DNA from: Clostridia bacterium
Lineage (GTDB): Bacteria > Bacillota > Clostridia > Oscillospirales > CAG-272
Direction of reading: 5' to 3'
Assembly (NCBI GenBank): GCA_017451485.1
Contig: JAFTOG010000020.1
Coordinates: 13,498 to 77,497 of the forward strand
Length of the DNA: 64,000 nt
Shown here: positions 1 through 64,000 of the stretch, in pieces
Numbering within the stretch: the first letter of the stretch is position 1
Layout of the letters: every line of letters starts with the position of its first letter
The notes under the pieces: model-generated
Told to the model about the DNA's origin: nothing
Databases searched by the model: none
Seen by the model: the letters and a program-made list of their open reading frames with translations, nothing else
Program-made: the position numbers and the translations under genes

Positions 1-10
1 TTTTGCATAT

Positions 11-295
11 GTGTTTGTCATAACAATTCGAAAGAATGGCGTGGCAATTCAAATAACGGATAACAAACTTATTTTGTGCAAAAAAGAGCTCGTTGAGATT
101 CCTATCGCAGATATAATGAAAATCACGATTCACGACGGCGATGGTTCTTTCGATATTTCGATCAATACAATTACCCAAAAATACAGTATGCACTGCTTTA
201 TTAAAGAACAAAGAAAGAAAAAAGACGAGATTATAGCTATACTTAAAAGCAAAGGTGTTAAAGTTGCAACATTTGATTTTGGTGGTGCAGATTAA
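11..295 (+). CDS. hypothetical small protein (94 aa, GTG start)
   Basis: Intact ORF in track. No recognisable catalytic motif. The upstream part could lie outside the window. Confidence 0.35.
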   Translation: MFVITIRKNGVAIQITDNKLILCKKELVEIPIADIMKITIHDGDGSFDISINTITQKYSMHCFIKEQRKKKDEIIAILKSKGVKVATFDFGGAD

Positions 296-324
296 GTTTT
301 TGCTCTGCAAAATGAGGACTCGTG

Positions 325-634
325 ATGAAAAAAATTAGTTGATCTATTAAAGCAATTTACTGTTGATATCGTCAATCTCCGTACCGACATTAAAAAATAC
401 TGCAAAAGTAATGTTCTATTAAACCAAGTTCTGCGTAGAGAAACATATCATTTTGATGATGTTAAAGAACTCAAAAGCCTCTTTGAGGAGGGAGATTCTG
501 ACGGGGGGATAGACACCCATAAAGTGTTATTCATCTTTACAAACGGACATAGAAGCGAATTGCAAACAACAAATAAAGAGCAAACACAGGAGCTTATAGA
601 GACCTTAAATTCAATTATATATTTGAGAGAATGA
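325..634 (+). pseudogene. frameshifted, chimeric four-helix-bundle (23S rRNA IVS protein family) gene fragment
   Basis: ATG at 325 is followed by an A7 run (328-334) and hits TGA at 340. The +1 frame (329-634) reads KKLVDLLKQFTVDIVNLRTDIKKYCKSNVLLNQVL, clearly homologous at nt and aa level to the N-terminus of the intact gene at 8006-8371. It then continues into unrelated sequence. Confidence 0.55.
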
Positions 635-798
635 TTATTAAATTCACCTTTGGGGCTTATGCTTTAGCACAAGTGCTTAGTTTGTCATGTACGCAAAACA
701 AACTATGGGGTAGCACATCTGTTCAGTATGGTGCTTGAATGCACTATTGAAAATACATAAATCAACATTAGATACAAAATACATCAAAGGAGAATAGT

Positions 799-2079
799 AT
801 GACAAAGGTAACATTTCCATACGGAAAAGAGCATATTACATATGATTTTAAAGGAGAGGACTTTAAGGGTACTCTTGTGTCCAAGCTCCACGAATACAAG
901 CCGGAGAAAACAGGCATAGATTTAATAAAATCGGCGATGGAGAATCCCATAGGCTCAAAGAAGCTATCAGAGCTTGCAAAGGGCAAGAGGAAAATTGTAA
1001 TTATTGCCAGTGACCACACAAGACCCGTGCCGAGTAAAATCATAATTCCTCCTATGCTCGAGGAAATTAGAGGTGTAAATCCCGATGCAGACATTACATT
1101 TCTTATTGCAACGGGCTGTCACCGTGATACTAAAAAGGAAGAGCTTATAGAAAAATTCGGTGAGGATATAGTAAAAAATGAGAAAATAATAGTCCACGAC
1201 TGTGCCGACAGGGACAACCTTGTTAAGATAGGTATTCTCCCATCGGGTGGAGAACTATGGATCAACCGCATTGCTTACGAGGCTGATTTGCTTATCTCCG
1301 AGGGATTTATAGAGCCTCATTTTTTTGCGGGCTTCTCAGGAGGCAGAAAGAGTGTACTTCCCGGAGTTGCAGCAAGGGAGAGTGTTCTTGCAAATCATTG
1401 CTCAGAGTTTATTGATCATCCCTTAGCAAGGACAGGCATACTTTCAGGTAATCCAATCCATGAGGATATGCTCTGGGCAGCAAAAAAGGCAAACCTTGCA
1501 TACATAGTAAATGTGGTTATAAATGAAAAGAAGGAGGCTATATATGCTGTTTGCGGAGATGTGGAAAAGGCACATCTTGCAGGTTGTGATTTTCTCTACG
1601 GTCTTTGTCGTGCAAAGCCTGTAATGGCGGATATAGTTATCTCCACAAACGGAGGCTATCCCCTTGACCAGAATATATATCAGGCAGTAAAGGGTATGAC
1701 TGCGGCAGAGGCGACAGTCAAGGAGGGAGGCGTTATTATAATGCTTGCCAAATCCAATGACGGACACGGTGGAGATGGCTTTTACCGTCAACTGGCTGAG
1801 GAGCCCGATATAAATAAGACAATGCAGATATTCCTTGACAGGGGAAGAAATGAGACTGTTCCCGACCAGTGGCAAACACAGATTTTCCTACGAATTTTGA
1901 AAAGAGCAACAGTTATCTATGTTTCGGATGCAGATGATAGTCTTGTATGCGACCTTCATATGACACCTGCAAGAGATATAGGACAGGCACTTGAAATTGC
2001 AAAATCCATACTTAAAACAAACACTCCATCCATTGTAGCTATTCCCGATGGCGTAGCTGTAATGGTGGTTGACAATTAA
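799..2079 (+). CDS. larA: LarA-family nickel-pincer-dependent 2-hydroxyacid racemase/epimerase (lactate racemase-like)
   Basis: 426 aa with a good RBS (aaaggag). N-terminal DUF2088-type sequence with IIASDHTRPVP and ATGCHR motifs typical of LarA. Confidence 0.8.
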   Translation: MTKVTFPYGKEHITYDFKGEDFKGTLVSKLHEYKPEKTGIDLIKSAMENPIGSKKLSELAKGKRKIVIIASDHTRPVPSKIIIPPMLEEIRGVNPDADITFLIATGCHRDTKKEELIEKFGEDIVKNEKIIVHDCADRDNLVKIGILPSGGELWINRIAYEADLLISEGFIEPHFFAGFSGGRKSVLPGVAARESVLANHCSEFIDHPLARTGILSGNPIHEDMLWAAKKANLAYIVNVVINEKKEAIYAVCGDVEKAHLAGCDFLYGLCRAKPVMADIVISTNGGYPLDQNIYQAVKGMTAAEATVKEGGVIIMLAKSNDGHGGDGFYRQLAEEPDINKTMQIFLDRGRNETVPDQWQTQIFLRILKRATVIYVSDADDSLVCDLHMTPARDIGQALEIAKSILKTNTPSIVAIPDGVAVMVVDN

Positions 2080-2094
2080 AAAGGAGAAACAAAA

Positions 2095-2778
2095 ATGAAA
2101 TATTTGACATTTAGCTATGATGACGGAGTAACACAGGATATTCGCTTGGTAGAGCTGTTTAATAAATACGGTATGAAATGTACATTTAATATAAATTCAG
2201 GTCTTCTTGGCAAGGATGGATATCTTGACATAAATGGCATAAGGGTTAACCACATTAAGGTAAAGCCCGAGGATGTAAGATATATTTACGATGGACACGA
2301 GGTAGCAGGTCACGGTCTTACCCACCCCTGCCTTGCCCGTCATACAGAAGAGAAAATTATTGAAGAGGTTGAAATTGACAGAATCCGTCTTTCAGAGCTT
2401 TGTGGCTATGAGGTCGTAGGATTTGCATATCCCGGTGGCGATTACGACAGACGAGTGTCTCAAATTATCAAGAATAATACAGGCATAAAATATTGCCGTA
2501 CTGTTACCTCAACTCATGATTTTGCACCACAGGATTATCTTTACGAGTTTAACCCTACAGTGTATCATCATAAGGAGTGGGATAAGATGTTTGAGCTTGG
2601 AGAAAAGTTTTTGAACCTTAAAACAGACACTCCCTCCGTATTTTATGTATGGGGACACGCATATGAGTTCGATATTCACAATTCATGGGATCGCTTTGAG
2701 GAGTTCCTTAAAATGATGTCCAAGGCTAAGGATATAGAGTTTGTAACTAATAAGGAAGCATTGCTTGATAGGAGATAA
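2095..2778 (+). CDS. polysaccharide deacetylase family protein (NodB/CE4-like)
   Basis: 227 aa. FSYDDG (Asp-Asp motif) and GHGLTHP His motif of NodB homology domains. RBS aaggag. Confidence 0.75.
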   Translation: MKYLTFSYDDGVTQDIRLVELFNKYGMKCTFNINSGLLGKDGYLDINGIRVNHIKVKPEDVRYIYDGHEVAGHGLTHPCLARHTEEKIIEEVEIDRIRLSELCGYEVVGFAYPGGDYDRRVSQIIKNNTGIKYCRTVTSTHDFAPQDYLYEFNPTVYHHKEWDKMFELGEKFLNLKTDTPSVFYVWGHAYEFDIHNSWDRFEEFLKMMSKAKDIEFVTNKEALLDRR

Positions 2779-2779
2779 G

Positions 2780-3565
2780 ATGGAAAAAGCCACTCTTAAT
2801 ATAAAATTTCTCGGCACCTGTGCCTGTGATTTTTCTCAAAAGCTTGAAAATGAGTATAAAGATTGCTTTGGCTTGAATGAACGCAGAGCATCCGCAATGC
2901 TGATAAATGGACAATATTTAATTGATGCAGGTATGCATATACTTGATTCCATGCGAATTGCTGAGATTGATTTAGCCACTGTTACAGATATTTTTGTAAC
3001 CCATACACACTCGGACCACTTTGATACCTTTAATGTAGAAAGGTTAGCGAGGAATAGAAAAAAAACCTTAAGAGTGTGGATAAGAGAGGATGCAAGCGTT
3101 CCTGAAATAAAAAATGTAGAATACAAAAGAATGACCCCGTATGTAAAATATGAGGTGGATGACGGAGTTTTTATAACAGGCGTTTTAGCAAACCACGATA
3201 TTGAAGCAGCTCCACAGCATCTTATAGCTGAAATAAACGGGAAAACCCTTTTTTACGGCTGTGACGGAGCCTGGCTTTTGACGAGAACTTTTAACTTTAT
3301 CAAAAGAGCAGAGTATGATATTATGGTGCTTGACGCCACGGTTGGTGACTATCTTGGCGATTACCGTATGGGAGAGCATAATTCCATTCCCATGCTTCGT
3401 GTAATGCTTCCATCATTAAAAACAGAAAAAATCATTACTGATAAAACAAAGGTTATTTTTTCCCATATTGCCCCCTCACTGCATAAGCCCCACGCCGAAA
3501 TTGTCAGAACAGCAGAACAAATGGGTGCAATTGTAGCATACGACGGAATGGAATTGAGCATTTGA
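2780..3565 (+). CDS. MBL-fold metallo-hydrolase
   Basis: HTHSDH (HxHxDH) motif. ATG at 2780 preceded by ggaga. The track ORF starts earlier at a TTG (2765). Confidence 0.75.
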   Translation: MEKATLNIKFLGTCACDFSQKLENEYKDCFGLNERRASAMLINGQYLIDAGMHILDSMRIAEIDLATVTDIFVTHTHSDHFDTFNVERLARNRKKTLRVWIREDASVPEIKNVEYKRMTPYVKYEVDDGVFITGVLANHDIEAAPQHLIAEINGKTLFYGCDGAWLLTRTFNFIKRAEYDIMVLDATVGDYLGDYRMGEHNSIPMLRVMLPSLKTEKIITDKTKVIFSHIAPSLHKPHAEIVRTAEQMGAIVAYDGMELSI

Positions 3566-3579
3566 TAAGAGGAAATAAA

Positions 3580-5484
3580 ATGTCGGTTTTTGAAAACAGT
3601 AAATGGATATACGCAAGCTGTGTAAAGGGTGTTGACCAATATACAGAATATGTGGATATCCTTAAGGGAGTGGCTGAAAAAGCAGTTATCAACCTTTCCT
3701 GTGATACAGATTATACTCTTTATATAAACGAAGAATATGTAGCCTCCGGCCAGTACGGAGATTTTACCCATTATAAAATATATGACTCCATAGATATTAC
3801 TTCCTTTTTGAGAAAAGGAAATAATATAATAAAGCTCCTTGTTTATTACTGTGGCGTTGACACCCAGAGGTATAAAAAGGCTGATGCAGGTCTTATATAT
3901 GAGGTCATAGCAGACGGGAAAACAGTTTGCACAAGTGATGAAAACACCCTGTCACGCCTTAGCCCTACCTATATAAACGGTAATATGAGGTATGTCAGCC
4001 GACAGCTTGGCTTTACCTTCAGCTATGATGCCACAAAAGAGAATGAAGGGGGATATTCACCATCGGTACCGGTGCATAAGGATGTGGAGCTTTATCCACG
4101 CCCGATAAAAAAGCAGGAGGTACTGCCGAGACAAAAAATCAAGGAAATAAAAAAGGAGCCCTGGGGATATCTTATAGATCTTGGGTGCGAGGTAGTGGGA
4201 TTTGCTACCCTTGATATAATGTCTAAGGGAGAAAATCAACTTTGTATTACATACGGAGAAAGCCTTGATAATGGAAGAGTGCGTGCAAAAATCCACGACC
4301 GTAGCTTCTTTTTTGAGTACAAATCAAAGGATGGACATAATATCTTTACGGATTACATGCTTCGCTTAAGCTGTAGATATATGGAAGTAATAGCTGACGG
4401 AGAAATTGAAATAAACTATGTAGGTATTCTACCTCAGGTGTACTCGGTAGAAGAAAAGGAATGCAAGATAGAATCATATCTTGACAGGCAAATATATGAT
4501 ATATGTGTAAATACTCTCAGGCTGTGTATGATGGAGCATTATGTGGATACTCCATGGCGAGAGCAGTGTCTTTATGCCTTTGATTCCAGAAATCAGATGC
4601 TCTGTGGCTATTATGCCTTTGAGGACGGAAACGGAGCTTATGCTCATTCTAATCTTACACTTTTGTCAGAGGATAGACGGGACGATGGACTCCTGTCAAT
4701 ATGTGCCCCCTGTGGTACAACTCTTGCAATACCCTCATTTTCCCTCTACTACATAATTGCAATGAGGGAGTATCTGTACTATACGGGGGATGCATCACTT
4801 ATGAGGACCTATTACCGGAAAATAGAGAAAATACTTGACGAATTTATCGGCAACTCGGACAATGGTCTTGTTAATAAATTTCAAGGCACTGAAAAGTGGA
4901 ATTTTTATGACTGGTCAGAGCATCTTGAGGGTGCATTGTACGGAGAAGAGGGCCATATCCCAGATCTTGTTGCAAACTGTCTTTTTGCCCTCGCACTTGA
5001 TTCATATAATTGGATGTGTGAAAGAGTGGGAATTAATTACAGGTACGGTCAGACAGCAGATAATGTTCGCCGTCTTATAAAAGAAAAATTCCTTCATAAG
5101 AACGGACTTTTTACACTTCATGCAGATGTAAAGCAGTATACAGTATTGGGTAATGCATTAGCAGTCCTCTGTGGTGCAGTAAAGGGTAAGGATGCTGTGA
5201 AAATATGCGATAGCATAGTAAAAAATGAGCTTACTTCGTCGTCCCTTAGTATGAATATATGGAAGTACGAGGCTATGATGCTGACAGATTTGGATAGATA
5301 TAAGAACTACATCATAGACGAAATAAGAAGAAATTACAAAAAAATGCTTGATAATGGCTCTACTACCGTGTGGGAGACTATTGATGGCTCCTTGGCCTTT
5401 GGCAATGCGGGAAGCCTGTGCCACGGTTGGAGTGCTGTGCCTGTATACGTATATCACAGGCTTGGAATAGCAAGGAGTAAATAA
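3580..5484 (+). CDS. alpha-L-rhamnosidase-related six-hairpin glycosidase (GH78-like)
   Basis: ~634 aa. N-terminal SVFENSKWI and C-terminal SLCHGWSAVP resemble GH78/six-hairpin glycosidase family members. ATG at 3580 after aagagg. Confidence 0.55.
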   Translation: MSVFENSKWIYASCVKGVDQYTEYVDILKGVAEKAVINLSCDTDYTLYINEEYVASGQYGDFTHYKIYDSIDITSFLRKGNNIIKLLVYYCGVDTQRYKKADAGLIYEVIADGKTVCTSDENTLSRLSPTYINGNMRYVSRQLGFTFSYDATKENEGGYSPSVPVHKDVELYPRPIKKQEVLPRQKIKEIKKEPWGYLIDLGCEVVGFATLDIMSKGENQLCITYGESLDNGRVRAKIHDRSFFFEYKSKDGHNIFTDYMLRLSCRYMEVIADGEIEINYVGILPQVYSVEEKECKIESYLDRQIYDICVNTLRLCMMEHYVDTPWREQCLYAFDSRNQMLCGYYAFEDGNGAYAHSNLTLLSEDRRDDGLLSICAPCGTTLAIPSFSLYYIIAMREYLYYTGDASLMRTYYRKIEKILDEFIGNSDNGLVNKFQGTEKWNFYDWSEHLEGALYGEEGHIPDLVANCLFALALDSYNWMCERVGINYRYGQTADNVRRLIKEKFLHKNGLFTLHADVKQYTVLGNALAVLCGAVKGKDAVKICDSIVKNELTSSSLSMNIWKYEAMMLTDLDRYKNYIIDEIRRNYKKMLDNGSTTVWETIDGSLAFGNAGSLCHGWSAVPVYVYHRLGIARSK

Positions 5485-5496
5485 AAGGAGAAAGTA

Positions 5497-6639
5497 ATGA
5501 AGCCCTGTCCATATGCAAAAAAGTGTAGTGGATGTCAGCTACAGAACCTGTCATACGATGAACAGCTATCTATGAAACAGGTGAAGCTTATTAAGCTTCT
5601 TGGTAAATACGGACATGTAGAAGAGATTATCGGTATGGAAAAGCCGTATTTCTACAGAAATAAGATACAGTCAGCTATGGGTATAAAAAACGGTAGAATT
5701 ATATCCGGCATATATCAATCCGTTACCCATAAAATTACTCCGGTGGATGGCTGTATGCTGGAGGATAAATGTGCTGAGCTCATTGTAAAAACAATAAGAG
5801 ACCTTTGCCCATCATTTAAGATAAAGGCATATGATTTGAACACAGGGTCAGGCTTTTTAAGGCATATTCTTATAAGAAGGGCATTTTCCACAGGGGAAAT
5901 AATGGTTGTGCTCGTTACCACCGTAGGTGACTTTAAGTCAAAGCGTTCCTTTGTAAATGAGCTGTTACGCCGTCACCCCGAAATTACCACAGCTGTCTGG
6001 AATATAAACAATACTCAAACTCCCCTTATGCTGGGCGAGTACAGTGAGGTCTTGTACGGTGACGGATATATTACGGACACCCTCTGTGGCTTGTCCTTCC
6101 GCATCAGCCCAAGGTCATTTTATCAGGTAAACCCCATTCAAACAGAAAAATTATACACACTTGCCGGGGAATTTGCCTCCCTTACAGGCAAGGAAAGAGT
6201 AATAGATGCATACTGTGGCACAGGTACCATAGGTATGACTATGGCAAGCAGGGCAAAGGAAGTAATAGGCGTAGAAATAAACGGGGATGCCGTGTGCGAC
6301 GCTAAGGAAAACGCCAGACTCAACGGAGTTAAAAACATAAAATTCTATAACGCTGACGCAGGAGATTTCATGCGAGATATGGCGTCCCACAGAGAAAAAG
6401 CCGATGTGGTAATTACCGATCCTCCAAGAGCAGGCTGTAGCATGCAGTTCCTCCGTAGTCTTATCTCCCTTTCTCCCAAGCGTATAGTCTATATTTCCTG
6501 TAACCCAGAAACCCTCGCAAGGGATTTAGGTACTCTTGTTAAAAATGGATACAAGGTGCAAAAAATTCAGGGAGTGGATATGTTTCCGCATACAAACCAT
6601 GTCGAGAGTGTCGTTTGTCTCAAAAGGAGAATCCAATGA
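5497..6639 (+). CDS. rlmD: 23S rRNA (uracil-C5)-methyltransferase, RlmD/RumA family (TRAM-less)
   Basis: 380 aa. N-terminal Cys cluster CPYAKKCSGCQ, SAM motif DAYCGTGTIG, catalytic DPPRAGC and ISCNP, C-terminal HVESVVCL. Confidence 0.85.
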   Translation: MKPCPYAKKCSGCQLQNLSYDEQLSMKQVKLIKLLGKYGHVEEIIGMEKPYFYRNKIQSAMGIKNGRIISGIYQSVTHKITPVDGCMLEDKCAELIVKTIRDLCPSFKIKAYDLNTGSGFLRHILIRRAFSTGEIMVVLVTTVGDFKSKRSFVNELLRRHPEITTAVWNINNTQTPLMLGEYSEVLYGDGYITDTLCGLSFRISPRSFYQVNPIQTEKLYTLAGEFASLTGKERVIDAYCGTGTIGMTMASRAKEVIGVEINGDAVCDAKENARLNGVKNIKFYNADAGDFMRDMASHREKADVVITDPPRAGCSMQFLRSLISLSPKRIVYISCNPETLARDLGTLVKNGYKVQKIQGVDMFPHTNHVESVVCLKRRIQ

Positions 6640-6887
6640 AAAAAGATAAAAAGCATATCGGGTGGGCGCTGTTAGAGGGCTTGGGCGAGTTAATATTAAC
6701 TTTGCTCTGTCTTGGAATAGGTGTGTTTATTGTCGGTTTGTTCGGCGTGGACTTTGAATCGCCAGACATAGACTATGATTTGATTATTTTACTCGGTGTT
6801 GTCGTTTTCTTTGTGATTTTTGGAGTCGTCTATGCTTTGATAAAATGGATTAAGAAAATGGTCAAAAACAAACGCAACAGCAATTGA
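6636..6887 (+). CDS. small two-TM membrane protein (83 aa)
   Basis: ATG at 6636 overlaps the rlmD stop as ATGA and is preceded by aaggaga. Two hydrophobic helices. No homology recognised. Confidence 0.5.
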   Translation: MKKDKKHIGWALLEGLGELILTLLCLGIGVFIVGLFGVDFESPDIDYDLIILLGVVVFFVIFGVVYALIKWIKKMVKNKRNSN

Positions 6888-6900
6888 GACTTTAAGATAT

Positions 6901-6974
6901 TACAACCCCTATTTTTCAGACCTTTTGGAGTCCCCACCCACGTCGAATCCGTCGTTTGTCTGACGCGAAAATAA
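6901..6974 (+). repeat. rlmD-3'-end repeat copy A (arm + HVESVVCLTRK-stop)
   Basis: tacaacccctatttttcagaccttttggagtc... then cac gtc gaa tcc gtc gtt tgt ctg acg cga aaa taa (6939-6974). Confidence 0.8.
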
Positions 6975-6982
6975 GCGATTTT

Positions 6983-7047
6983 GACCCTAAAATGGGCATT
7001 TTTCAGCCTTTTTGAATGACTTTTTAGTAAACCACGTGTTTGAAATC
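6983..7047 (+). repeat. degenerate partial copy of the same repeat
   Basis: gaccct..atttttcagcctttttgaatgac..aaaccacgtgtttgaaatc aligns by eye with copy A, but the HVESVV codons are decayed. Confidence 0.45.
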
Positions 7048-7082
7048 AAAAAACGCCCCAAAACTACCTTGGGACAAATGAT

Positions 7083-7140
7083 ACTTTTGAGCAAAACTCG
7101 AAAGTTCATTTTACAGCAGTTAGGGGTAACATATCGAAAG
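7083..7140 (+). repeat. second repeat family, copy 1 (leader of ORF 7148)
   Basis: ttttgagcaaaactcgaa (7085-7102) is identical to 8373-8390. The following ~35 nt are ~75 percent similar and end in atatcgaaa. Confidence 0.75.
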
Positions 7141-7147
7141 GAGAACA

Positions 7148-7666
7148 ATGAAATCAAAAGTTTCAAAACAGAATGAATTTGATCCTAAATTGGGATTTGA
7201 GATAAGAAACCCTGTCTGGGCGTTTTGGGTTTGTCTATTGGCGATGATAGGTTGCCTTGTAACCTTTTTTGCGTTTCTTTACCTAAAACGGCAGAACACA
7301 ATAACAGAAAACACTTTTTATATTGGCTACATCTTTTTAGGTGTGTTCCTCCTATCTGCTGTTGGTGTTTACGCTTGGGTTTATGAGAAGCTTACATATT
7401 CGGATGGCGTTTATAAATATTATAAGGCTTTCGGTAAAAATCGGATTGCATCTGTTGAAGAAATAGGCTCGGTTAAAGTTTTAACTGTTTATTATCATAC
7501 CAAATATGGTATACGCAGTAAAATACGAGTTTTCTTTTACGACAAGTCAAAGAACATTCTAATAAAGATAATCGACGACGGCACATTAAGTAAAAACGAA
7601 ACATTCTTAAAATCGTTAAAATATAATCGCATAAAGATAATACGCGAGGAAAAATACGATTGTTGA
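7148..7666 (+). CDS. membrane protein, two TM helices plus soluble C-terminal domain (172 aa)
   Basis: Strong RBS aaaggag. Hydrophobic segments WAFWVCLLAMIGCLVTFFAFLYL and IGYIFLGVFLLSAVGVYAWVY. No motif recognised. Confidence 0.6.
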   Translation: MKSKVSKQNEFDPKLGFEIRNPVWAFWVCLLAMIGCLVTFFAFLYLKRQNTITENTFYIGYIFLGVFLLSAVGVYAWVYEKLTYSDGVYKYYKAFGKNRIASVEEIGSVKVLTVYYHTKYGIRSKIRVFFYDKSKNILIKIIDDGTLSKNETFLKSLKYNRIKIIREEKYDC

Positions 7667-7740
7667 TATGTTTCCAAGTATTGCCTCGAAATCAGGTACA
7701 AAAGTGCTTTTCCACCTATGTTTTGAGGACTTTTTGGACT

Positions 7741-7833
7741 TACAACCCCTGTTTTTAGACAGTTTTAAGACCTTTTGGAGTCTTGACCCACGTCGAGAGT
7801 GTCGTTTGTCTCAAACGACAGATTCAACAATGA
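7741..7833 (+). repeat. rlmD-3'-end repeat copy B (arm + HVESVVCLKRQIQQ-stop)
   Basis: 7792-7815 is 24/24 identical to rlmD 6601-6624. The arm tacaacccctgtttttagac..ccttttggagtc is shared with copies A and C. Confidence 0.85.
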
Positions 7834-7987
7834 ATTGCAATCATGCGATTGCGTGAATTGAGCACGAGTGCTGATGAATTGCCCTGCGGGGCATTGGGGT
7901 TGCAATTCAATTCATGGAGGAGACGGAACGCCGACGAGAAATCATGAAGCCACAGGCTTCAATTCATGACACGAAGTGTCAAATCAT
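7831..7987 (+). repeat. phased mini-hairpin array with conserved TGAATTG / AAWTCATG spacers
   Basis: TGAATTG at 7831, 7854, 7875. CAATTCA/AATTCATG at 7903/7909, AAATCATG at 7939, AATTCATG at 7961, AAATCAT at 7981. Hairpins at 7837-7852, 7861-7872, 7881-7892, 7945-7961, 7967-7981. Confidence 0.7.
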
Positions 7988-8005
7988 TTTACTTTGGAAT
8001 TTACG

Positions 8006-8371
8006 ATGAAAGAAAACTATCTAGTAGATTTATCAAAACAATTTGCCGTTGATATCGTCAATCTTTGCACAGATATCAAAGAAAACCGCAAAAGCAATGT
8101 GTTGGTAAATCAAGTTTTGCTTAGCGGCACAAGTATTGGTGCAAACATTCACGAAGCCAATTATGCCGCAAGCAAGGCAGACTTTATCAATAAATTTCAA
8201 GTTACACTGAAAGAGTGCTATGAAACGGATTATTGGCTTGACTTATTCAAAGACACACATATGATAACCGAAGAAGAATACAGGGATATGTTTGTAAAAT
8301 GTAGTAAAATTCGCAAGTTGATTATCTCCTCCATCCCCAACCGCAAAGGGAACGGTTGGGGACAAAAGTGA
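8006..8371 (+). CDS. four-helix-bundle protein (23S rRNA intervening-sequence protein / Avd-like family)
   Basis: 121 aa. SGTSIGANIHEA..ASKADFINKF..ECYETDYWL pattern is typical of TIGR02436/PF05635 proteins. Weak RBS. Confidence 0.75.
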   Translation: MKENYLVDLSKQFAVDIVNLCTDIKENRKSNVLVNQVLLSGTSIGANIHEANYAASKADFINKFQVTLKECYETDYWLDLFKDTHMITEEEYRDMFVKCSKIRKLIISSIPNRKGNGWGQK

Positions 8372-8428
8372 GTTTTGAGCAAAACTCGAAGCTCTCATTT
8401 ACAGTAGTAATGGTTAAATATATCGAAA
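8371..8428 (+). repeat. second repeat family, copy 2 (leader of ORF 8459)
   Basis: See 7083-7140. Begins with hairpin gagttttGAGCaaaactc (8370-8387). Confidence 0.75.
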
Positions 8429-8458
8429 TAAAAATAAAAATGAATTGGAAAAATAAAA

Positions 8459-9103
8459 ATGAAAAAAATTGTTCTTATCGGTGATTCTATTAGGATGGGC
8501 TATGATAAATATATTAAGGACGCCTTAAGCGGATCTGCCGAGGTTTTTTATCCTTCTGAAAATTGTAGATTTGCAGAGTATGTTTTACGCTATGCACACG
8601 AGTGGAAGGCAAGTGGAGAGTGGGGGGATGATGTTGATCTCGTCCATTGGAACGCAGGGCTTTGGGATGCGTTGGAGCTGTTTGGTGACGCACCACTTAC
8701 ATCAATATCTTACTACGGAGAGGCTATATCACGAATAAACAAAAGACTTCGTATGCTTTTTCCAAAGGCCAAATTTGTGTTTGCGACCTCAACCAATGTA
8801 AGTGAAAAAATGAGCAATCCCGACTTTACAAGACACAACGCAACCATAGAAAAATATAATACCGAGGCACTTCGTGCTTTGTCGGGGACGGATACCGTCA
8901 TAAATGATCTTTATTCGCTTACATCCTCTGTGCCCGATTCTTATCGTTCTGATTGGGTTCATTTTTACACACCTGAGGGCACAGAGTTGATCGGCGGCAA
9001 GGTTTTGTCTGTGATCTGTGAGATTCTTGATATAACGCCCGAACAGATCAATATAGAAAAGTTCGAGTCGGAACGCTATTCAAAGAGCAATATCGGATAT
9101 TGA
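8459..9103 (+). CDS. SGNH/GDSL-family hydrolase
   Basis: 214 aa. Block I LIGDSIRMGY (GDS), later NAGLWD and a DWVH-type block V. Confidence 0.7.
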   Translation: MKKIVLIGDSIRMGYDKYIKDALSGSAEVFYPSENCRFAEYVLRYAHEWKASGEWGDDVDLVHWNAGLWDALELFGDAPLTSISYYGEAISRINKRLRMLFPKAKFVFATSTNVSEKMSNPDFTRHNATIEKYNTEALRALSGTDTVINDLYSLTSSVPDSYRSDWVHFYTPEGTELIGGKVLSVICEILDITPEQINIEKFESERYSKSNIGY

Positions 9104-9120
9104 GTTATTCATTTTGGTTT

Positions 9121-9212
9121 TATAACCCTGTTTTTCGGAAAATTTGATACCTTTTGGAGCCTTGACCCATGTCGAATCCGTCGTCCGTCTGACAAAAAGT
9201 TCTGTAAAATAG
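9121..9212 (+). repeat. rlmD-3'-end repeat copy C (arm + HVESVVRLTKSSVK-stop)
   Basis: tataaccctgtttttcgg..ccttttggagcc..cat gtc gaa tcc gtc gtc cgt ctg aca... tag (9168-9212). Confidence 0.75.
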
Positions 9213-9311
9213 ATTATATTACAAAGATATTTTTATACATAACAAAGGCGAAATTCTAAAATCCTTTGTTATGAATAAGGTGATACATAATTAAGCAAAA
9301 AATATAAATAA

Positions 9312-9351
9312 ATGACGCAAAAACGGACCTCGTGGTCCGTTTTTTGCGTCA
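9312..9351. terminator. bidirectional rho-independent terminator (18-bp perfect stem)
   Basis: atgacgcaaaaacggacc tcgt ggtccgtttttgcgtcat, flanked by A/T runs. Lies just downstream of the minus-strand aminotransferase gene. Confidence 0.8.
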
Positions 9352-9369
9352 TTTAGATTGTTTGTATGT

Positions 9370-10557
9370 TTATTTATTATATTCCTCGGCAAGAGCCTTA
9401 AAGGCAGGAAGTGCATTTACAATTCTTTGCTTATCTACGCAGTAAGCAATTCTTACATATCCCTTAACACCGAAGTCATCACAGGGAACGACAAGAATTT
9501 CCTTGGATTTTGCCTTTTCAAAGAATTTCATAGCATCGTCCTCAAGAGCCTTTACAAAAAGGTAGAAGGCACCGTCGGGCTGAACACACTCGTAGCCGTA
9601 CTCGGTTAGGGCAGAGTAGAGAATATCCCTGTTTTCCTTATATATATTTACATCAACCTTAGCTCCGATGCATTTTTTGATAACCTGCTGGAAAAGGCTG
9701 GGTGCACAAACATAACCAAGAGAACGGCCTGCACCGCAGATAGCAAGGTAAACATTTACAGAGTCCTCCATCTTTGGGCTTACCGCAATGTATCCAATTC
9801 TTTCACCGGGAAGGGAAAGAGCCTTGGAGTAGGAGTAGCAAACAATTGTATTATCGTAGTAGTTCATAAGGTAGGGCACAGGCACACCGTCGAATATAAG
9901 CTCACGGTATGGCTCATCAGCGATAAGATAAATAGGATGTCCGTATTCCTTTTCCTTTGCCGTAAGGGTAGCACAAACCGCCTTAATTGTCTCCTCATTG
10001 TATACAACTCCACTGGGATTGTTAGGGGAGTTCATAATTACTGCTTTGGTGTTTTCTGTTATCTTGCTTTCAAAATCCTTAATATCCACCTGGAAGGTCT
10101 TTTCACAGGGGGTGGAGATAACAACCTTGCCCTGGGCATTTTCGATAAATACACGGTATTCTGTAAAGAAGGGAGCAAAAACAATACATTCCTCATTAGG
10201 ATTGAGAAGTGCACGCAAGGAAATAGTAAGAGAAGCTGCTGCACCACAGGTCATATATATATTGTTAGCAGTAACCCCGGCATCAAAGCGTGCATTGATA
10301 TCATCTGCAACTGCCTGGCGTGTGCCAAGGTCGCCCTGTGCAGATGTATAGCCGTGTAAAAGCACGGAATTTTCATTTTTTATAAGGTCGCAGATAGTGT
10401 CGCTGATTTCCTTAGGAGGCTCAACGCTTGGATTTCCGATACTAAAGTCAAAAACCTTGTCTGCACCGATTTCAACAGCTCTCTGTTTACAGTATTCAAA
10501 TATCTCACGGATAATTGAACGTTTACTGCCGAGAGCATACATTTTTTCGTTAATCAT
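9370..10557 (-). CDS. pyridoxal-phosphate-dependent aminotransferase (class I, aspartate/aromatic type)
   Basis: 395 aa. SYSKALSLPGERIGY PLP-lysine region and NSPNNPSG motif. Confidence 0.85.
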   Translation of the reverse strand: MINEKMYALGSKRSIIREIFEYCKQRAVEIGADKVFDFSIGNPSVEPPKEISDTICDLIKNENSVLLHGYTSAQGDLGTRQAVADDINARFDAGVTANNIYMTCGAAASLTISLRALLNPNEECIVFAPFFTEYRVFIENAQGKVVISTPCEKTFQVDIKDFESKITENTKAVIMNSPNNPSGVVYNEETIKAVCATLTAKEKEYGHPIYLIADEPYRELIFDGVPVPYLMNYYDNTIVCYSYSKALSLPGERIGYIAVSPKMEDSVNVYLAICGAGRSLGYVCAPSLFQQVIKKCIGAKVDVNIYKENRDILYSALTEYGYECVQPDGAFYLFVKALEDDAMKFFEKAKSKEILVVPCDDFGVKGYVRIAYCVDKQRIVNALPAFKALAEEYNK

Positions 10558-10566
10558 AATAACCTC

Positions 10567-11376
10567 TTATATTTTCAAAAGCTTTTTTGCATTTTTGTAA
10601 AGCATCATATCCTCAAGCTCCTTGTCGGATATATAGCTCTTTAATATCCTTACCATTTCTCCCTGGTCCTGCCACGGAGAGTCGGATGCGAACAGAATTT
10701 TATCAGCTCCGTGCTTTTCAACCATTCTACAGAACATGTCTCTGCCAATAAAGGGAAGAACATATGAGGTATCAATATATATATTTTCCCCTGCGAGGGT
10801 GTCTGTAAATTGGTGGAAAAGCTCATTTGCACCCATATGTGCAAGAACTAATCCTTCATATCCTCCCAGTTTGTCAAGCACTCGTGCTACTCTTATAGGA
10901 GTACATTTAATGGGTTGGCCCACATACGCACCGTCAAAGCCCGAATGAGTAAGAGTGATAAGGTCCAGCTCCTTTGCACATTTAAGAATGCGTATATATT
11001 TATCATCGTCAATATAAGTTCCCTGATAATCGGGGTGTAGCTTTATTCCTAAAAAACCGTTTTCCTTAATCTCATAAAGAGCTTTTTCGTAATCCTCTAT
11101 ATTGGGATGCATACCCGCAAAGGAAATTATCCTCACCCCTGTGTATGATTTTTTATTTATTTCTTTTGCAAAGGCTGTAACGCTTTCAAGCTGTGCAGCT
11201 TTTGTTAGGACGGGTAGATTTACGGATACATCTACTCCGTTTTTTATCATACTTCCTATAAGACCGTCAAGGTTACCGGTTGAATGGGCAGGTATAGATG
11301 CACCCATTGAGAGTGCTTCGATAGTTCTTTTCGCAATTTTATCGGGGAAAATATGAGTATGAAAATCAATTACCAT
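10567..11376 (-). CDS. amidohydrolase-family (TIM-barrel metal-dependent hydrolase) protein
   Basis: 269 aa. N-terminal VIDFHTHIFP metal-binding motif. Confidence 0.7.
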   Translation of the reverse strand: MVIDFHTHIFPDKIAKRTIEALSMGASIPAHSTGNLDGLIGSMIKNGVDVSVNLPVLTKAAQLESVTAFAKEINKKSYTGVRIISFAGMHPNIEDYEKALYEIKENGFLGIKLHPDYQGTYIDDDKYIRILKCAKELDLITLTHSGFDGAYVGQPIKCTPIRVARVLDKLGGYEGLVLAHMGANELFHQFTDTLAGENIYIDTSYVLPFIGRDMFCRMVEKHGADKILFASDSPWQDQGEMVRILKSYISDKELEDMMLYKNAKKLLKI

Positions 11377-11379
11377 AAA

Positions 11380-11808
11380 TTAAAGAGCCTCGAGCTCCTT
11401 TGGAGACATAGTATCTATACCGTTGTCCTTCAAGGTCTGACACGCCTTGTCTATCTGTGAGGTTTTAACTACAATTGTAGCGTCCTCTGACTCAACTGAA
11501 AGACCGTATGCATATTCAATATCAATGTCATTTTCGGAAATAAGCTCAAGTATCTCCTGGAGTGCACCTGCAATATGTGGAAGCTTAATAATAATAACAT
11601 CGGTAACAGTGCTTGCAAAGCCTGCCTCATTAAGAACCTTAGATCCCTTTTCAGGGTCGTTTACTATGAGTCTTAAAAGACCGAATTCAGAGGTGTCTGC
11701 TAAGCTCATGGATAAAATGCTGACCTTGTTTTCCTTAAGAAAATGTAGCACCTCACCAAGTCTGCCTCGTCTGTTTTCAATAAATACGGATAACTGTTTT
11801 ACTGTCAT
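11380..11808 (-). CDS. ACT domain-containing protein
   Basis: 142 aa. Tandem ACT-like pattern. Typical last gene of paaK-iorAB clusters. Confidence 0.65.
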   Translation of the reverse strand: MTVKQLSVFIENRRGRLGEVLHFLKENKVSILSMSLADTSEFGLLRLIVNDPEKGSKVLNEAGFASTVTDVIIIKLPHIAGALQEILELISENDIDIEYAYGLSVESEDATIVVKTSQIDKACQTLKDNGIDTMSPKELEAL

Positions 11809-11834
11809 CTTTTTATTCTCCTTATAAGATTAGC

Positions 11835-12395
11835 TTATCTTTCGTAGCCTGCCTTAAATGCCTTAACATTTATGTCAACTGTCTTTTGGGGAACGGTTGC
11901 TTTGAGTATTTCCAACCACTCCTCCTCAGAAAATCCAATATGCTTAGCCGCAAGACCGAGAACAACTGTATTAAGCACCTTGCTGTTGCCGAGCTCCTTG
12001 GCAATAGCTCCACCGTCAATTGTATAGAGCTTATGCTCCTTGTCGAGCCCCTCTAAAATTCCTTCGGGATATTTCATAGCACCGATAACAACTGTCATAG
12101 GGTCGATTCTTGTATCGTTAACTATCATAACCCCGTCCGGCTTAAGAAAATGAGCATAGCGAAGAGCTTCGAGGCGTTCAAAGGAAATAAGAATATCAAC
12201 GCTTCCTTCCTCGCAAACAGGCTCATAAACCTTCTTGCCGAATCTAACAAATGTAACAACACTACCACCACGCTGTGCCATACCGTGAACCTCGGAAAGC
12301 TTAACATCCCAGCCTGCATTGAGGGCTGTTTTACCAATAATTCTGCTGGTGAGAAGCGTACCCTGTCCACCAACGCCAACTACCATTATATTCAT
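11835..12395 (-). CDS. iorB: indolepyruvate:ferredoxin oxidoreductase subunit beta
   Basis: MNIMVVGVGGQGT N-terminus. Start at 12395 preceded by aggaggg. The track ORF extends to 12434. Confidence 0.85.
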   Translation of the reverse strand: MNIMVVGVGGQGTLLTSRIIGKTALNAGWDVKLSEVHGMAQRGGSVVTFVRFGKKVYEPVCEEGSVDILISFERLEALRYAHFLKPDGVMIVNDTRIDPMTVVIGAMKYPEGILEGLDKEHKLYTIDGGAIAKELGNSKVLNTVVLGLAAKHIGFSEEEWLEILKATVPQKTVDINVKAFKAGYER

Positions 12396-12408
12396 ATTTT
12401 TACCCTCC

Positions 12409-14148
12409 TTATCTTGCAACCTTTTTAATAGCACCGAACTTGCAGTAGCTCATACAGAGTCCACATCCGTTACACATTGTTTCATCTATTTTTACAGTGC
12501 CGTCAGCCTGCTTGGTAAGAGCAGGACAGCCTATCTTTAAGCACATACCGCACTTACGGCACTCCTCGGGAGTACATCTGCAAACATTGGGGAATTTCTG
12601 TCCCTTGATAAGTGCACAGGGAGCTTTAGCAATAATAACAGTAAGCTCGTCGCAGTTTACACTTTCCTTTATAACCCTTTCAAGCTCCTTGATATCGAAG
12701 GCATTTACCTCCATAACTCGCTTAACACCGATAGCTCGGCAAAGCTCTGCTAAGTCAATAGCATATGTATCCTCACCCTTAAGTGTCTTACCTGTAGCAG
12801 CATGCTCCTGATGTCCTGTCATACCTGTTGTACGGTTGTCAAGAATCATTACGGTACCTGTTGCCTTGTTGTATACCATATTTACAAGAGAGTTTATACC
12901 TGTATGTAAAAAAGTGGAGTCACCGATTGTAGCAACCCAATTTTTAATAAATTCCTTACCCTTGGCCTTTTCCATACCGTGGAGAAGTGAAATACTGGAG
13001 CCCATACAAATAGTTGTGTCAATTACATTAAGGGGAGCAACTGCACCGAGAGTATAGCATCCAATATCGCCTGCTGCGTGTATTTTAAGCTTGTTAAGAA
13101 CTGAGAATACGCTTCTGTGGGGGCATCCGGGACAAAGAATAGGAGGTCTTGCGGGAGCCTCTGCCTTATCAAAAGCGATCTCCTCCTTACCGTAAATAAC
13201 CTTTTTAAGCATATTTGCACTGTACTCGCCCTGCTTTGTAAAGAGCTCCTTACCGTGAACCCTAAGTCCCCAGCTCTTTACCTGCTCCTCGATAACAGGC
13301 TCCAGCTCTTCGAATACATAAACCTCATCGCAGGAAGCAACAAAATCACAGATAAGCTTCTTAGGAAGAGGATTTACAATACCGAGCTTAAGAACACTTG
13401 CCTCGGGACAAGCCTCTTTAACATACTGATAAGCAATACCGGATGTAATAAATCCGATTTTAGTATCTCCCATTTCAATAGAGTTAATGGGAAAATCAGA
13501 TGCGTCAGCCTCCATCTGAAGCTCTCTTGCCTCAACAACCTTATGTCTGCCGATAGCGGAGGCGGGCATCATAACATACTTTCTCATATCTCTTTCATAT
13601 GTCTTGTCCTCAACCTCTGTACGGTCGCAAAGCTCAACAACACTCTGCGAGTGAGAAAGCTTTGTTGTAGTTCTGAAAATAACGGGAGTATCATATCTCT
13701 CGCTAAGCTCAAAGGCATACTTGAAGAATTCCTTTGCCTCGCCACTGTCTGAGGGCTCGATAACAGGAAGATGAGCACTTCTTGCTATCATTCTTGTATC
13801 CTGCTCGTTCTGTGAGCTTGCAAGTCCGGGGTCGTCTGCAACCACGATTACAAGTCCTCCGTTTACTCCTGTGTATGCAAGTGTGTAAAGAGGGTCGGAT
13901 GCAACATTCAAGCCTACATGCTTCATACAAGCCATACTGCGTACGCCTGCAATGGAGGCACCTGCTGCTGCTTCAAGGGCAACCTTTTCGTTGGGAGCCC
14001 ACTCAGTATATACCTCGTTATATTTTGCTAAAAATTCACTTATTTCTGTGCTGGGTGTTCCGGGATATGCACTTGATACCTTAACACCGGCCTCATAGGC
14101 TCCTCTTGCGATAGCCTCGTTGCCAAGCATTATCATTGCCTTTTCCAT
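12409..14148 (-). CDS. iorA: indolepyruvate:ferredoxin oxidoreductase subunit alpha
   Basis: 579 aa. TPP-enzyme features and C-terminal 2x[4Fe-4S] motifs (CRKCGMCLKIGC, CNGCGLCMSYC). Confidence 0.88.
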   Translation of the reverse strand: MEKAMIMLGNEAIARGAYEAGVKVSSAYPGTPSTEISEFLAKYNEVYTEWAPNEKVALEAAAGASIAGVRSMACMKHVGLNVASDPLYTLAYTGVNGGLVIVVADDPGLASSQNEQDTRMIARSAHLPVIEPSDSGEAKEFFKYAFELSERYDTPVIFRTTTKLSHSQSVVELCDRTEVEDKTYERDMRKYVMMPASAIGRHKVVEARELQMEADASDFPINSIEMGDTKIGFITSGIAYQYVKEACPEASVLKLGIVNPLPKKLICDFVASCDEVYVFEELEPVIEEQVKSWGLRVHGKELFTKQGEYSANMLKKVIYGKEEIAFDKAEAPARPPILCPGCPHRSVFSVLNKLKIHAAGDIGCYTLGAVAPLNVIDTTICMGSSISLLHGMEKAKGKEFIKNWVATIGDSTFLHTGINSLVNMVYNKATGTVMILDNRTTGMTGHQEHAATGKTLKGEDTYAIDLAELCRAIGVKRVMEVNAFDIKELERVIKESVNCDELTVIIAKAPCALIKGQKFPNVCRCTPEECRKCGMCLKIGCPALTKQADGTVKIDETMCNGCGLCMSYCKFGAIKKVAR

Positions 14149-14150
14149 AT

Positions 14151-15452
14151 TTATACTCCTTTTCTCAAATCTCTGATTCGTTTTGCCTTGCCCTCAAATC
14201 GAGCAAGAGTATTTGGGGACTCAAGCTTTATTTTTGCGTCAAGTCCAAGAACGACTCTCAGCTTATTTTTTATTTCTTTTTCGATTCTTTCAAGCTCCTT
14301 AAATGAGTCAGTAGCCTTAGCAAGCTCAACTCTTATTGTAAGCTTGTCAGAGTATCCGTCTCTTTCAACAACAATTTCGTAGTGAGGACCGAGGCCTTCA
14401 ATGGAGAGCACAACCTCCTCAATCTGACCTGGGAATACATTTACTCCTCTTATCTTAAGCATATCGTCGCTTCTACCCTGGAGATTTTCCATACGGCAGG
14501 TGGTTCTTCCGCATTTACAGGGCTCATACATGAGTCTTGTAATATCTCTTGTTCTGTATCTGATAAGAGGGAGAGCCTCCTTTTTAATACAGGTAATTAC
14601 AAGCTCACCCTTTTCCCCAATGGGGAGCACCTTACCTGTTTCGGGATCGATTATTTCGGGAATGAAGAAATCCTCGTTTATGTGCATTCCGTTAAGATAT
14701 TCACACTCACCGGATACACCTGGGCCCATAAGCTCACTCATACCGTAGTTTGATGTGATTAACATATCATCACCCCAGCATCTGTGCATTTCATCACGCA
14801 TAGCATCTGTCAGAAGCTCACTTCCCACAAGACCTATTTTAACCTTAAGGTCCTTTTTGGGATCTATACCGATTTCATTTGCTACCTCAGCAAGACGAAG
14901 TGCGTAGGAGGGAGTGGCAACCAAAAGCGTAGTGCCAAAGTCCTTCATATACATAAGCTGCTTTTCTGAGTTTCCTGTAGAAGAGGGAATAATTGTAGCA
15001 CCGATATTCTCGAGTCCGTAGTGCAGACCGAGAGCACCGGTAAACATACCGTAGCCGAAGCATATCTGTGCAAAATCCGTGGATTTAGCTCCCCCGGCAC
15101 AGGCAATTCTTGATACACATTCAGTCCATACATCCATATCTCCCTTGGTATATCCTACAACCGTGGGCTTACCGGTAGTACCGGAGGATGCGTGGATTCT
15201 TAAAAGCTCATCAGTAGGAACGGCAAAAAGACCGTAGGGGTAGTTGTCACGAAGATCTTGCTTTGTAACAAAAGGAAGCTTAGCTAAATCCTTAAGGGAT
15301 TTTATATCCTCGGGCTTTACTCCTGCCTCGTCCATTTTTTTACGGTAGGGAGCTACCTTTTCGTAAACTCTATGTACAGTCTCCTGTAAGCGTTCAAGCT
15401 GGATAGCTTCTATTTCTTCTCTTGAAAGGGTTTCATTTTTTGACCAGATCAT
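14151..15452 (-). CDS. paaK: phenylacetate--CoA ligase
   Basis: 433 aa. Adenylate-forming motif SSGTTGKPT. PaaK-type N- and C-terminal domains. Confidence 0.88.
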   Translation of the reverse strand: MIWSKNETLSREEIEAIQLERLQETVHRVYEKVAPYRKKMDEAGVKPEDIKSLKDLAKLPFVTKQDLRDNYPYGLFAVPTDELLRIHASSGTTGKPTVVGYTKGDMDVWTECVSRIACAGGAKSTDFAQICFGYGMFTGALGLHYGLENIGATIIPSSTGNSEKQLMYMKDFGTTLLVATPSYALRLAEVANEIGIDPKKDLKVKIGLVGSELLTDAMRDEMHRCWGDDMLITSNYGMSELMGPGVSGECEYLNGMHINEDFFIPEIIDPETGKVLPIGEKGELVITCIKKEALPLIRYRTRDITRLMYEPCKCGRTTCRMENLQGRSDDMLKIRGVNVFPGQIEEVVLSIEGLGPHYEIVVERDGYSDKLTIRVELAKATDSFKELERIEKEIKNKLRVVLGLDAKIKLESPNTLARFEGKAKRIRDLRKGV

Positions 15453-15534
15453 TTTATCTCACCTTTACTTTGTAGTTAATAAAATATACACCCACGCAGT
15501 TATGCGTACAGGTGCAAAAAAAAAAGATAAAATA

Positions 15535-15564
15535 ATTATATAATAATAGGACACAATTTGTCAA
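15535..15564 (-). promoter_or_regulatory. sigma-A-type promoter for the paaK operon
   Basis: On the minus strand: TTGACA (15564-15559), 18-nt spacer, TATAAT (15540-15535). Confidence 0.55.
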
Positions 15565-15574
15565 TAATATTGAC
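15560..15574. promoter_or_regulatory. perfect 15-bp palindrome GTCAATA-A-TATTGAC overlapping the -35 box
   Basis: Read directly from the sequence. Candidate operator. Confidence 0.4.
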
Positions 15575-15635
15575 GTATTTTGTATTTTTTATTTTCTTTT
15601 TGTAAAACGGAGAGGGCATGCTTAGAGGAAATATA

Positions 15636-15664
15636 TTGAAAAGTACAATGGGGTATGATATAAT
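15636..15664 (+). promoter_or_regulatory. sigma-A-type promoter for gene 15716
   Basis: TTGAAA (15636-41), 17 nt, TATAAT (15659-64). Confidence 0.5.
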
Positions 15665-15715
15665 TGCTGTAGATTACCTTGTGTAAATTTGGTATTACAA
15701 AAAGAGAGGGCTACT

Positions 15716-17371
15716 ATGAAAGTATGTGTTATTCAGCCCCACTATTCCTTTGACGAAAGGGATGTGGACAGTTGCTTTAATGGAATTCTATCATTACTTG
15801 ACAAGTGCGATAGCAGTCTTGATATAATCGTTCTGCCCGAATACAGCGATGCACCTGCCGATGTAAAGGGAAAGAACGGATTTTACAGCTCCGTGGAAAA
15901 GTACGGAGATACAATCCTTGAAAAGGCCAAGAAAACAGCAAAAAAATGTAATGCCATAGTTTTTGTAAACTGTGGATACAAAACTGATAAAGGCGTACGC
16001 AACACTACATATGCAATTAACCGACAGGGTGAAACAGTCGGCAAATATTTCAAGGCACATCCTGCTCCCAGCGAGGTAAAGACAGATAAAGAGGGAGGGC
16101 ACGAGCTTGATGTGGATTACAGCTACTGTATACAAGAGCCGTATGTCCTTGAGCTGGAGGGCATACGCTTTGGCTTTCTTACCTGTTACGATTTTTATTT
16201 CTACGAGGGCTTTGCAAGACTCGCTAAGGAAAATGTGGATGTGATTATAGGCTGCTCCTTACAGCGTACCGATACTCATAACGCCCTTTCGATAATCAAT
16301 AAATTCCTTTGCTACAACACTAATGCATATCTGATAAGAGCCTCCGTTTCCTTAGGTGAGAGCTCGGAGCTTTGTGGGTGCAGCATGGTGGTTTCTCCAA
16401 AGGGAGATATGATTCTTAATATGGAAAGCAGGGTAGGACTTGGTATTTGTGAAATAAGCCCTAACGAAAAATATTTCAAGCCTGCTGGACATATGGGTAA
16501 GGAAAAGTCACATTATGAGTACATAGAGGAGGGCAGACGTCCCTGGCTCTATCGCAACGGAGGAGCAAGCGTTGTTCCCTTTGACGAGGTTATGAGGTAT
16601 CCTCGACTGTGTGCACACAGAGGATTTAATACAGTAGCTCCAGAAAACAGTATGCCTGCCTTTGGTGCAGCCATTGCTCTCGGAGCTGAGGAAATAGAGT
16701 TTGATATATGGTCGACATTGGACGGAGTATTGGTATCATGCCACGACAGCACTCTTGAAAGGGTCAGCAACGGAGAGGGCAAAATTTATGAAAAAACTTA
16801 TGCAGAACTCTTAAAGCTTGATTTTGGATTCAAGCACGGAGAAAAATTTAGGGGTCTTAAAATTCCCACATTTGAGGAAATATTGCAGAAATTTGCAGGC
16901 AGAGTGATTATGAATATCCATGTTAAAATATGGGATCATAATATGCCTGATCTTATGATAGAGAAAATAGTATCACTTATCCGTAAGTACGATTGCGAAA
17001 AGCATATATACTTTATGACCACAAGCGACAATGTTATAAGGCAGGTTATGGAATATGCACCTGACCTTAAGGTGTGTGTTGGATGGAACGGAAACCCCGA
17101 CCCTGTGTCTATAGTAGACAGAGCAATAGAGCTTGGAGCATACAAGGTACAGCTTTTTAAGCCGTATTTCAACAAGGAAAGCATTGAAAAGGCTCATTCA
17201 AACGGAATACTTTGCAATGTATTCTATGCTGACGACCCAATGGAGGCTTGTGAATATTTTAAAATGGGAATTGATACAGTTCTTACAAATGATTATTTAA
17301 CAATATATAACGCAACAAAGGATTTATTGAAAGAACATGAAAAGAGTGCTTATAGAAAATTTACCTCTTGA
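15716..17371 (+). CDS. fusion protein: carbon-nitrogen hydrolase (nitrilase superfamily) domain + glycerophosphodiester phosphodiesterase (GDPD) domain
   Basis: N-terminal half has the E-K-C triad context (VLPEYS, KAHP, FLTCYDFYF). C-terminal half has CAHRGFNTVAPENS, EFDIW and SCHD GDPD motifs. Confidence 0.75.
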   Translation: MKVCVIQPHYSFDERDVDSCFNGILSLLDKCDSSLDIIVLPEYSDAPADVKGKNGFYSSVEKYGDTILEKAKKTAKKCNAIVFVNCGYKTDKGVRNTTYAINRQGETVGKYFKAHPAPSEVKTDKEGGHELDVDYSYCIQEPYVLELEGIRFGFLTCYDFYFYEGFARLAKENVDVIIGCSLQRTDTHNALSIINKFLCYNTNAYLIRASVSLGESSELCGCSMVVSPKGDMILNMESRVGLGICEISPNEKYFKPAGHMGKEKSHYEYIEEGRRPWLYRNGGASVVPFDEVMRYPRLCAHRGFNTVAPENSMPAFGAAIALGAEEIEFDIWSTLDGVLVSCHDSTLERVSNGEGKIYEKTYAELLKLDFGFKHGEKFRGLKIPTFEEILQKFAGRVIMNIHVKIWDHNMPDLMIEKIVSLIRKYDCEKHIYFMTTSDNVIRQVMEYAPDLKVCVGWNGNPDPVSIVDRAIELGAYKVQLFKPYFNKESIEKAHSNGILCNVFYADDPMEACEYFKMGIDTVLTNDYLTIYNATKDLLKEHEKSAYRKFTS

Positions 17372-18122
17372 TACGCCTTGTGAAATTGCTTCTGCCTTTA
17401 AGGGTGCCAGGGTATACGATAGCTCCTGCTCACCTGAGGCAAGAGTATATTATATCGATACGGGTGAAGGGTTTTATCTTAAAACTGCCAAAAAAGGTAC
17501 ACTCAGCAGAGAGGCAGAAATGTCAGAGTATTTTTATAAAAAGGGGCTCTCACAGGGAGTAGCATCCTATGTTTCTCTTGAAAGGGATTGGCTCCTTACA
17601 AGAAAAGTTGCCGGTGAGGATTGCACACATTCCGCATATTTGTCAAATCCCTGCCGATTAGCCGATTTGATGGGGGAGATGCTTCGCCGATTACATAGCA
17701 TTGACGCATCTGATTGCCCTGTACAGGATAGAGTAAGAGAGTACATAGGTCTTGCTGAAGCTAATTATAGTACGGGCAATTATGATAGGTCTGCTTTTCC
17801 CGACAGCTTTGGGTACAAGAACGCAGAGGAGGCGTACAAGGTGTTCAATGAAGGGAAGCATCTTTTGAAAAGTGATACACTTATTCACGGAGATTACTGC
17901 CTTCCGAACATTATGCTAAAGGATTGGAGCTTTTCCGGATTTATCGATACAGGTAACGGTGGAATAGGAGATAGACACATAGATCTGTTCTGGGGGTGCT
18001 GGACCCTGTGGTTTAATTTGAAGACCAATAAATACAGGGACAGATTCCTTGATGCATATGGAAGAGACAAGGTGGATGATGATATACTAAGGATTATAGC
18101 ATCTGCCGAGGTTTTTGGATAA
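17337..18122 (+). CDS. aminoglycoside 3'-phosphotransferase-like kinase (APH family)
   Basis: 261 aa. Catalytic loop HGDYCLPNIM and IDTGNGGIGDRHIDL. Overlaps the upstream gene by 35 nt. Confidence 0.75.
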   Translation: MKRVLIENLPLDTPCEIASAFKGARVYDSSCSPEARVYYIDTGEGFYLKTAKKGTLSREAEMSEYFYKKGLSQGVASYVSLERDWLLTRKVAGEDCTHSAYLSNPCRLADLMGEMLRRLHSIDASDCPVQDRVREYIGLAEANYSTGNYDRSAFPDSFGYKNAEEAYKVFNEGKHLLKSDTLIHGDYCLPNIMLKDWSFSGFIDTGNGGIGDRHIDLFWGCWTLWFNLKTNKYRDRFLDAYGRDKVDDDILRIIASAEVFG

Positions 18123-18132
18123 AGGAGAAAAA

Positions 18133-19695
18133 ATGGAATATTCAGCCTACTATAAATACATTATCTCCGACGATACAAGGCTGTTTACAGTGGCTTTATT
18201 GCCACAGGGTCTGGGTAAATTTCCCTGTGTAGTGGTAAGAACTCCTTATGTTGATTGGCTTGAGGAAAAAACAGAGGAGTTTATTGTAGACCTTTGCAGA
18301 AGAGAGAGTGAAAGCTGGCTTGACCGTGGCTATGCTATGATAGTTCAGCATTGCCGTGGAAGAGGAAAAAGCGATGGAGACTGTGTACCATATGTAAATG
18401 AGGGTAAGGACTCAAATAATCTGTATGATTGGATAAGAGAACAAGACTTTTATAACGGAGAAATTTTTTTGATGGGTACAAGCTATCTTACCTCTGTTCA
18501 TTATTGTGCCAAGCCCTACGGAAAGGATATTAAGGGTGCCATTTTTGGTGTACAGGATACGGAGAGATATAATCTTTGCTATCGCAACGGGGTTCTCAAA
18601 AAAGACCTTCAGCCAAGCTGGTATGTCAGTATGTATAAGGCTAAATCCAAGATAAATAGGAATTATGCTGATAACTCATTTGAGATGCTTCCTTTAACTG
18701 ATTTTACAAAAACGGTTTTTGAAGAAGAAGTGCCCGATTTTGATAATATGCTTTTATCACCGAGAATCACCGATCCCTTCTGGCAGACCCATGCAGGAGG
18801 AAGTGATACAAGGGGAGCCACGGATAGACTTGATTTTCCCGTGCTGTACATAACGGGATTTTATGACATTTACACGGGTGGGATTTTTGATATGTGGAAC
18901 AGAATGGATGAAAATACCCGTTCAAAATCTGTCTTAGTGGTGTCACCCTATGACCATGGGGATGGATGCAATAAGAATACATTTGTGTTCAAAAACGGCA
19001 ACCGTAAAGAAAAATTCGGTACAAATTACCCGATAGATTGGTTTGACAGTGTAAGAGAAGGCAATGGAAAAAGCTTTGTGCGAGGCAAGGTAACATATTT
19101 TCGGATTTTTGAAGATAAGTGGCATACTGATGATTTCTATATTTCAAACAGCACTGTTACTTTCCCTCTTGGAAGTAAAAAAATAAGCTACATATATAAT
19201 CCTGATAATCCACCGAGATTTAATGGGGGTCTGTGCTGTAATTTCGGTGGTGCCGATTTTCAGCCGACGGCAAGTTGGAGAGACGATGTTGTATCCGTAT
19301 ACACAGAGCCATTTGAAAGCGATACAGTAGTACAAGGGAAAATGACAGCACAGATTACCGTAGCCTCGGATTGCGAGGATACCTGCTTTTATATGCGTGT
19401 CAGCATCGAAAAGACAGAGGGTGACTACGGCTTAAGAGACGATATTACCACTTTGTGTCACCAGCTCGGAGATTATACTCCCAATACAGAGGTAAAGCTC
19501 AACTTTATCTTTGATGAGCATTCATTTTTAATAAAAGCCGGAGAGAGGCTCCGTGTAGATATCTCATCTGCCAATGCAAATCACTATGTCCGTCATACTA
19601 ACAATAAAGGGCTTTACAGTAAGCAGACCTCTACCAAAATTGCAAAAAATACAGTTGACCTTTCAAAGTCAATGATTATTTTACCTGTTCTATGA
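18133..19695 (+). CDS. CocE/NonD-family hydrolase (S15 X-Pro dipeptidyl-peptidase-like)
   Basis: ~520 aa. GRGKSDG and nucleophile elbow GTSYLT. ATG at 18133 after aaaggag. Confidence 0.75.
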   Translation: MEYSAYYKYIISDDTRLFTVALLPQGLGKFPCVVVRTPYVDWLEEKTEEFIVDLCRRESESWLDRGYAMIVQHCRGRGKSDGDCVPYVNEGKDSNNLYDWIREQDFYNGEIFLMGTSYLTSVHYCAKPYGKDIKGAIFGVQDTERYNLCYRNGVLKKDLQPSWYVSMYKAKSKINRNYADNSFEMLPLTDFTKTVFEEEVPDFDNMLLSPRITDPFWQTHAGGSDTRGATDRLDFPVLYITGFYDIYTGGIFDMWNRMDENTRSKSVLVVSPYDHGDGCNKNTFVFKNGNRKEKFGTNYPIDWFDSVREGNGKSFVRGKVTYFRIFEDKWHTDDFYISNSTVTFPLGSKKISYIYNPDNPPRFNGGLCCNFGGADFQPTASWRDDVVSVYTEPFESDTVVQGKMTAQITVASDCEDTCFYMRVSIEKTEGDYGLRDDITTLCHQLGDYTPNTEVKLNFIFDEHSFLIKAGERLRVDISSANANHYVRHTNNKGLYSKQTSTKIAKNTVDLSKSMIILPVL

Positions 19696-19891
19696 AAATA
19701 TATATTAAGAACATTGGATTTAGATATATGTTACATGTGTAGTTTTAGTGATGCTTTTCAAAAGCACAATTGTAAAGCAGAAAAGAATAAAGTTATATTT
19801 GCTGTTTTCCGGGGTGTATTGATATTATTTATTTTATGAATAGCATTGCACTTATACGGAGAGTAATATCCGCATAATGGAAGGAGAAAAA

Positions 19892-20686
19892 ATGAAAGCT
19901 ATTGATTTGATTAACGCAATTAACGAGGGTGGCTACGCCGACAAGGTGACCTGTGATACTATTAAAGCAGGCAGTCCTGACAGGGAGCTGCACAAGGTTG
20001 CCATAACAATGTTTGCAACGGTGGATACCGTAAAAAAGGCTATGGAATGGGGAGCCGATATGCTTATAGTTCACGAGCCTACCTACTATGACCATATGGA
20101 GGTTGTAAGGGAGGAAACCCCTGTAATAAGAGCAAAGAGAGAGCTTATTGAAAAGAGTGGAATGACCATTTATCGCTATCACGACCATATGCACCACAGA
20201 GAAATAGACCAGATACCCGAGGGTGAGGTTTATTATCTCGGACTAAAAGGAACAACAGAAAAAACTCCATATTCGGCATCATACCTTTTTACTAGTGAAG
20301 AGCCTATAACAGCTTTGGAGCTTGCTGAAAGAATGGAAAAGAACTTGAATATCGCTCATGTACGCATAGCCGGAGCAAGGAATATCAAATCCACAAAAAT
20401 AGCCCTTTGCTTTGGAACTCCTGGTGGAGTGTTCGATTTGTTGCAAAGAGACGATGTTGAAATAGTCTTAACAGGTGAAGCATGTGAATGGATGCTTGGA
20501 GAGTATGCAAGAGATGCCCACGCCCTTGGATTTAATAAAACTCTTATAGTTATGGGACATATAGGCTCTGAAAGGGACGGAATGCGTCTTTTGGCAGAAA
20601 GACTTAAAAAGTCCTACCCTGTATTTGAAACACGGTATATAGAGTGTGGAGAGGTTTATACTTATACCGATACTAAGGAGCAATAA
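19892..20686 (+). CDS. Nif3-like dinuclear metal centre protein
   Basis: HEPTYYDH and YHDHMHH motifs. ATG at 19892 after aaggag. Confidence 0.7.
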   Translation: MKAIDLINAINEGGYADKVTCDTIKAGSPDRELHKVAITMFATVDTVKKAMEWGADMLIVHEPTYYDHMEVVREETPVIRAKRELIEKSGMTIYRYHDHMHHREIDQIPEGEVYYLGLKGTTEKTPYSASYLFTSEEPITALELAERMEKNLNIAHVRIAGARNIKSTKIALCFGTPGGVFDLLQRDDVEIVLTGEACEWMLGEYARDAHALGFNKTLIVMGHIGSERDGMRLLAERLKKSYPVFETRYIECGEVYTYTDTKEQ

Positions 20687-20687
20687 T

Positions 20688-21410
20688 ATGAAGCCGATTA
20701 TAGGATTGACTCCATCTGTACAGGAGGATGGCTCCGTATCCCTGCTTGAAGCGTACTCGAGAGCTATTGAACAGGCCGGTGGCATTCCAATTTTACTTCC
20801 GTATGTGAAAAATAGTGACACTTTGGACGGGTATACAGATATATGCGACGGCTTTTTCTTTACAGGAGGCGTGGATGTGTCCCCGGAGCTTTATGGAGAA
20901 GACAAAAGAAAAACCTGTGGCAACACCCAACCGTTGCGTGATGAAATGGAGCTTTACATTCTTGAAAAAGCTTTACAATTGGATAAGCCTATTCTTGCAG
21001 TATGCCGTGGTGTACAGATTCTCAATGTGGCACTTGGAGGCTCGCTGTATCAGGATATACCGACAGAGATTAAAACTGATATAAATCATGTACAAAAGGA
21101 AAGCAGATTCGAGCCCTCCCATAGTGTGACAATTTATAAAAACACCCCTCTTGAACAATTGATCGGAAAGGGTGAAATGATAGCCAACAGCTTTCATCAT
21201 CAGGCTATAAAGGCTCTTGGCAATGACCTTTCTGTAATGGCTAAGGCAGATGACGGAATTATAGAAGCCGTATACATGGAGGATAAAAAGTATATTCGTG
21301 GGTATCAGTGGCATCCGGAAAGGCTGTGCTTTACCAATGATGATAACAAAAAGATTTTTCTGGAATTTATTAAGGCTGCAGATAACAGCAGGAGGATAAT
21401 CAATGACTAA
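20688..21410 (+). CDS. gamma-glutamyl-GABA hydrolase-like class I glutamine amidotransferase (peptidase C26)
   Basis: CRGVQILNVALGG nucleophile, FHHQAI, WHPE. Confidence 0.8.
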   Translation: MKPIIGLTPSVQEDGSVSLLEAYSRAIEQAGGIPILLPYVKNSDTLDGYTDICDGFFFTGGVDVSPELYGEDKRKTCGNTQPLRDEMELYILEKALQLDKPILAVCRGVQILNVALGGSLYQDIPTEIKTDINHVQKESRFEPSHSVTIYKNTPLEQLIGKGEMIANSFHHQAIKALGNDLSVMAKADDGIIEAVYMEDKKYIRGYQWHPERLCFTNDDNKKIFLEFIKAADNSRRIIND

Positions 21411-22422
21411 AAAGAGAAGGGCTTTAAGAGTAATAGGAATAATTTTAGCTGTTTTATGCGTATTTTTTGCGGTGATAAATATTATTCCTCCAAAAAAGAA
21501 TGTAGAGAGCAATCCATTTATTGTTGGGGAAGGAGAGCTCCCTATGATAGCTGCCCACAGAGGTGGAGGAGCATGTAATCCGGAAAATACTATGCTTGCA
21601 TTTAGGGAAGCAGTAAAAACCTATAATGTCGAAATCATAGAGAGTGATCTGTTTTTAACTAAGGATGGGTACCTTGTGTATAATCATGATGATTATATTG
21701 ATGAAACCTGTAACATAAACGGTAATATCAGTCTGGACGAGGTAAAGACCCTTTGCGAGGACGAGTCAAAGCGACACTACATTAAGGATATGACCCTTGC
21801 TGAGCTTCAAATGTATAATTTTGGATACTATTTTGAGAACAAAAGTGGAGAAAGAATTTATAAGGATGAGACAAATCCTCAGTCCAAGGGACTACAGATA
21901 GCTACTGTAGAACAGCTCTTTGAGGAGTTTTATGAAAGCAATCCGGAGCTTTTATTCATTGTTGAGATAAAGGACAGTGGAGAAAGGGGATATGAGGCTT
22001 GCAGAATCCTCTACGAAACTCTTAAAAGATATCCGGAATATAAGGACCGGATAGTAGTAGGTACATTCCACGATGAAATAGAAGCAGAGCTTAAGGCAAA
22101 ATATCCTGATATACATAGGGGTGCACCCATGGGTACGGCTGCAAGCTTTATCATAACACAGATGTTTAAGGTCAATATATTTGACAACGGAGATTTTACC
22201 TGCCTGCAGGTACCTACCGATTACGATGTGGGAATTACATTGAATCTGGCTAAGTCCACATATATAGACCGTGCCCACAGAAGAAATATAGCCGTTCAGT
22301 ATTGGACTATTAATGACGAGGAAACAATGAGAGAGCTTATAGAATTGGGATGCGATTGTATTATGACAGATGACCCGGAGCTCCTTAAGAGTGTTCTTGA
22401 CGATTACAGAAGCAGAGGATAA
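21403..22422 (+). CDS. membrane-anchored glycerophosphodiester phosphodiesterase
   Basis: N-terminal TM helix, then IAAHRGGGACNPENT, ESDLF and YNHD motifs. Confidence 0.8.
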   Translation: MTKKRRALRVIGIILAVLCVFFAVINIIPPKKNVESNPFIVGEGELPMIAAHRGGGACNPENTMLAFREAVKTYNVEIIESDLFLTKDGYLVYNHDDYIDETCNINGNISLDEVKTLCEDESKRHYIKDMTLAELQMYNFGYYFENKSGERIYKDETNPQSKGLQIATVEQLFEEFYESNPELLFIVEIKDSGERGYEACRILYETLKRYPEYKDRIVVGTFHDEIEAELKAKYPDIHRGAPMGTAASFIITQMFKVNIFDNGDFTCLQVPTDYDVGITLNLAKSTYIDRAHRRNIAVQYWTINDEETMRELIELGCDCIMTDDPELLKSVLDDYRSRG

Positions 22423-22423
22423 A

Positions 22424-22846
22424 ATGGAAATAAAGATTTTTGACACCTTACCAAATGACGCCCTGAAAATACGGCTGGAGGTATTTGAGGGAGAGCAGAA
22501 TACACCCGACGGAGTGGATGAAATTGACTCATTTGCCACCCATCTTGTCTTGTATAACGATGGCAGAGCCATAGCCACATGCCGTATTTCAAAAACAGAA
22601 AACGATGGGGTATACCTGATAGGTAGAATAGCTGTTATTAAGGAGCTTCGTGGTCAGGGAATCGGCAAAATAATAATAAGCCATGCCGAGGAATATTTGC
22701 AAAAAAACGACTGTAAAATTGCGATTATCCGTTCACGCTACCAGGTAAAGGACTTTTACGCAAGATGTGGATACGAGATATGCTCGGATATTGTATACGA
22801 GGGAAAAAGACCTTATATATGGGTGAAAAAGAGCATATTGAAATAG
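22424..22846 (+). CDS. GNAT-family N-acetyltransferase
   Basis: IAVIKELRGQGIGKIII acetyl-CoA binding motif (R/Q-x-x-G-x-G). Confidence 0.8.
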   Translation: MEIKIFDTLPNDALKIRLEVFEGEQNTPDGVDEIDSFATHLVLYNDGRAIATCRISKTENDGVYLIGRIAVIKELRGQGIGKIIISHAEEYLQKNDCKIAIIRSRYQVKDFYARCGYEICSDIVYEGKRPYIWVKKSILK

Positions 22847-22865
22847 AAAAAGGTGGGATAAGTGG

Positions 22866-23726
22866 ATGAAAATACTGTCCTTTGGAGAAATAATATGGGA
22901 TATTTATCCCGACAAAAGCTGTATTGGAGGAGCACCTCTTAATTTCTCTGCTCATACAGCAAAGCGAGGAGCAGATTCATATCTTTTATCGTCGGTAGGA
23001 GATGATGATCTCGGAAGAGAAGCACTTTTGTGGCTGGATAGATTCGGCGTTAAAAGGGAGCTTGTCAGCACAATAAAGGATATGCCCACAGGAAAATGCA
23101 GAGTTTCCCTTGATAAAATGGGAATCCCGAAGTACATTATGGAAGAGAATACTGCTTATGACAGTATAGAGCTTACCGGTGAAGTTTTATCATCACATTT
23201 CGATGCATTATCCTTTGGCACTCTTGCACTGAGAAACGATAAAAACAGACACTCCATCGCCGAAATGCTTGAAAAACATATTGCAGATACAGTTTTTTGT
23301 GACCTTAATCTTCGTTACCCGTTTTACACAGAGGATACAGTTCGCTTTGCTCTTGAAAACACCAATATCCTTAAAATAAACGACATTGAGCTTAATTACC
23401 TTAGAAGCGAGATATTGAATTCTCGGGAGCTTGATTATTTTTGCATTTTGCAAAGGCTTTGCAGTGAATATAAAAGCATAGAGATAATAATTTTGACCTA
23501 CGGAGAGAAGGGAGCCTATGTTTACTCGGCATCAGACGGAAAAATTATATACCGTCAGGCAAAAAAGGCAGATGTTATATCAACTGTAGGGGCAGGAGAC
23601 AGCTTTGGTGCTGTGTTTCTTACGGAATACCTCTTTGGAAAGGAGCTTGAGACCTGCCTTGACAGTGCTATTTGCGTAAGTGCACAAGTAGTATCGCACA
23701 AAGAGGCTGTTCCCTTGGATATTTAA
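22866..23726 (+). CDS. PfkB-family carbohydrate kinase
   Basis: 286 aa. GGAPLNF N-terminal motif and C-terminal GAGDSFGAVF. Confidence 0.8.
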   Translation: MKILSFGEIIWDIYPDKSCIGGAPLNFSAHTAKRGADSYLLSSVGDDDLGREALLWLDRFGVKRELVSTIKDMPTGKCRVSLDKMGIPKYIMEENTAYDSIELTGEVLSSHFDALSFGTLALRNDKNRHSIAEMLEKHIADTVFCDLNLRYPFYTEDTVRFALENTNILKINDIELNYLRSEILNSRELDYFCILQRLCSEYKSIEIIILTYGEKGAYVYSASDGKIIYRQAKKADVISTVGAGDSFGAVFLTEYLFGKELETCLDSAICVSAQVVSHKEAVPLDI

Positions 23727-23755
23727 CCATTTTTGGATAAAATTATCTTATACAC

Positions 23756-23785
23756 TTGAAATTAAAGCGTTGCATATGTTATAAT
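23756..23785 (+). promoter_or_regulatory. sigma-A-type promoter for fucO-rhaD
   Basis: TTGAAA (23756-61), 18 nt, TATAAT (23780-85). Confidence 0.5.
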
Positions 23786-23823
23786 TATTGTGCTAATAAA
23801 AAATAATAAAGGAGATAACACCA

Positions 23824-24972
23824 ATGGCAAACAGATTTATACTTAATGAAACCTCTTACTTTGGCACAGGCTCCAGAGCAGTTCTTGCCGATGAAATTGC
23901 GAAGAGAGGATTTAACAAAGCTTTTGTTGTAGCTGATAAGGATCTTATCAAGTTCGGCGTAGCTAAAATGGTTACAGATGTTCTCGGCGATTTCCCCTAT
24001 GAGGTATTTGCAGAGTTCAAGGCTAACCCCACAGTAAAGAATGTAAAGGACGGCGTTGAGGCATTCAAGGCATCAGGTGCAGACTTTATCATCGCTATCG
24101 GCGGTGGTTCTGCCATCGATACATCCAAGGGTATTGCTATTATCATCGCTAACCCCGAGTATGCAGATGTTGTATCTCTTGAGGGCGTTGCTCCCACAAA
24201 GAACAAGTGTGTTCCTATTATCGCACTTCCCACAACAGCAGGTACGTCAGCTGAGGTTACAATCAACTATGTTATCACAGATGAAGAGTCCGGTAGAAAG
24301 ATGGTTTGCGTAGACCCTAACGATATTCCTGTTCTCGCAATCATCGATGCTGAGCTTATGGCTTCTATGCCTAAGGGTCTTACAGCTGCTACAGGTATGG
24401 ATGCTCTTACACACGCTATTGAGGGTTACATCACTAAGGGAGCTTGGGAGCTTTCTGATATGTTTGAAATTAAGGCTATTGAGCTCATTGCTAAGAACCT
24501 TCGTACAGCTACATATGAAGGTAAGAATATGGAGGCTCGTGAGAATATGGCTCTTGCACAGTATGTTGCAGGTATGGCATTCTCCAATGTAGGTCTTGGA
24601 TGCGTTCACTCCATGGCTCACCCCCTCGGAGCAAGATTTGATATTGCTCACGGTGTAGCTAATGCACTTCTTCTTCCTATCGTTATGGAATATAATATGC
24701 CCGCATGTGAGGCTAAGTACTGTGAAATAGCAAAGGCTATGGGCGTTGATGTTTCCGGTATGACAGTAGCAGAGGGTGCTAAGGCAGCTGTTGAAGCAGT
24801 TAAAAAGCTTTCTCTTGATCTCGGTATTCCCCAGACACTTCGTGAAATTAACATTCCCGAGGATGCTCTTGAGCTTCTCTCTAAGGATGCTTTCGCAGAT
24901 GTATGTACAGGTGGTAACCCCAGAGAAATCACAAATAAGGATATCCTCGACCTCTACAAAAAGGTATATTAA
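23824..24972 (+). CDS. fucO: lactaldehyde reductase / iron-containing alcohol dehydrogenase
   Basis: 382 aa. MANRFILNETSYFG N-terminus, GGGSAIDTSK, HSMAHPLGARFDIAHG. Confidence 0.88.
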   Translation: MANRFILNETSYFGTGSRAVLADEIAKRGFNKAFVVADKDLIKFGVAKMVTDVLGDFPYEVFAEFKANPTVKNVKDGVEAFKASGADFIIAIGGGSAIDTSKGIAIIIANPEYADVVSLEGVAPTKNKCVPIIALPTTAGTSAEVTINYVITDEESGRKMVCVDPNDIPVLAIIDAELMASMPKGLTAATGMDALTHAIEGYITKGAWELSDMFEIKAIELIAKNLRTATYEGKNMEARENMALAQYVAGMAFSNVGLGCVHSMAHPLGARFDIAHGVANALLLPIVMEYNMPACEAKYCEIAKAMGVDVSGMTVAEGAKAAVEAVKKLSLDLGIPQTLREINIPEDALELLSKDAFADVCTGGNPREITNKDILDLYKKVY

Positions 24973-24986
24973 TAGGAGAGCTTAAG

Positions 24987-25799
24987 ATGAAGAACATTCT
25001 TGAATCCAAGTTTTTGAACGAGTACTGTGCTACTGCCGCTAATATGTATCGCCTTGGATGGGACGAAAGAAACGGTGGTAACATTTCCTACCTTCTTACT
25101 GAAGAGGAGGTTAAGGAGGTTCTTGATACTGATAAGGTAGTAAGACTTATTCCTCTTGGCTTTGATGCAAAGGAGCTTGCAGGAAAGTATTTCCTTGTAA
25201 GTGGAACAGGTAAATATTTTAAGAATTTTGTTGGCGACCCTGAGAACAATGTTGGCGTATTCAGAATTTCTGCAGACGGACAGAATGCAGAGCTCCTTTG
25301 GGGCTATGCAGACGGGGGCAGATTTACAAGTGAGCTTCCTGCTCATCTTATGAGCCATATTGCAAGACTCAGAGTAGACCCCACAAACAGAGTTGTTATG
25401 CACACTCACCCCACCAACCTTCTTGCTATGACATATATGTTTGATCTTGATACAGTTAAGTTCACACATAAGCTCTGGCAGATGAACACAGAGTGTATTG
25501 TTGTATTCCCTGACGGCGTTGAGGTTCTTCCTTGGATGCTTTGCGGTACTAACGAAATCGGTGAGGCAACAGCTGAAAAGATTGCACTTTCCCGTACTGT
25601 TATCTGGTCAATGCACGGTATTTACTGTGCAGGTCACGACCTGGATGAGACCTTTGGTCTTGTTGAAACAGTAGAGAAGGCTGCTCAGATCTATATGATG
25701 ACAGAGGCTTGCGGTGGAGCTAAGAATCTTATCTCCGATGACCAGCTTAAGCTTCTTGCAAAGAGATTCAATCTCACATACAGAGACGGTGTTATTTAA
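24987..25799 (+). CDS. rhaD: rhamnulose-1-phosphate aldolase
   Basis: 270 aa. GWDERNGGNISYLL and MHTHPTN class II aldolase motifs. Confidence 0.85.
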   Translation: MKNILESKFLNEYCATAANMYRLGWDERNGGNISYLLTEEEVKEVLDTDKVVRLIPLGFDAKELAGKYFLVSGTGKYFKNFVGDPENNVGVFRISADGQNAELLWGYADGGRFTSELPAHLMSHIARLRVDPTNRVVMHTHPTNLLAMTYMFDLDTVKFTHKLWQMNTECIVVFPDGVEVLPWMLCGTNEIGEATAEKIALSRTVIWSMHGIYCAGHDLDETFGLVETVEKAAQIYMMTEACGGAKNLISDDQLKLLAKRFNLTYRDGVI

Positions 25800-25832
25800 T
25801 AGTTGTCACTAAAAAAGTAATACATATATATA

Positions 25833-25868
25833 AAAATCCCGACAAATATGCGTTTGCCGGGATTTTTT
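25833..25868. terminator. bidirectional terminator between rhaD and the DUF3021 gene
   Basis: aaaaatcccgacaaa..tttgccgggatttttt hairpin with flanking A and T runs. Confidence 0.7.
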
Positions 25869-25871
25869 ATA

Positions 25872-26291
25872 TTATTTTTTTAGACCCTCGTTTAATTTTA
25901 TGTTTATCTTCTTAGTGGTTAAAACAACTGTGAGCCATATAATACCGTATGCAAGAATAAATGCGACGGTATATATGAGAAATACCGTAAGGCTAAATGG
26001 TATCCAGGAGTTTATAAGATAGCATATGGTATATGCAAGATAGAGAGATGTAAAATGGAAAAGAATGCTTTTTGCAATGGGCCAATGCTCAATCTGATTA
26101 AAAACGCTGGACCCTGCGTGGATAAAAGCCAGAATATAGGTGGAAATAACAACCAAAAGCATCTCGCCTCCTGTTATCAGCGGCTCTACTCCGGTAATAT
26201 CTAATATAAAGTAAATTGTACCGGCTATAATTGGTCCAAATCCACCGAAAATGGCACCCCTGTGTAGATAAATCATGAAATATTTTTTCAT
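25872..26291 (-). CDS. DUF3021-type four-TM membrane protein
   Basis: 139 aa and highly hydrophobic. Overlaps the upstream LytTR gene by 4 nt, a known gene pair. Confidence 0.65.
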   Translation of the reverse strand: MKKYFMIYLHRGAIFGGFGPIIAGTIYFILDITGVEPLITGGEMLLVVISTYILAFIHAGSSVFNQIEHWPIAKSILFHFTSLYLAYTICYLINSWIPFSLTVFLIYTVAFILAYGIIWLTVVLTTKKINIKLNEGLKK

Positions 26292-26725
26292 AGCTTGAAT
26301 CCTATCCTTTCCTTAACAGCCTTAAGCTGTCTTCTCGATATATAGTCCTTATACCCACTTTTGAATACAGCCCTTATAGCTCCGGCAAAGGAGGACTCGA
26401 ACCTATCTATCATTTTAATATTTGCAAGACAGGACTGGTTAAGCTTTATAAACACGCCATCGAGCATTTTTTCAATTACATAGAGTCGTTCCCTTATCCG
26501 TAGCTTCCCTTTATCGCATATTGCATACACCCGTCCGTCCTCGGAAATAATGCACTCAATATTTTCGGGCTCAAGCTTGTATATTGCTTCGTTGCCGTAA
26601 CCTATAAGCAGAGTGGACTCTGCTCCTGCCAGCTTTTCTATTTCATCAATTAACGCTGTGCGTTCCTTTGCATATATTACAATTTTTTCTTCCTCGTCGG
26701 AGCCAAGGATAATGTGACATTTCAT
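26288..26725 (-). CDS. LytTR-family DNA-binding domain protein
   Basis: C-terminal LytTR pattern (FIKLNQSCLANIKMI..YISRRQLKAVKERI). Start at 26725 preceded by gggaga. Confidence 0.75.
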   Translation of the reverse strand: MKCHIILGSDEEEKIVIYAKERTALIDEIEKLAGAESTLLIGYGNEAIYKLEPENIECIISEDGRVYAICDKGKLRIRERLYVIEKMLDGVFIKLNQSCLANIKMIDRFESSFAGAIRAVFKSGYKDYISRRQLKAVKERIGFKL

Positions 26726-26855
26726 ATAACCATCTCCCTTCATTTATATTTTCTCATAAAGTCTAAATAATTTCAACGGTTTTTTGTCATTCGGTGCTTT
26801 TTAGTGAATATTCGGTGAGGATAAGCTAAAAATTATATATTATTATAATATAATG

Positions 26856-26884
26856 TTGAAAAAAATGCTTCTTTGTGTTAAAAT
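26856..26884 (+). promoter_or_regulatory. sigma-A-type promoter for gene 26906
   Basis: TTGAAA (26856-61), 17 nt, TAAAAT (26879-84). Confidence 0.45.
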
Positions 26885-26905
26885 ATAAGTCACAGGAGGT
26901 GTATT

Positions 26906-27862
26906 ATGGACATTTTAACTCTTAAAAAAAATCAGACCTCGGTCAAGGCACAGATAAGGCGTGATTTGGTTTCTACCTTATCAAGCTGCGGTCCCGCTTC
27001 AAAAAAAGTGCTTTTCTCCCGCCTTTTTGATGTATCACCTCTTTCCCCCGATGCAATAAATGATATAAATGTAGACAGTGTGGGAGTGCTGTACCGTTCT
27101 ATTATCGGTGCTGTTCTCAGCGACTCTGTGGAAATGGGTGAAATCTCATTGGAAAACGGTGTGTACAGTCTTAACCGTGATGTTCCGCTTTTTATCCGTG
27201 GCTATGAGGTTAAGGAATATGTAAAATCCGTGCTCAAGGAGAATGTACCCTACTCAAAAAAAGAAATATTCAGAAGGTGTGAGCTTGCCTTTGGTACAGA
27301 CAAGACAAGCACACATAAGGATGACAACAGGCTTCGTGCCTTCGTGGGAGAATACCTTACAAGCTGTGAGAAAAAAGGAATTGTAACTGTATCTGACGGA
27401 GTGTACTATCTTTCCAAAGAAACAGAAAATGTTGTGGATTCTTATGATAACTTTATTAATACACTGAATTCCCGTGGTGGAGAAAATTTCGAGCAATTCG
27501 GTGCTATGCTTCTTCGTGCATTCTATGAGAAGGCAGGAGTAATAGTTGATGAATGCAGTGTGACCGGCGGTAGTGATGACGGTGGTGTAGACATTGTCGT
27601 ACGAACAACGGATAAGCTGGGATTTAAGGAATTTATCTGCGTACAGGCAAAGGCAAGGAGAAACAATCATGTTACCTTGAAGGAGGTAAGAGAGTTTATC
27701 GGAGCTATGCATACACAGGGTGGAAGTAAGGGTATTTACCTAACTACCTCTGTTTTCCACGAGGACGCAAAAAAGCTTATTGATGATGTGCATAATGTTA
27801 CAGGAATAGACGGTGCAATCCTCTATTCCCTCGCTAAAGAATGTGGAATGCTGAGCCTATGA
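26906..27862 (+). CDS. Mrr-like restriction endonuclease domain protein with a novel N-terminal region
   Basis: C-terminal ~125 aa: GENFEQF..GGSDDGGVDIVV..ICVQAKA (D..D-x-K/QxK PD-(D/E)xK Mrr_cat pattern). N-terminal ~190 aa has two related segments ending GVYSL / GVYYL. Confidence 0.7.
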   Translation: MDILTLKKNQTSVKAQIRRDLVSTLSSCGPASKKVLFSRLFDVSPLSPDAINDINVDSVGVLYRSIIGAVLSDSVEMGEISLENGVYSLNRDVPLFIRGYEVKEYVKSVLKENVPYSKKEIFRRCELAFGTDKTSTHKDDNRLRAFVGEYLTSCEKKGIVTVSDGVYYLSKETENVVDSYDNFINTLNSRGGENFEQFGAMLLRAFYEKAGVIVDECSVTGGSDDGGVDIVVRTTDKLGFKEFICVQAKARRNNHVTLKEVREFIGAMHTQGGSKGIYLTTSVFHEDAKKLIDDVHNVTGIDGAILYSLAKECGMLSL

Positions 27863-28548
27863 ATGCCATATTAAAAGAACTTTTGGAATCAAGGGATGAA
27901 AAATATCGTGAGTTTCATTCTGCCCTTTTGCCGGGTATAGATAATGTTATTGGAGTAAGACTGCCGAGAATCCGGGAAATTGCCAAAAAATATGTAAGCA
28001 CGGATATTGGCAGAGAGCTGATGGATACATTGCCTCACAGCTATTATGAGGAAAATATGACTCATGCCCTTATGATAGGACTTCTTAAGACTGACAGGGA
28101 CTGTATTGAAAATCGTATTAAGAAATTCACTCCTTACATAAACAATTGGGGAGTTTGCGATAGCTTTGTTGCCAGCCTTAAATACTATTTCAAGGATAGA
28201 GAAAAGGGACTTGAGCTTATAGAATCAGAGATTGAAAATGGTGGAGAATATCATATCAGATTTGCCCTTGTGGCTTTGCTCAATTACTATTTGGACGAAG
28301 AATACATAGATAAGGCCCTTGACATTGCTGTATCTGTAAAAAACGATGCCTATTATGTTAAAATGGCACAGGCATGGCTTGTCAGCGTAGGTATTGTAAA
28401 GCAGTATGAAAAAACCGTTGTGCTCCTAAAGGAAGGCTGTCTGTCCCCATGGGTGCACAATAAGGCTATACAGAAATCAGGAGAAAGCCTCAGGCTCTCC
28501 TCCGACAGAAAGGAATACCTTAATACACTTAGGGTGAGAGAGAAATAA
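27859..28548 (+). CDS. DNA alkylation repair protein (AlkD-like HEAT-repeat family)
   Basis: YREFHSALLPGIDNVIGVRLPRIREIAKKY and W..SVG helical-repeat pattern. ATG overlaps the upstream stop as ATGA. Confidence 0.7.
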   Translation: MNAILKELLESRDEKYREFHSALLPGIDNVIGVRLPRIREIAKKYVSTDIGRELMDTLPHSYYEENMTHALMIGLLKTDRDCIENRIKKFTPYINNWGVCDSFVASLKYYFKDREKGLELIESEIENGGEYHIRFALVALLNYYLDEEYIDKALDIAVSVKNDAYYVKMAQAWLVSVGIVKQYEKTVVLLKEGCLSPWVHNKAIQKSGESLRLSSDRKEYLNTLRVREK

Positions 28549-29066
28549 TGAATTACGCCACAATTAAGTACAACGATATAAGTAATGGCCCGGGTATTCG
28601 GACATCACTGTTTGTCAGCGGGTGCACCCACCGATGTAAGGGATGCTTTAACAGTATAGCATGGGATTTTAATTACGGAGAGCCATACGATAAAAGGGTA
28701 GAGGATGAAATTATGGCATCCCTTGCCCAACCACATATAAAGGGACTTACTCTTCTCGGCGGAGAGCCCTTCGAGCCGCAGAATCAGGGAGCTCTTTTAG
28801 AGCTTACTAACAGAGTAAGAAAAGAGCTGCCAAGCAAAAATATTTGGTGCTTCTCGGGATACACAATTGAACAAATGCTTACAGGTGAGCTTTCAAAATG
28901 CGAGACCACCCGTCCGCTTCTTGAAAATATAGATGTGCTTGTGGATGGAAAATTTGTTGAGGAGCTAAAGAACCTTATGCTTAAATTTAAGGGCTCATCC
29001 AATCAACGCACAATTCTTGTAAAGCCAACCCTTGAAAAAAATGAAATAGTCCTTTGGGATAAATAA
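28548..29066 (+). CDS. nrdG: anaerobic ribonucleoside-triphosphate reductase activating protein
   Basis: 172 aa. NGPGIRTSLFVSGCTHRCKGCFN radical-SAM cluster motif. Confidence 0.88.
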   Translation: MNYATIKYNDISNGPGIRTSLFVSGCTHRCKGCFNSIAWDFNYGEPYDKRVEDEIMASLAQPHIKGLTLLGGEPFEPQNQGALLELTNRVRKELPSKNIWCFSGYTIEQMLTGELSKCETTRPLLENIDVLVDGKFVEELKNLMLKFKGSSNQRTILVKPTLEKNEIVLWDK

Positions 29067-29086
29067 AGATAGAGCAAGGAGAAATT

Positions 29087-29533
29087 ATGGAAAACTTAAA
29101 GGTCAGAATAAAAAAATTGAGTGATAAGGCTGTTCTTCCTACATATGGCTCACCCTATGCTGCAGGAGCAGACCTATATGCTTGTATAGATGATGATATT
29201 GTGATTGAGTCGGATAAAACCGTGCTTATTAAAACAGGACTTTCTATGGAGATTCCTGTTGGCTTTGCCGCCTTTATATATGCAAGAAGCGGTCTTGCAA
29301 GTAAAAGAGGACTTGCACCCGCCAATAAGGTTGGAGTTGTAGATTGCGATTATAGAGGAGAGGTTATGGTAGCACTCCATAATCATTCCGATATTCCACA
29401 GACCGTTGCAGCCGGAGAAAGGATTGCTCAGCTTGTAATAGCTCCATACTATACTGCCGATTTTGAAGAATGTGAGGAGCTTTCCGAAACCGTGCGTGGT
29501 GAGGGTGGATTTGGATCCACAGGCAGAAAATAA
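29087..29533 (+). CDS. dut: dUTP diphosphatase
   Basis: 148 aa. AAGADLYA, RSGLASKRGL, GVVDCDYRGE, RGEGGFGSTG motifs. Confidence 0.9.
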   Translation: MENLKVRIKKLSDKAVLPTYGSPYAAGADLYACIDDDIVIESDKTVLIKTGLSMEIPVGFAAFIYARSGLASKRGLAPANKVGVVDCDYRGEVMVALHNHSDIPQTVAAGERIAQLVIAPYYTADFEECEELSETVRGEGGFGSTGRK

Positions 29534-29538
29534 AGGAG

Positions 29539-30192
29539 ATGGCTATGAACTTTAACGATAAATCAAAGGCGATAATTTGCCTTATCAGACACGGACAGAC
29601 CAACTGGAATGTAGAGGGTAGAATGCAGGGCAGAGAGGAGGTTCCTCTTAACGAAAACGGAATTGCTCAGGCAAAAGAGGCTGCCGAGGGAATGAAGGCT
29701 GCATGCGAATCCATAGGACTGCATTTCAATAAGATTATATCCAGCCCCCTTGGAAGAGCAGTTGATACAGCCAATATAATCCGTGAGGCGATCGGTTGCG
29801 ATTACTTCGGTAAGGATGAGAGATGGCTGGAAAGAGATTTCGGTGTTCTTTCCGGATATACCTATGACGATTATGCAAGGGCTGTACATGCTAATGCCGA
29901 CGGAGTAAAGGATATCGAGCCTGTTGAGGCTATGATGGCAAGAGCAAGAAGCTTTTTTGAGGACGAGGCAAAGGCGGGGGACAGAATACTTGTGCTCACC
30001 CACGGTGCAATGGCAACTACCCTTGCAAAAAACAGTAACAAGCCTGCCTATATTCCACCTGAAAAGGTTGGTGGAGTAGGTAACTGTCACGCTTCCTTTT
30101 ATACCTATGACGGAAAAGAAATAACTCTTGAGGGCTTTAATATTCATCCCAAGGATGTAAAAAAATTTGTTATGGAGAATGTTGAAAAATGA
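29539..30192 (+). CDS. histidine phosphatase family protein (phosphoglycerate mutase-like)
   Basis: LIRHGQTNWN catalytic RHG motif. LTHGA later. Confidence 0.8.
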   Translation: MAMNFNDKSKAIICLIRHGQTNWNVEGRMQGREEVPLNENGIAQAKEAAEGMKAACESIGLHFNKIISSPLGRAVDTANIIREAIGCDYFGKDERWLERDFGVLSGYTYDDYARAVHANADGVKDIEPVEAMMARARSFFEDEAKAGDRILVLTHGAMATTLAKNSNKPAYIPPEKVGGVGNCHASFYTYDGKEITLEGFNIHPKDVKKFVMENVEK

Positions 30193-30956
30193 TAAAGAAG
30201 CTTATATTGCCCCTTATGTTACTCTTTGTCTGTGTGCTTATGACCTCATGCGATGATCCTGATGATTATGTCTATGACGGCAAATCCCTTATAGGAAAAT
30301 GGCAGGAGGTGGATTTTGATGAGGGATTTTATAAAACCTATGAGTTTAAGGCAGACGGTACTGTAACCTACGCTTACTGCACCTACGGAATGATAACAGA
30401 CAGCGACAGTGGTATTGCTACATATGATTACAGAGTTGACGACAATAATGTACTTGTAATCATTGAGGAATATAACGGAAAAATTGCAGAATCAAAGGTT
30501 CAGTTTATGATAAGTGAGGACGGGGATCGCCTAAAAATGTATGAGGACGGCGACAAAATAAACGAGCTTGAAAGATATAAGCTTGAATACGATGATCCAT
30601 CCCCACTCCTTGGAAAATGGGTAAGTGTAAATCAGGTAAACGGAGCTACTCAAACCGATCTTTTCTGGTTTTCAGAAAACAGTGAATGCTTTATTTTTCC
30701 CAATGTAAGTGGAAAAATCGGCGATGATGTGGATGAATTTACAAAAGATTATATCAATAGCGAAACAGGATTTGTACAGACCATGCTTTACTCCACAAAG
30801 AAAAACGAGATATACCTCTGCTTTGCAGATGAGTATATTGTACAGGAGGAAAGTGTAATATTCGGACAGTACAGAATTGAAAATGATCAGCTTATTATAA
30901 GCTCGGACGGAAAAACTGTTGTAGTGCTTGAGAGGTTAGATGATGACACTGTATGA
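30189..30956 (+). CDS. lipoprotein, function unknown
   Basis: Signal peptide with lipobox LMTSC. No other motif. Confidence 0.6.
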   Translation: MIKKLILPLMLLFVCVLMTSCDDPDDYVYDGKSLIGKWQEVDFDEGFYKTYEFKADGTVTYAYCTYGMITDSDSGIATYDYRVDDNNVLVIIEEYNGKIAESKVQFMISEDGDRLKMYEDGDKINELERYKLEYDDPSPLLGKWVSVNQVNGATQTDLFWFSENSECFIFPNVSGKIGDDVDEFTKDYINSETGFVQTMLYSTKKNEIYLCFADEYIVQEESVIFGQYRIENDQLIISSDGKTVVVLERLDDDTV

Positions 30957-31506
30957 AAAAAAGCTGTCGTCGGAGCAGATATTCGACGGAAAGGTAGTAA
31001 AGCTTTTTGTAGATAAGGTAGAGCTTCCCGACGGCAATGAAGCTATAAGAGAAATTGTACGCCACCCGGGTGCAGTATGCGTAATTCCCGTAACCTGTGA
31101 GGGCGATGTTATAATGGTGAAGCAATACCGTTACGCATTTGAAACAGTAATGCTGGAAATTCCGGCAGGAAAGCTGGAGCCCGGAGAAAACCCCCTTGAG
31201 GCTGTCAAGAGAGAGCTTGAGGAGGAGAGTGGAGTAGTAGCCGGAAAAATTGAATATTTGGGCGAAATTTTCACAACGGTAGCGATTTTTGATGAAAAAA
31301 TACACGCATATCTTGCCACCGAGCTTGTGTTTAATAATGCTCATCCCGATGAAGATGAGTTTTTAGAGGTGGAGAGAATTCCTCTCAAGAAGCTTGTGGA
31401 AATGGTAATGAACGGTGAGATAAGAGATTCCAAGACGCAGATTTGTATCCTTAAAGCGGATAAGCTCCTGTCCCAAAGAAAAAATAATCAGGAGGTATTA
31501 TTGTGA
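30940..31506 (+). CDS. NUDIX hydrolase (ADP-ribose pyrophosphatase-like)
   Basis: Nudix box GKLEPGENPLEAVKRELEEESG. Confidence 0.85.
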   Translation: MMTLYEKKLSSEQIFDGKVVKLFVDKVELPDGNEAIREIVRHPGAVCVIPVTCEGDVIMVKQYRYAFETVMLEIPAGKLEPGENPLEAVKRELEEESGVVAGKIEYLGEIFTTVAIFDEKIHAYLATELVFNNAHPDEDEFLEVERIPLKKLVEMVMNGEIRDSKTQICILKADKLLSQRKNNQEVLL

Positions 31507-32510
31507 GATATATAAATGTTGAAAGAACAAAAATGGTGGATGAGGCGTCAACAGGACACACTCCCACGCCTCTTTTTGTTTCAATTATGCGATTTATACT
31601 CGTATTTTTTCTCGGTACAATTCTCGGTAATTTATTGGCAGCCATCCCCCTCGGTATATATTTGCTAACGGGTACTGACCTTATGGAGATTATTGGATCT
31701 GTTACAGCAGGAACTATGAACGAGGAGCAGTATATTGAGGCAATAAATGTCATTCTTTTGAATATTCCTCCCATATTCACAGTAATCTCTCTTATTTGCA
31801 CTGCCTCTTCTATAGTCGCAGCTGTATTTTATTGCAGATATTTTGAAAAGAGAAGATTACCATCCATGGGATTCCGTAAGGGTAAAGCGGGACTTGAATA
31901 TCTTGTAGGTGCTCTTATAGGCTTGGGTATGTATGCAGTAACATTCCTTATTGCCTGGGCTACAGGCTCCGTATCAATAGAGCTTAATCCCGAGGGCTTT
32001 GCACCTATTATTCTCCTTTTCCTTGTAGGGTATATCATACAAGGTGCTTCCGAGGAGATCCTCCTCCGTGGTTATTTTATGATTACTCTCGCAAGGGATA
32101 TGAAGCCTTGGTCAGCTCTTATGATAAGCTCACTTATGTTTTCCTTGCTCCATGCCTTTAATCCGGGTGTCAGCGTAATGGGACTTATAAACATTATGCT
32201 TTTCGGTATGTTTATGGGTATATATGTATTCAAGAGAGGAAATATCTGGGGTGCTTGTGCTATTCATACCTTTTGGAACTTTGCACAGGGTAATATATTC
32301 GGATCCTATGTAAGTGGCACATCCTTGGCTCCTTCCGTGTTTGTTACGAGCTACAATCCCGATAGACTACTTGCAAATGGAGGTGCCTTTGGCTTGGAGG
32401 GAGGAGCTGCGGCAACAATTATTTTAGTTCTGGCAATAGGCATCACACTTTTTACCAAAACCAATAAAAAGGAGCTGTCCGTTTTGGAGCAGCCACTGTT
32501 TGATGCATAA
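31503..32510 (+). CDS. CPBP-family intramembrane glutamic endopeptidase (CAAX protease-like)
   Basis: Polytopic. Motifs EEILLRGY, FSLLHAFN, HTFWNF. The start codon is uncertain (GTG 31503 or ATG 31533). Confidence 0.8.
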   Translation: MRYINVERTKMVDEASTGHTPTPLFVSIMRFILVFFLGTILGNLLAAIPLGIYLLTGTDLMEIIGSVTAGTMNEEQYIEAINVILLNIPPIFTVISLICTASSIVAAVFYCRYFEKRRLPSMGFRKGKAGLEYLVGALIGLGMYAVTFLIAWATGSVSIELNPEGFAPIILLFLVGYIIQGASEEILLRGYFMITLARDMKPWSALMISSLMFSLLHAFNPGVSVMGLINIMLFGMFMGIYVFKRGNIWGACAIHTFWNFAQGNIFGSYVSGTSLAPSVFVTSYNPDRLLANGGAFGLEGGAAATIILVLAIGITLFTKTNKKELSVLEQPLFDA

Positions 32511-32566
32511 AATAATGCATAAAAGCTGAAATTATGCGAACGCTTGAATAAAATTGCAAAAAAGTA

Positions 32567-32595
32567 TTGACAAAGACATTTTACGGTTGTATAAT
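32567..32595 (+). promoter_or_regulatory. consensus sigma-A promoter for the ABC transporter operon
   Basis: TTGACA (32567-72), 17 nt, TATAAT (32590-95). Confidence 0.7.
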
Positions 32596-32641
32596 GTTAA
32601 TGCCTATATTTTATTATTATATTTTTTAAGGAGATTTGAAA

Positions 32642-33505
32642 ATGAAGAAAATTGTTTCTTTGTTGCTCGTTGCATTGATGCTTGTTACATGCTTCTCGCT
32701 TGTAGCTTGCGGTGACAGTGAGCCTAAGGTTAAGATTATTGAGATTCAGCTTACACAGGAGGAATATGCTTTTGTTATCAAGGAGGGCAACACAGCTCTT
32801 AAGAATGATATGAACGCTTTTCTTGCTGAAATTAAGGAAAATGGCGAATTTCAGAAAATCGTAGACAAGTACTTTAAGGGTGAGGGTGAAAAGGTTGGCT
32901 ACGCTGTAGCAGGTAGTGGCACATCCAACACAGAAGGCAAATTTGTAGTAGTTACAAACTGCCCCTTCGAGCCCTTTGAATATCTTGGCTCTGACGGTAA
33001 GATCTACGGCGTGGATATCGAGATTGCAGCAGCTTATGCTGAGTCAAGAGATCTTGAGCTTGTAATCAAAAACCTTCCCGAGTTCGACAGCATCTTTTCT
33101 GAGGTTGATGCAGGCTATGCAGATATCGGTATGGCAGGTATTACCGTAAGTGCAGACCGTGAGGCAGTTTATGACTTCACATCTACATATTACAACGCAT
33201 CTCAGAAGATTATCGTTGCAGCAGATAATACAGCATTCGATAACTGCAAAACAGCAGAGGATGTAGAGAATGTTATTAAGGGACTTACTGACGGTACTAA
33301 GTTCGGTTACCAGAACGGTACAACAGGCGGTATGTATGTTGAGGGTAATGAGGACTGGGGTTATTCAGGCTTTGCTAACCTTAACGGAAAGGGATATGCT
33401 ACAGCTCTCGATGCTGTAAACGACCTTGTAAACGGTAACCTTTACGCAGTAGTAGTTGACGAGGCACCCGGCAATGCTATTGTTAAGGCAATAAACGGAG
33501 ACTAA
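32642..33505 (+). CDS. amino acid ABC transporter substrate-binding lipoprotein
   Basis: Lipobox LVACG. Type 3 periplasmic-binding-protein pattern (PFEY, GVDIEIA, DIGMAGITV). Confidence 0.85.
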   Translation: MKKIVSLLLVALMLVTCFSLVACGDSEPKVKIIEIQLTQEEYAFVIKEGNTALKNDMNAFLAEIKENGEFQKIVDKYFKGEGEKVGYAVAGSGTSNTEGKFVVVTNCPFEPFEYLGSDGKIYGVDIEIAAAYAESRDLELVIKNLPEFDSIFSEVDAGYADIGMAGITVSADREAVYDFTSTYYNASQKIIVAADNTAFDNCKTAEDVENVIKGLTDGTKFGYQNGTTGGMYVEGNEDWGYSGFANLNGKGYATALDAVNDLVNGNLYAVVVDEAPGNAIVKAINGD

Positions 33506-33565
33506 TCAGTTAAGCTCTCCCCTGCATTTTATGTAGGGGGGAGATTTGCGTAATGAGGATTTAAT

Positions 33566-34297
33566 ATGTTAGAAAATATAAAGGTTTTTTTCAAAAATTT
33601 ATCGGGAGAAAACTTTACAGATTTATTTTTTGAAGGACTTTGGAACACCGTAAAAATTGCTATACTCGGTCTTATCATAGGTATCGTTATAGGTACTGTT
33701 ATCGGCATAATTAAGGTCGCACCGAAGTATAAGCTGGGAATGAGAATACTAGATAAGATAAGCACAGTCTATGTTGCGATATTCCGTGGCACGCCTATGG
33801 TAGCTCAGCTTCTTATTGCTTATTATCTTCTTCTCCCCCTCCTGGGTGTTAAAGGAGTAGAGGCTGTAAATGTCGGCGTAGCTGTTTTCGGTATGAACAG
33901 CGGTGCATATGTATCGGAAATAATGCGAGGAGGCATTAATTCCGTTGATCCGGGTCAGACGGAGGCAGGTAGAGCACTTGGACTCAGTTATCCCACAACA
34001 ATGCTTAAAATCGTTGTCCCACAGGCTATAAAAAACATTATTCCTACACTGGGTAATGAGTTTATCACACTTATAAAGGATACTGCAGTATTAAGCTTTA
34101 TTTCAATTGTGGATATAAATGTTGCTGTTAAGCAGATTGCACAGCCCGGATATGTATACAGTGCCGGATACCTGTTTATGGCTGTGGTATATATAGTTCT
34201 GGTTTTGGTTATAACCGGACTTGTAAAGCTTACAGAGCATTTTCTTAATAAGAGTGACAGAAAGTACGGCACAGCTAAAAGTGCTAAAAAATCTTAA
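33566..34297 (+). CDS. amino acid ABC transporter permease
   Basis: EAA-loop region ([23 protein letters not shown]) and FRGTP motif. Confidence 0.88.
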
Positions 34298-34308
34298 CAG
34301 GAGGGCTT

Positions 34309-35157
34309 ATGGCAGAAGAAATTATAAAAGTCGAGCATCTTTATAAGAGATTCGGCGATAATGAAGTTTTAAAAGATATAAGCACCTCTATATATGAGAG
34401 AGAAAAGGTAGTAATTCTCGGATTGTCAGGCTCAGGAAAATCCACACTTTTGAGATGTCTTAACTGTATGGAGGACCCCAGCGACGGAGCTATATATTTT
34501 GACGGAGAGAACCTTGCTGATTTTAAGGTTGATATTAATAGACACCGTCAGAAGATAGGAATGGTATTCCAGCAGTTCAATCTTTTCAATAATAAAACAG
34601 TAATTCAGAATATTACCTTGGCACCCGTTCATATAGGTGTAAAAGGTCTTCGCAGTGCACAAAGGATCAATTTCTTCAGAAAAATAGGTAATTTGTTCAG
34701 AAGACTGTTCAAAAAGGAAGAAAAAGTCCTTATTCCCATTGAAAAAACTAAAGCAGATATAGTAAGGGAAGCTAAAGAAAAAGCAAACGAGCTTCTTCGC
34801 CGTATCGGTCTTGAGGATAAGGCGAATGTATATCCTTCCACTCTCTCCGGTGGACAGAAGCAGAGGATTGCTATTGTCCGTGCCCTTGCAATGAACCCTA
34901 AGGTAATGCTTTTTGATGAGCCTACATCAGCCCTCGACCCCGAAATGGTTGGAGAGGTTCTCGACCTTATCAAGCAGCTTGCAGACGAGGGTATGACTAT
35001 GGTAATAGTAACTCACGAGATGGGCTTTGCAAGAGAGGTTGCTACACGAGTTCTGTTTATGGCAGACGGAAATATTGCTGAGGAGGGAACTCCCGAGGAG
35101 GTATTTGACCATCCAAAGAACCCGAAGACAGTACAATTCCTAAAGGCAGTGCTTTAA
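34309..35157 (+). CDS. amino acid ABC transporter ATP-binding protein (with ~35-aa insertion)
   Basis: Walker [11 protein letters not shown]-loop, signature LSGGQKQR, Walker [10 protein letters not shown]-loop VTHEM. Extra basic segment [37 protein letters not shown]. Confidence 0.88.
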
Positions 35158-35193
35158 TAACAGAAGTTGATTTTATCATGTTGATTTAAGGAG

Positions 35194-35646
35194 ATGGTGG
35201 TTTTGAAATATGAAAAATCATGCGGAACAGTAATTTTTCGCAAGACCCGTGGAAAATATGCCGTACTTCTTATAAAAAACAGATATGCAGATTTTTGGTC
35301 TTTCCCTAAAGGCCATGTGGAGGCGGGGGAAAACGAGTACCAGACCGCTATCCGTGAAACTAAGGAGGAAACAGGAATAGATGTAAAAATCGAAAACGGC
35401 TTCCGTATGGAGTCCGTGTATCTTATCGGTAAGCGTAAGAATACCGAAAAGAGGGTAGTATACTTTGCAGCCCTGACCACAAGGGCATATGTGGAGCCAC
35501 AGCCTAAGGAGATTTCCGCATTCCATTGGTTCTTCGAGGATGAATTCCCGGAGGATTGTTCCTTTGAAAACGATAGGGTCATCTTCAAGGAGGCACTTAA
35601 ATTTATTAAGGAACGCTTTGGAGAGGCTACCGAAAAAAGAATATAA
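35194..35646 (+). CDS. NUDIX hydrolase (Ap4A hydrolase-like)
   Basis: Nudix box GHVEAGENEYQTAIRETKEETG. Confidence 0.8.
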   Translation: MVVLKYEKSCGTVIFRKTRGKYAVLLIKNRYADFWSFPKGHVEAGENEYQTAIRETKEETGIDVKIENGFRMESVYLIGKRKNTEKRVVYFAALTTRAYVEPQPKEISAFHWFFEDEFPEDCSFENDRVIFKEALKFIKERFGEATEKRI

Positions 35647-35678
35647 AAATAAAGAGACTGCTGTGACAGTCTCTTTTA

Positions 35679-36191
35679 TTATTGATTTATAGTCTCTTTA
35701 TTTTTATCCATTTCATTGTTAATAAGCTCGACAAAGTGTTTATCCGGCTCAAATATTACAGCATCATATCCCTGTCCGTTCTGAAATACAAGAATATATT
35801 TATCACCCGTAAATATGTTTTTTGTAAACTTGTAAAATGAAATGCCTTTATATTCTTTCCTGAGCCTTGATTTTGAATTTTTGTCAAGCTTTTCAAGGCG
35901 TACAGCATCCGTTAAGGGGAAATAACATACATATGCCCCACGCTTTCCTGTTTGCTTGTCAACATAAAAATCAAGGGTATTATTTCTTTCAGCCAATATA
36001 TATGTATAGGTTATTAATTCATATTTTATAAAAATGGCAAGGCAGGCTGTCAGCATTATCACAGCAGAGCATTGCAGTGCCGTGGTATAAAAGCCCCCTA
36101 CCTTAATCACCATACCGAGTATAGCAAGCATAAAAAGAGTACAGTATACAGCTCTTATTTTCTTGTCCGTGCGTGGTGGTGTATATTTCAT
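35679..36191 (-). CDS. membrane protein, two TM helices plus soluble domain
   Basis: 170 aa ORF with hydrophobic N-terminal half. No motif recognised. Confidence 0.5.
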   Translation of the reverse strand: MKYTPPRTDKKIRAVYCTLFMLAILGMVIKVGGFYTTALQCSAVIMLTACLAIFIKYELITYTYILAERNNTLDFYVDKQTGKRGAYVCYFPLTDAVRLEKLDKNSKSRLRKEYKGISFYKFTKNIFTGDKYILVFQNGQGYDAVIFEPDKHFVELINNEMDKNKETINQ

Positions 36192-36252
36192 AATATCCTC
36201 CTAAAAAACAGGAATCCGACTGATGTCGGATTCCAAAAGATCGTTTATAATC

Positions 36253-36435
36253 TTATGCCTCTACCTTTACGATTTCCTTGTTAGCGTAGTGGCCGCACTT
36301 GGAGCAAACACGGTGAGTAAGATTGTATTCGCCACAGTTGGAGCACTTTACCATTGTGGGAGCTGTCATCTTGCTATTGTTTGATCTTCTAAGATTTGTA
36401 CGAGAATGAGACTGCTTTCTCTTCGGAACTGCCAT
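36253..36435 (-). CDS. rpmF: 50S ribosomal protein L32
   Basis: MAVPKRKQSHSRTNLRR plus CxxC..CxxC zinc ribbon. Confidence 0.92.
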   Translation of the reverse strand: MAVPKRKQSHSRTNLRRSNNSKMTAPTMVKCSNCGEYNLTHRVCSKCGHYANKEIVKVEA

Positions 36436-36492
36436 CGATTTATCCTCCTTAAACGAAACTAATATCTTATCTTAATTATTATACTACAAAAT

Positions 36493-37014
36493 TTAATCAT
36501 TTTCAAGTAGTTTTTGTAAAATTGCAAGTCTGGGATCAATTTCTTTTTTCTTCGGGCAATCACAAGGACCAAAATTGAGGTCTTTACCACATTTTGGACA
36601 AAGTCCTGCGCATTCCTCTTCACACAGGAACCTTGATGGAAATTCAAGCAACAGCTCCTCAACAAGTTCACGGTCGATGTCCAATTTACCGTTTTTCATA
36701 ATGACATAAGCGTCATTGTCCTCATCCTGAAGCGTACCTGAATCAGCAACAGTGCGATTGAATTTAAGGATAAATTTGCCAAAGATATCCTTAAGACATC
36801 TTGCACAATGCGTTGTGTAATCAAGCTCAGCAGTAAATTCCAGGGTCATATAGCCTGCATTATTTACAACTGTGCCCTTTACATGTGCAGTTGGTGCAAA
36901 AGAAACATCATCCGGTGGGATAAGCACATTTTCATCCCCGTCATTGCCAAGATCGTATTCAAAATCAAGAGAATTTACCTTGCCACTAATAAGGGGAGTT
37001 AAGTCAAGTACCAT
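36493..37014 (-). CDS. yceD: YceD/DUF177 family protein (large-subunit rRNA accumulation)
   Basis: 173 aa. Cys-rich C-terminus (CEEECAGLCPKCGKDLN). Canonical position upstream of rpmF. Confidence 0.8.
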   Translation of the reverse strand: MVLDLTPLISGKVNSLDFEYDLGNDGDENVLIPPDDVSFAPTAHVKGTVVNNAGYMTLEFTAELDYTTHCARCLKDIFGKFILKFNRTVADSGTLQDEDNDAYVIMKNGKLDIDRELVEELLLEFPSRFLCEEECAGLCPKCGKDLNFGPCDCPKKKEIDPRLAILQKLLEND

Positions 37015-37154
37015 ATCATACCTCCACTATGCCTTTTCACAGATACATATTATATATAAAAATAATCTTTTTGTCAAGTATTTTTTCAAAAAAACTTGAA
37101 TAGATGAAATTTATGTGATACAATGATAGAAAATTGCAAAAAGGAGTAAAAAAA

Positions 37155-37739
37155 TTGGATAAGCTTTCCAAAATTATTAAGTATATTTTTGTAATTGCAT
37201 TGATAGCTTTTCTGGCTGTGCTGTTTTTAAGGATTTGTCAATCTGACCATAAGGCTCTTGAAGATATAAAGATAACAGACAATTTTATTAAGGCATATGA
37301 AAAGGATAGCGATATCCGTACCCATGCCGTAAACGACGGATTTTCGGAAAACGGTGCTGTATTTGCATACTCTCTTGTCTATATGGAGGATGCGGGATAT
37401 CTTCAGCTTACCGTGAGATATAATGTAAGACATATGGATGAGGTAAAGGAATCCTATCCGGATTTCTCCGAGGAAAATATAAAATATGTTCTTAAGGACG
37501 GTAAGGGAAAGGTATATGAGCCCAAAATCATAGATGAGGAAAGAAAATACAACTATCAGTATTACAAGCTTGAATTTACGGATATAGACACCTTTGATTC
37601 CGACCTCAGGATCTACATGATACTCGGTGACATAGAAGAGAATGTAAGTTCAAAAAATATTCTTGTTATCCATCGTCACGACGATACATCAATACCCTAT
37701 GAGCTTTCAAGCAGTGAAAAAAAGCTTTTGGGAAAATAA
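37155..37739 (+). CDS. membrane-anchored hypothetical protein
   Basis: Single N-terminal TM helix. TTG at 37155 follows aaaggag. The track ORF starts at TTG 37134. Confidence 0.5.
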   Translation: MDKLSKIIKYIFVIALIAFLAVLFLRICQSDHKALEDIKITDNFIKAYEKDSDIRTHAVNDGFSENGAVFAYSLVYMEDAGYLQLTVRYNVRHMDEVKESYPDFSEENIKYVLKDGKGKVYEPKIIDEERKYNYQYYKLEFTDIDTFDSDLRIYMILGDIEENVSSKNILVIHRHDDTSIPYELSSSEKKLLGK

Positions 37740-37746
37740 GCTGATC

Positions 37747-37787
37747 AAAAAAATATCCGCAGTAAAACTTTACTGCGGATATTTTTT
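37747..37787 (+). terminator. rho-independent terminator
   Basis: atatccgcagtaa aact ttactgcggatat followed by tttttt. Confidence 0.8.
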
Positions 37788-37856
37788 GCCTTAGTTATTT
37801 ACAATTAAATATATATGTGATAAAATATTTAAGATAATATAAAGGGAGGCATCGCC

Positions 37857-39833
37857 GTGTTACAGAATAAATTTAATCTTAAAAGTGCATATAAGCCAAC
37901 AGGCGACCAGCCTCAGGCAATTTCAAAGCTCACAGCGGGAATACTTAACGGTGAGAGAATGCAGACGCTTCTTGGCGTTACAGGCTCGGGTAAGACATTT
38001 ACAATGGCTAATGTTATAGCCAACGTGAATAAACCCACTCTGATTTTGGAGCCTAATAAAACTCTTGCTGCCCAGGTATGCTCGGAAATGAGGGAGCTTT
38101 TCCCCGACAATGCAGTAGAATATTTTGTGTCCTATTATGATTACTATCAGCCCGAGGCATATATTCCCGGTAAGGATATTTATATCGAAAAGGACGCTAT
38201 GATAAACGATGAGATAGACAAGCTCCGTCACAGTGCAACAAGCTCATTATTTGAACGGAATGATGTTATAATAGTTGCCAGCGTGTCCTGTATATATTCC
38301 TTGGGTGACCCTGAGGAATACCAGAGTATGCTTATTGATATAAGACAGGGTATGACTATGGACAGAGACACTCTTGTTCGTCGTCTTGTAGCTCTTAATT
38401 ACGAGAGAAACGATATTAATTTTGTCCGTAATAAATTTAGAATACGGGGAGATGTGGTTGAAATTTTCCCTGCATCCTCGTCGGATAAGGCTATCCGTGT
38501 GGAATTTTTTGACGATGAGATAGACCGTGTCACTGAGATAAATACCTTGACAGGAGAGGTTATCCGTTCCCTTAAATACTGTGCTGTATTCCCGGCTAAT
38601 CACTATGTTGTGTCGGATGAAAAGAGAGAAAAGGCTCTGTCCCAAATTTATGATGAAATGGTGGATAGAGTGGCTTATTTCAAATCACAGAATAAGCTTT
38701 TGGAGGCACAGAGAATAGAGGAAAGAACAAAGTATGATATAGAAATGCTTCGTGAGATAGGCTTCTGCTCAGGAGTTGAAAACTACTCAAGAGTATTGTC
38801 AGGCAGAGAACCGGGCTCAACTCCCTATACACTACTTGACTACTTTCCAAAGGATTTTGTAATTTTCATAGATGAGAGCCATGTTACAGTACCTCAGGTA
38901 AGAGGAATGAGTGGTGGAGATTTGGCAAGAAAGACCAACCTTATTGAATATGGCTTCCGTTTGCCCTCTGCCTATGATAACAGACCTCTTAATTTTAAGG
39001 AATTCTGGGACAAGCTTAACCAGGTTGTGTTCGTTTCTGCTACTCCGGCAGAATATGAAAAACAACATTCTTCCTCTGTGGCAGAGCAGCTTATCAGACC
39101 TACAGGACTTATAGACCCATTGGTTGAGGTACGCCCCATATCTACTCAGATTGATGATGTAATGGGAGAAATACGCCTTCATGCAGAAGTGGGAGAAAGG
39201 GTGCTTGTTACTACTCTTACCACAAAAATGGCAGAGGACCTGACGGATTTTCTGTCTTCTAACGGTATAAAGGTCAAATATATTCATCATAATGTTGATA
39301 CCATTGAAAGAATGGAAATTATCCGTTCTCTCCGTTTGGGAGAATTTGATGTCCTTGTTGGTATTAATCTTCTTCGTGAGGGATTGGATATTCCCGAGGT
39401 GTCCTTAGTTGCTATTCTGGACGCAGATAAGGAAGGACTTTTCCGTTCCGAAACAGCCCTTATACAGACTATAGGAAGAGCTGCCCGCAACGCCAACGGT
39501 AAGGTAATTATGTACGCTGATGAAATCACAAGGTCTATGAGTAATGCCATAGGAGAAACAGAAAGACGCCGTAGGATACAGTCGGAGTATAATGAAGCAA
39601 ACGGCATAATTCCAAGGACCGTTATAAAGGGAGTTCACGATGTTATCGACTTAGGAAAGCGTAGCGAGGAGAAAGAAAAGCGGCGTAAGCTTACTAAAGA
39701 GGATAAGGAAAAGCTTATTGAACAGTACACAGCAGAAATGCGTGAGGCATCCCGTAAGCTTGAATTTGAAAAGGCTGCTTTCTTAAGAGATAAAATCAAG
39801 GAGCTTAAAACTACTAAGCAGGTGAAAAAATGA
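37857..39833 (+). CDS. uvrB: excinuclease ABC subunit B
   Basis: 658 aa. GVTGSGKTF Walker A, helicase motifs, C-terminal UVR domain ([15 protein letters not shown]). GTG start. Confidence 0.95.
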
Positions 39834-42664
39834 TTGATAAAATAGAAATAAAGGGTGCAAGAGTGCACAACCTGAAAAATATAGATTTGACAATTCCAAG
39901 GGACAAGCTTGTTGTTCTTACCGGTCTTTCCGGCTCTGGTAAATCCTCTCTTGCATTTGATACTATATATGCAGAGGGACACAGAAGGTTTGTAGAGTCA
40001 CTCTCATCCTATGCAAGGATGTTTCTCGGTCAGCTTGATAAACCGGATGTGGACTCTATTGAGGGTCTATCTCCCGCTATATCCATAGACCAGAAGACCA
40101 CATCTAAAAACCCGAGGTCAACAGTTGGTACAGTAACAGAGATATACGACTACTTAAGACTTTTGTACGCCCGTCTTGGCGTTGTCCACTGTCCTGAGTG
40201 TGGTAAGGAGATAAGACAGCAGACAGTAGACCAGATAATAGATAAAATACTTGAGCTTCCCGAGGGAGAACGCTTTATGGTGCTTTCTCCTGTTGTAAGG
40301 GGAAAGAAGGGCAGACACGAAAAAGTAATTGCCGATGCGAGAAAAAACGGATATACAAGGCTCCGTATTGACGGTACAGTTTACGATATTAATGAGGATA
40401 TAGAATTAGAGCTTACAAAAAAGCATAGCATCGATATCGTAGTTGACAGATTGGTTATTAAGGACGGTATCCGTTCAAGACTTGCCGACTCTGTGGAAAA
40501 TGCTCTTAAGGCGTCTGACGGCAGACTTACTGTTGTTACCGTTCCAAGGGACGGAGAGGGAGTGGAATACGGCTTTTCCATTAACTACGCATGTGAGGAG
40601 CATAATATCAGCTTTGGAGAGATAGAGCCCCGTTCCTTTTCGTTCAATAATCCCTTCGGTGCCTGTGAGCATTGCCTCGGTATAGGAGAAATGAGAAATA
40701 TCTCTCCCGAAAAGATAATACCCGATAAGAATCTTGCCCTGAATCAGGGTGCGATAGCCGTAAACGGCTTTAAGACCATAGATGAGGAGAGCTGGAACGG
40801 TCCACTTATTACTGCAGTAGGAGAGAGAATGGGCTTTAGCCTTGATACACCAATCAAGGATTACACTAAGGAGCAGCTACACGCCCTGTTGTACGGCACA
40901 GGAGATGAATATTATACAATCGACAGATATTTTGCCAAGCAGCATAAAAGACAGACTGTGAAATTCGAGGGAATTATAGGCATAATTAAATCAAGAATGC
41001 AGATGATGGGCGAGGAGTATTATGAGCAGTTTATTGAGGAGACACCCTGTCCGGTTTGCCACGGTCAAAGACTCAATAAATTTTCACTGTCGGTTACGGT
41101 AGGTAGCAAGAATATTGATGAGTTTTGCCGTATGTCCGTAAGCAATAGCCTTGATTTTATAAACAGCCTGGAGTTTACTTCCTCCGAGGAGCAGATTGCA
41201 AAGGATATTCTGAAGGAAATCCGTGCCCGTCTCGGCTTTATGAAAAGTGTGGGTCTTGAATATCTTACCTTAGCAAGAAGGGCATCGACCCTGTCGGGAG
41301 GAGAGGCACAGAGAATACGCCTTGCCACACAGATAGGCTCATCCCTTGTGGGCGTGCTTTATATCCTTGATGAGCCCAGTATAGGTCTGCATCAGAGAGA
41401 TAACAGTAAGCTGATAAAAACCCTTTGTAATCTTCGTGATGTTGGTAACAGCGTTATTGTTGTAGAGCACGATGAGGAGACTATGCTGTCCTCCGATTAT
41501 ATAGTTGATATAGGTCCCGGTGCAGGAGTCCACGGTGGAGAAATAGTTGCGGCAGGAACTCCGGATGAAATAATGAAGAATGAGGCATCCATAACAGGAG
41601 CCTATCTTTCCGGCAGAAAGGAAATAAAAATTCCCAAATCAAGACGCCCCGGCAACGGTAATTTTATCAAAATTTTCGGAGCGAAGGAAAATAACCTTAA
41701 AAATATAAATGTTGATATTCCTTTGGGCTGTTTTGTAGCCGTTACAGGCGTGTCCGGGTCGGGAAAATCCTCACTCGTTAATAAAATTTTGTTACAAACT
41801 CTGGCTAAAAAGCTTAATCGTGCCATTACCTACCCGGGTAAATGCGACAGAATAGAGGGCTATGAGGCACTTGATAAGGTAATAGCCATAGACCAGTCCC
41901 CTATTGGACGCACTCCCAGGTCAAATCCAGCCACATATACGGGTCTTTTTAATGAAATAAGAGATTTATTTGCAAAAACTCCCGATGCAAAAATGCGATC
42001 CTACGGCCCCGGTAGATTTTCCTTTAATGTAAAGGGAGGAAGATGCGAGGCATGTGAGGGTGACGGCGTTAAAAAGATAGAAATGCATTTCTTACCCGAT
42101 GTGTATGTAAAGTGTGATGTGTGTAAGGGAAAACGCTATAACAAGGATACTCTTGAGGTTAAATTCAAGGGAAAGAATATTTTTGATGTTCTTGATATGA
42201 CCGCAGAGGAGGGAGCTGTATTCTTCAGTGAGATACCCTCAATTTCAAGAAAGCTCCAAACTATATGCGATGTAGGACTCGGTTATGTTAAAATAGGTCA
42301 GTCCTCCACAACCCTGTCGGGAGGAGAGGCACAGAGAGTAAAGCTTGCAACAGAGCTGTCAAAGCGTTCAACCGGAAGAACTATGTACATCCTTGACGAG
42401 CCTACCACAGGCTTGCATTCCGAGGATGTTAACAAGCTTATCGGTGTTCTTCAACGACTCGTGGACGCAGGCAACAGCGTACTTGTGATAGAGCATAATC
42501 TCGATGTTATAAAGACTGCAGACTATATAATTGATCTTGGCCCGGAGGGTGGCGACAACGGTGGTACAGTTGTTGCAACAGGCACTCCCGAGGAGGTCGC
42601 AGAGCACCCAACATCCTATACGGGAATATATGTAAAAAAAGCACTGAATCACTATAAAGATTAA
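39830..42664 (+). CDS. uvrA: excinuclease ABC subunit A
   Basis: 944 aa. Two ABC modules ([18 protein letters not shown], two LSGGE signatures) and zinc modules. 4-nt overlap with uvrB. Confidence 0.95.
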
Positions 42665-42668
42665 AAAA

Positions 42669-42717
42669 GGTGAGTTGGTATCGTGCCATTAGAGGCAACG
42701 CCAACTCACCGTTTTTT
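42669..42717. terminator. terminator between uvrA and the convergent deacetylase gene
   Basis: ggtgagttgg..ccaactcacc stem (10 bp) followed by tttttt, with an A-run upstream. Confidence 0.7.
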
Positions 42718-42730
42718 CTATTTCTGCTGC

Positions 42731-43693
42731 TTATTTAACTGTGATCCTTGCCTCAAGATTGGGTACAACATTTATGTATGCAATACCGTTTTTCGACTCA
42801 TAATCCGTAGTTGTTCCGTTCTGGCATACGGTCACACCGTTTATTGCATTTACCTCAAGAGTCAATGGATATGTAAATATCTTCTTGTCAAGGTCATTTT
42901 TGAGAATTATCTCGGACTCTGTGGCTGAAATTTCGTTTATTACGAGCTCGGAGTCCTGATATTCCTTAATGTATTTTACAGCCTCGTTAAAGGAGGGAAC
43001 CCAGATTTCTCCCGCTTTAACAAGCTCTGCAAGGTAGTCACACTGGAGAATAAAGGAGGATACGGACTGTGCGTGGAAGGTGTCCTGCTCCTTGTCGCTT
43101 ATCCAGTGGTTGATCTGTACTCCCCATACATTTTTCTCGAGGAGAGTGTCGATATATTCCTTGTAATACGCAAGATCCTTGTACTTAAAGTTGGGTACAA
43201 ATGCGTGGGCATATATAAGGTCAACGGTATCAACATCGTTGTAGGGCGGCTCCTCACAGTTGCTCCTGTTACCGTAATAGCATTCCTTAAGCACCTGACA
43301 GCCGTCAACAGTATTTGTTCCACCGGGATTTACAAAGGAGATAACCTCCATACCCTCAAAAATTCTTTCAAGAGCCTCCTTGGAGTCGTGGGCATCCTTT
43401 CTTCTTCTTTCAATGTCTATATTAGCGTTGTATGCAAAGGCGTGGTCCATAGAGTGGGATGCAAGGTCGAACCAACCGTCCTTGAATGCTTTTTTCCAGA
43501 ATTCAATAAGCTCCTCATTAAGGAAATTTACAGTATGAGCACTTGTTGCAATAAGCTTAACGCCGTGCTTCTTTTCTGTGTCCTCGAAAATGCTGATTAC
43601 TTTTTCTGTGGAGGGCTTATAGCATCCGTCGTCAAATACAAAGGAGAATGCTCCCTTGGCACCGTTCTTGAATTTTGATTTCTTAATTTCCAT
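42731..43693 (-). CDS. polysaccharide deacetylase-like protein with C-terminal beta-rich domain
   Basis: FSFVFDDG and ASHSMDH NodB-type motifs. Start at 43693 preceded by gaggt. The track ORF extends to 43747. Confidence 0.6.
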   Translation of the reverse strand: MEIKKSKFKNGAKGAFSFVFDDGCYKPSTEKVISIFEDTEKKHGVKLIATSAHTVNFLNEELIEFWKKAFKDGWFDLASHSMDHAFAYNANIDIERRRKDAHDSKEALERIFEGMEVISFVNPGGTNTVDGCQVLKECYYGNRSNCEEPPYNDVDTVDLIYAHAFVPNFKYKDLAYYKEYIDTLLEKNVWGVQINHWISDKEQDTFHAQSVSSFILQCDYLAELVKAGEIWVPSFNEAVKYIKEYQDSELVINEISATESEIILKNDLDKKIFTYPLTLEVNAINGVTVCQNGTTTDYESKNGIAYINVVPNLEARITVK

Positions 43694-43836
43694 AGGTATT
43701 ACCTCGCTTTCTGCCTTAATTTTACCATTTGAGAATCCAAAAGTCAATTATATATATAAATTAATCAAAAGTAAGTGTTGACAAACGGGTAAAAAAGTAG
43801 TATTATTCTACATTGGAAAATAAAAAGGAGGAAAAT

Positions 43837-44940
43837 ATGAAATATTGTATATGCTTTATACGGTCACATGCCGTATTCCTTATTGCCACTATGTGTGCTA
43901 TTGTCACATCGATTATAGTTCCTCCCGATGAAAAATATCTTGGGTATATAGATTTTAAGACTCTTGCTTGTCTGCTTGCTACCCTTTGCGTTGTATGTGC
44001 ACTTAAGAACATTAAATTCTTTACCATCCTTGCAAGAAGGATAATACATTCTACACCAAATTTCAGAGTGTGCGTTCTTGCCCTTCTGTACATAACCTTC
44101 ATAGGCTCATTGTTTATAGCTAACGATATGGCACTTATCACCTTTCTCCCTCTCGGATGGTATGTGCTTCACGATACGGGAAATGAGAAGTATACCCCCT
44201 GGCTGTTTGTTTTACAGAATATAGCAGCTAACCTTGGCGGTATGCTCACTCCCTTTGGTAACCCTCAGAATCTTTATCTGTATACCAAATTCAATATTCC
44301 CACTATGGAATTTATGGGCATAATGCTTTGGCCCTTCCTTTTATCGGTGGCTATGATTACCCTTTCGGTTTTCTTTTTTCCGGCCGATAAAATGGAGCTG
44401 AAAAAAACGGAATATTTTGTATTCAAGCCAAAGAGAAGTGTGATATATCTTGTGCTGTTCACCCTCTCCATTCTTATGGTGTTTTCGGTGGTGCCTTATT
44501 ATATTGCTCTTGCTATTATTGTGGTTGCTGTTCTTATAATGGACAGATATGCCCTATTGAGAGTTGATTATTTCCTTATTCTCACCTTTTTTATGTTCTT
44601 TATCTTTGCCGGAAATATGTCAAGGATAGATGTTATTAGGGAATTGCTTTCCGGTCTTTTGGAAAAGAACACACTTGTTTTTTCGGCACTGTCCTGTCAG
44701 GTAATATCGAATGTACCGTCTGCAATTCTGCTTTCCCAGTTTACCGATAATTACAAAGAGCTTCTTTTGGGCGTAAACATAGGTGGAACGGGAACTATTA
44801 TAGCATCCTTGGCAAGCCTTATTACATTTTCGGAGTATTGCAGATGTACTGAGGGAAGCAAGAAGAGATATTTTGCCATTTTTACTCTCCTTAATGCTGT
44901 TTTTCTCGGTATATTGCTGATTTTTTGCAGTATTTTGTAA
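43837..44940 (+). CDS. anion permease (ArsB/NhaD / citrate-transporter-like superfamily)
   Basis: ~367 aa polytopic protein. GNPQNLYL motif typical of this superfamily. ATG after aaaggagg. Confidence 0.6.
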   Translation: MKYCICFIRSHAVFLIATMCAIVTSIIVPPDEKYLGYIDFKTLACLLATLCVVCALKNIKFFTILARRIIHSTPNFRVCVLALLYITFIGSLFIANDMALITFLPLGWYVLHDTGNEKYTPWLFVLQNIAANLGGMLTPFGNPQNLYLYTKFNIPTMEFMGIMLWPFLLSVAMITLSVFFFPADKMELKKTEYFVFKPKRSVIYLVLFTLSILMVFSVVPYYIALAIIVVAVLIMDRYALLRVDYFLILTFFMFFIFAGNMSRIDVIRELLSGLLEKNTLVFSALSCQVISNVPSAILLSQFTDNYKELLLGVNIGGTGTIIASLASLITFSEYCRCTEGSKKRYFAIFTLLNAVFLGILLIFCSIL

Positions 44941-45037
44941 AAAATATAAAAAAGCACTTTAATTTTACTGCAAGTCGTGTTATAATATTATCCGCAAAAA
45001 AATTTATTGATTTATACTATATATAGAGGTTATAAAA

Positions 45038-46858
45038 ATGATTAGAGAAGATTTAAGAAATGTTGCGATTATCGCCCATGTTGACCACGGTAAGACAACT
45101 CTTGTTGACGGTATGCTTCAGCAGGGTGGTGCTTATCATGAAAATCAGGCTACAACAGAGAGAGTGATGGACTCAAACGACCTTGAAAAGGAAAGAGGAA
45201 TTACCATCCTCGCTAAAAATACTGCCATTCGTTACGGAGATAAGAAGATAAATGTTATTGACACCCCCGGTCACGCTGATTTCGGTGGTGAGGTAGAACG
45301 CATACTTAAGATGGTAAACGGAGTTATTCTTCTTGTTGACGCAGCTGAGGGACCTATGCCACAGACAAGATTTGTTCTTCAGAAAGCTATGGAGCTTAAT
45401 CATAGGATTATCGTAGTTGTAAATAAGATTGACCGTCCCGATGCAAGAATAACAGAGGTTATTGACGAGGTGCTTGAGCTTCTTATTGACTTGAATGCAA
45501 CTGATGAACAGCTCGACTCTCCCATGCTTTTCTGCTCCGGCAGAGCGGGTACAGCATCCCTCTCTCCCGATGTTGAGGGTACGGACCTTATTCCCCTTCT
45601 TGATACAATTGTTAATTATATCCCTGCTCCTGAGGGAGAGGGTGATGATGGACTTCAGCTCCTTGTTTCCTCCGTTGATTACAGTGACTATGTGGGAAAA
45701 ATCGGAATAGGAAGAATTGAAAGAGGTACACTTAAGGTGAATCAGGAGGTTTCTGTTTGCAATTATCACTCCGATGAAAAGCCTCGCCGTGCAAAAATAG
45801 TTTCTATCTATCAGTTTGAGGGACTTTCCCGTTCATCTGTGCAGACTGCGACAGTTGGTGATATTGTATGCTTCTCGGGTGTTGAACAGATTTCAATAGG
45901 AGATACTCTTTGCTCCATTGATAATGTTGAGCCTCTTGAGTTTGTTAAGGTATCTGAGCCTACTATGGAAATGACCTTTTCCGTAAATGACAGCCCCTTT
46001 GCGGGACAGGAGGGTAAATTCGTTACAACCCGTCAGATAAGAGACCGTCTCTATAAGGAGACCCTCAAGGATGTATCTCTCAGAGTACAGGATGGCGATA
46101 CAACAGATTCCTTCAAGGTGGCAGGAAGAGGTGAAATGCACCTTGCTATACTTATCGAAAATATGAGGAGAGAGGGCTATGAGCTTTGCTGCTCCACACC
46201 TCATGTTCTTTATAAAACCATTGACGGTATTCTTCATGAGCCTATGGAAAGAACATCTATTGATGTACCCGACGATGCTGTCGGCTCCGTAGTGCAGAAG
46301 CTTGGTGCCCGTAAGGGAGAGCTTCTTGAAATGGGTAAGGTTGGTTCAAGAACAAGAATAGAGTATCTTATCCCCTCAAGATGTCTTTTCGGCTACAGAA
46401 GTGAATTTATGACAGATACAAAGGGAGAGGGCGTAATCAACACAATCTTTGACGGCTATCAGCCCTTTAAGGGAGAGGTTGTAACAAGATATACAGGCTC
46501 ACTTATTGCATCCGAGACAGGAGAGGCTACCTCTTACGGTCTTTACAACACTCAGGACAGGGGAGCTATGTTTATCGGTGTACAGACTCCTGTATATGAG
46601 GGAATGATAGTTGGTGAATGCCCAAAGATGGAGGATATAGTTGTGAATGTATGTAAGAAGAAGCATCTTACAGCAGTGCGTTCAAAGGGTGCAGACGAGG
46701 CACTTATCCTTACTCCTCCGAGGATTCTTTCTCTTGAGCAGGCTATTGAGTATATCGCAGAGGATGAGCTTATCGAGGTAACTCCCAAGTCCATCCGTCT
46801 CCGTAAGAAGATACTTGACACCGCTACAAGATTAAAGACACAGGCAAAATTAAAATAA
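45038..46858 (+). CDS. typA: translational GTPase TypA/BipA
   Basis: 606 aa. AHVDHGKTT, DTPGHADF, NKIDR. Domain order as in BipA. Confidence 0.93.
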   Translation: MIREDLRNVAIIAHVDHGKTTLVDGMLQQGGAYHENQATTERVMDSNDLEKERGITILAKNTAIRYGDKKINVIDTPGHADFGGEVERILKMVNGVILLVDAAEGPMPQTRFVLQKAMELNHRIIVVVNKIDRPDARITEVIDEVLELLIDLNATDEQLDSPMLFCSGRAGTASLSPDVEGTDLIPLLDTIVNYIPAPEGEGDDGLQLLVSSVDYSDYVGKIGIGRIERGTLKVNQEVSVCNYHSDEKPRRAKIVSIYQFEGLSRSSVQTATVGDIVCFSGVEQISIGDTLCSIDNVEPLEFVKVSEPTMEMTFSVNDSPFAGQEGKFVTTRQIRDRLYKETLKDVSLRVQDGDTTDSFKVAGRGEMHLAILIENMRREGYELCCSTPHVLYKTIDGILHEPMERTSIDVPDDAVGSVVQKLGARKGELLEMGKVGSRTRIEYLIPSRCLFGYRSEFMTDTKGEGVINTIFDGYQPFKGEVVTRYTGSLIASETGEATSYGLYNTQDRGAMFIGVQTPVYEGMIVGECPKMEDIVVNVCKKKHLTAVRSKGADEALILTPPRILSLEQAIEYIAEDELIEVTPKSIRLRKKILDTATRLKTQAKLK

Positions 46859-46869
46859 ATAATACAAAT

Positions 46870-46898
46870 GGCTGTTTCTTATACTAAACAGCCTTTTT
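46870..46898 (+). terminator. rho-independent terminator after typA
   Basis: ggctgttt cttatact aaacagcc followed by ttttt. Confidence 0.75.
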
Positions 46899-46915
46899 GT
46901 TAAAAGGGAGAAAAT

Positions 46916-48178
46916 ATGTTTTCTGAAAAGATACTTAAAATAGCTAATGAGGCTGAGATAGCCCTTAAGCCTATTTTTGAAAAAATAGATAAAATTTCCT
47001 TCGATAATACAGCAAGGGTTCTTTGTGCATTCAGAGAGAACAGAGTAGCAGAATCAATGTTTGCAGGTACAACAGGCTACGGATATGACGATGTGGGAAG
47101 AGATACTCTTGATAAAATTTATGCAGAGGTTATGGGGGCAGAGAGTGGATTTGTACGCCATTCTATTGTAAACGGCACACAGGCACTTACAATAGGTCTG
47201 TTCGGACTTTTGCGTCCCGGAGATGTTATGCTTTCCGTAACTAACCGACCCTATGATACTCTTTGTGAGGTTGTGGGAATTGAGGGACAGTCAGGAAACT
47301 GCTCTCTTAAGGATTTTGGCGTTCAGTATGAGCAGGTAAATTTCAAAAACAAAACGGAAATAGACTTTGACGGGATCGAAGCAAAGCTTAATGAATTCGG
47401 AAAGCGTGTAAAGGTAGTATTTATTCAGCGTTCAAAGGGATACCTTGACCGTCCTACCCTTACCGTTGACCAAATAGGAGAGATAGCAAAATTTGTTCAT
47501 AGCCGTTCAGAGGCGTATGTAGTGGTTGATAACTGCTACGGCGAGTTTACAGAGGACAAGGAGCCCTGTGCCGTTGGCGCAGATATGGCAATAGGCTCTC
47601 TTATAAAAAATCCGGGTGGGGGAATTGCCGAGAGTGGTGGATACATAGTAGGAACAGAAAGAGCAGTAGAGCTTGCATCCTACCGTCTCACATCCGTTGG
47701 CACAGGCACAGAGGTTGGCGCATCTCTCGGCCAGAACAGAAATATGTTTAAGGGCTTCTTTATGGCTCCGCACATAGTTGCCCAGGCACAAAAGACAGCT
47801 CACTTTGCCGCATATATGCTTGAAAAATTAGGCTTTGATGTAAGCCCAAAATATGACGAGATGAGATCCGATATAATCCAGACGGTAAAATTCGGCTATC
47901 CCGACGGGCTTGTAAAATTCTGTCAGGGTATACAGAGTGCAAGTCCTGTTGATTCCTATGTCGTTCCCGTTCCTTGGGCGATGCCGGGCTATAACGATGA
48001 GGTTATAATGGCGGCAGGAGCCTTCACACAGGGCTCATCCATTGAGATTTCTGCCGACGGGCCGCTTCGTGAGCCTTATATCGCTTTCTTTCAGGGATCT
48101 CTTACCTATGAGAGTGGCAAGATTGCAATAATGACAGCGGCAGAAAAGCTGCTCGATAAATCCAATGCTCAATATTAA
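46916..48178 (+). CDS. methionine gamma-lyase-family PLP protein (YnbB / aluminium-resistance-protein family)
   Basis: 420 aa. TGYGYDDVGRD N-terminal signature of this family. Confidence 0.75.
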   Translation: MFSEKILKIANEAEIALKPIFEKIDKISFDNTARVLCAFRENRVAESMFAGTTGYGYDDVGRDTLDKIYAEVMGAESGFVRHSIVNGTQALTIGLFGLLRPGDVMLSVTNRPYDTLCEVVGIEGQSGNCSLKDFGVQYEQVNFKNKTEIDFDGIEAKLNEFGKRVKVVFIQRSKGYLDRPTLTVDQIGEIAKFVHSRSEAYVVVDNCYGEFTEDKEPCAVGADMAIGSLIKNPGGGIAESGGYIVGTERAVELASYRLTSVGTGTEVGASLGQNRNMFKGFFMAPHIVAQAQKTAHFAAYMLEKLGFDVSPKYDEMRSDIIQTVKFGYPDGLVKFCQGIQSASPVDSYVVPVPWAMPGYNDEVIMAAGAFTQGSSIEISADGPLREPYIAFFQGSLTYESGKIAIMTAAEKLLDKSNAQY

Positions 48179-48647
48179 GATAATCGCCACAGGCGAATTT
48201 AAGGAAAATTATCTTAAGGAGGCTGCATCAGAGTACAAAAAACGCCTTGGTGCATGGTGTAGGGTTGAGGAGTATATATTCCGTGAGGAAAAGCTACCCG
48301 AAAACCCGTCGCAAAGCCAGATAGCCGATGCCCTTAAGACAGAGGAAAAAATAATCCTCTCAAAGATTCCGAATAAAGCGTATGTAATAGCTATGTGCGT
48401 GGAGGGTAAGCAGCTCTCCTCCGAGGAGCTGGCAGCCAGAATAGATCAGGCTCAGCTTTCGGGCAAAAGCGATATAGTCTTTATTATCGGCTCATCCTAC
48501 GGCCTTTCCGACGGTGTTAAGCAAAGGGCAGATTTCCGTTTGTCCGTATCTAAGCTTACATTCCCTCACAGGCTGTTAAGAGTTATGCTTTATGAGGCAA
48601 TTTACCGTTCTGTGTCTATACTGAACGGCTCTAAATATCATAAGTAG
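48165..48647 (+). CDS. rlmH: 23S rRNA (pseudouridine1915-N3)-methyltransferase
   Basis: 160 aa SPOUT protein. [10 protein letters not shown] and LTFPHRL motifs. Confidence 0.88.
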
Positions 48648-48661
48648 GAGGTACAGATACT

Positions 48662-50542
48662 ATGCATAAAACAGGCGTTGCCGTAATTGGTGCAGGTCAT
48701 GCCGGAGTAGAGGCTGCCCTTGCCTGTGCAAGAATGGGCATTGATACAATTCTTTTCACCATGTCCTTGGATGCCATTGCAAATATGCCCTGCAATCCGT
48801 CAATCGGTGGCACAGCAAAGGGACATCTGGTATATGAGATAGATGCCCTCGGTGGACAGATGGGTATTTGTGCCGATATGGTTACCCTCCAGGCAAGGAC
48901 ACTCAATCTTGGTAAGGGTGCAGCAGTGTATTCAAAAAGAATACAGGCAGATAGAATGAAATACCGTTCTATTGTAAAAGGCGTGCTGGAGAGTACACCG
49001 AATCTTCGTATCGTACAGGCTGAAATAACCGACATAGAAACAGTAGAGGAAAACGGTATAAAGAGAATAAGCAAGGTTAAAACCAGATTAGATGAGGAGT
49101 ATGAAGTACAGGCCGCAATAATCTGCACCGGTACATATCTTAACGGTGTGGTGCATACAGGCTCCGTGTGTTATCCGTCGGGTCCCGATGCCTTGAACAG
49201 TGCACTTTTCTTAACGGATGCACTTAAGCGAGAGGGAATATCAATGATGCGTTTCAAAACAGGCACTCCTTCCCGTATTCACGCAGATACAATAGATTAT
49301 TCTAAGCTGGAGCTCCAGGAGGGAGATAAGGAGTCATTCCCCTTCTCGTGGAAAACAAATGAGGAGGAATATGCAAAAATTGAGCAAATTCCTTGCTATA
49401 TAGTCTACACAAACGCTAAAACTCATGATATAATAAAAGAAAACATAAAGCGTAGTGCCCTATACTCGGGTAATATACACGGTACAGGTCCACGCTACTG
49501 TCCCTCTATTGAGGATAAAATAGTTCGCTTTGCCGACAAGGAAAGACATCAGCTTTTTGTTGAGCCCATGGGCACGGACACAAAGGAAATATACCTCCAG
49601 GGCTTTTCAACATCTATGCCCATAGATGTACAGGAGAAAATGGTACATTCCCTTGAGGGCTTTGAAAACGCACTGATGATGCGTTATGCGTATGCCATAG
49701 AGTACGATTGCACAGACCCCGAGGAGCTTTTACCCACTCTTGAATACAAGAGGATATCCGGACTTTACGGAGCAGGACAGTTTAACGGCACATCCGGATA
49801 TGAGGAGGCTGCGGCACAGGGTCTTATAGCAGGTATAAACGCTTCTCTTAAAATCAAGGGAGAGGAGCCCCTTGTACTTCCCAGGTCCTCATCCTATATA
49901 GGAACTCTTATTGATGACCGTGTTACAAAGGGCACAAATGAGCCATACAGAATGATGACATCCCGTTCCGAATACAGGCTTTTGCTCCGTCAGGATAATG
50001 CAGATATGCGACTTACCCCCTACGGACGCAGGGTAGGACTTGTATCCGATGAGCAATGGGCATGCTTCACTGCTCGCAAGGATGCAATAGACAAGGAAAT
50101 AGAAAGGATGAAAAAAACAATTATTCGTCCGAGTGAGGAGCTGAGTTCCGTGCTTTTGGAAAACGGAACTACCCCTATTTCCACACCGACACAGCTTTCC
50201 GAGCTTATAAAAAGACCACAGCTTGACCTTGAAAAGCTGGAAAAATTCGACACTCTACGCCCCGTTTTGAAAAAATCCGTTACGTTTGCTGCCCAGACAG
50301 AGATTAAATATGACGGCTATGTAAAAAAGCAGCTTGCAGAGGTTAAGAGGAACGAAAGAACAGAGCAGAGGGTAATACCGGAAGCCATTGATTACACAAA
50401 AATCAAGGGTATAAGGATAGAAGCTATGCAGAAGCTTGAAAAAATACGCCCTATGACCATAGGTCAGGCATCAAGAATAAGTGGAGTAAGCCCCGCTGAT
50501 ATTTCAGTACTGTTAATATATCTTTCAGAAAAAGGAGAATAA
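48662..50542 (+). CDS. mnmG: tRNA uridine 5-carboxymethylaminomethyl modification enzyme MnmG (GidA)
   Basis: 626 aa. [15 protein letters not shown] motif, GTTGTYL-like, RPGYAIEYD-like (RYAYAIEYD). Confidence 0.93.
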
Positions 50543-50545
50543 ATT

Positions 50546-51760
50546 ATGAGCATTGTAAATGTTAAAGACTACGGTATTCTTGGCGATGGTGCCACACTTG
50601 AAACAAAGGCTATCCAGAAGGTGATAAACGAGGCAAAGGATGGCGACATCCTTGTATTTCCTAAGGGATACTATGTTACAGGAACTCTTGCACTCCGTTC
50701 CAATATTACTATCCGTCTTGAAAAGGGTGCTGAGCTTGTAGGCTCAAGAAATATGGAACACTACTATAACTGTGGCTTTTATCACAATGAGATGAAGGAA
50801 ACAATTTCCCTGATATATGCTCTTGACTGTGAGAATATCACCTTTGAGGGTGAGGGCAAGATTCAGCTGAGTGGTGATGCATTCGTTGATTTTGATACAT
50901 ATCTTCCCAAGGAGCTTGAGGGTGTGGAGATGACAAAGGAATACTGTGAGCAGATGGTTATAGCCGTTGTTAAGCGTCCCACACAGCCCATATTCTTCAA
51001 TAATTGCAAGAACATTAAGATTACAGGTATCAAGGTTTTCAACTCTCCCTGCTGGACAATGGTATTCTCCAACTGTGAGAATATTGAGATTTCCGATATC
51101 TATGTGGATAACCATAACAGGATCCCCAATAATGACGGTGTTCATTTTTCGGCTTCGAGAAATATAGTAGTTAAAAACTCTACATTCCTCTGCGGAGACG
51201 ACTGCTTTGCCGCAACATGTATCACAAACTGGGACGGTATTTGTGAGAATATGGAGATTTCCGACTGTCTTATGTCCTCCCGTTCTGCTGCAATCCGCTT
51301 TGGACATCTTGAGAGCAAGGTTAGAAATATCGTGGTTAAAAATATAAAAATCATCCACTCCAACCGAGCTTTAGCAGTTTTCTGTGGCGATAACGGATAT
51401 GTAAGAAATGCAAAATTTGAGAATATCGAAGCAGATACAAAGATTTATGCAGGCTACTGGTGGGGTAAGGGAGAGCCCATTGTTGTTTGTGGTGCAGATG
51501 TAAACGGTGAGATTTCCGATGTTGAATTTAAGGATTGCAAATTCGTTCACGAAAATCCTGCACTTTTTGTAGGAAATAAGGGCAATGTTAAGAATGTTAC
51601 TCTTACAAACTGTGTGTTTAAGCAGGAGGACGGCTCCACAACCGATTATTACAAGAATAAGATGGACCTTCAGCCCAATATCCCCGACCTTATTCCCACG
51701 GTGTTTGATAAAAATGAAAGCGTATATGTTAAGGAAGTAGACGGCTTTAAGGTTCAGTAA
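50546..51760 (+). CDS. glycoside hydrolase family 28 (polygalacturonase-like, right-handed beta-helix)
   Basis: VKDYGILGDG N-terminus. NDGVHF, GDDCFA, RFGH catalytic-region motifs. Confidence 0.8.
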   Translation: MSIVNVKDYGILGDGATLETKAIQKVINEAKDGDILVFPKGYYVTGTLALRSNITIRLEKGAELVGSRNMEHYYNCGFYHNEMKETISLIYALDCENITFEGEGKIQLSGDAFVDFDTYLPKELEGVEMTKEYCEQMVIAVVKRPTQPIFFNNCKNIKITGIKVFNSPCWTMVFSNCENIEISDIYVDNHNRIPNNDGVHFSASRNIVVKNSTFLCGDDCFAATCITNWDGICENMEISDCLMSSRSAAIRFGHLESKVRNIVVKNIKIIHSNRALAVFCGDNGYVRNAKFENIEADTKIYAGYWWGKGEPIVVCGADVNGEISDVEFKDCKFVHENPALFVGNKGNVKNVTLTNCVFKQEDGSTTDYYKNKMDLQPNIPDLIPTVFDKNESVYVKEVDGFKVQ

Positions 51761-51791
51761 AACAAACACACTGATTTTACATAAAAAACAT

Positions 51792-51820
51792 AAACGGTAG
51801 CGATTTTTCGCTACCGTTTT
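51792..51820. terminator. terminator between convergent genes
   Basis: aaacggtagcg attttt cgctaccgttt. Confidence 0.75.
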
Positions 51821-51884
51821 GCATTATTTACACCAAAAAGCCTTCGTTTTCAGATATAGTGTGGGAGCATCCGTAAAATGCCCC

Positions 51885-52439
51885 TTATTTCTTTTCACAG
51901 ATGAAAAAGTATGGGGAGGTGGGAGAGTTTACTATTTGAAATTTTGATACACTCATTTCATGTCTGTCTATTGTCTCAAGATATTCAAGTAGCAGCTTAC
52001 CCTCAATCTCTCCCTCTGCATGACCTGGATATACAGCAATTAAGAGTATTCCGTCACTGTCCAGTATGTCGAGAGCATCCTTAACAGCAGGTAAAGTGGT
52101 TTCTCGCTTGGTGGTAAGGGCTTTGTTGTTGCTACCGGGAAGATATCCGAGATTGAACATTCCTGCTTTAATTTTTTTGTCAATATATTTTTTTAAGTTG
52201 TGGTGGGAGTCGTGGATAAGGGTGTAGTTTTCATACCGACCCTCAGTCTCAAGCCTCTTTCTTGTACTTGCAAGAGCTCCTTCCTGAATGTCAAATGCAT
52301 ACACATGGCCATTGCTCTTTACCGTATTTGATAAAAAAAGTGTATCGTGGCCGTTACCCATGGTAAAGTCGGCACATACATCTCCCTCCTTCAGATGAGA
52401 GAGAATAAAGGATTTTTGTAAGGTAAGTAAATCTGTCAT
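51885..52439 (-). CDS. class I SAM-dependent methyltransferase, YtqB/MnmM (PF06962) family
   Basis: DFTMGNGHDTLFL, VYAFDIQ, FNLGYLPG, YPGH motifs. Start at 52439 after ggag. Confidence 0.75.
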   Translation of the reverse strand: MTDLLTLQKSFILSHLKEGDVCADFTMGNGHDTLFLSNTVKSNGHVYAFDIQEGALASTRKRLETEGRYENYTLIHDSHHNLKKYIDKKIKAGMFNLGYLPGSNNKALTTKRETTLPAVKDALDILDSDGILLIAVYPGHAEGEIEGKLLLEYLETIDRHEMSVSKFQIVNSPTSPYFFICEKK

Positions 52440-52529
52440 AATTTCACTCCTGTTTTTACTTATACACAATTATACAACTATTGCGATATCGTGTCAAGTA
52501 AATAAATAACTTAAAATTTTGGTTATTTC

Positions 52530-52558
52530 TTGACAAAGCAGTGCATGAGTGCTAAAAT
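52530..52558 (+). promoter_or_regulatory. sigma-A-type promoter for alaS
   Basis: TTGACA (52530-35), 17 nt, TAAAAT (52553-58). Confidence 0.6.
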
Positions 52559-52615
52559 ATATCTGTTATAATTTTAGTTTATATTATTTTATCTTTTTGA
52601 AAGGATATTCCAGCT

Positions 52616-55231
52616 ATGAAATGGACATCACTTAACGATTTAAGAGAATCATATCTCTCATTCTTTGAATCCAAGGGACACCTTCGCTTACCCAGCTTCT
52701 CCCTTGTACCCAATAACGATAAATCCCTGCTTCTTATAAATTCAGGTATGGCACCTATGAAGAAGTTTTTTACAGGGGAGGTTGTTCCTCCCAGAAGCAG
52801 AGTTACCACCTGCCAGAAGTGTATCCGTACACCCGACCTTGAAAGAGTAGGTCATACAGCTCGTCACGGTACATTTTTCGAGATGCTTGGTAACTTCAGC
52901 TTCGGCGACTACTTTAAGGTTGAGGCTATTGAATGGAGCTGGGAATTCCTTACTAAGACTCTTGAAATTCCTGAGAATCTTCTGTGGCCCTCTATTTACG
53001 AAAACGACGAGGAGGCGTACGATATCTGGGTAAACCATATCGGCGTTGACCCTTGCCATGTTGTTCGTATGGGTAAGGCAGATAACTTCTGGGAGCACGG
53101 TCAGGGTCCCTGTGGTCCCTGCTCCGAAATATACTTTGACCGTGGAGAAAAATACGGATGTGGCTCTCCCGACTGTAAGCCCGGATGCGATTGCGACAGA
53201 TATATGGAGATCTGGAACAATGTATTCTCACAGTTTAATAATGACGGTAGTGGTAATTATACCGAGCTTGCACAGAAGAATATTGATACTGGTATGGGAC
53301 TTGAGAGACTTGCTTGTGTAATGCAGGGCGTTGACAATATGTTCGAGGTTGATTCCGTACGCAGACTTATTGATAAGGTTTGTGAAATTGCAGGCAAGAG
53401 CTACGGTAATGACGCAGATAATGATATTTCCATTCGAGTTGTTACTGACCATACAAGAAGTGCAATGTTTATGATAAGCGACGGCGTCATCCCCTCCAAC
53501 GAGGGCAGGGGCTATGTTCTCCGTAGAATTATCCGTCGTGCATGCCGTCACGGTAAGCTTCTTGGCATCAACCACCCCTTCCTTACCGATATGTGCGATG
53601 TGGCTATTGATGAGAGCTGTGGTGCTTATCCCGAGCTTTCCGAAAAGGCAGACTATATTAAGAAGGTTCTTTCTCTTGAGGAGGAAAGATTTGATACAAC
53701 CATCGACCAGGGTCTTTCAATTCTTGATAGCCTTGTAAATAAGGCAAAGGCAGAGGGCAAGGATGTAATTGACGGTGCAGAGGTATTTAAGCTTTACGAC
53801 ACCTTCGGCTTCCCCATCGACCTTACAAGAGAAATTGCTGAGGAAAACGGACTCAGAATTGATGAGGACGGCTTTAAGACTCTTATGGCAGAGCAGAGAC
53901 AGAGAGCCCGTGATGCAAGAGCAGATATAAATGGCTGGGATAAGGAATCCAGTGCTATAAATGTTGAAAAGACAGACTTTAAGGGTTACACCTCCTACGA
54001 GTGCGAGGGTAAGGTTCTTGCTATAATTGTAGACGGTGGAGAGAGTGTTGATGCAGTTTCCGAGGGAGAATGCTCCATTGTCCTTGATGCTACTACCTTC
54101 TATGGTGAGGGTGGTGGTCAGGTAGGTGATAAGGGTACTCTTGAAAACGAGAGTGCACATATCGATGTCCTTGACACAAAGAAGGCAGATGGCGTATACA
54201 TCCATATGTGTAATGTTGTATCCGGCTCTGTAAAGGTTGGAGATACACTTAAGGCAACAGTAGATGCTACACGCCGTCAGGCAATAGCGAGAAACCACTC
54301 TGCCGTACATATGCTCCAGGCAGCTCTTCGTTCTGTACTCGGTAACCATGTAGAGCAGGCAGGCTCCTATGTGGATGAGAATATCGGTAGATTCGACTTT
54401 ACACATTTCGCAGCACTTACATCTGATGAGATTGCTAAAATTGAAAATATAGTAAACGCATATATTTTGAGTGGAGACAGAATAGAGACTGTTGAGACCG
54501 ATGTGGATACAGCCCGTGCAAACGGAGCTATGGCTCTCTTTGGAGAAAAGTACGGCAAGGTTGTCCGTATGGTTAAGATGGGAGATTTCTCCGTTGAGCT
54601 TTGTGGAGGAACACACCTTGATAACTCTGCTAAGGCAGGTATGTTCAAGATAATTTCCGAATCCAGCGTTGCAGCAGGCGTTCGCAGAATTGAAATTACA
54701 ACAGGCTACGGAGTACTTAACCTTCTTGCAAACAGGGATGCACTTATTCTCGATACTGCAAAGGAGCTTAAGTGTCAGAATGTAAACGATATTGCAAAGC
54801 GTGCAACAGCCGTTTCCGACGAGGTTAAGGCACTTAAGAGAGAAATTGACCAGCTCAACTCCAAGCTTGCAGGCTCAAGAGTAGACGAGCTCATAAACGG
54901 AGCAAAGGTTGTAAACGGAATTTCCGTAATTACCGCAGACCTCGGTGATATGAACATTGATGCTGTTCGTTCCCTCGGAGATAGCATAAAGGATAAAAAG
55001 CCCGAGAGTGTGGCTGTATTTGCCATCCATTCCGGCGAAAAGCTTAACTTTGTAGCAGTATGTGGCAAGGCTGCTGTCAGCAAGGGTGCCCACGCAGGTA
55101 ACATTCTTCGTGAGGTAAGTGCAGTAACAGGCGGTAGAGGCGGCGGACGCCCCGACAGTGCAATGAGTGGCGGTAAGGACATCTCCAAAATTGCAGATGC
55201 ACTTGCACTTGTAGAAACACTTATAAAGTAA
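52616..55231 (+). CDS. alaS: alanine--tRNA ligase
   Basis: 871 aa. Class II core motifs (FFEMLGNFSFGDYFK), editing-domain HxxxH (HSAVHMLQ) and CGGTH, C-terminal DHHA1. Confidence 0.95.
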   Translation: MKWTSLNDLRESYLSFFESKGHLRLPSFSLVPNNDKSLLLINSGMAPMKKFFTGEVVPPRSRVTTCQKCIRTPDLERVGHTARHGTFFEMLGNFSFGDYFKVEAIEWSWEFLTKTLEIPENLLWPSIYENDEEAYDIWVNHIGVDPCHVVRMGKADNFWEHGQGPCGPCSEIYFDRGEKYGCGSPDCKPGCDCDRYMEIWNNVFSQFNNDGSGNYTELAQKNIDTGMGLERLACVMQGVDNMFEVDSVRRLIDKVCEIAGKSYGNDADNDISIRVVTDHTRSAMFMISDGVIPSNEGRGYVLRRIIRRACRHGKLLGINHPFLTDMCDVAIDESCGAYPELSEKADYIKKVLSLEEERFDTTIDQGLSILDSLVNKAKAEGKDVIDGAEVFKLYDTFGFPIDLTREIAEENGLRIDEDGFKTLMAEQRQRARDARADINGWDKESSAINVEKTDFKGYTSYECEGKVLAIIVDGGESVDAVSEGECSIVLDATTFYGEGGGQVGDKGTLENESAHIDVLDTKKADGVYIHMCNVVSGSVKVGDTLKATVDATRRQAIARNHSAVHMLQAALRSVLGNHVEQAGSYVDENIGRFDFTHFAALTSDEIAKIENIVNAYILSGDRIETVETDVDTARANGAMALFGEKYGKVVRMVKMGDFSVELCGGTHLDNSAKAGMFKIISESSVAAGVRRIEITTGYGVLNLLANRDALILDTAKELKCQNVNDIAKRATAVSDEVKALKREIDQLNSKLAGSRVDELINGAKVVNGISVITADLGDMNIDAVRSLGDSIKDKKPESVAVFAIHSGEKLNFVAVCGKAAVSKGAHAGNILREVSAVTGGRGGGRPDSAMSGGKDISKIADALALVETLIK

Positions 55232-55240
55232 TTACACATT

Positions 55241-55275
55241 GATTTATCAAGGCGTACTGCCTTGATAAATCTTAT
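55241..55275 (+). terminator. rho-independent terminator after alaS
   Basis: gatttatcaagg cgtactg ccttgataaatc (12-bp stem) followed by a T-rich tract. Confidence 0.75.
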
Positions 55276-55290
55276 TAATAGGGATAAGTA

Positions 55291-55890
55291 ATGAAAAAGT
55301 TATTTTTAGAAATAGGCAAATTTCTTTTATTGACATTACTCTTTGGCCTGATTGCACCAATATTAGATATGACTCCTAATGCTTCAGATGTGTACAAAAG
55401 TGTGGAGCATTGGGTGGTTTGCTTTGCAATTAGCTTAATAGTTCATTTGATAATTTATTATTTTTTGAAGCTAAATCCAAGACGTTATATTATGCTTTGC
55501 GGAAACAGTGTTGTGGTCGGCTTGTTATCATATATTTTACTGATATGGTTTTTTGCTTGTTGTGTATACATTTCAATTATTAGCGTTGAAAATTTAGTGC
55601 TTGCTATTGTAATTTTTGCAGTGAATATAATATTAATTCTGTTTTCCATATATTCTATTGCATTTGGTATTTGTAAAGGAGCAATCATTTACACCAAAAG
55701 GAAAAAGGTGCGAATTTTCAGATTTTTCATTAAAACCTATAATACTGATAAAATAGATGCAGTATCCTTCCAATACGATGGCAAAAAATGCTATGTTAAT
55801 TTCATAGTAGATGGTAAAAATAACATAATATCTGTACCTTCAAAAAATGTAAAAAAGAAGGAATTAAAAATCAAAGAACAAATAAAATAA
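55291..55890 (+). CDS. polytopic membrane protein plus small C-terminal domain, AT-rich gene
   Basis: 199 aa ORF with four hydrophobic segments. Visibly lower GC than flanking genes. Confidence 0.5.
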   Translation: MKKLFLEIGKFLLLTLLFGLIAPILDMTPNASDVYKSVEHWVVCFAISLIVHLIIYYFLKLNPRRYIMLCGNSVVVGLLSYILLIWFFACCVYISIISVENLVLAIVIFAVNIILILFSIYSIAFGICKGAIIYTKRKKVRIFRFFIKTYNTDKIDAVSFQYDGKKCYVNFIVDGKNNIISVPSKNVKKKELKIKEQIK

Positions 55891-55893
55891 AAA

Positions 55894-55920
55894 AGATGCG
55901 ACACAGTGTCGCATCTTTTT
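55894..55920 (+). terminator. rho-independent terminator
   Basis: agatgcgac acagt gtcgcatct followed by tttt. Confidence 0.8.
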
Positions 55921-55941
55921 GCATATAAAAGCCTTCACCTT
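55921..55941. repeat. inverted repeat, left copy (gcatataaaagccttcacctt)
   Basis: About 19 of 21 positions match (allowing a 1-nt indel) the reverse complement of 56687-56707. Confidence 0.65.
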
Positions 55942-56013
55942 GAGGGGAAGGGGTCACCGTAAGGTGACGGATGAGGTGTAGGAAGCTAAGCATTGGTGAA
56001 AAGAATAAATCTT

Positions 56014-56541
56014 TTACGCATCCAAACCTAATTCCATAGATGAATTATAGAAGTCACCACAATTACATTTATCTGTTGTTATGAATGAAAGCTTTCGCCA
56101 AAAATTTGAGCCTGAAATGTTATTATCTTGAACAGATAATTCTATCTTACTAAAATTTAATATTTTCGCAGTAGATATGAAAGCATGTATAATTTTCATA
56201 CCTACTCCCTGCTTGTGAAAAGGTTTATTTACTATAAAAAGTCCAAGATATAAAACGCTATCAATAGGATATCCAAGAAGAATTGATAAAATAGCGACAG
56301 GCTTATCATCTTTTGAAAAACCTATACAAAATACATTTTCGCATGGAAATTCGTCAGGGCAATATGTTATTACATCTTTACAAAGTTCCAAGTCAGCAGG
56401 CTTTCCGTCAGTGATTATGTAATATTCTTCATTTGAATAAAAGACTTCCTCATATTTTGAAAGATTATCCAATGTGATAATTTCAATTTTGTAATCAGGT
56501 AAATAATGCTGCATTTTTTCGCAAAAAATATATCTATCCAT
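56014..56541 (-). CDS. GNAT-family N-acetyltransferase (AT-rich)
   Basis: FIVNKPFHKQGVGMKII acetyl-CoA motif. Start at 56541 preceded by ggagg. The track ORF extends to 56655. Confidence 0.7.
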   Translation of the reverse strand: MDRYIFCEKMQHYLPDYKIEIITLDNLSKYEEVFYSNEEYYIITDGKPADLELCKDVITYCPDEFPCENVFCIGFSKDDKPVAILSILLGYPIDSVLYLGLFIVNKPFHKQGVGMKIIHAFISTAKILNFSKIELSVQDNNISGSNFWRKLSFITTDKCNCGDFYNSSMELGLDA

Positions 56542-56686
56542 TTCATTTCCTCCAAGAATAATTTTAATATAATTATACACAAGCAAAACTAAATTTTCAA
56601 TAGTTAAAATTTGATTTGAAAGTTTAGACACCTCATTCGTCTGCTTCACATCCACCTTCTACTACAGGCAAGGCTACGCATTTCTG

Positions 56687-56707
56687 AAAGGTGAAGGCTT
56701 ATTATGC
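56687..56707. repeat. inverted repeat, right copy (aaaggtgaaggcttattatgc)
   Basis: See 55921-55941. Confidence 0.65.
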
Positions 56708-56720
56708 ATTGTAGCGATAA

Positions 56721-56754
56721 AACAAAAGAAGGAAGCCACTATTTTGTGGCTTCC
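56721..56754 (-). terminator. rho-independent terminator of ptsI, overlapping its last codons
   Basis: ggaagccac tatttt gtggcttcc (9-bp stem). On the minus strand it is followed by ttcttttgtt. Confidence 0.75.
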
Positions 56755-58388
56755 TTTTTCGATAAATCCGTTTCCCTAATAACCTTTCTTATCGGAAGCA
56801 CGAAAGTGGGGGAGACAGAAAGCTCGTCTATTCCCATTCTCAAGAATCTTTCTGTAAGGCTTGTGTCGGAGGCAAGCTCTCCACAGATGCCTACCCATTT
56901 TCCGTGGGCGTGGGCACAGTCTGCCGTATATTTTATAAGCCGTAAAACTGCCTCGTGGTGTGTATCTGCAAATTTTTCAAGCAACGGGTTTTGTCTGTCG
57001 CAGGCAAGTGTATACTGAATCAAATCGTTTGTGCCTATACTGAAAAAATCCACAAGTGGTGCAAGAGTATCACTTATAACGGCAGAGGCAGGTGTTTCTA
57101 TCATTATACCTATTTCGATATCGTTTGCGTACCGTATGCTTTCACTGTCAAGCTCTTTTTTTATTTCATCGCATATGGAAAGGGCACTCCTTACCTCATC
57201 CGGGCTTATTATCATAGGAAACATAATGCTTAAATTACCGTAAATTGATGCTCTGAACAGTGCTCTTAGCTGTGTTTTGAACACATTGGGTCTGTCAAGA
57301 CAAATTCTTATTGCTCTATATCCGAGGGCTGGATTTTCCTCTTTTTTCAGGTCAAAATAATCCACCTGCTTGTCGGCTCCGATATCAAGAGTACGGATAA
57401 TAACCCTTTTCCCACTCATAGCCTCCAAAACCCTCTTGTATATTGCAAACTGTTCATTCTCACTTGGATAGTCCCTGCTTTCAAGATAGATAAACTCACT
57501 TCTGAACAGTCCGATTCCATCGGCATCATTATAGAGTACAGAGCCCAGATTATCAACTCCACCTATATTGGCGTAGAGCTTTATTTTTTTACCGTCAAGA
57601 GTAATGGTTTCCTTTCCTCTCAGGGTTTCAAGCAGGTGCTTTTTGTTTTTATCCTCTTCAATCAGTCTGTTTATTTCCTTAAGAGCATTATCATCGGGAT
57701 TGATAAAAACCTCTCCTGTGTATCCGTTAATGGCTATGGTATCCCCATTCTGTACCGAGGTGATAAAATTGTCACCAAGACCGATAACAGCGGGAATGTT
57801 CATATTTCTTGCAAGAATTGATGTGTGGGAATTGACAGAGCCGTAGGATGTGGCGAATCCACAGATACTGTTTTTATCAAGAGTAACTGTTTCGCTGGGG
57901 GCAAGATCGGTGGCACATATAACAATATTGTTGCCTGACTCTCCCTTATTCTTTTTCCTATCCATAAGACAGTCTATCAGCCGTAGGGAAATATCCCTTA
58001 CATCGGAGGCCCGTGCCTGCATATAGGAGTCGTCCATACCCTCGAACATAGAGGAAAAGCTATCCGATGCTATGCTGACTGCGTACTCGGCATTTACCCT
58101 CTGTATTTTAATGGTATTTTCAATTGCCTCACAGTAGTCCTCATCCTCGAGCATCATTTTGTGTATTTCAAATATTTGTGCCCCCGTTTCTCCTACCTCA
58201 GTAAGTGCCTTTTTATATATTTCATCAAGCTGCGAGATAGCAGACATACGGGCTTTATCCACACGCCTAAGCTCATTTTCCACATTTTCAACACTGAAAC
58301 GGGGGATTATTTCTTCTGTTTTATTAAGCAGAGATACAACACCTATGCTAATAGCGCCATATACTCCCTTTCCCTTAAAGCATAGCAT
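56739..58388 (-). CDS. ptsI: phosphoenolpyruvate--protein phosphotransferase (PTS Enzyme I)
   Basis: 549 aa. GSVNSHTSILARNMNIPAV phospho-His region and FFSIGTNDLIQYT PEP-utilising signature. Confidence 0.92.
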   Translation of the reverse strand: MLCFKGKGVYGAISIGVVSLLNKTEEIIPRFSVENVENELRRVDKARMSAISQLDEIYKKALTEVGETGAQIFEIHKMMLEDEDYCEAIENTIKIQRVNAEYAVSIASDSFSSMFEGMDDSYMQARASDVRDISLRLIDCLMDRKKNKGESGNNIVICATDLAPSETVTLDKNSICGFATSYGSVNSHTSILARNMNIPAVIGLGDNFITSVQNGDTIAINGYTGEVFINPDDNALKEINRLIEEDKNKKHLLETLRGKETITLDGKKIKLYANIGGVDNLGSVLYNDADGIGLFRSEFIYLESRDYPSENEQFAIYKRVLEAMSGKRVIIRTLDIGADKQVDYFDLKKEENPALGYRAIRICLDRPNVFKTQLRALFRASIYGNLSIMFPMIISPDEVRSALSICDEIKKELDSESIRYANDIEIGIMIETPASAVISDTLAPLVDFFSIGTNDLIQYTLACDRQNPLLEKFADTHHEAVLRLIKYTADCAHAHGKWVGICGELASDTSLTERFLRMGIDELSVSPTFVLPIRKVIRETDLSKKEATK

Positions 58389-58392
58389 TATA

Positions 58393-58650
58393 TCAAAGAT
58401 TTTCCTTCATAAAATTTTTAATAGCCTCGGAGGCATCATTCTCATCCTCACCGTCTACCGTAATTGTTACGGTATCACCGTAATGGATTCCCATACCCAT
58501 TATTGCTATTATTTTTGTGGCAAGAGCTCTTTTTTCACCCTTTTCAATGTATATGTTGCTTTTATATACCTTTGCCACCTTGGCAAGCATACCTGCAGGA
58601 CGGGCATGGATCCCTAATTTATCCTTTATAGTGTAGGAAAAGTTTATCAT
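58393..58650 (-). CDS. ptsH: HPr-family phosphocarrier protein (His15 present, canonical Ser46 motif absent)
   Basis: 85 aa from the ATG at 58650 (RBS ggagg). GIHARPA around His15. The region aligned to KSIMGVM reads TKIIAIMGMG. Confidence 0.85.
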   Translation of the reverse strand: MINFSYTIKDKLGIHARPAGMLAKVAKVYKSNIYIEKGEKRALATKIIAIMGMGIHYGDTVTITVDGEDENDASEAIKNFMKENL

Positions 58651-58701
58651 TTGCTTTCCTCCATTTGTTTTACTCGTATTTATTATTAACACAAATTCCT
58701 A

Positions 58702-59394
58702 TTAAATACAGAGTCCGTCGTATTTTATTTTTTTTGGTATTACTGTTTTTCCATCCTTTACAATATGACCTTCGGGAATTACACCACGCAAAGAGGAAAG
58801 GGGATAAACACTTGATCCTTTACCTATGATAGTTCCTGGATTCAGCACACAGCCACATCCGACCTCAGCGTGATCTCCAAGTATTGCACCCAGTTTTTTT
58901 AGCCCCGTATCGTATTTTTTGTTACCTTTTACAGTTACAAGGGATTTATCCGACTTCAGGTTGGAGCATATTACTCCGGCACCTAAGTGGGCAAAATTAC
59001 CTATTACACTGTCACCTACATAGTTATAATGAGGAACGGCTACCTTGTCAAAAAGTATTGAATTTTTTATCTCGGTTGAATTTCCGATAACGCAGGATTT
59101 ACCGATGATTATGTTTCCTCTGAGGTAAGCCCCCGGGCGAATTTCAGTATTGTCCCCTATGATAACAGGTGGGATAATAGTTGAAAGGGGCGATATATTT
59201 ACATTTTCTCCTATATAGACACCGGGGAATAGCTCATTATATCCGACAAGGCCCTTTTCTGTAATTGATTCAATATATTCTCCGATTTTTCCAATTACCT
59301 CCCATGGATATTCCACTCCGTCAAAGAGTGGTAAGACAACGGAGGGCAAGGCATCAAAAAGCTCACATATGCGTATTTTATCTGAATTATTCAC
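58702..59394 (-). CDS. left-handed beta-helix (hexapeptide-repeat) acyltransferase, GlmU C-terminal-domain-like
   Basis: 230 aa. Repeated [LIV]-G-x4 hexapeptides (IGDNTEIRPGAYLRGNIIIGKSCVIGNSTEI...). 8-nt overlap with the upstream glmM. Confidence 0.7.
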   Translation of the reverse strand: MNNSDKIRICELFDALPSVVLPLFDGVEYPWEVIGKIGEYIESITEKGLVGYNELFPGVYIGENVNISPLSTIIPPVIIGDNTEIRPGAYLRGNIIIGKSCVIGNSTEIKNSILFDKVAVPHYNYVGDSVIGNFAHLGAGVICSNLKSDKSLVTVKGNKKYDTGLKKLGAILGDHAEVGCGCVLNPGTIIGKGSSVYPLSSLRGVIPEGHIVKDGKTVIPKKIKYDGLCI

Positions 59395-61015
59395 ACAGGT
59401 ACCCCTTTTTTTCTATTATTTCCTTAATTTCATCAATGTATTTTCTACATTCTGCTTCATTTTTACACTCGGACATAATTCTTATAACAGGCTCGGTACC
59501 GCTTTTCCTCAAAAGAATCCTGCCATTTTTGCCGAGTGACTTTTCTATTTTATCCACACACGCTTTAATATCCGTGTCATTTATTACATCGTCCTTATTT
59601 TGTACATATACGCTTTCGGTTAACTGAGGGTAAAGCGTAATATTTTTTACAAGAGCAGAGAGGTGTGTTTTTTTATCGCACATCTCCTCTGTAACCATAA
59701 GGGCAGTTAAAATTCCATCTCCCGTTGTGGCATATTTTTTAATGATAATATGTCCTGATTGCTCTCCACCCAATACATACCCGTTTCGTTGCATGCACTC
59801 AAAGACAAATCTGTCTCCGACTGAGGTAAGCTCGTATTCTATTCCCTCATCGCTTAGTGCATTTGTAAGTCCCTTGTTAGACATTACAGTTGCAACAATT
59901 TTATTGTGATCAAGAGCATCTCTTTCCTTTAATCTTCTTGCAAGGATATACATAATCATATCCCCGTCTATCACATTTCCCTTTTCGTCAATGGCTATAC
60001 ATCTGTCAGCATCGCCGTCAAAGGCAAACCCAATATCCAAATGATTTTTTACGACAAGATCGGCAAGGTGCTCTATATGAGTTGAGCCTACTCCATTGTT
60101 GATATTCAAGCCATCGGGAGAGCAGCCCGTAAGATAAAGCTGAGCACCCAGTGCATCGAATACTGCCTTGGCAATAGACCAGGATGAGCCGTTTGCACAG
60201 TCAAGACCGATTCGAAGACTTTTATATGAGTGAGAGGCTATGGAAATTAAATAGCCGATATATCTGTTTCTGCCTGCTGTATAGTCTACAATACTGCCGA
60301 TTTTTTCCCTTGTGGCAAAGGGAATATCATCGCCATCCACACCTGCCCTGCTCATTTCCCCGTCAATATAGGCTTCAATAAGGGATGCAGTATTATCGTC
60401 AAGCTTTTCGCCGTATCTGTTTAAGATTTTTATACCGTTATCATAAAAGGGGTTGTGGGATGCCGTTATCATAACACCGCAATCAAATTCATCACATCTT
60501 GTAATGTATGATACGCTTGGTGTTGTGGTTACATGGAGCATATATGCATCAGCTCCCGATGCTGTGATGCCGGCAATAATAGAGTATTCCAGCATATAGC
60601 TTGATCTTCTGGTGTCCTTACCTATCAGAATACGGGCCTTTCTGTTGGCTTTTCCGATTTTGTTATAGTACCATCCGATAAATCTTCCTACACGGTATGC
60701 CTGATAAGAGGTTAAGTCAACATTAGCCTCTCCACGAAATCCGTCTGTTCCAAAATATTTGTTTTTTATTTCGTTATCCGCTTTGTTGACCCTTGCGTCA
60801 TCCCTTTGTGGAAGGCTTAAATCGTTAAGCAACAGCTCGTCAGAGCTGACACCGAAGATGTTGCAGAGCAGAGCTATTTTATTAAGCTGTGGCATAGCCT
60901 CTCCCAATTCCCATTTAGAAATCGACTGCCGTGATACATTGAGCTTTTCTGCCAATGCCTCTTGAGATATACGGGAGGAAATTCTCAAGTGAGCAATTTT
61001 TTCACCAATAGTCAT
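59387..61015 (-). CDS. glmM: XRE-type HTH domain fused to phosphoglucosamine mutase
   Basis: Residues 1-~65 are a Cro/C1-type HTH (ISQEALAEKLNVSRQSISKWELGEAMP). From ~86 onward there are KYFGTDGFRG and the active-site loop TASHNPFYDNGIK, followed by full-length PGM/PMM domains. Confidence 0.85.
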   Translation of the reverse strand: MTIGEKIAHLRISSRISQEALAEKLNVSRQSISKWELGEAMPQLNKIALLCNIFGVSSDELLLNDLSLPQRDDARVNKADNEIKNKYFGTDGFRGEANVDLTSYQAYRVGRFIGWYYNKIGKANRKARILIGKDTRRSSYMLEYSIIAGITASGADAYMLHVTTTPSVSYITRCDEFDCGVMITASHNPFYDNGIKILNRYGEKLDDNTASLIEAYIDGEMSRAGVDGDDIPFATREKIGSIVDYTAGRNRYIGYLISIASHSYKSLRIGLDCANGSSWSIAKAVFDALGAQLYLTGCSPDGLNINNGVGSTHIEHLADLVVKNHLDIGFAFDGDADRCIAIDEKGNVIDGDMIMYILARRLKERDALDHNKIVATVMSNKGLTNALSDEGIEYELTSVGDRFVFECMQRNGYVLGGEQSGHIIIKKYATTGDGILTALMVTEEMCDKKTHLSALVKNITLYPQLTESVYVQNKDDVINDTDIKACVDKIEKSLGKNGRILLRKSGTEPVIRIMSECKNEAECRKYIDEIKEIIEKKGYLCE

Positions 61016-61104
61016 AAATATCTCCTTTTCGGTTTTTATTTAGTATCTGTTATTATAATACTACAATTATAGGAAAAATCTACCAACTTTAATTAGAAAA
61101 CCGA

Positions 61105-61121
61105 TTGCAACCTGAGGTTGC
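61105..61121. promoter_or_regulatory. perfect inverted repeat TGCAACC-tga-GGTTGCA upstream of the HTH-glmM gene
   Basis: Read directly. Lies ~90-105 nt upstream of the start codon at 61015. Candidate operator. Confidence 0.4.
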
Positions 61122-61153
61122 ACAAAAATAAGGCGTATACTGTTAGTATACGC
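61121..61153 (-). terminator. rho-independent terminator of the DUF3794-LysM gene
   Basis: ggcgtatac tgtta gtatacgcc. On the minus strand it is followed by ttattttt. Confidence 0.8.
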
Positions 61154-61162
61154 CGAAAATAT

Positions 61163-62689
61163 TTATATGATTATGGATTTTACATTTTCGAGGGAATATG
61201 ATGAGAGATCATTGTCCTCAACTATTTTTCTTTCTGTGGTGTGATATTTTTTTGCCACCTCCCAAAGTATATCACCGTCCTTCGGAAAAAAGATACGAAC
61301 ACAGGATGCATCATTTTTATATTCACTGTCTTTGTTTAAGATTGCACTGTCAAGAATTTCTGTTTTTTCTTTTTTCAGAACCGATAGAGACGGATATATC
61401 TCCAGCATAATACAGAATTTATCGTTTTCGTATCTGGCATCATTGACTGTAGCGTCATAGTTGATTCGTGATATAATATCCTCTCCATCACATATCATAT
61501 CTGTTCTGAAGGGGATTTCATATTCCTCACATAAAAACTCACCGTTTTTGGTTTTTCCTATAACCTGTGCAAGCACCTTGCCCAAAAGAGCTATTTTTCC
61601 ATTCTTTATTTCAGCCTTATCGGGTAATACCTCGCATAGAGTATCTATAATTTCTTCAATTTCGGGCTCTTTTCTTTTGAACTTGTCATTAACAGAGAAG
61701 GAATGATTTTTTGCAAGTACAAGAGAATATGTGTCAATTTCCTTAAAGGCTGTTTCGGTTTCATGCTTTGTGGAATAACAATCCTCTGTTACCGGGCTTT
61801 CCTCATTTCTGTAGAATTCTCCCTCTATTTCGCAGTTCAAATCAAAAAATAGGTGGGAGGTATCGCTGCTTTGCTCGTTTGAAACGGAGAGACTAACGCA
61901 TCTTCCAACGCAACGCACCGAGTCTGTAGCGAGGGAGCCTTCGGCTTCTAAATCCTCATACACGGGGAGGGATTTTGTAAGCATTATTTCCTTTTCGCCG
62001 TCGTTGCACAGACATCGTACATTAACTGTGCCTCGGACAGCAATATATCCGGAACGGGCCTTGCAATCTGTAATAATCATCTGTGCGTCACACATCAGTG
62101 GAGTCATAGATGCTTTGCTTCCTATATCGAATTTATCGGACATTCTTATATTTTGCATGGAAACAGGCTTTAAGGAAACAGTATTAAGAGTTTTTGTCCG
62201 TCTTTGTATATACATTTCATCTGCTGTGGATTTGGGGCTTATCTGTTCTTCGATTTCGTTTTCTACAAACGATAGTATCCTGCTTTTCAGTCTGGTTTTA
62301 ATTGTTAGCTTTCTCGGTGCTGTAACCCTGCAGTTAACATTGTCGACCCCCGTGTCGATAAAAACCGTCTCCACACTGTCCGGAATAATTGTTTTACCCT
62401 CGTAGGCACTTGATAAAGGAATGGATCGCAGCTTCCCCTCGTCATCGGTGTATATCACAGTATATGTAACTGTCCCGTCAAATTCAAGGCTTGTGTTTGT
62501 CCCAGAATCGGATATGAATTTTCCCTCCGGTAAAACGGATGCTCTTGTGTGTAATACCCGACGGACCTCGGGGATATAATCAGGTAAAGAAAACTCCTCA
62601 CTTATCTCATTTACAAGCTGTATATCGGATGAAACGGAGGTAATAACAGCTTTTTTCGGCATTTGGGAATTTATGGTTGCTTCACTCAT
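61163..62689 (-). CDS. DUF3794 (SPOCS) domain protein with C-terminal LysM domain
   Basis: 508 aa. Repeated beta-rich DUF3794-like segments. C-terminal LysM (GDILWEVAKKYHTTERKIVEDNDL). Confidence 0.7.
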   Translation of the reverse strand: MSEATINSQMPKKAVITSVSSDIQLVNEISEEFSLPDYIPEVRRVLHTRASVLPEGKFISDSGTNTSLEFDGTVTYTVIYTDDEGKLRSIPLSSAYEGKTIIPDSVETVFIDTGVDNVNCRVTAPRKLTIKTRLKSRILSFVENEIEEQISPKSTADEMYIQRRTKTLNTVSLKPVSMQNIRMSDKFDIGSKASMTPLMCDAQMIITDCKARSGYIAVRGTVNVRCLCNDGEKEIMLTKSLPVYEDLEAEGSLATDSVRCVGRCVSLSVSNEQSSDTSHLFFDLNCEIEGEFYRNEESPVTEDCYSTKHETETAFKEIDTYSLVLAKNHSFSVNDKFKRKEPEIEEIIDTLCEVLPDKAEIKNGKIALLGKVLAQVIGKTKNGEFLCEEYEIPFRTDMICDGEDIISRINYDATVNDARYENDKFCIMLEIYPSLSVLKKEKTEILDSAILNKDSEYKNDASCVRIFFPKDGDILWEVAKKYHTTERKIVEDNDLSSYSLENVKSIII

Positions 62690-62750
62690 TTACTTTCTCC
62701 TTAAAACTTTTTTCAATATTACCATATGCTGAAAAAAGTTTGATTATTAC

Positions 62751-62779
62751 TTGACAAGCTACTTATTTTGAGTTATAAT
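62751..62779 (+). promoter_or_regulatory. consensus sigma-A promoter for the serS leader
   Basis: TTGACA (62751-56), 17 nt, TATAAT (62774-79). Confidence 0.7.
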
Positions 62780-62789
62780 TACAATAGAA

Positions 62790-63000
62790 AAGTTATGAAG
62801 GAAAAATAGCCGCTTCACACTTACGGAAAGAGATTGGTGCTGTCAGCTGAGAGGTGCCATCCGTATTTTGCGGTGTTCCGTTCCTGAGCTGCCCGTGAGA
62901 GCTGTGGCCGTATGACCCCGTTATAGGTCGTGAGAAAAACTTAAGGTGGTACCGTGTAAATTTTGCACCCTTTTTTTGTAAGGGGTGTTTTTTATTTTTT
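62790..63000 (+). promoter_or_regulatory. T-box riboswitch leader (tRNA-Ser expected) with terminator
   Basis: Conserved T-box sequence aaggtggtaccgtg (~62944-62957), AGAGA/GA-motif region near 62829, and terminator gcaccc..ggggtg + tttttt (62966-62995) directly upstream of serS. Confidence 0.8.
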
Positions 63001-63011
63001 TGGAGGAAAAT

Positions 63012-64000
63012 ATGATTGATTTAAAATTTTTAAGAGACAATCCTGAAATTGTAAAGCAGAATATCAGAAATAAATTTCAGGATGCTAAGCTCCCCTTGGT
63101 TGATGAGGTTATAGAGCTTGATGAGACCTACCGTAAATTCAAGCAGGAGGCTGACAGCCTGAGAGCAGGCAGAAATAAGCTCTCAAAGCAGATTGGTGCC
63201 CTTATGGGTCAGGGAAAGAGAGAAGAGGCAGAGGCTGTTAAGAAGCAGGTTTCCGATAACGCTAAGCGTCTTGCAGAGCTTGAAAAACTCGAGGAGGAGT
63301 ACCTCGAAAAGATTAAGCTCATTATGATGAAGATCCCTAATATTATCGACCCCTCCGTTCCTATCGGAAGAGATGACAGCGAGAATGTAGAGGTTCAGCG
63401 TTACGGTGAGCCTGTGGTTCCCGATTTTGAGATTCCTTACCACACAGAAATCATGGAAAGATTTGAGGGTATTGACCTTGACAGTGCAAGAAAGGTAGCC
63501 GGCAACGGATTTTATTACCTTATGGGTGATATTGCAAGACTCCATTCCGCAATTATCTCTTATGCCCGTGATTTTATGATTAACAGAGGCTTTACCTACT
63601 GTATTCCTCCCTTTATGATAAGAAGTGAGGTTGTAACAGGTGTAATGAGCTTTGCTGAGATGGAGGCTATGATGTACAAGATTGAGGGAGAGGATCTTTT
63701 CCTTATCGGTACAAGTGAGCATTCTATGATAGGTAAGTTCATTGATACCATCATCCCCGAGGATAAGCTCCCCCAGACTCTTACCTCATATTCTCCCTGC
63801 TTCCGTAAGGAAAAGGGTGCCCACGGCATTGAGGAAAGAGGTGTGTACAGAATACACCAGTTTGAAAAGCAGGAAATGATAGTTGTATGTAAGCCCGAGG
63901 ACAGCCCTATGTGGTTTGATAAGCTCTGGCAGAATACAGTTGATCTTTTCCGTACTCTCGATATTCCCGTAAGAACACTTGAGTGCTGCTCAGGAGACCT
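63012..64000 (+). CDS. serS: serine--tRNA ligase (5' partial, continues beyond the window)
   Basis: Open frame from ATG 63012 (RBS ggagg) to the window end. MIDLKFLRDNPEIVKQNI, coiled-coil arm, and class II motifs (FRKEKGAHG, RIHQFEKQE). Confidence 0.9.
   Translation, partial: MIDLKFLRDNPEIVKQNIRNKFQDAKLPLVDEVIELDETYRKFKQEADSLRAGRNKLSKQIGALMGQGKREEAEAVKKQVSDNAKRLAELEKLEEEYLEKIKLIMMKIPNIIDPSVPIGRDDSENVEVQRYGEPVVPDFEIPYHTEIMERFEGIDLDSARKVAGNGFYYLMGDIARLHSAIISYARDFMINRGFTYCIPPFMIRSEVVTGVMSFAEMEAMMYKIEGEDLFLIGTSEHSMIGKFIDTIIPEDKLPQTLTSYSPCFRKEKGAHGIEERGVYRIHQFEKQEMIVVCKPEDSPMWFDKLWQNTVDLFRTLDIPVRTLECCSGD

Follow-up and report, generated by a model that had tools for sequence, protein, structure and literature searches.

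Proteins of the PF05635/TIGR02436 family, known as S23p, are four-helix bundles (4HB) whose structures have been solved since 2006-2007. Homologues are very common, with thousands found per search, and we know of no function for these proteins outside diversity-generating retroelements (DGRs). Tandem heptamers make up the cyanobacterial STRR, reportedly described by Mazel et al. in 1990 from intergenic DNA of Nostocales; to our knowledge, no link of STRR to 4HB genes or to inverted arms has been described.

The intervening sequences of 23S rRNA (IVSs) combine a PF05635 protein with tandem heptamer repeats beside the open reading frame (ORF), which vary in copy number and form complementary arms of about 4 x 7 = 28 nt. 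They sit in helix 25 or 45 of 23S rRNA and are regarded as selfish elements within a conserved host gene. For example, the Coxiella burnetii IVS has GACAGAT heptamers and a 28-bp stem that is cut by RNase III at the first heptamer, the heptamer copy number differs among strains, the IVS has been described as selfish, and S23p is a homopentamer (PMC4990558). Avd of DGRs, a pentamer with a homologous four-helix-bundle fold (PDB 4DWL, 8UB7), uses every one of its five protomers to bind an RNA stem-loop (bioRxiv 10.1101/2023.10.23.563531), and this target, a tetraloop-capped hairpin, adjoins the gene for Avd itself. Weinberg et al. (2010, PMC2864571), who described the Gut-1 motif (Rfam RF01706), classed it as an RNA of unknown function that is not cis-regulatory, and linked it to no gene.

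The window, meaning here the whole 64-kb stretch of DNA that was analysed, contains an array of 7-nt words and hairpins directly upstream of a PF05635 gene, as the first-pass annotation had correctly stated. The array differs from the 23S rRNA IVSs in lying between protein-coding genes (Rfam found no rRNA in the window), in having its words separated by hairpins rather than in tandem, and in having both word sets upstream of the ORF, with just a 10-bp helix between the words L1 and R0 supported instead of an ORF-enclosing stem of about 28 bp. DGRs have a single hairpin of 9-11 bp rather than an array, and neither a reverse transcriptase nor template or variable repeats were found in the window neighbourhood or the related loci L001-L006, as judged from translations and Pfam lists. 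The resemblance to REP, BIME, and REPIN sequences is one of organization: short palindromes dispersed intergenically, often after genes, in clusters of alternating orientation with conserved linkers, and one family per cognate protein gene with many gene-less copies in addition. However, REPs have conserved palindromes and variable linkers, whereas the family of the window array keeps its linker word and varies its palindromes; moreover, RAYT is an HUH transposase and the partner of the array is a small helical bundle.

Several other systems do not fit the locus. In agreement with the first-pass annotation, CRISPR arrays, terminators, and known riboswitches can be set aside; CRISPR arrays have identical repeats of 24-48 nt with unique spacers, while the repeat unit here is 7 nt, the "spacers" are palindromic, and no cas genes are nearby. 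Type III toxin-antitoxin systems have ToxI-like, near-identical tandem units of approximately 34-36 nt 5' of a gene for a ToxN/AbiQ-type endoribonuclease, but the window units differ outside the 7-nt word and the protein belongs to PF05635. PADLOC gave no meaningful match for the window locus, and a defence system was rejected on that basis.

The array in the window

The array occupies positions 7800-7987; besides hairpin H0 it has three words of the AUGAAUU type and five that read AAUUCAU/AAAUCAU, with G...C-closed hairpins between them (Table 1). In the DNA, TGAATTG starts at 7831, 7854, and 7875, CAATTCA at 7903, AATTCATG at 7909 and 7961, AAATCATG at 7939, and AAATCAT at 7981. These coordinates agree throughout with the first-pass annotation, which had, however, counted seven words where there are eight (three left, R0, and four right). 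All five of the hairpins it listed are present, the second being more aptly drawn with 4 bp in the stem and 4 nt in the loop, but H0 and the longer 10-bp pairing of 7831-7840 with 7900-7909 were missing from its account. Its general picture of a conserved word, a variable palindrome, and a flip of orientation at the centre holds. Since the doubling of R0 and R1 is an asymmetry, the orientation of the array is defined.

Table 1. Features of the array and its surroundings (positions of the 64-kb window).
Feature	Position	Strand	Remark
Duplicated remnant of RlmD gene 3' end	7789..7833	+	Alignment of 6560-6700 with 7740-7840 and with locus L001
H0 hairpin, TGTCGTTTG / CAAACGACA	7800..7820	+	CA linker next, then first word
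Left word L1, AUGAAUU	7830..7836	+	
P-long 5' strand, UGAAUUGCAA	7831..7840	+	Pairs with 7900-7909 (UUGCAAUUCA)
Hairpin H1, GCAATC-ATGC-GATTGC	7837..7852	+	5' arm alternatively pairs with 7900-7902
Left word L2, GUGAAUU	7853..7859	+	
Hairpin H2, AGCA-CGAG-TGCT	7860..7873	+	Stem 7861-7864 / 7869-7872
Last left word, AUGAAUU	7874..7880	+	
Central hairpin Hc, GCCC-TGCG-GGGC	7881..7892	+	
Extension (ext), AUUGGGGUUG	7893..7902	+	3' end UUG and R0 pair with L1 and H1 5' arm
Doubled right words R0 (CAAUUCA) and R1 (AAUUCAU)	7903..7915	+	One A in common
Element H1', GGAGGAGACGGAACGCCGACGAG	7916..7938	+	Long version of conserved GGAGCGAAGCGAG element
Right word R2, AAAUCAU	7939..7945	+	
Hairpin H2', GAAGCC-ACA-GGCTTC	7946..7960	+	
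Right word R3, AAUUCAU	7961..7967	+	
Hairpin H3', GACAC-GAA-GTGTC	7968..7980	+	
Right word R4, AAAUCAU	7981..7987	+	8 nt 5' of ribosome-binding GGA; 18 nt 5' of start codon
4HB gene, PF05635 / TIGR02436, S23p family	8006..8371	+	Pfam E 3e-23; TIGR02436 91 bits
Tail 3' of 4HB gene	8372..8447	+	H0-like hairpin GAGTTTTGAGCAAAACTC, conserved CATTTACAGTAGTAATGG stretch, solitary ATGAATTG at 8440-8447

The neighbours of the array are RlmD, small membrane ORFs, and an unassigned ORF of 214 aa. The remnant of the RlmD 3' end reads HVESVVCLKRQIQQ followed by a stop, compared with HVESVVCLKRRIQ and a stop at the genuine end of RlmD (approximately 6600-6639); the remnant includes H0 and its stop codon is the UGA within L1. 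A copy of the tail also follows a 4HB remnant (approximately 7067-7147) and occurs in loci L001 and L107, and the tail may be part of the module. Short ORFs crossing the array (7668-7856, and MNC... from 7874) were rejected as coding because their frame is not conserved between L001 and the window. Metagenome assemblies are broken by arrays of this kind, and gene callers over-extend the N-terminus of the 4HB protein owing to them.

The clustering exceeds chance by several measures. Six of the nine TGAATTG sites in the window (both strands) are packed into 136 nt, while the total number is below that of shuffled sequences (9 vs 14.8). A generic detector, searching for a word present at least three times at 14-32 nt spacing and then its reverse complement at least twice, found the array as the sole place in the 64-kb window; in 330-nt tiles of the window, at least four chained copies of any 6-mer or its complement occurred in 4/386, and two of those four are the array itself. 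Shuffling had been proposed in the first-pass annotation as a control, and the region 7667-8010 folds better than 100/100 shuffles (z = -2.9). With nhmmer, a profile of 48 arrays from other genomes (window excluded) matched 7811-7991 at E 8.7e-34 on the plus strand and 1.4e-7 on the minus strand, and a profile built from gene-less arrays alone matched at E 2.3e-31. The window array is a real, conserved word-hairpin array.

The protein encoded at 8006..8371 matches PDB 2RLD (E 1e-26), and its predicted model (pLDDT 89) has the fold of 2RLD (TM 0.88), 2GSC, and Avd; against Avd chains (8UB7, 4DWL), Foldseek gave TM ~0.72-0.74 with probability 1.00. Counted from its sequence the window protein is near-neutral, whereas Avd is basic.

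Folding and covariation

Covariation across homologous arrays, a check suggested by the first-pass annotation, was found in the hairpins and in one long-range helix. Hairpin complementarity is array-specific, for example 3.96 bp within arrays compared with 1.50 bp between arrays for H2, and double compensatory changes occur at 13 RNAalifold pairs. The long-range helix (P-long) is the 10-bp pairing that joins L1 and the 5' arm of H1 to ext and R0. It covaries across the family and is the sole combination of a left with a right word that has an array-specific extension (4.6 bp within arrays vs 2.6 bp between them); in computed energy the P-long state lies below the H1 state in 52/52 arrays. No other pair of left and right words showed covariation. 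The L4:R0 pairing picked by RNAalifold is not array-specific, and a nested word-to-word ladder (L1:R4 ... L4:R1) was rejected as the main fold since it is without covariation and energetically unfavourable, with a mean of -27.2 kcal/mol compared with -33.0 for local hairpins alone in clostridial arrays (nearest-neighbour model).

Among approximately 2,335 stem pairs there are 11 G-U and 26 A-C, thus no G-U enrichment, and the loop types of the left half are the reverse complements of those of the right half; both features would sooner be expected if selection acted on DNA, or on the two strands alike, than if it acted on a single strand of RNA. The asymmetric centre and the single covarying long-range helix argue for one functional strand. 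On the reading preferred here, the strand that folds would be RNA and not single-stranded DNA.

The array family, Gut-1, and linkage to 4HB genes

Gut and rumen Clostridia have at least 100 arrays of the TGAATTG class, a large family. Four left words, a centre, and five right words are the mode, so that the window array, with three left words, is one left unit short; otherwise it has the full family layout of H0, CA, left words with G...C hairpins, centre, R0/R1, and right words with hairpins. In most family arrays a hairpin of variable sequence lies immediately 5' of the first word, at the H0 position. Inter-word spacing across the family is 16-24 nt and unphased, which indicates that hairpin length is irrelevant, as a folded single strand predicts. 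The spacing of two helical turns proposed in the first-pass annotation is therefore not a family feature, and its iteron or centromere option is disfavoured by this spacing without fixed phasing, by the compensatory stem changes, and by the absence of rep or par genes nearby.

Gut-1 has the same architecture as the left half of the window array: CAA in front, then three or four hairpins with a conserved 7-nt linker between them (three in the window). The linker word is GUGAAAU or GUGAUAU in Gut-1 and AUGAAUU in the window array, and motif and array alike derive from gut sequences of Clostridia type. The Rfam model spans the left half only, while the unannotated 3' flanks of the published Gut-1 alignment contain reverse-complement words and hairpins. 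No family was matched when Rfam was run on the array or on the entire window, and a literature search with the word strings returned microRNA and primer noise only. RF01706, with a gathering threshold of 50 bits, gave nothing at E <= 10 against 7760-8010 or 6500-9500 and nothing at gathering in the whole window. At locus L071 the TGAATTG array reaches just 26.6 bits with the Gut-1 model, below gathering, and a true Gut-1 copy lies 45 nt 3' of it. For true Gut-1 matches (54-80 bits), a 4HB gene was found downstream in 18/20 loci tested. Gut-1 corresponds to the left half of this design, with GUGAAAU as its word. The window array is a relative of it: it belongs to the AUGAAUU class of the family, and Gut-1 falls within the GUGAAAU class. 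Neither this relation nor the covarying long-range helix appears in the first-pass annotation.

Linkage to 4HB genes is tight. At least four chained words lie upstream of 94/104 4HB genes compared with 4/386 control tiles, which answers the question raised in the first-pass annotation of whether other 4HB genes have comparable upstream arrays; overall, about 90% of related 4HB genes have an array upstream. Among 73 metagenomic 4HB relatives, 57 were array-positive automatically and most of the others appear positive by eye. The word classes seen were AUGAAUU, GUGAAAU, GUGAUAU, GUGAAGU, UUAUGAUU, and AUAUCAUCA, and in every class the right words are the reverse complements of the left words. 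The word tracks the protein clade, with 4HB identity of 70-76% within a word class and 43-55% between classes, although simple co-inheritance could account for this. Unit numbers expand and contract among arrays, and some 4HB genes have left-type units only, right-type units only, or the halves in reverse order.

Several observations on context favour transcription of the array as a leader. In loci L002 and L003 an intact RlmD gene reads directly into the array, which fills the space between RlmD and the 4HB gene, and the RlmD stop codon falls within a word. In loci L168 and L169 a TATAAT box is followed by four right units, the Shine-Dalgarno (SD) sequence, and the 4HB gene, and in 4HB-linked arrays the last word is 5-9 nt 5' of the SD sequence GGAG. 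Several arrays have TTGACT-17-TATAAT positioned exactly at H0. Strong sigma-70 matches flanking arrays are scarce (2/71 on each side), for which reason dedicated promoters or terminators were rejected as a general array feature, and no strong promoter was found upstream of the window array. Where gene-less arrays have a downstream gene, 30 are co-oriented with it and 13 opposed. In the GUGAAAU class a sigma-70-like promoter is often found between the array and the 4HB gene, which places the array outside that mRNA. In this class and in the AUAUCAUCA class the array abuts the -35 region of that promoter, as would be expected if the words were operators or iterons on double-stranded DNA, with either the 4HB protein or some other DNA-binding protein bound there to control the promoter or organize the locus; direct and inverted copies of a word are equivalent on duplex DNA, and the lack of G-U enrichment is also compatible. 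This explanation is very improbable: a duplex site has no need of variable palindromic spacers kept by compensatory change, the word spacing lacks helical phasing, the window clade has no promoter between array and gene and its array overlaps the upstream coding region, and the closest characterized homologue, Avd, binds an RNA hairpin.

The first-pass annotation had also asked whether arrays always flank PF05635 genes, which they do not: about 70% of TGAATTG arrays in a genome scan are without an adjacent 4HB gene, and the genes flanking them are mutually unrelated. Just one subfamily among the gene-less arrays, of about eight loci, has common flanks, and 95 families of flanking genes are singletons. 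Such dispersal in unrelated contexts, with copies on more than one contig in several genome assemblies and many arrays at contig ends, would fit a selfish mobile module acting at the DNA level, in which arrays would be the terminal repeats of a tiny IVS-like element and gene-less arrays would be non-autonomous, MITE- or REPIN-like copies. The words and hairpins would be recognized on single- or double-stranded DNA during copying or insertion, and the 4HB protein would be an accessory factor, perhaps with a reverse transcriptase in trans, like Avd. Consistent with this are a preference for sites directly after the terminator hairpins of tRNA and tmRNA genes, at the RlmD 3' end, and, in other phyla, inside operons, tandem and decayed modules with duplicated RlmD 3' ends, variable unit numbers like those of the Coxiella IVS heptamers, and the dyad-like loop statistics without G-U excess. 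On the other hand, the arrays have no linked gene for a transposase, integrase, or reverse transcriptase, neither empty sites nor target-site duplications were found in the sequences fetched, and in Clostridia the two arms lie 5' of the ORF instead of enclosing it. The order RlmD-array-4HB persists where RlmD proteins are just 35-62% identical, a sign of vertical stability over the long term, and the asymmetric centre with its single covarying helix points to one functional strand. Viral contigs rarely carry arrays, with only five real ones among 2.9 million, so a phage origin was rejected. A mobile module is an unlikely explanation.

In other phyla, the 4HB ORF is bracketed by inverted tandem heptamers in most loci examined (14 loci, ~11 distinct sites), for example in Bacteroidaceae, Nostoc, Planktothrix, Gloeocapsa, Euhalothece, Bernardetia, Chondrinema, and Chlorohelix. 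We know of no published description of such operon cassettes. The cassettes (e.g., Bacteroidaceae araD-4HB-araA) share with the window locus the gene family and a 7-nt word in about four copies whose reverse complement is on the opposite side, but they have arms on both sides of the ORF and no hairpins between words. The words themselves are related, with AATTCAA (AAUUCAA) in Nostoc, GACAATT (GACAAUU) in Bacteroides, and ATGAATT (AUGAAUU) in the window. The Euhalothece and Nostoc arms resemble STRR repeats. An IVS-like module, one of the options in the first-pass annotation, fits insofar as IVS and operon S23p genes of other phyla are bracketed by heptamer arrays.

The arms in other phyla give perfect stems of about 28-35 bp (duplex -34 to -111 kcal/mol, mostly well below shuffled controls). 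Together with the reverse complementarity of left and right words in every class, RNase III cleavage of the Coxiella stem at its first heptamer, and the existence of left-only and right-only arrays, such stems could be taken to suggest an RNA element that works independently of the protein, which would not be the ligand, the hairpins serving only to display or space the words. In one version, double-stranded RNA formed by the words is cut by RNase III, uncoupling the module from host transcripts such as tRNA trailers and operon mRNAs; in another, left-word arrays zip onto right-word arrays of another transcript for antisense-like control. In Clostridia, however, the word ladder is less stable than the local hairpins, covariation between left and right words is confined to L1:R0, and the conserved AAAUCAU variant would mismatch AUGAAUU. 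In addition, the recurrence of related words across phyla (Nostoc, Bacteroides, and the window) suggests a conserved reader rather than arbitrary complementarity, and the tight linkage of the protein gene to arrays would be left unexplained. A protein-independent element is improbable, although less so than duplex operators.

Possible function of the array

The explanation preferred here, with a probability of roughly 45%, is that the array is an RNA cis-element of an IVS-type S23p module; docking of the pentameric protein, processing of the leader, autoregulation, and action in trans would be parts of it. The array would be transcribed on the plus strand as the leader of the 4HB mRNA and would fold in the order H0, left units (7-nt word and G...C hairpin), central hairpin, and right units (reverse-complement word and hairpin). 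The alternative pairing of 7831-7840 with 7900-7909 may close the left half into a compact multi-hairpin domain while keeping the right words exposed just 5' of the ribosome-binding site. In Clostridia, the words would correspond to the tandem heptamers found on either side of S23p ORFs in 23S rRNA IVSs and in the operon cassettes of other phyla.

Words and hairpins may dock the pentameric 4HB protein as the Avd pentamer docks on its tetraloop hairpin, and they may possibly be RNase III substrates too. That the array is probably bound by the protein is suggested by the linkage to 4HB genes and the behaviour of Avd, and the multi-hairpin RNA scaffold put forward in the first-pass annotation fits in the same respects. 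Through such contacts the 4HB protein could govern how its own leader is processed or translated, with gene-less arrays of the matching word class at other genomic sites as possible further targets. The large share of gene-less TGAATTG arrays with their unrelated flanking genes, the 4HB genes with one type of unit or with reversed halves, the stems without G-U enrichment, the promoter 3' of the array in the GUGAAAU class, the lack of a strong promoter found upstream of the window array, and the near-neutral charge of the window protein speak against this explanation.

A broader hypothesis, which is more doubtful than the RNA cis-element itself, is that S23p/4HB genes form a multi-phylum class of tiny, word-marked modules in which a pentamer reads RNA words, words and proteins co-diversify, and gene-less arrays are targets or copies. 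If it is true, the module takes the forms of rRNA IVSs, operon cassettes, tRNA-trailer modules, and clostridial hairpin arrays including Gut-1; the RNA words and hairpins are read by the homopentamer, each protomer taking roughly one word; and, inside a single genome, word and protein diversify together into classes that are orthogonal. The gene-less arrays would in that case represent dispersed targets, be it of a regulon or of an RNA-processing network, or else non-autonomous copies belonging to a previously unrecognized type of mobile element. The logic of 7-nt words around 4HB genes is seen in most loci examined in Bacteroidota, Cyanobacteriota, and Chloroflexota as well as in the published Coxiella IVS, which suggests that 23S rRNA IVSs may be one habitat of a broader class of elements. 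Gut-1, a motif without a function since 2010, is now genetically coupled to PF05635/TIGR02436, and this coupling of array and gene provides a testable lead on the function of both the arrays and the 4HB protein.

Make-up of the window array

Rereading the sequence between 7800 and 8010 bore out the array that the first-pass annotation had described: the TGAATTG words, the complementary CAATTCA and AAWTCAT words, and the short hairpins between them all agree with that description. Hairpin H0 was absent from its list, and a 10-bp pairing (P-long) of the first left word (L1) and the 5' arm of hairpin H1 with the first right word (R0) and the bases before it was also overlooked. Each hairpin opens with G and closes with C, so the linker is exactly 7 nt throughout. 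TGAATTG is not enriched over the 64-kb window as a whole; six of its nine sites fall in the array, which was the sole site found in the window by a word-agnostic detector. The array region also folds better than every shuffle of its sequence. It is a genuine, conserved feature and not a product of chance.

Features of the window discussed here
Feature	Coordinates	Remark
Decayed module copies	6900-6970; about 7067-7147; 7709-7779	
ORF	7148-7666	4HB 3' remnant directly 5'
Duplicated RlmD 3' end copy	7789-7833	
Hairpin H0	7800-7820	
Region recovered by family profile	7811-7991	+ strand
TGAATTG words	7831, 7854, 7875	
P-long	7831-7840 with 7900-7909	
Hairpin H1	7837-7852	
CAATTCA/AAWTCAT words	7903, 7909, 7939, 7961, 7981	
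GTG-start ORF	7976-8371	N-terminal over-extension of 4HB gene
4HB gene	8006-8371	+ strand
Tail region	8372-8447	past 4HB stop codon
Solitary ATGAATTG	8440-8447	just 5' of next ORF
ORF	8459-9103	

The four-helix-bundle (4HB) gene starts 18 nt past the array end and encodes a 121-aa PF05635/TIGR02436 protein that matches PDB 2RLD (five chains); a model of it, predicted with confidence (pLDDT 89), can be superposed on 2RLD and Xanthomonas S23p (2GSC) and likewise on the Avd protein of diversity-generating retroelements. Gene callers often over-extend the 4HB N-terminus through the array, to 146-179 aa versus about 117-121 aa (P0002, P0004, P0010, P0011, and others), as in the window's GTG-start ORF. 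Upstream are the RlmD gene and two small ORFs. The decayed module copies include a second RlmD 3' remnant, with the head "ttacaacccc...ccttttggagtc", two degenerate head copies, and a 4HB 3' remnant (gggacaaatga) with a conserved tail. Judged from these remnants, the layout looks like tandem units of RlmD 3' end, array, 4HB gene, tail, and cargo, with small cargo ORFs between; the same decayed pattern occurs at L001 (2400-2470) and L107 (860-1162). Past the 4HB stop codon, an H0-like hairpin (GAGTTTTGAGCAAAACTC) is followed by a conserved CATTTACAGTAGTAATGG stretch and the solitary motif; these may be what is left of another array once located there.

Array family and its relatives

Six close 4HB homologues from other genomes (L001-L006; 78-88% identity to the window protein) have the same array, with invariant words and hairpins that differ by compensatory change. 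Scanning one genome per species for the exact pattern gave at least 120 loci, among them at least about 103 genuine arrays, and a profile built with the window left out recovers the window array on the + strand (E 8.7e-34, versus 1.4e-7 on the - strand). The modal array has four left words, a centre, R0, and four right words. Hosts among the matches listed are nearly all Oscillospiraceae, Acutalibacteraceae, Christensenellales, and unclassified Clostridia from guts and rumens. The suggestion that such arrays always flank PF05635 genes failed, as only about a quarter of the matches listed adjoin a 4HB gene; the others lie in unrelated contexts, often right after a tRNA or tmRNA gene terminator, and several assemblies have copies on more than one contig. 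This dispersal is better accounted for by a selfish element acting at the DNA level than by an RNA-protein model; we consider that reading unlikely, but it may hold alongside the RNA-protein one.

Arrays at contig ends are common (L007, L009, L016, L031, L032, L037, L044, L052, L064, L066, L079), with L066 and L079 being halves of a single array split over two contigs of the same assembly; arrays thus appear to break metagenome assemblies, which fits multicopy near-identical repeats. Some arrays have a conserved motif, GGCATCTAAATCGTTCAC, at 10-15 nt past their 3' end (L030, L034, L037, L038, L048, L051; L151, about 1230-1250) in both the AUGAAUU and GUGAAAU word classes. The 12-nt loop of H0 (GCGTGTT-loop-AACACGC) occurs in both orientations, ATCCTTAACGGAG and CTCCGTTAAGGAT (L024/L087 versus L027/L066), and by sequence this hairpin is probably flipped in some lineages.

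The Rfam Gut-1 consensus (CAaUGAAAU-hairpin-GUGAAAU-hairpin-GUGAAAU-hairpin) has the design of the window array with another word, although the Gut-1 model gave no match on the window array. Flanks of the published alignment hold the reverse-complement half and a GUGAUAU/AUAUCAC variant, and L071 has a TGAATTG array with another array after it, which reaches 53.9 bits on Gut-1 and whose other half matches on the opposite strand. Gut-1 was reported from human-gut metagenomes only, with neither gene association nor function (Weinberg et al. 2010, PMC2864571), and no report of a gene association was found in the literature searched. The window array is a variant of the Gut-1 kind; its word class and full two-halved architecture are new.

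In other phyla, inverted tandem heptamers surround the 4HB gene at most of the loci L232-L239 (Bacteroidaceae) and L240-L250 (plasmids, five phyla), typically with 4-5 per arm (Bernardetia about 16, Euhalothece about 12). In Bacteroidaceae, relatives of 2RLD are found as insertions between araD and araA or between aminotransferase and DAHP-synthase genes, with (GACAATT)x4 on the upstream side, the reverse complement on the other, and variant words mirrored in both arms. The plasmid-borne set with such heptamers (Nostoc, Planktothrix, Gloeocapsa, Euhalothece, Bernardetia, Chondrinema, Chlorohelix; Monoglobus and Pseudanabaena ambiguous) is often within restriction-modification, efflux, or defence operons. 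Operon sites include araD-araA, hsdS-hsdR, RND adaptor-permease, helicase-methylase, DUF1156-HEPN, and upstream of cas1. Insertion sites, too, are better explained by a selfish element. The Coxiella 23S-rRNA IVS has 3-4 GACAGAT heptamers, strain-variable in number, and its ends form a 28-bp stem that RNase III cleaves (PMC4990558). Unlike the bracketed cassettes, the clostridial array has both arms upstream of the ORF and heptamers set apart by hairpins; given the bracketed genes and the Coxiella IVS, it looks like a derived form in which both arms moved upstream, and kinship with rRNA IVS elements is plausible. Unit number is unstable, as with Coxiella heptamers: L170 (ATATCAtt with three alternating hairpins), L162 (alternating AAATCA and AATTCA units), and L161 have single-orientation arrays of well over ten units upstream of 4HB genes.

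Folding and covariation

Complementarity of hairpin arms is far higher within arrays than between them, and RNAalifold finds double compensatory changes at 13 pairs. Among all 20 left-word/right-word pairings, only L1:R0 was positive in an array-specific extension test (4.6 bp versus 2.6 bp). The bases before R0 repeat the sequence of H1's 3' arm, which makes H1 and P-long mutually exclusive; computed energies favour P-long in 52 of 52 arrays. Neither the extension test nor the energies supported a ladder of fully nested words. Words are spaced by 16 to 24 nt, which suggests a folded strand in which the hairpins serve as spacers whatever their length. Two findings point against this: stems show no enrichment of G-U pairs (11 versus 26 A-C), and left-half loops (UUC, UGC, UUGC...) are reverse complements of right-half GAA, GCA, and GNNA. 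The G-U statistics again fit the selfish element better.

Linkage to 4HB genes and a putative RNA-protein particle

Searching metagenomes with a 4HB alignment gave 80 relatives (46-91% identity); 57 of the 73 with enough upstream sequence were array-positive by automatic scoring, and on inspection most of the remainder have partial, one-sided, or expanded arrays. With loci pooled, at least four chained words occur within 330 nt upstream of 94/104 4HB genes versus 4/386 control tiles. The word follows the protein clade: proteins at least about 59% identical to that of the window go with TGAATT, and those at about 47-58% with TGAAAT; TGAAGT, TGATAT, and ATATCATCA also occur. Genuine Gut-1 matches lie upstream of a 4HB gene at 18 of 20 loci tested, usually 3' of tRNA genes and often with a sigma-70-like promoter between array and gene. 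In the window clade the array is an intercistronic leader abutting the Shine-Dalgarno sequence.

At ten loci (L002, L003, L012, L017, L041, L054, L075, L084, L095, L115) the RlmD frame enters the array and stops at the UGA inside L1 or L2 (aUGAauu). Ribosomes ending RlmD must then unwind H0, L1, and H1, and termination could couple translation to the H1/P-long switch. At L014 and L045, both 4HB-linked, a large serine recombinase gene replaces RlmD and ends 6-12 nt 5' of H0, which suggests that the RlmD 3' end serves an integrative element as attachment site. The gene that follows 4HB differs from locus to locus and in many cases overlaps the 4HB stop codon (L179/L185/L186, L194, L216, L167, L223, L229); from translations alone, these genes include cytidine-deaminase-like, P-loop kinase/FlaR-like, MazG-like, and SDR genes, and an RlmD-like one at L229. 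The 4HB gene seems to stand first in small accessory-gene operons.

The only characterised homologue, Avd, forms a pentamer, and each of its five protomers touches the same RNA hairpin, which is capped by a tetraloop and lies next to the Avd gene (bioRxiv 10.1101/2023.10.23.563531). Because of this binding, the gene linkage, the tracking of word with clade, and the 4-5 words per half, the best-supported model is one in which the array RNA would join the 4HB protein in a putative RNA-protein particle. Through such a particle, the protein would have its own leader processed or would feed back on translation from it.
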